DNA of 10,749 nt from NCBI GenBank assembly GCA_040374805.1, contig JBEITS010000023.1, positions 1-10,749 on the forward strand. The letters run 5' to 3'. Both the position numbers and the translations under genes were made by a program. Under the pieces are notes generated by a model. It was not told the DNA's origin, did not search any database, and saw only the letters and a list, made by a program, of their open reading frames with translations. Positions 1-10,749 of this stretch are shown here, one piece after another. The stretch comes from Campylobacterota bacterium (GTDB lineage Bacteria > Babelota > Babeliae > Babelales > GCA-2401785). Within the stretch, counting starts at the first letter, position 1. The number at the start of each line of letters is the position of its first letter.

Positions 1-2
1 AG

Positions 3-176
3 TGGGATATTGCAAGTGATGTGCGTATCGCTATTTATAAAGCATTCCGTGAGAAGGGCATCGTCTTCCCTTACCCTCGAATGATTTTGTATCAAAACCA
101 AAACAAGCATGATGACGCAAGCTCATTCTTCAAGTTTAAGTTTGATAACGAAATTGGAGCGCAAAACTTCGATTGA
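3..176 (+). CDS. 3' fragment of a mechanosensitive channel (MscS-family-like) C-terminal domain; the gene starts upstream of the window
   Basis: Frame 3 is open from the window edge to a TGA at 174-176. It translates to WDIASDVRIAIYKAFREKGIVFPYPRMILYQNQ..., which resembles the conserved C-terminal region of MscS-type channels. This is recognition by eye and was not searched. Confidence 0.45.
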   Translation, partial: WDIASDVRIAIYKAFREKGIVFPYPRMILYQNQNKHDDASSFFKFKFDNEIGAQNFD

Positions 177-201
177 TTTTTTAGGTCGAGCTTAGTTAAA
201 C

Positions 202-245
202 AAAAAGCCACGCACAGAATAACGGTGTGCGTGGCTTTTTGTTTG
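202..245. terminator. Bidirectional rho-independent terminator between the convergent MscS-like and NUDIX genes
   Basis: A perfect 11-bp stem agccacgcaca (206-216) pairs with tgtgcgtggct (226-236) around a 9-nt loop. It is flanked by an A-run on the left and a T-run on the right, so it reads as a terminator on both strands. Confidence 0.75.
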
Positions 246-292
246 ATTCTCGTAGAGAAAACCCTTGATGCATTACATGTGCATCGAGTGAT

Positions 293-742
293 TTATTTTT
301 CTGAGGGGTACTCGGAGTACATGACCTCTTCAAACATGTTTTCAATCGCTTGCCTGTTGCGTGCAATAAGCGTTTCTGGAAGTTGATCCATATCGACCCA
401 TTCAAGGCGATCATGTTTGTGAGAAGCTTTATTGAAGGGCTCGCCTTCCCATTTTTTTACCAAAAAGTAGTTTTCTTCTGTTTCGCGGTCGTTGTCTTTG
501 GATGAAATAACGTGAACAAGCGTAAGATCTTCTGGTTTCACCGTTACACCAACTTCTTCAAAAATTTCGCGAATAGCTGCCTGCTTAATAGGTTCTCCAG
601 GTTGAGCCAACCCGCCAATAAGACCGTGCTTATTATTGTTTTGTTCTGTGTTATTGCGAAAAACAGTGAGAACGTCGCCATTTTTTATAAAAATTGCGCC
701 GACGCCAATAAAAGATTTTGTAGCGTTTTCGGGGTGGGGCAT
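293..742 (-). CDS. NUDIX (MutT-like) hydrolase, 149 aa
   Basis: A perfect Nudix box G-x5-E-x7-REUxEExGU is present as GLAQPGEPIKQAAIREIFEEVGV. I chose the start at ATG 742 (MPHPENATKSF...) because AGGAG sits 8 nt upstream on the minus strand (caAGGAGccattATG). The longer ORF reaching 943 has no RBS and would overlap the neighbouring gene end. Confidence 0.85.
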   Translation of the reverse strand: MPHPENATKSFIGVGAIFIKNGDVLTVFRNNTEQNNNKHGLIGGLAQPGEPIKQAAIREIFEEVGVTVKPEDLTLVHVISSKDNDRETEENYFLVKKWEGEPFNKASHKHDRLEWVDMDQLPETLIARNRQAIENMFEEVMYSEYPSEK

Positions 743-846
743 AATGGCTCCTTGCAGTGTTGTATTTGAGCACATTGGTGTATGGCTCAAGTATACCATG
801 CAATTATGGGCCGTACATAATGTCTGCAGGAACGGCTTTGGTGTGG

Positions 847-1815
847 CTATTGCCACTGAAATAGATCGAAGTTTTCGTCTTGGCGCAGCTGGGCAAGCTC
901 TTGGATTGCTTGGCGTATTTTGGTGAACCCAGTTTTTCTCCATTCAGGGTTTGTGTGCGTGGAATTGCGTGAGGGGGGCATTGATTGCTGTGTTAAGGCT
1001 TGGTAGGTGCACTCTGTGGCATTGGGTACATAAATCCAGTTTTCAACAAAATTGATCTGAATGCTTCTTGTAAGCAAATTGTTTTGAGTGTCATTAAAAA
1101 TAAGGACGATCCACGGGGTTGATTTGTCTGCTTGCAGTGCTTTAAGGGCATTTTCGGCCTGGCTTAGCAGTGCAAGATGAGAAACTTTTATCACCAGGAA
1201 CTTAAAAATATAGGCATCATTGTTGTTCGAATTGCTGATGCTGTTGAGGAGCGCTTCTTCCTTGAGCTTCTGTGTTTTTGAGCTAATAAATGTGTGAACG
1301 TTAACGACTTGGATTGTCCTGAGGCTTGGGTCGATATCAAACTTTTCTGTGAATCGGTTTTCAAAATCGGCGAGTGTGTGGATATTTTCTGCTGCGCGAG
1401 ATGATGTTCGATCGAGCTGCTTGAGCGCCATCGTTTTTTCTTTTTCGTTGTGCATGAGGTCAGCAATTTCGGCTGCTATTATTTCTTGTTCTGTTGGTTG
1501 CAAAGCTCTTCTCATGGCATTTACACGTTCTGCACGTGTTGATTGATTGAATGTGTCACTCGATTTGCTGGGCGCGCTGGTTTGATCTGGGCATGCCAGT
1601 GCTTTTTGCACGGCGGGTGGAAGCGATTGTTGTTGTGTTCCCGCAATGAACTTTTTGAGTTTTGCCGAGCGTAGCCCGTTGGTTACTTTTGTGATGTAAG
1701 GGGTGATTATGCTTACCGCGGTTTCTAGCATTGCCTGAGGTGAGCGAGCTGAGGCTGAAGGGGTAGCGAGGGCGAGCAGCGTTGCCGCAAGCAGTGCAAA
1801 TTGTTTCTTTTGCAT
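847..1815 (-). CDS. Secreted/periplasmic protein of unknown function, 322 aa, with a Sec signal peptide
   Basis: The N-terminus MQKKQFALLAATLLALATPSASA/RS has a basic n-region, a hydrophobic core and an AxA cleavage site. AAGGC lies 7 nt upstream of the ATG. There is an Asn-rich stretch, NSISNSNNND, and I recognise no family. Confidence 0.65.
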   Translation of the reverse strand: MQKKQFALLAATLLALATPSASARSPQAMLETAVSIITPYITKVTNGLRSAKLKKFIAGTQQQSLPPAVQKALACPDQTSAPSKSSDTFNQSTRAERVNAMRRALQPTEQEIIAAEIADLMHNEKEKTMALKQLDRTSSRAAENIHTLADFENRFTEKFDIDPSLRTIQVVNVHTFISSKTQKLKEEALLNSISNSNNNDAYIFKFLVIKVSHLALLSQAENALKALQADKSTPWIVLIFNDTQNNLLTRSIQINFVENWIYVPNATECTYQALTQQSMPPSRNSTHTNPEWRKTGFTKIRQAIQELAQLRQDENFDLFQWQ

Positions 1816-1955
1816 GAAAAAGCCTTAAATTCCGCGAAAAGGCGGGTGAGGGGTGGGTTTTCTGTATTGTATTAGTCTGCCAGAAGGTTTGTTCTGTGCG
1901 AGTGCTTCTCTGGTTTTAGAGAAAAAGCTTGGAAAATTACCCTTTTTGAGGGGGC

Positions 1956-2321
1956 TTAGGGGGTTCGAGCCAACAGCTTTTTGCCTTCAATGATGAGCCG
2001 CTCGAGAACGATAATGCTTAAAAAAAGGGCTACATAATAACCCCAGCTGGGCATATTGAGGGCTTGTTTAACCCAGCGCATGGCTATAAATAAGCTCGTT
2101 GCGCTCGCTAAGATAAGTGCCCAGTCGCGTTGGAGGGTTAGGTTTTTTTGTGCGGCTTGAGCGGGATATTTAAGGCAGAGAGACGCGCAGAAAAAAAGGT
2201 TGGCGAGTAGGCCGTACCAGATGGGGATGCCAAGATAAAGCTGGATCGACCATGAAGCAGCAGACCAAACAAGGCTGAAGATAATGTTTTTTGGCGTGAG
2301 AAGGGATAAAAGACGTTTCAT
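1956..2321 (-). CDS. Small polytopic inner-membrane protein, 121 aa, about 4 predicted TM helices, unknown function
   Basis: The ORF is hydrophobic throughout, with segments such as IIFSLVWSAASWSIQLYLGIPIWYGLLANLFFCASL. A TAAGAGA Shine-Dalgarno lies 9-14 nt upstream and is embedded in a hairpin arm. Confidence 0.55.
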   Translation of the reverse strand: MKRLLSLLTPKNIIFSLVWSAASWSIQLYLGIPIWYGLLANLFFCASLCLKYPAQAAQKNLTLQRDWALILASATSLFIAMRWVKQALNMPSWGYYVALFLSIIVLERLIIEGKKLLARTP

Positions 2322-2333
2322 GCAAAGGGTCTC

Positions 2334-2367
2334 TTAAGAGCTTGCGAGCGGATGTAGAAGCTCTTAA
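2334..2367 (-). promoter_or_regulatory. Perfect 10-bp stem-loop in the 5' leader of the 121-aa membrane-protein gene, overlapping its Shine-Dalgarno
   Basis: ttaagagctt (2334-2343) pairs with aagctcttaa (2358-2367) across a 14-nt loop. On the minus-strand mRNA the 3' arm AAGCUCUUAA runs straight into GAGA, which is the RBS TAAGAGA, about 9 nt before the AUG at 2321. Confidence 0.35.
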
Positions 2368-2634
2368 AGTCTACGCACCTCTTGGGAGGAGGTGCAATTA
2401 TTCGCCGCGCTTTTGTTTGTGAGGTGCTAATCATGCAATTTAATACTAGAGAATTCTTGTTTTGAGACTTTGGATTAGCAGTATTTTTCTAACATCTGTT
2501 GGCGCAAATCCAATGCAATCAATTTATACGTTTGCTAAGTTGTTTGCTGACCGGCTTGTTCAGGCATAAAGCCTTAAGAACTTAAAGATACGGATTGGGG
2601 AGTGGCGTATCGTCAACAAGTCGTATTTCAATCG

Positions 2635-3138
2635 TTACGATTTTCGGCTTAACAAGCTTTTAATCTTGTTCATAATATGGCCCATGTAGCCAACGCCGGC
2701 ACCCATAGAAAAGTGTAGCAGAAGCCTAAGAATGGTTTCGCTTGCAGGGTTGAGTTGCAGTAGAGGCAGGTGTGAGATGAGTAAAATCTGACCTGAACTT
2801 AGGGCGGCAAGAACGCCTGCAGATAGTCCAACAATTTTTACTTTTGTTAATGTTGAAAGAGATGAGTCTTGCAGGTCGACAGGTTTTGTTTTTGTGAAAA
2901 AGGTGAATGCTCCGGCAAAATACCCGGCCATTGTTGCGATAAAGGCTTGCCAGCTATGAAATGCAGTGTTTTTGCTTGCCATGTAGATGTGGTTGTATTG
3001 CTCGGGAAAGGTAAGGCCAAAGAATTGTAGGCCATAATGCACAGCGCCGAAGATAATAATGCCAAAGAGTCCTGCGGCACATGCGGCGATCGTGAAGCCG
3101 AGAAGCATTCCTAATTTTTCTTTAAAAGATTCGTTCAT
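2635..3138 (-). CDS. Polytopic membrane protein of unknown function, 167 aa
   Basis: The ORF has several long hydrophobic segments, for example LGMLLGFTIAACAAGLFGIIIFGAVHYGL and IVGLSAGVLAALSSGQILLI. It starts 61 bp downstream of the flotillin stop, after a strong hairpin. The RBS is a weak AAGAG. Confidence 0.55.
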   Translation of the reverse strand: MNESFKEKLGMLLGFTIAACAAGLFGIIIFGAVHYGLQFFGLTFPEQYNHIYMASKNTAFHSWQAFIATMAGYFAGAFTFFTKTKPVDLQDSSLSTLTKVKIVGLSAGVLAALSSGQILLISHLPLLQLNPASETILRLLLHFSMGAGVGYMGHIMNKIKSLLSRKS

Positions 3139-3164
3139 ACATTCTCTTTGTGGTTAAGATTAAT

Positions 3165-3193
3165 GGTCTGGAGAGAAAATATCTCTCCAGACC
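3165..3193 (-). terminator. Perfect 12-bp stem-loop between the flotillin stop and the next gene; probable intrinsic terminator or attenuator
   Basis: ggtctggagaga (3165-3176) pairs with tctctccagacc (3182-3193) around a 5-nt loop. It lies 7 nt after the flotillin TAA on the minus strand. The minus-strand tail AUUAAUCUU is only moderately U-rich, so it may terminate partially or act as a stability element. Confidence 0.45.
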
Positions 3194-3199
3194 GCTGTG

Positions 3200-4528
3200 T
3201 TACGCTTTTTTTTCTGAGTCTTGTTTGTCTTCAAGCTCGCCTAAATAGTCGGGCAGTTTTACGCCAGACATTTTAGCAAGTTCATGGAGAGGGGGCAGCG
3301 ACTTAATCATTCCGCTTAAGAAATTTGCGGTTGAGCTTTTATCGCCTTGGCCGCTGTCCCAAACAGTAATTTTATCTATTTTAATGTTTTTGATGGCTTC
3401 GGTTTGAAGTCTGACAATTTCATCGAGCTTTTCTACCATCAGCATGGTTGATGCGTCTTTGCTAGATGAACAGGCATCAACCAAGAGTTTATACCCTTGA
3501 GCTTTTGCTTGAAGTGTTTGCAAGATGCCCTGCGCTTCTGCTTGTTTGATTGCAAGGATCGAAGCTGCTTTAGCGAGCGCGTCAATTTTTTGCTTTTCAG
3601 CATCGGCTGAGGCTTCAATTTCGATCATTCGCTTTTCGATTTCTTTGGGCACAATTTCTTCTGCTTCAAGACGTCTGCTTTCTGCAACGGTTTTTGCGAT
3701 GTTAATTTCTGCGAATGCATTTTGTAGAGAAACTTTACTGCGTCTATCGGCATCGGCTTCTTGTTCAACAAGTTGCGCATTGAAATCTGCAATTCGCGCC
3801 TTTGATGCGTTTTCGCCTTCCACCGCTTGGGCGTGGTAGGCTGCAACTTGAATTCGACGTTCTTTTTCGGCGAGCGATTTTCCAATTTCACCAAGCTTTT
3901 CTTGTTCTGCAACGTCGATTTTTGCTTGGTTGAGCGCTGTGGAAACAGATTTTCTTCCAATGCTTTCGATGTAGCCAGATTCGTCGGTGATATCGGTGAT
4001 GTTTACGTTGAGCAGCATAAGGCCAATTTTCTTGAGTTCTGGCTCGATGTGTTTTCTGATTTCGAATAAGAAGCGTTCTCGGTCGCGGTTGATTTCTTCA
4101 ATCTGGAGCGATGCAACGGTTAATCGTAATTGCCCCACAATGATTTCTGTAGCCATTAGCTCGATGTCTTTAGGCGAGAGGCCTAGCAATCTAATGGCGG
4201 CGTTCTGCATCGCTTCTGGCGTGGTATCTAGAGCAACAGTAAACGTGCTGGGCACGTTGATACGAATGTTTTGTTGAGAGAGCGCAGATTTTAGCGGAAC
4301 GTGAATAGCAATAGGGGTGAGATCGAGATAGTGATAATCCTGGATGAGTGGCCAAACGAATGCGCCACCGCCGTGGTAACACTTAGACGACTGATCTGCT
4401 TGCACGCGTCCAAAAACAACAAGGATTTTGTTGGACGGGCAACGGTGATAACAATTTGCCAGAAAAACTAGGGTGAAAAATATAAAGAGTGCCGCTGAGG
4501 CAGCCCCAAGTAATACAAAATCAATCAT
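3200..4528 (-). CDS. yqiK: Flotillin-like SPFH/band-7 protein (YqiK-type), 442 aa
   Basis: The protein has an N-terminal TM helix (FVLLGAASAALFIFFTLVFL), an SPFH core, and a long Ala/Glu/Lys-rich coiled-coil region (EQEADADRRSKV...AEKQKIDALAKAASILAIKQAEAQG) typical of bacterial flotillins. A GGAGAGG RBS lies 8 nt upstream. Its ATG overlaps the upstream gene's TGA as ATGA. Confidence 0.85.
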   Translation of the reverse strand: MIDFVLLGAASAALFIFFTLVFLANCYHRCPSNKILVVFGRVQADQSSKCYHGGGAFVWPLIQDYHYLDLTPIAIHVPLKSALSQQNIRINVPSTFTVALDTTPEAMQNAAIRLLGLSPKDIELMATEIIVGQLRLTVASLQIEEINRDRERFLFEIRKHIEPELKKIGLMLLNVNITDITDESGYIESIGRKSVSTALNQAKIDVAEQEKLGEIGKSLAEKERRIQVAAYHAQAVEGENASKARIADFNAQLVEQEADADRRSKVSLQNAFAEINIAKTVAESRRLEAEEIVPKEIEKRMIEIEASADAEKQKIDALAKAASILAIKQAEAQGILQTLQAKAQGYKLLVDACSSSKDASTMLMVEKLDEIVRLQTEAIKNIKIDKITVWDSGQGDKSSTANFLSGMIKSLPPLHELAKMSGVKLPDYLGELEDKQDSEKKA

Positions 4529-5124
4529 TTAGATTCCTCTCCGATTTTTACGACTTCAACAACTTCGTGGTCGATTGCTTTAACCACCTTAACAAGGTTA
4601 AACGATTCTATGGGTTTTTTTGAGTGAGATTGAGCAAGGAGTTCGCGCGTGCTGCCGTTAACAATTACCTGTACTTTGCCTTGGCCATGCGCCGGAATTC
4701 TTTGGATTACAGTTGCGGGTAGTCCGACAGTCTTTTTGCTCGAAAAAACCGCCCCCGCGCCTTCAAGCGATAGCGCAATCTGCATTAGAGAAGCTGTGAT
4801 AATGAGCATTGCGATGCCACATCCTAGTGCGATGAGCATAGAATATCCTGGAGTCATTTTGAACTGCACGCTGCACGCAAGCCCAGCCCAGCCAAACATC
4901 ATCAAAAATCCAGACAGCGAATGTATGGTCAAAAATTTGAAGAGTGCGCCATCGTGATGATGCATGTCGTGCAGATCATCAACATCCATGTCGTGCTCAA
5001 AAAAGCCGCCGCCAAAGAACGATAGCATGAGGCGTAGTGCAAAAAATGTTGTTCCGAGGGTTGCGCTTACCCAGAAAATAGGATCCTGGGTGGTTGTTAG
5101 AAAATTAATAATGCGGTCAATCAT
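4525..5124 (-). CDS. yqiJ: NfeD-like membrane protein (YqiJ-type flotillin partner), 199 aa
   Basis: Membrane helices are followed by a C-terminal OB-fold-like NfeD signature, GQGKVQVIVNGSTRELLAQS...VKVVKAIDHEVVEVVKI. The gene sits immediately upstream of the flotillin gene with a 4-bp overlap, which is the canonical nfeD-flotillin arrangement. AAGGAA lies 8 nt upstream of the ATG at 5124. There is an unusual His/Asp-rich stretch, HDMDVDDLHDMHHHDG. Confidence 0.7.
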   Translation of the reverse strand: MIDRIINFLTTTQDPIFWVSATLGTTFFALRLMLSFFGGGFFEHDMDVDDLHDMHHHDGALFKFLTIHSLSGFLMMFGWAGLACSVQFKMTPGYSMLIALGCGIAMLIITASLMQIALSLEGAGAVFSSKKTVGLPATVIQRIPAHGQGKVQVIVNGSTRELLAQSHSKKPIESFNLVKVVKAIDHEVVEVVKIGEESK

Positions 5125-5197
5125 TGCGAGAATTCCTTAAAAAAGAGGTAAGGGTTCGAGTTTTAATGACGATTGCTGAGAGCTTGAGGTTTTTAGA

Positions 5198-5215
5198 AAT
5201 AAGGGGAATAAGGGG
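5198..5215. repeat. Tandem 9-bp direct repeat (aataagggg x2) in the promoter region of the nfeD-flotillin operon
   Basis: aataagggg occurs at 5198-5206 and again at 5207-5215, about 75-90 bp upstream of the nfeD start on the minus strand. It could be a regulator binding site. Confidence 0.3.
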
Positions 5216-5361
5216 CAAAACGACAACGCTTTTTATGGTATCAGAGATAGAAAATTGTGGAAGTTTGGATGCTTGGTGGTGTTTTGGGCTATGGAATAGA
5301 TAATTTTATACTTAAGTTACGTGCGGCGCAGTTAGCTTAAGCCTTGATAAAGGCCGTCCTG

Positions 5362-5388
5362 CCAGTCAATTCCTCCGGAAATGACTGG
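5362..5388 (-). repeat. tRNA 3'-trailer hairpin, copy 1 (CCAGTCA-N13-TGACTGG), overlapping the CCA of tRNA-Glu
   Basis: ccagtca attcctccggaaa tgactgg: a 7-bp stem whose tgg on the plus strand is the CCA of tRNA-Glu on the minus strand. The loop contains the palindrome tccgga. Confidence 0.5.
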
Positions 5389-5462
5389 CGTCCCCAAGGG
5401 GATTCGAACCCCTGTTACCAGAATGAAAATCTGGTGTCCTGGACCGACTAGACGATGGGGAC
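5386..5462 (-). tRNA. tRNA-Glu (anticodon UUC), 77 nt including an encoded CCA
   Basis: The reverse complement reads GTCCCCATCGTCTAGTCGGTCCAGGACACCAGATTTTCATTCTGGTAACAGGGGTTCGAATCCCCTTGGGGACGCCA. It folds as a cloverleaf: 7-bp acceptor stem GTCCCCA/TGGGGAC, anticodon loop TTTTCAT giving anticodon TTC, and T-arm AGGGG-TTCGAAT-CCCCT. It is very close to enterobacterial tRNA-Glu. Confidence 0.92.
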
Positions 5463-5523
5463 TAGCACTAAGAATAGGTAATGGATTAGTCCGTAGACTC
5501 AGCATCTGTGTGAGGCTGGCTTG

Positions 5524-5550
5524 CCAGTCATTTCCGGAAGAAGTGACTGG
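5524..5550 (-). repeat. tRNA 3'-trailer hairpin, copy 2 (CCAGTCA-N13-TGACTGG), overlapping the CCA of tRNA-Lys
   Basis: ccagtca tttccggaagaag tgactgg: the same 7-bp stem as copy 1, preceded by the same tg. The loop is approximately the reverse complement of the copy-1 loop. The tgg at 5548-5550 is the CCA of tRNA-Lys. Confidence 0.5.
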
Positions 5551-5623
5551 TGAGCCGCGTTGGATTCGAACCAACGACCCACAGCTTAAAAGGCTGTTGC
5601 TCTACCGACTGAGCTAGCGGCTC
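5548..5623 (-). tRNA. tRNA-Lys (anticodon UUU), 76 nt including an encoded CCA
   Basis: The reverse complement reads GAGCCGCTAGCTCAGTCGGTAGAGCAACAGCCTTTTAAGCTGTGGGTCGTTGGTTCGAATCCAACGCGGCTCACCA. It has acceptor stem GAGCCGC/GCGGCTC, D-arm GCTC/GAGC, anticodon stem ACAGC/GCTGT with loop CTTTTAA (anticodon TTT), and T-arm GTTGG-TTCGAAT-CCAAC. Confidence 0.92.
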
Positions 5624-5657
5624 TTATTTGGTAATCCATTTGTATACCATGCCACCA

Positions 5658-5686
5658 ATCGTACCGAAGTGGGTTCTGACTGTCAA
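5658..5686 (-). promoter_or_regulatory. Sigma70-type promoter for the tRNA-Lys/tRNA-Glu operon
   Basis: The minus strand reads TTGACA (plus 5681-5686), a 17-nt spacer, then TACGAT (plus 5658-5663). The -35 is perfect and the -10 matches 4 of 6. It lies about 34 nt upstream of the tRNA-Lys 5' end. Confidence 0.5.
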
Positions 5687-5997
5687 GACTGAATCGTTCA
5701 TATGCCGAGATTTTTATACAAAGAAAACTTTTTTGATAAAAATACGCACTTTTTATATCCAACTTCTTATAAATGTTTCAGCATGAATCGTGGCAATAGT
5801 TAAAAGCGCAAAAAACACGCTTTTTTAATGCTGCGTGCTGGTTTGTTATAGGGCCATTTTTATGTGTTTCACTGTGTGATTTATTGTGAGAGTGCAGTTT
5901 TCTGTTTTTAAGCGATAGTGCGAGGTTGGGTTTTGTAAAAAAGCTTAGTGTTCACCAGAAGAAATTGCGTGTTTTTGGCTTGGTTGGTTTGGAAAAA

Positions 5998-6807
5998 ATG
6001 TTGAAAGTTAGAATGATATTTTTAAAACGTATTTTGATGTCAGTTGTTGTGTGTGTGATGTTTGGGAATGCCCCTCTTGGGGCAGGGAAATTTCCCTGGT
6101 GTTGCTGCCGCAGAGGAGATGTTGCAACTCCTGTTGATGAAGATGTCGATGTATATGCAGAGTTTCCTACGGATACTGGTTTGGAAAAAACTTCACCTGT
6201 TAGCGTGCAGCCTTCTCGGCGGTTTTCTGAGTCGGGTGATTCGGTGAGTCCTATAAGGACTCCTCCTGCAGCTCCTTCGTCCCCCATTGTTTTGTCTCCC
6301 ATAATGATGCCTAAACCGCGCATGAATCCAGAAGTTACCAGAGAACTTAGTTACTTGGAGATTGATGTAGTTACTAAGCGTTATTTGGCTTCACAGGTCT
6401 ATAAAGATTTTTATGTAATTCTTCGTAACAACGGTTTTTTTGATCTTGCAACAACAGGTTTTGCACCAGTGTTCGTCCGCACAATTTGGGAGCATGTTGA
6501 AAAGTGTTTGAGCTATAATAATTTGCCAGCAGATTGCCGCACTGTTGCAAGGGTTATGCGTGGATTATTCCCTCAATTCTTATATGATACGTCCCCTTTT
6601 GGGGTTATTGATTTGCGTAGAACGTCTACATTAATTTTGTTTTGGATAACAGGAAGCGATTCGCATGAGCGCGTTGACCGGGCAGATCCTAGAACGGGTA
6701 AATTACAAGGGTTTGCGAGATATACGGGCAGCTTTTTTATACATCCCTTGGACTATTCTGATTATCTCAGAGTGTTTGAGATGGAGCAGACAAGGTTTCG
6801 TGTCTAG
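5998..6807 (+). CDS. Sec-signal protein of unknown function, about 269 aa, with an RGD motif, an acidic segment and a Pro/Ser-rich linker before a C-terminal domain
   Basis: The ORF track starts at TTG 5926, but the ATG at 5998 gives a credible signal peptide MLKVRMIFLKRILMSVVVCVMFGNAPLGA. The mature part reads CCCRRGDVATPVDEDVDVYAEF, then SPIRTPPAAPSSPIVLSPIMMPKPR, then a roughly 150-aa domain containing C...H...D residues (ADCRTVARVMRG ... SDSHERVDRADPRTG). Alternative starts are at 6013 and 6037. Local GC looks low, about 30% by eye near the 5' end. Confidence 0.55.
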   Translation: MLKVRMIFLKRILMSVVVCVMFGNAPLGAGKFPWCCCRRGDVATPVDEDVDVYAEFPTDTGLEKTSPVSVQPSRRFSESGDSVSPIRTPPAAPSSPIVLSPIMMPKPRMNPEVTRELSYLEIDVVTKRYLASQVYKDFYVILRNNGFFDLATTGFAPVFVRTIWEHVEKCLSYNNLPADCRTVARVMRGLFPQFLYDTSPFGVIDLRRTSTLILFWITGSDSHERVDRADPRTGKLQGFARYTGSFFIHPLDYSDYLRVFEMEQTRFRV

Positions 6808-7015
6808 AACTGTTCTTTTTTATACATTTTGAGTGGGAGCATTTTACAAAATTTCTCCCTGTGTTCCAGTGTTCTTAAAAAAGTCCCAAAAGACGCTTTT
6901 TTCGCGGTGTTTTTGCCCAAGAATTGGGCTGTGTGAAGTTTTGATATGTTAATTTTTTACTCAGGCGACGTTGTTTTGTTTGAGTGGCCATACATTTGTT
7001 CTTTGGGGGATCTGC

Positions 7016-10749: not shown

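Follow-up and report, generated by a model that had tools for sequence, protein, structure and literature searches.

Both genes of a tRNA-Lys–tRNA-Glu operon are followed by a hairpin that takes the encoded CCA of the tRNA into the base of its stem and, judging from sequence comparison, it is the pairing rather than the sequence that is conserved by a sub-clade of the Dependentiae. Conservation of the pairing, but not of the sequence, suggests a role at the RNA level. In our best reading the hairpin is a lineage-specific RNA structure masking the CCA, which would take part in the maturation or protection of the tRNA 3' end. We consider it an even call whether the hairpins are, more specifically, paralogous 3'-trailer structures of the Lys-Glu operon, whose CCA pairing would be conserved for an RNA-level role at the 3' end and one of whose loops would have been flipped by a template switch. 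The features found in the whole stretch of DNA analysed (the window, 10,749 nt) are listed in Table 1.

Table 1. Features of the tRNA-Lys–tRNA-Glu locus in the window.
Feature	Position	Strand	Remarks
Promoter-like site TTGACA-17-TACGAT	5658..5686	minus	upstream of tRNA-Lys; consensus match alone
tRNA-Lys(UUU)	5548..5623	minus	operon gene 1; encoded CCA at plus-strand 5548-5550; ARAGORN; Rfam tRNA, 74.6 bits
Lys trailer hairpin CCAGUCA-CUUCUUCCGGAAA-UGACUGG	5524..5550	minus	5' arm starts with C74-C75-A76 of tRNA-Lys; pattern match, RNA fold
Tail after Lys hairpin, CAAGCCAGCCU	5513..5523	minus	direct repeat D1; resembles Glu tail; degenerate second CCAGYC; compared with CAGG-CCAGTC of L157, L163 and L164
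tRNA-Glu(UUC)	5386..5462	minus	operon gene 2; encoded CCA at plus-strand 5386-5388; ARAGORN; Rfam tRNA, 65.3 bits
Glu trailer hairpin G-CCAGUCA-UUUCCGGAGGAAU-UGACUGG-C	5361..5389	minus	discriminator G73 also paired, giving an 8-bp outer stem
Inverted 13-nt loop	5369..5381		five contigs have its exact reverse complement at this place; alignment A1, L002 sequence
Tail after Glu hairpin, CAGGACGGCCU	5351..5361	minus	direct repeat D1
Small second stem-loop GGCCUU-UAUC-AAGGCU	5340..5355	minus	downstream of Glu hairpin; MFE structures

The anatomy of the two hairpins is well established. A pattern match for CCAGTCA-N13-TGACTGG finds exactly two sites in the window, at 5362-5388 and 5524-5550, and none in 200 dinucleotide-preserving shuffles; no site is expected by chance. 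This bears out an earlier note on this DNA, which had described an identical stem CCAGUCA-N13-UGACUGG 3' of both tRNAs with the CCA at the start of its 5' arm: read on the tRNA strand, C74-C75-A76 are indeed the opening three bases of both 5' arms. Each hairpin is predicted to have an outer stem of 7 bp, separated by a single mismatch from an inner stem of 4 bp that closes a loop of 3 nt. The RNA fold of the Glu hairpin reaches -19.1 kcal/mol (z = -6.3) and that of the Lys hairpin -12.9 kcal/mol (z = -2.8), the latter with a predicted probability of CCA pairing of 0.99-1.00. Compared as an inverted repeat, the two copies are 93% complementary across 28 nt, so the loops are near reverse complements of each other, as had been noticed before; both contain TCCGGA. 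The similarity between the copies continues for about 11 nt beyond the hairpin (CAAGCCAGCCU vs. CAGGACGGCCU). The flanks had been called identical on the plus strand, with TG before and CA after; TG does precede both copies on this strand, but CA follows them on the minus (tRNA) strand only, where it is the same TG dinucleotide seen from the opposite strand. What comes after the hairpins on the plus strand is the discriminator's complement, C at 5389 and T at 5551.

A consensus scan of positions 5100-5950 detected the site upstream of tRNA-Lys as the sole promoter-like site and none between the two tRNA genes. The Lys hairpin thus lies within the Lys-Glu operon, a transcription unit that we infer, with tRNA-Glu following 85 nt on. 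Apart from tRNA, no Rfam family reached its gathering score in the window or in five related loci.

The earlier note had regarded the two loops as one palindromic element present in both orientations. This view is not supported, since five contigs that are 98.1-99.6% identical to the window (L002 99.6%, the other four of L001-L005 98.1%) carry the Glu loop oriented like the Lys loop. The Glu-trailer loop reads ATTCCTCCGGAAA in these contigs vs. its exact reverse complement TTTCCGGAGGAAT in the window, while the arms and the length are unchanged in the alignment; the flip amounts to five clustered differences against a background divergence of about 0.3% from L002. Because both trailer copies point the same way in L001-L005, the opposite orientation of the Glu loop is, on the evidence of this alignment, a recent, strain-specific flip of 13 nt and not the result of a two-way insertion.

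The inversion as such is established and its cause can be proposed. Both copies would ancestrally have had one orientation, and the 13-nt Glu loop would then have been flipped between its 8-bp inverted arms with the stem left untouched, most likely by an intramolecular template switch during DNA replication; recombination between the arms would have the same sequence outcome. Loop inversion with the stem and the loop length kept is a known footprint of template switching (PMC8794818), and events of loop inversion only have been catalogued in rRNA hairpins (PMC8794818). Most of the loops reported there are about 4 nt long and partly self-complementary (PMC8794818), whereas the loop described here has 13 nt, belongs to a tRNA trailer and is polymorphic between strains of 99.6% identity. 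An assembly artefact is unlikely, since the two orientations share only their 8-nt arms, far below the assembly k-mer, and the flanks are unique. We also rejected a site-specific invertase: synapsis by such an enzyme needs far more than 13 bp between 8-bp arms. The flip between near-identical strains represents a clean natural case of hairpin-mediated inversion in bacterial DNA, and it illustrates how a single mutation may replace the sequence of an RNA loop, and open a new long-range pairing option, with the stem intact. For the flipped version a 27-bp duplex between the trailers is predicted.

The comparison with related species covered the Lys and Glu tRNAs of six genomes. The flotillin gene adjoining the tRNA locus, whose homologues lead to Candidatus Dependentiae/Babeliales, is 84-90% identical in L153, L157, L162, L163 and L164, where the tRNAs are identical or near-identical. 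In four related species the trailer sequences differ, and the CCA is still paired with a downstream UGG. Hairpins starting at C74 comprise CCAGUCA/UGACUGG, CCAGUCA/UGCCUGG, CCAGUCA/UGACCGG, CCAUAC/GUAUGG (twice), CCAGU/ACUGG, CCAG/CUGG (three times) and CCAA/UUGG, with covariation at positions 77-80 (GUCA/UGAC, UAC/GUA, A/U). Three clustered tRNAs of L163 each have their own hairpin. This comparison of trailers, which had been proposed as a check, agrees with the idea of a conserved trailer structure: the CCA-anchored hairpin is kept in the four species with its sequence replaced and its stem covarying. The more distant L155 (81% flotillin identity) lacks trailer hairpins and has a Lys-Glu spacer of just 14 nt, which indicates that the feature is dispensable within the phylum. 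No tRNA was found near the flotillin relatives P0002, P0008 and P0009.

One group of trailers (type 1) has the direct-inverted-direct layout CCAGTC(A) - loop - (T)GACTGG - CAGG - CCAGTC, and in L157, L163 and L164 this unit precedes an older CCAGTCTTCGC trailer. Nearly the same hairpin is present after tRNA-Glu in L157 and L164, after tRNA-Lys in L163 and after each of the two tRNAs of the window; CA(A/G)G comes next in every case, usually with another CCAGTC behind it. An alternative pairing of the 3' arm with the next CCAGUC is available in L163 and L164, where it would give a small stem and then UUUU (GACUGG-CAGG-CCAGUC-UUUU), so that the CCA hairpin alternates there with elements resembling a terminator. 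An orphan copy of CCAGTCTTCGC lies 95 nt downstream in L164, and L162 contains a tRNA-3'-end-like fragment with a trailer hairpin 3.6 kb from tRNA-Glu.

The predicted probability of CCA pairing was at least 0.9 in 9 of the 12 distinct trailers of the sub-clade, vs. 8.1% among 1,500 CCA sites drawn at random from the loci of the trailers (binomial tail 3e-8, or 5e-4 when just three independent sequence types are counted). These random sites from Dependentiae loci replaced a background of encoded-CCA tRNAs from unrelated loci, which was too small (n=4). The three remaining trailers showed weak predicted CCA pairing (0.06-0.5), and the Glu trailer of L164 contains an A76-C mismatch. Complementarity begins at C74 or N73 in all 12 trailers, although these fall into three unrelated-looking sequence types, and the arms reach into the acceptor stem in only two of them, which suggests a constraint. 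In the covariation count, for which the 3' arms were chosen by hand, a choice favouring pairing, 81% of the cells were paired and four pairs had changed on both sides; the score was reached by none of 500 shuffles, and slid registers gave 8-43% paired. Within the type-1 hairpins, one inner pair alternates between C-G and U-A. As the 12 trailers are kin by descent and local duplication, they are not 12 independent observations. With the reservation that the arms were hand-chosen and the sequences are related, the structure is kept in the relatives despite sequence change, with compensatory substitutions.

How might such a hairpin act? In the primary transcript the encoded CCA and the next 1-4 bases would pair with the downstream ...UGG, so that the future acceptor end would be locked in a stem of 7-12 pairs adjoining the acceptor helix. 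This would bar 3'-to-5' exonucleases from the CCA and make a cut after A76 by a putative endonuclease necessary, or guide it, 3'-end maturation thereby being the most likely role. Elsewhere, tRNA 3' ends are made by exonucleolytic trimming in E. coli and by a CCA-rejecting RNase Z in Bacillus; a CCA-masking route would differ from both. RNase Z of the Thermotoga type cuts 3' of the CCA. A stable hairpin containing the CCA would hinder trimming of the E. coli type, which is why the proposal needs an endonuclease. Only tentatively do we suggest the full scheme, namely that the sub-clade uses the CCA-masking hairpin as a cis signal, with the CCA held by the trailer UGG until an endonuclease cuts after A76, and with replication template switching as the process that gives rise to the hairpins, copies them from one tRNA gene to another and remodels them. 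If the hairpin is an RNA signal, it would represent an unexplored way to make or protect tRNA 3' ends in an uncultured, host-dependent phylum (Dependentiae, TM6) in which RNA processing is unstudied.

Stem-loops following bacterial tRNAs are well known, but as far as our searches show a trailer hairpin that is kept by covariation and starts with the tRNA's own CCA is undescribed; the literature searched contained no description of CCA-sequestering trailer hairpins or of tRNA processing in Dependentiae. The trailer terminators of the E. coli leuX type are similar in that a stable hairpin directly 3' of the encoded CCA has to be removed for tRNA maturation, a task performed by PNPase or, with a cut 4-7 nt past the CCA, by RNase P (PMC2811032). 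Here, by contrast, the CCA itself is the stem base, a U-tract is absent, operon-internal tRNAs have the hairpin as well and its CCA pairing is conserved by covariation. Pairing of a pre-tRNA 5' leader with the 3' RCCA is reported to inhibit formation of the catalytic RNase P complex (PMC9433436). The precursor's 3' CCA is there likewise held in a helix continuing from the acceptor stem (PMC9433436), whereas the partner here is the UGG of the 3' trailer and the structure forms a hairpin of its own instead of lengthening the acceptor stem.

One alternative is a neutral by-product: fold-back template switching at the structured boundary of a tRNA gene would make and reshape inverted repeats that happen to include the CCA, and the RNA hairpin would be without function. 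The flipped loop demonstrates that the element is subject to template switching or to an equivalent process mediated by the hairpin, and the direct-inverted-direct layout of type 1 corresponds to a miniature version of the DUP/INV/DUP products that template switching yields (PMC13334657). Quick turnover is also as this explanation would have it: trailers change fast between genomes with identical tRNAs, and the feature is absent in L155. We nevertheless consider it unlikely, since such a process should give varied offsets, yet all 12 trailers of the three sequence types start at C74 or N73; pairing is moreover preserved through changes on both sides, and just two arms enter the acceptor stem. 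Even if the hairpins were mutational debris only, they would mark tRNA gene boundaries as hotspots of template switching. Quite improbable, in our view, is that they are non-canonical terminators or pause sites lying flush against the tRNA without a U-tract. They are stable, GC-containing hairpins immediately 3' of genes (outer stems of 7-8 bp with 4-5 GC pairs, as in the stem-loop of an intrinsic terminator), the Glu copy stands at the end of the tRNA pair, and L163 and L164 possess the alternative stem followed by UUUU. The sequences after the two hairpins, CAAGCCAGCC and CAGGACGGCC, however, contain no U-tract, and a minus-strand terminator scan calls neither. Nor are the copies confined to the ends of the inferred transcription units: the Lys copy precedes tRNA-Glu and in L163 a hairpin follows each of three tRNAs, and these copies all have co-oriented tRNAs on both sides, spaced by 60-140 nt, in the window without a promoter-like site in between. 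Protein genes of the same genomes have canonical long terminators consisting of A-tract, stem and T-tract, and termination has no need of CCA pairing. The judgement of the earlier note that this is not an ordinary intrinsic terminator, made from the missing U-tract and the position of the first copy within the operon, therefore stands.

A small palindrome of about 31 nt, mobile or gene-converting in the manner of REP or MITE elements, with CCAGTC at tRNA 3' ends as its target and with a CCA of its own, would account for the near-same hairpin at several tRNAs of L163, L157, L164 and the window, each continued by CA(A/G)G, for the second CCAGTC, which resembles a target duplicated before the older trailer, and for the orphan CCAGTCTTCGC of L164. 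REP/BIME and MITE repeats are likewise short, imperfect intergenic palindromes recurring at several sites, with both orientations seen in the window. Here, however, copies were found at tRNA 3' ends only, and the second orientation is an in-place flip of the loop rather than an insertion in either orientation, though one might take the repeated CCAGTC for a duplicated target. The association with tRNA ends is firm: across 10 related loci, about 159 kb in all, almost every occurrence of the hairpin and of CCAGTCTTCGC is at a tRNA 3' end, and no hairpin copy lies elsewhere. Pattern scans brought no relatives to light in viral, genome or metagenome collections, which do not reach the source lineage. 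CCAGTCA-N13-TGACTGG had at least 120 matches in viral contigs, those listed being unrelated and of chance type, and viral contigs scanned for the hairpin with CAGG, for TCC-N12-CCAGTCTTCGC and for flotillin-based loci yielded nothing relevant. CCAGTCA-N6-CCGG-N3-TGACTGG was found 10 times in 185,579 species genomes, where we estimate about 17 by chance, and 13 times in metagenome contigs; none of the 10 genome loci has a tRNA gene, and at all 23 sites a preceding tRNA-like 3' end is missing, as is any resemblance to the element in loop or flanks. The miniature palindromic repeat family considered in the earlier note is not supported by these loci and collections. No associated transposase (RAYT or DDE) was seen, a REP-associated transposase (IS200/IS605 Y1) was not found nearby, the IS5 of the window is unrelated, and the unit is too short for known MITEs. 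Since trailers of types 2 and 3 pair with the CCA without carrying the element, which mobility leaves unexplained, we regard a mobile palindrome as very unlikely. We see only the slightest chance that the palindrome is a DNA-level protein-binding or recombination site, such as an operator or recombinase core, at the end of the tRNA gene. Perfect 7-8-bp inverted arms around a centre with TCCGGA are indeed reminiscent of an operator or core, integration often targets the 3' ends of tRNA genes, and the tRNA-like fragment with its hairpin in L162 would fit as well. Among the relatives, however, the complementarity is conserved and the sequences of arms and centre are not; the position is downstream of genes and not at a promoter, and no integrase or regulator gene was found among the genes neighbouring the tRNA trailers. 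The 13-bp spacer furthermore exceeds the 6-8 bp of tyrosine recombinase crossover regions. An attachment site of a tRNA-targeted integrative element was rejected too, since the shared sequence begins at the CCA and not within the tRNA and no integrase neighbours it.

Returning to the reading of a CCA-masking RNA structure, its logic resembles, by analogy only, that of T-box riboswitches, in which the UGGN of the antiterminator pairs with the NCCA of the tRNA: UGG(C) stands against (G)CCA, and the UGG arm of L163 and L164 can enter either of two helices that exclude each other, one resembling a terminator. Unlike the T-box, which acts in trans in an mRNA leader, the pairing here would be in cis within the tRNA's own precursor, and there is no specifier loop, T-box sequence or Rfam match.

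The IS5 element contains the sole transposase of the window; searching with it for further parts of this genome led only to contigs of 0.9-1.9 kb. The neighbouring 199-aa protein had no exact match on record. A coding explanation was rejected, as the open reading frames at 5332-5574 (minus) and 5381-5617 (plus) simply overlap the tRNAs. The small second stem-loop downstream of the Glu hairpin, on which the terminator scan makes no call, could, with some uncertainty, be a weak end of the operon.

On the RNA strand, the tRNA-Lys gene ends in A-CCAGUCA-CUUCUUCCGGAAA-UGACUGG-CAAGCC and the tRNA-Glu gene in G-CCAGUCA-UUUCCGGAGGAAU-UGACUGG-CAGGAC. The pattern CCAGTCA-N9-17-TGACTGG matches the whole window only at these two tRNA 3' ends (0/200 shuffles), which confirms the identical stems with the CCA in the 5' arm described in the earlier note. 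Each hairpin is predicted to form a 7-bp outer stem starting from C74-C75-A76 and, past a single mismatch, a 4-bp inner stem capped by a 3-nt loop, with fold energies of -12.9 kcal/mol (Lys, z = -2.8) and -19.1 kcal/mol (Glu, z = -6.3). The Glu hairpin has an extra pair between the discriminator G73 and the C following UGG. The loops were also correctly described as near reverse complements; compared in inverted orientation, the two copies are 93% complementary across 28 nt, and the likeness of the two trailers continues as a direct repeat for about 11 nt beyond the hairpin. Rfam matched no family other than tRNA in the window.

Transcription runs from right to left with tRNA-Lys upstream of tRNA-Glu. 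A consensus scan of 5100-5950 detected a single sigma-70-like site, TTGACA-17-TACGAT just upstream of tRNA-Lys, and none between the two genes. They probably form a single operon, so that the Lys hairpin would be internal to it. The 80-aa and 78-aa ORFs that overlap the two tRNAs are almost certainly not real genes.

Coordinates of features in the window and in related loci
Feature	Locus	Position	Strand	Remark
tRNA-Lys(UUU)	window	5548-5623	minus	ARAGORN and Rfam; CCA encoded
tRNA-Glu(UUC)	window	5386-5462	minus	ARAGORN and Rfam; CCA encoded
Lys trailer element	window	5523-5550
Glu trailer element	window	5362-5389
80-aa ORF	window	5332-5574	minus
78-aa ORF	window	5381-5617	plus
Canonical terminator	window	198-244
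Canonical terminator	L155	2471-2515
Canonical terminator	L163	11394-11432
Lys trailer, alternative helices	L163	3231-3275
Lys trailer, alternative helices	L164	5178-5200
Lys hairpin	L157	8925-8975	minus	42-nt interior
Lys-Glu spacer segment	L163	3310-3345
tRNA-3'-end-like fragment	L162	3693-3735
Orphan type-2 trailer start	L164	5448-5472
IS5-family element	window	7730-8602
Terminal inverted repeats	window	7730-7746, 8586-8602		perfect, 17 bp
Transposase	window	7822-8598		258 aa
Halves of split gene	window	6971-7753, 8564-9574
Tandem repeat	window	9454-9528

Via flotillins 84-90% identical to that of the window, the tRNA-Lys/Glu loci of four or five further species were obtained (L153, L157, L162, L163, L164). 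Their tRNAs are identical or near-identical to those of the window; the trailers differ and fall into three sequence types. Type 1 (window Lys and Glu, L163 Lys(UUU), L157 Glu, L164 Glu) consists of CCAGUCA, a U-rich/A-rich inner stem, UG(A/C)C(U/C)GG and CA(A/G)G. Type 2 (L162 Glu, L163 Glu, L153 Lys, L164 Lys, L153 Glu) starts with CCAGUCUUCGC... and is closed by CUGG or ACUGG, L153 Glu having CCAA closed by UUGG. Type 3 (L163 Lys(CUU), L157 Lys) reads CCAUAC...GUAUGG around an interior of 15 nt or 42 nt. In all trailers of the three types complementarity starts at C74 or N73. When 60 nt of trailer are included in the fold, C74-A76 have a predicted pairing probability of at least 0.93 in 9 of the 12 distinct trailers (0.06-0.5 in the remaining three); of 1,500 CCA sites drawn at random from these Dependentiae loci, 8.1% reach 0.9. 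The binomial tail is 3e-8, or 5e-4 if just the three sequence types are taken as independent.

Aligning only the arms (N73 to position 80 and their partners), with the 3' arms chosen by hand so that the count is biased towards pairing, gave 81% pairing cells, changes on both sides in 4 of 8 pairs (position 77 being G-C, U-A or A-U) and a covariation score reached by 0/500 shuffles; slid registers gave 8-43% pairing. The RNAalifold consensus of type 1 contains 13 pairs, one inner pair alternating between C-G and U-A. The more distant L155 (81% flotillin identity) has no trailer hairpin, and its Lys-Glu spacer is 14 nt long; the CCA-anchored hairpin is confined to a sub-clade. The structural conservation proposed earlier is solid. 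With the caveats mentioned, the element can be classed as a covarying RNA structure.

An exact-protein look-up of the window flotillin led to five conspecific contigs, L001-L005, with 98.1-99.6% identity to the window. Each of them has CCAGTCA-ATTCCTCCGGAAA-TGACTGG as its Glu trailer, the loop being the exact reverse complement of the window Glu loop TTTCCGGAGGAAT and oriented like the Lys loop CTTCTTCCGGAAA (11/13 positions identical); the Lys and Glu hairpins are therefore direct paralogues. What had been taken for one palindrome present in both orientations is instead a strain-specific flip: in the window strain 13 nt between the 8-bp inverted arms are reversed, with stem and loop length unchanged, seen as five clustered differences against about 0.3% background divergence from L002. 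The flip is unlikely to come from assembly, since the two orientations have just the 8-nt arms in common, far below any assembly k-mer. Judged from these sequences, the loop inversion between strains is solid. Replication template switching is known to leave an inverted hairpin loop with stem and length kept (PMC8794818), and the window flip fits this footprint of template-switch loop inversions; arm-arm recombination would yield an identical sequence. The flip makes the two window trailer elements mutually complementary, and the MFE fold of the dicistron contains a duplex of about 27 bp between the trailers, enclosing tRNA-Glu (-132.7 kcal/mol); in the unflipped L001 precursor the two local hairpins stay (-118.6 kcal/mol). 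Folding during transcription would nevertheless favour the local hairpins in the window, and the predicted duplex would be long enough as an RNase III-type substrate.

In L157, L163 and L164, CAGG and a second CCAGTC come after the type-1 hairpin, and the second CCAGTC runs on into a type-2 trailer (CCAGTCTTCGCC in L157), giving a direct-inverted-direct layout. DUP/INV/DUP is a concept for template-switch products (PMC13334657), and template switching can create hairpins (PMC8794818). The layout is the one that such a fold-back or template-switch event yields; insertion accompanied by target duplication is another possible reading. Depending on the genome, the type-1 hairpin stands after Lys (one genome), after Glu (others) or, as in the window, after both tRNAs, which suggests copying between neighbouring trailers.

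The best-supported reading is a selected RNA structure predicted to keep the CCA of the unprocessed tRNA base-paired. Alternatively, it might be a neutral by-product of template switching, against which stands the consistent anchoring at C74 over unrelated trailer sequences, or a DNA-level binding site, against which it counts that the sequence is not conserved. For a palindromic element targeting tRNA ends, or the miniature repeat family suggested in the earlier note, copies away from tRNAs matter. Across the roughly 159 kb of Dependentiae DNA scanned (Lys and Glu tRNAs sampled), the type-1 hairpin is restricted to tRNA 3' ends. Eight matches to CCAGTCTTCGC with at most one mismatch were found in this DNA; four begin at a tRNA's CCA, two are second copies further downstream inside a tRNA trailer, and two on the opposite strand (L153, L159) have no adjoining tRNA and look like chance. 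Trailers without the element also pair the CCA, and the second orientation arose by flipping in place. Unlike REP/MITE repeats, the element is thus neither dispersed within this DNA nor inserted both ways, which makes a tRNA-end-targeting element or a repeat family unlikely. Viral, species-genome and metagenome collections gave only unrelated chance matches among those listed; the window's lineage is evidently not represented in them.

A terminator or pause site without a U-tract would resemble the terminator stem-loops of bacterial tRNA genes. However, the trailer hairpins lack A-tract and T-tract, start with CCA, and occur once per tRNA inside clusters rather than at the end of a unit, whereas the terminators of protein genes at these loci are long, perfect A-tract/stem/T-tract hairpins. 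The window example, a perfect 19-bp hairpin AAACAAAAAGCCACGCACA-N9-TGTGCGTGGCTTTTTGTTT with both tracts, has the canonical bidirectional form recurring 3' of protein genes in all related loci. The hairpin's location within operons and these terminators elsewhere uphold the earlier view that it is not an ordinary intrinsic terminator. The UGG arm of the Lys trailers in L163 and L164 (…GACUGG/…GCUGG) can also pair with the following CCAGUC/CCAG, forming a short stem with UUUU behind it; as both helices use the same arm, the CCA hairpin and the terminator-like hairpin are mutually exclusive. In the window the second helix has degenerated.

As a CCA-holding structure, the hairpin would stop 3'-to-5' exonucleases, and the mature end would need an endonucleolytic cut after A76. 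In E. coli, such exonucleases complete tRNAs with an encoded CCA once the trailer stem-loop has been removed endonucleolytically or by PNPase/RNase P (PMC2811032). CCA sequestration could also delay RNase P, because leader-RCCA pairing in precursors, one of the nearest known counterparts of the CCA-paired trailer, is reported to inhibit formation of the RNase P catalytic complex (PMC9433436). The UGGN-NCCA pairing of the T-box antiterminator is similar by analogy only. Neither trailer hairpins that sequester CCA nor tRNA processing in Dependentiae were described in the literature searched.

The interior of the L157 Lys hairpin contains GCTCATCCTGAGCGCAGTCGAAGGAC, resembling GCTCATACTGAGCTTGTCGAAGTA in the L163 Lys-Glu spacer, which points to a small structured segment common to both trailers. 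L162 carries, 3.6 kb downstream of tRNA-Glu, a tRNA-3'-end-like fragment (…GTGGGGGACGCCA) followed by a type-3 trailer (CCATACTTCACCAAGGCTTGCGTATGA); neither ARAGORN nor Rfam called a tRNA there, and a past duplication or integration event may have left it behind. In L164, some 95 nt downstream of tRNA-Glu, there is an orphan type-2 trailer start (CCAGTCTTCGCTCTTTGAGCTATGG), looking as if later insertions had displaced older trailers downstream.

Most neighbouring proteins of the window could be assigned to no family; those assigned are a flotillin/SPFH protein, a NUDIX hydrolase and an IS5 transposase. Flotillin homologues at 70-80% identity are labelled Candidatus Babeliales or Candidatus Dependentiae by the source databases, which places the window in an uncultured bacterium of the TM6/Dependentiae phylum. 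The gene split by the IS5 element is an intact ORF of 556-560 aa in L001, L003 and L005. Within its 3' half a 36-nt unit occurs twice in tandem (92% identical, 39-nt period), possibly encoding a 13-residue protein repeat.

Follow-up and report, generated by a model that had tools for sequence, protein, structure and literature searches.

The Dependentiae in culture live as obligate intracellular parasites, with amoebae and a heterotrophic flagellate as hosts (PMC6561590). In the cultured representative Chromulinavorax destructans, signal peptides occur on 44% of the CDS, with ORFans overrepresented among them (Deeg et al. 2019, PMC6561590). Orphans with a signal peptide thus make up the most common type of gene in the Dependentiae and are no exception there. 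We know of no member of this class whose function has been demonstrated, and of no characterised effector from the phylum as a whole.

Two further groups of described proteins bear on the gene studied here, which the initial annotation had read as an exported protein joining an RGD tripeptide to a possible cysteine hydrolase domain. In the transglutaminase family (PF01841) and in clan CA, the catalytic cysteine lies in a Gly/small-x-Cys-x-x-aromatic-Ala/Ser signature at the N-terminus of a helix. The acid residue belongs to the following strand and comes about 12-23 residues after the histidine, as in transglutaminases (TGase2), PNGase, LapG, papain and YopT. RGD-bearing bacterial adhesins and toxins include Bordetella pertactin and Helicobacter CagL; we know of no established entry route into protist hosts that uses RGD-integrin binding.

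The window analyzed here is an entire metagenomic contig of 10,749 bp. Its gene order starts with the 3' end of a mechanosensitive-channel gene, followed by a NUDIX gene, three unannotatable ORFs (p322, p121 and p167), a flotillin gene and its NfeD-like partner, and continues with tRNA-Glu, tRNA-Lys, the target gene, a gene for a 560-aa protein (p560) and the start of a class I ribonucleotide reductase gene. An IS element splits p560 in this strain, and the N-termini of p322 and p560 are also signal-peptide-like. All named relatives of the flotillin (69-80% identity) are Candidatus Babeliales or Candidatus Dependentiae, so the source is an uncultured member of the Dependentiae (TM6); the ribonucleotide reductase, with ≤62% identity to scattered phyla, is uninformative on taxonomy. 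The target and the two tRNA genes that form the conserved edge of its site are:

5386-5462, tRNA-Glu(UUC), conserved edge of the target site
5548..5623, minus strand, tRNA-Lys(UUU), conserved edge of the target site
5998..6807, plus strand, target ORF (from translation), 269 aa plus stop, with ATG at 5998 and stop at 6805-6807

The sister lineage represented by L087 and L088 shares the flotillin at 88%, the NfeD-like protein at 65% and the NUDIX protein at 60% identity, and L087 retains the order ribonucleotide reductase, p560 homologue, tRNA-Lys, tRNA-Glu, NfeD, flotillin, NUDIX. There is no counterpart of the target in this lineage, where the p560 homologue and tRNA-Lys are only 303 bp apart, and a positional orthologue is absent from L087, L088 and L089 alike (flotillin 88% identical). 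The ORFs p167, p121 and p322 are likewise absent from L087/L088. The target is thus a gene gained recently beside a tRNA gene, or one that was lost elsewhere.

A word-indexed search of 5.8 billion proteins returned two matching clusters, at 99% and 85% identity. Their members reduce to three distinct sequences, namely that of the window, P0001/L006 (allele A) and a divergent form (allele B), and all three belong to one species-level lineage. Scanning 1.84 billion representatives in full with HMMER yielded no further genuine relative; the one extra match, P0003, is a tandem-repeat protein that aligned three times to one 40-residue stretch, and we discarded it as an artefact. Neither the GTDB species representative genomes nor the JGI metagenome contigs contained a match. 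No Pfam family, including cysteine-hydrolase models such as PF01841, Peptidase_C1, NLPC_P60 and CHAP, was hit at E≤1 or E≤10 by the full protein, its C-terminal domain or allele B, and no significant match was found in NCBIfam or PHROGs. The PDB sequence profile search gave a lone, non-significant match (E = 0.79) in the signal-peptide region. An all-vs-all BLASTp comparison identified no paralogue among the window proteins, and Rfam found nothing in the window besides the two tRNAs. The target is thus an orphan accessory protein restricted to one lineage of an uncultured Babeliales/Dependentiae bacterium.

The initial annotation was right that a real ORF lies at 5998-6807: the frame is open in both alleles, and every string that had been quoted is present on the translation. 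It survives in allele B despite 64 substitutions and a 9-nt indel that keeps the frame (8% nucleotide divergence). Between the window and allele B, dN/dS is 0.45 overall and 0.39 in the C-terminal domain, with dN significantly lower than dS (Fisher p = 0.003 against neutrality); being below 1, these ratios do not demonstrate positive selection. The target is a real coding gene under moderate purifying selection. Its G+C content is the same as that of its surroundings.

The ATG at 5998 is the most consistent choice of start codon, and one of the gene calls deposited at NCBI (P0128) begins at the same position. A longer start (TTG at 5926) would add a basic extension of 24 residues and was rejected, as the extension is not conserved; a still longer ATG start, used in a 304-aa call for allele B, is interrupted in the window by a TAG. 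Consensus scans for promoters and terminators gave no convincing match for the target, with no sigma-70-like promoter found upstream. Its Shine-Dalgarno sequence is weak, and a clear one is likewise absent from most genes in the window. An antisense ORF at 5952-6323 (123 aa), likewise uninterrupted in allele B and with an apparent dN/dS of 0.34, was rejected as a gene: it spans the spacer only, and since the antisense and sense frames share their third positions, its low dN/dS is uninformative and carries no independent weight.

The encoded protein can be divided into the following segments:

5998..6087, plus strand, predicted Sec-type signal peptide, residues 1-30 (inspection, hydropathy, AF2 helix 2-21; near-invariant between alleles)
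6100..6120, plus strand, Cys cluster and RGD (CCCRRGD), residues 35-41 (translation, allele comparison)
6133..6162, plus strand, acidic patch VDEDVDVYAE, residues 46-55; DVD (nt 6142-6150) is missing from allele B
6163..6351, plus strand, Pro/Ser-rich spacer, residues ~56-118, probably disordered (composition, low-confidence AF2 coil)
6352..6804, plus strand, C-terminal domain, residues 119-269, holding C170, C180, H166, H223, D227 and D230

The N-terminal sequence, MLKVRMIFLKRILMSVVVCVMFGNAPLGAG, has by inspection the tripartite layout of a Sec type I signal peptide, as had been predicted from the first reading. The n-region carries four positive charges (K3, R5, K10 and R11), the hydrophobic core is ILMSVVVCVMF (11 residues), and the c-region GNAPLGAG has small residues at -1 and -3, with a candidate site at GNAPLGA|G|K. 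The Kyte-Doolittle maximum falls at residues 4-22, windows above 1.6 are confined to the segment of residues 1-30, and AF2 (at low confidence) places a helix at residues 2-21. There is no lipobox (VVVC has Val at -1), and a lipoprotein was therefore rejected. The cleavage site in the c-region is only moderately canonical. Judged from these features, export of the protein is plausible, and the hydrophobic segment could possibly serve as an uncleaved membrane anchor.

Past the signal peptide, the Cys cluster beside an RGD that had been pointed out is indeed present, as PWCCCRRGD at residues 33-41 (KFPWCCCRRGD with the two preceding residues); the RGD itself occupies residues 39-41, nt 6112-6120. 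The equivalent in allele B is CCSCRGD, which retains the RGD and three cysteines. In 100,000 composition-preserving shuffles of the protein an RGD occurred in 7.7%, and AF2 models the region as coil at low confidence. The proposed acidic patch was found at residues 46-55, and the flexible Pro/Ser-rich linker corresponds to about residues 56-118; residues 31-118 contain 16% Pro and 12.5% Ser. Nowhere in the gene is divergence higher than in the spacer, with 42 differences from allele B in nt 6001-6300, and the spacer contains conserved islands (CC.C-RGD, RRFSESGDS and TPPAAPSSP) and six Ser/Thr-Pro sites.

The C-terminal domain of the initial annotation, about 150 aa long, is supported as residues 119-269. 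Within it, C180 lies inside PADCRTVARVMRG, and H223 is located upstream of D227 and D230, both of which are within SDSHERVDRADPRTG. The distance from Cys to His had been given as about 55 residues; that from C180 to H223 is 43. The domain counts 2 Cys, 3 His and 11 Asp, including a second cysteine (C170) and two more histidines (H166 and H249), so a Cys...His...Asp order is trivially available. The cysteine context, L-P-A-D-C-R-T-V-A (ADCRTVA), is without the Gly-x-Cys-x-x-aromatic signature. From H223 it is 4 residues to D227 and 7 to D230, a spacing at which the Asp cannot reach the neighbouring strand, and the next Asp, D252, is at 29. P231 of DPRTG is replaced by Leu in allele B, so that DP becomes DL. 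None of C180, H223, D227 and D230 varies among the three known sequences, which is uninformative because the domain itself is 93-99% identical among them.

AF2 models reached a pLDDT of 33 for the full-length protein with the three-sequence alignment and of 38.8 for the C-terminal domain alone, values at which they are unusable for judging the geometry of a triad. A Foldseek search of the PDB with the domain model returned only noise (best E 0.45, TM ≤ 0.2) and gave no fold assignment. Both low-confidence runs agree on an order of four helices, a beta-meander and a C-terminal helix, in which (at pLDDT below 50) C180 opens a helix; the full-length model gives this helix as residues 178-196 and has H223 begin a strand. 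Such a helix/meander/helix layout with C180 at a helix start, if correctly modeled, would be compatible with many folds.

Comparison of the window with the contigs carrying allele B shows a sharply bounded block of divergence:

nt 884-4600, 3 differences
nt 6000-6399, 57 differences (14%)
nt 6400-6599, 0 differences
nt 6600-7200, 45 differences
downstream of nt 7200, about 1-2% differences

The two alleles are thus 14% apart in the N-terminal half of the gene, versus about 0.1% in the upstream flanks. Synonymous divergence along the window follows the same pattern:

four upstream genes, dS 0-0.009
NfeD-like gene (p199), dS 0.045 and dN/dS 0.10
target, dS 0.149 (0.30 in residues 31-125)
p560 first part, dS 0.112
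p560 second part, dS 0.032

As dS itself is raised, the hot spot is not mere relaxed constraint; either the alleles are old or one of them was imported. A three-way comparison of the window, L006 and allele B reveals a clear mosaic, with a tract of the following maximal bounds:

6375..6636, plus strand, gene-conversion tract, in which the window equals allele B at 12 of the 12 sites where allele B differs from L006

Outside this tract the window matches L006 wherever comparable with allele B, except at a single site unique to the window (6711), and the chance of the 12 sites being contiguous is ~6e-14. The window allele is therefore of type A, with about 180-260 bp converted to type B, and the target is the most polymorphic spot of an otherwise near-identical region, with two alleles that exchange segments by recombination. 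The persistence of divergent, recombining alleles in a near-identical background is a pattern typical of exposed or host-recognized proteins. With two alleles and one mosaic known, balancing or diversifying selection is indistinguishable from a single import of divergent DNA. The allelic dimorphism with its demonstrable conversion tract is the sole feature of the target above the ordinary.

We consider that the target is probably an accessory protein displayed on the cell envelope or secreted, and that its variability reflects exposure to recognition by the host (or by phage). The protein would be made with a Sec signal peptide and carried across the inner membrane, with cleavage probably near residues 29-31. 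The mature form would then consist of a three-Cys N-terminus, a flexible spacer of ~85 residues (first acidic, then Pro/Ser-rich) and a compact alpha/beta domain of ~150 residues. This anchor-stalk-head layout would suit display on, or release from, the envelope; disulfides of the Cys cluster may hold the protein in place, with the C-terminal domain as its possible functional part. In a phylum of protist parasites, and at a locus that varies between strains, a role in the envelope or in contact with the host is plausible. Export, such a location and any binding function are inferred, and the C-terminal domain can be given no catalytic activity.

A periplasm-spanning anchor of the TonB/TolA type is an unlikely alternative. 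The N-terminal helix would remain uncleaved, the Pro-rich spacer would be rigid and the C-terminal domain would contact the outer membrane or cell wall, making this a housekeeping protein and not one for host interaction. The succession of hydrophobic helix, Pro-rich spacer and small alpha/beta domain fits such an architecture, as do the moderately canonical cleavage site and the proximity of the conserved NfeD-flotillin membrane operon, which the target adjoins. Against it, there is no TonB_C, TolA or other HMM match, absence from the sister lineage speaks against a core envelope function, and hypervariability of the spacer and anchor-proximal region between strains would be unusual for core envelope machinery.

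A bolder reading, to which we give little credence, would make the C-terminal domain a new fold and a host-facing effector or recognition determinant. Its alleles would be held under balancing or frequency-dependent selection by host or phage recognition, in the manner of avirulence or antigen loci, and the conserved islands of the spacer would, once the protein is delivered into the host, imitate short linear motifs of eukaryotes.

Slightly harder still to credit is that the target is a young or decaying ORF of little or no function, whose diversity would reflect relaxed constraint on a dispensable frame near a tRNA gene. Its orphan status, the missing promoter, the weak Shine-Dalgarno sequence and the lack of a confident AF2 fold are what such an ORF would show. 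An IS element has already disrupted the neighbouring gene in this strain, and a dN/dS of 0.45 is relaxed relative to the neighbours, among which only p199 (0.10) yields a usable ratio. Relaxed constraint cannot, however, produce the raised dS (0.149, against 0-0.009 upstream). The frame was also kept through all the substitutions and the 9-nt indel with dN below dS, and the C-terminal domain is clearly better conserved than the spacer.

Least probable of all, and by our estimate highly improbable, is the secreted effector of the initial annotation, with a transglutaminase/papain-like hydrolase (C180, H223, D230) and an RGD that binds an integrin-like host receptor: the residue order, the identity of the four residues in three of three sequences, the generic superfamily topology of the low-confidence models and the retention of RGD in allele B, where both preceding residues changed, are countered by the empty Pfam (E≤10), NCBIfam and PDB searches, the missing cysteine signature, the His-Asp spacing of 4 or 7, the P231 to Leu change, the 93% overall identity that empties triad conservation of meaning, the RGD frequency in shuffles and the protist hosts of the Dependentiae (PMC6561590).

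The hydrolase assignment accordingly fails at the sequence level, and the reading of RGD as an integrin-binding adhesin motif is unsupported; although kept in both alleles, the RGD is statistically unremarkable and carries no weight. The two features that made the target look special are no more than chance would supply, and the RGD/hydrolase story should stay out of its annotation. Read conservatively, the target would be one more unannotatable Dependentiae signal-peptide orphan, and would change nothing. As a sharply bounded hot spot of polymorphism and recombination, it is a reasonable candidate marker for strain typing, and it is likewise a reasonable candidate in searches for host-interaction genes.

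Set beside the described systems, the target shares with the transglutaminase/papain hydrolases (PF01841, clan CA) the order Cys...His...Asp and a cysteine at a predicted helix N-terminus, and its DP.TG string is reminiscent of the Asp motif DPT in PF01841; unlike them, it is without HMM or PDB similarity, the Cys motif, the 12-23 residue spacing or a conserved Pro in DP. Like pertactin and CagL, it has an RGD in a (predicted) exported protein, kept in both alleles, but it is not homologous to either, its RGD lies in a disordered region 4 residues past the Cys cluster, and its likely hosts are protists and not animals. Its resemblance to TonB and TolA is one of architecture only, and unlike these proteins it has no TonB_C or other family match, is hypervariable and is missing in the sister lineage. 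The closest likeness in kind is to the signal-peptide ORFans of the C. destructans secretome, which likewise combine an N-terminal Sec signal with no domain or homologue and a presumed action at the envelope or on the host. The target has no sequence relationship to any of these Dependentiae ORFans, and it adds to what is seen in that class two divergent alleles that recombine.

Besides the orphan, probably exported 269-aa protein (the focal protein), the window contains a second exported protein without annotation, p560, and its gene is older than the focal gene. The p560 gene is disrupted in the window by an IS5-family element and is whole in other strains, the intact 560-aa form lying at 6125-7807 of L001, another contig of the species. 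The features of this region are:

7016-7729 and 8603-9574, the two pieces of the p560 gene on either side of the insertion
7730-8602, IS5-family insertion sequence (873 bp)
7822-8598, intact DDE transposase of 258 aa (DUF4096 and DDE_Tnp_1)

The p560 protein carries a signal peptide (MKNLMKILLGIFVMGVFLPVQA) and matches no family in Pfam or NCBIfam. Its C-terminal half has a 421-aa homologue (30% identity) at the syntenic site of L087, the contig of the nearest sister lineage. The inserted element is bounded by perfect 17-bp terminal inverted repeats (GGGCCTATCCGAAAACT) with a target duplication of TTT/CTTT, and the element is absent from all other contigs of the species (L001-L003, L090, L092 and L093). 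The transposase shares at most 33% identity with plasmid-borne IS5 transposases.

Three further ORFs occupy the interval between the flotillin and NUDIX genes:

847-3138 (-), p167, p121 and p322

Both p167 and p121 are membrane-like, p322 has a signal peptide (MQKKQFALLAATLLALATPSASA), and none of the three has a family match. All are missing from the sister lineage, in which NUDIX directly follows flotillin, and, unlike the focal protein, they are 100% identical across strains. A fourth ORF overlaps the 5' half of the focal gene:

5952-6323 (-), antisense ORF of 123 aa

This ORF is open in allele A (the window's form of the focal gene) and in the divergent allele B, and is most simply explained by its frame, whose third codon positions coincide with those of the sense gene over a Pro/Ser/Val-rich region.

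Compared with allele-B strains, the window shows two small clusters of differences. One, of 6, lies at 71-159, where the mechanosensitive-channel gene has its 3' end; the other, of 17, lies at 4731-5381, which takes in the NfeD-like gene and the flank of tRNA-Glu. The intervening nt 160-4730 has only 3 differences, hinting at additional recombination breakpoints. GC skew across 1-10749 is positive in all but one of the 500-bp bins regardless of gene direction, and the cumulative skew climbs near-monotonically to 3.2. This pattern suggests a strong mutational asymmetry in which the + strand is the leading one.

An observation on the organism's class I ribonucleotide reductase (RNR), which begins at the window's end, draws on:

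3761-6289 of L003 (another contig of the species) and L007-L086

The RNR of this organism has at most 62% identity to any GTDB representative. Its best matches among these are scattered over several groups (Patescibacteria/CPR, Dependentiae, Spirochaetota, DPANN archaea and Gammaproteobacteria), a distribution that suggests a horizontally mobile RNR lineage common to small-genome symbionts.
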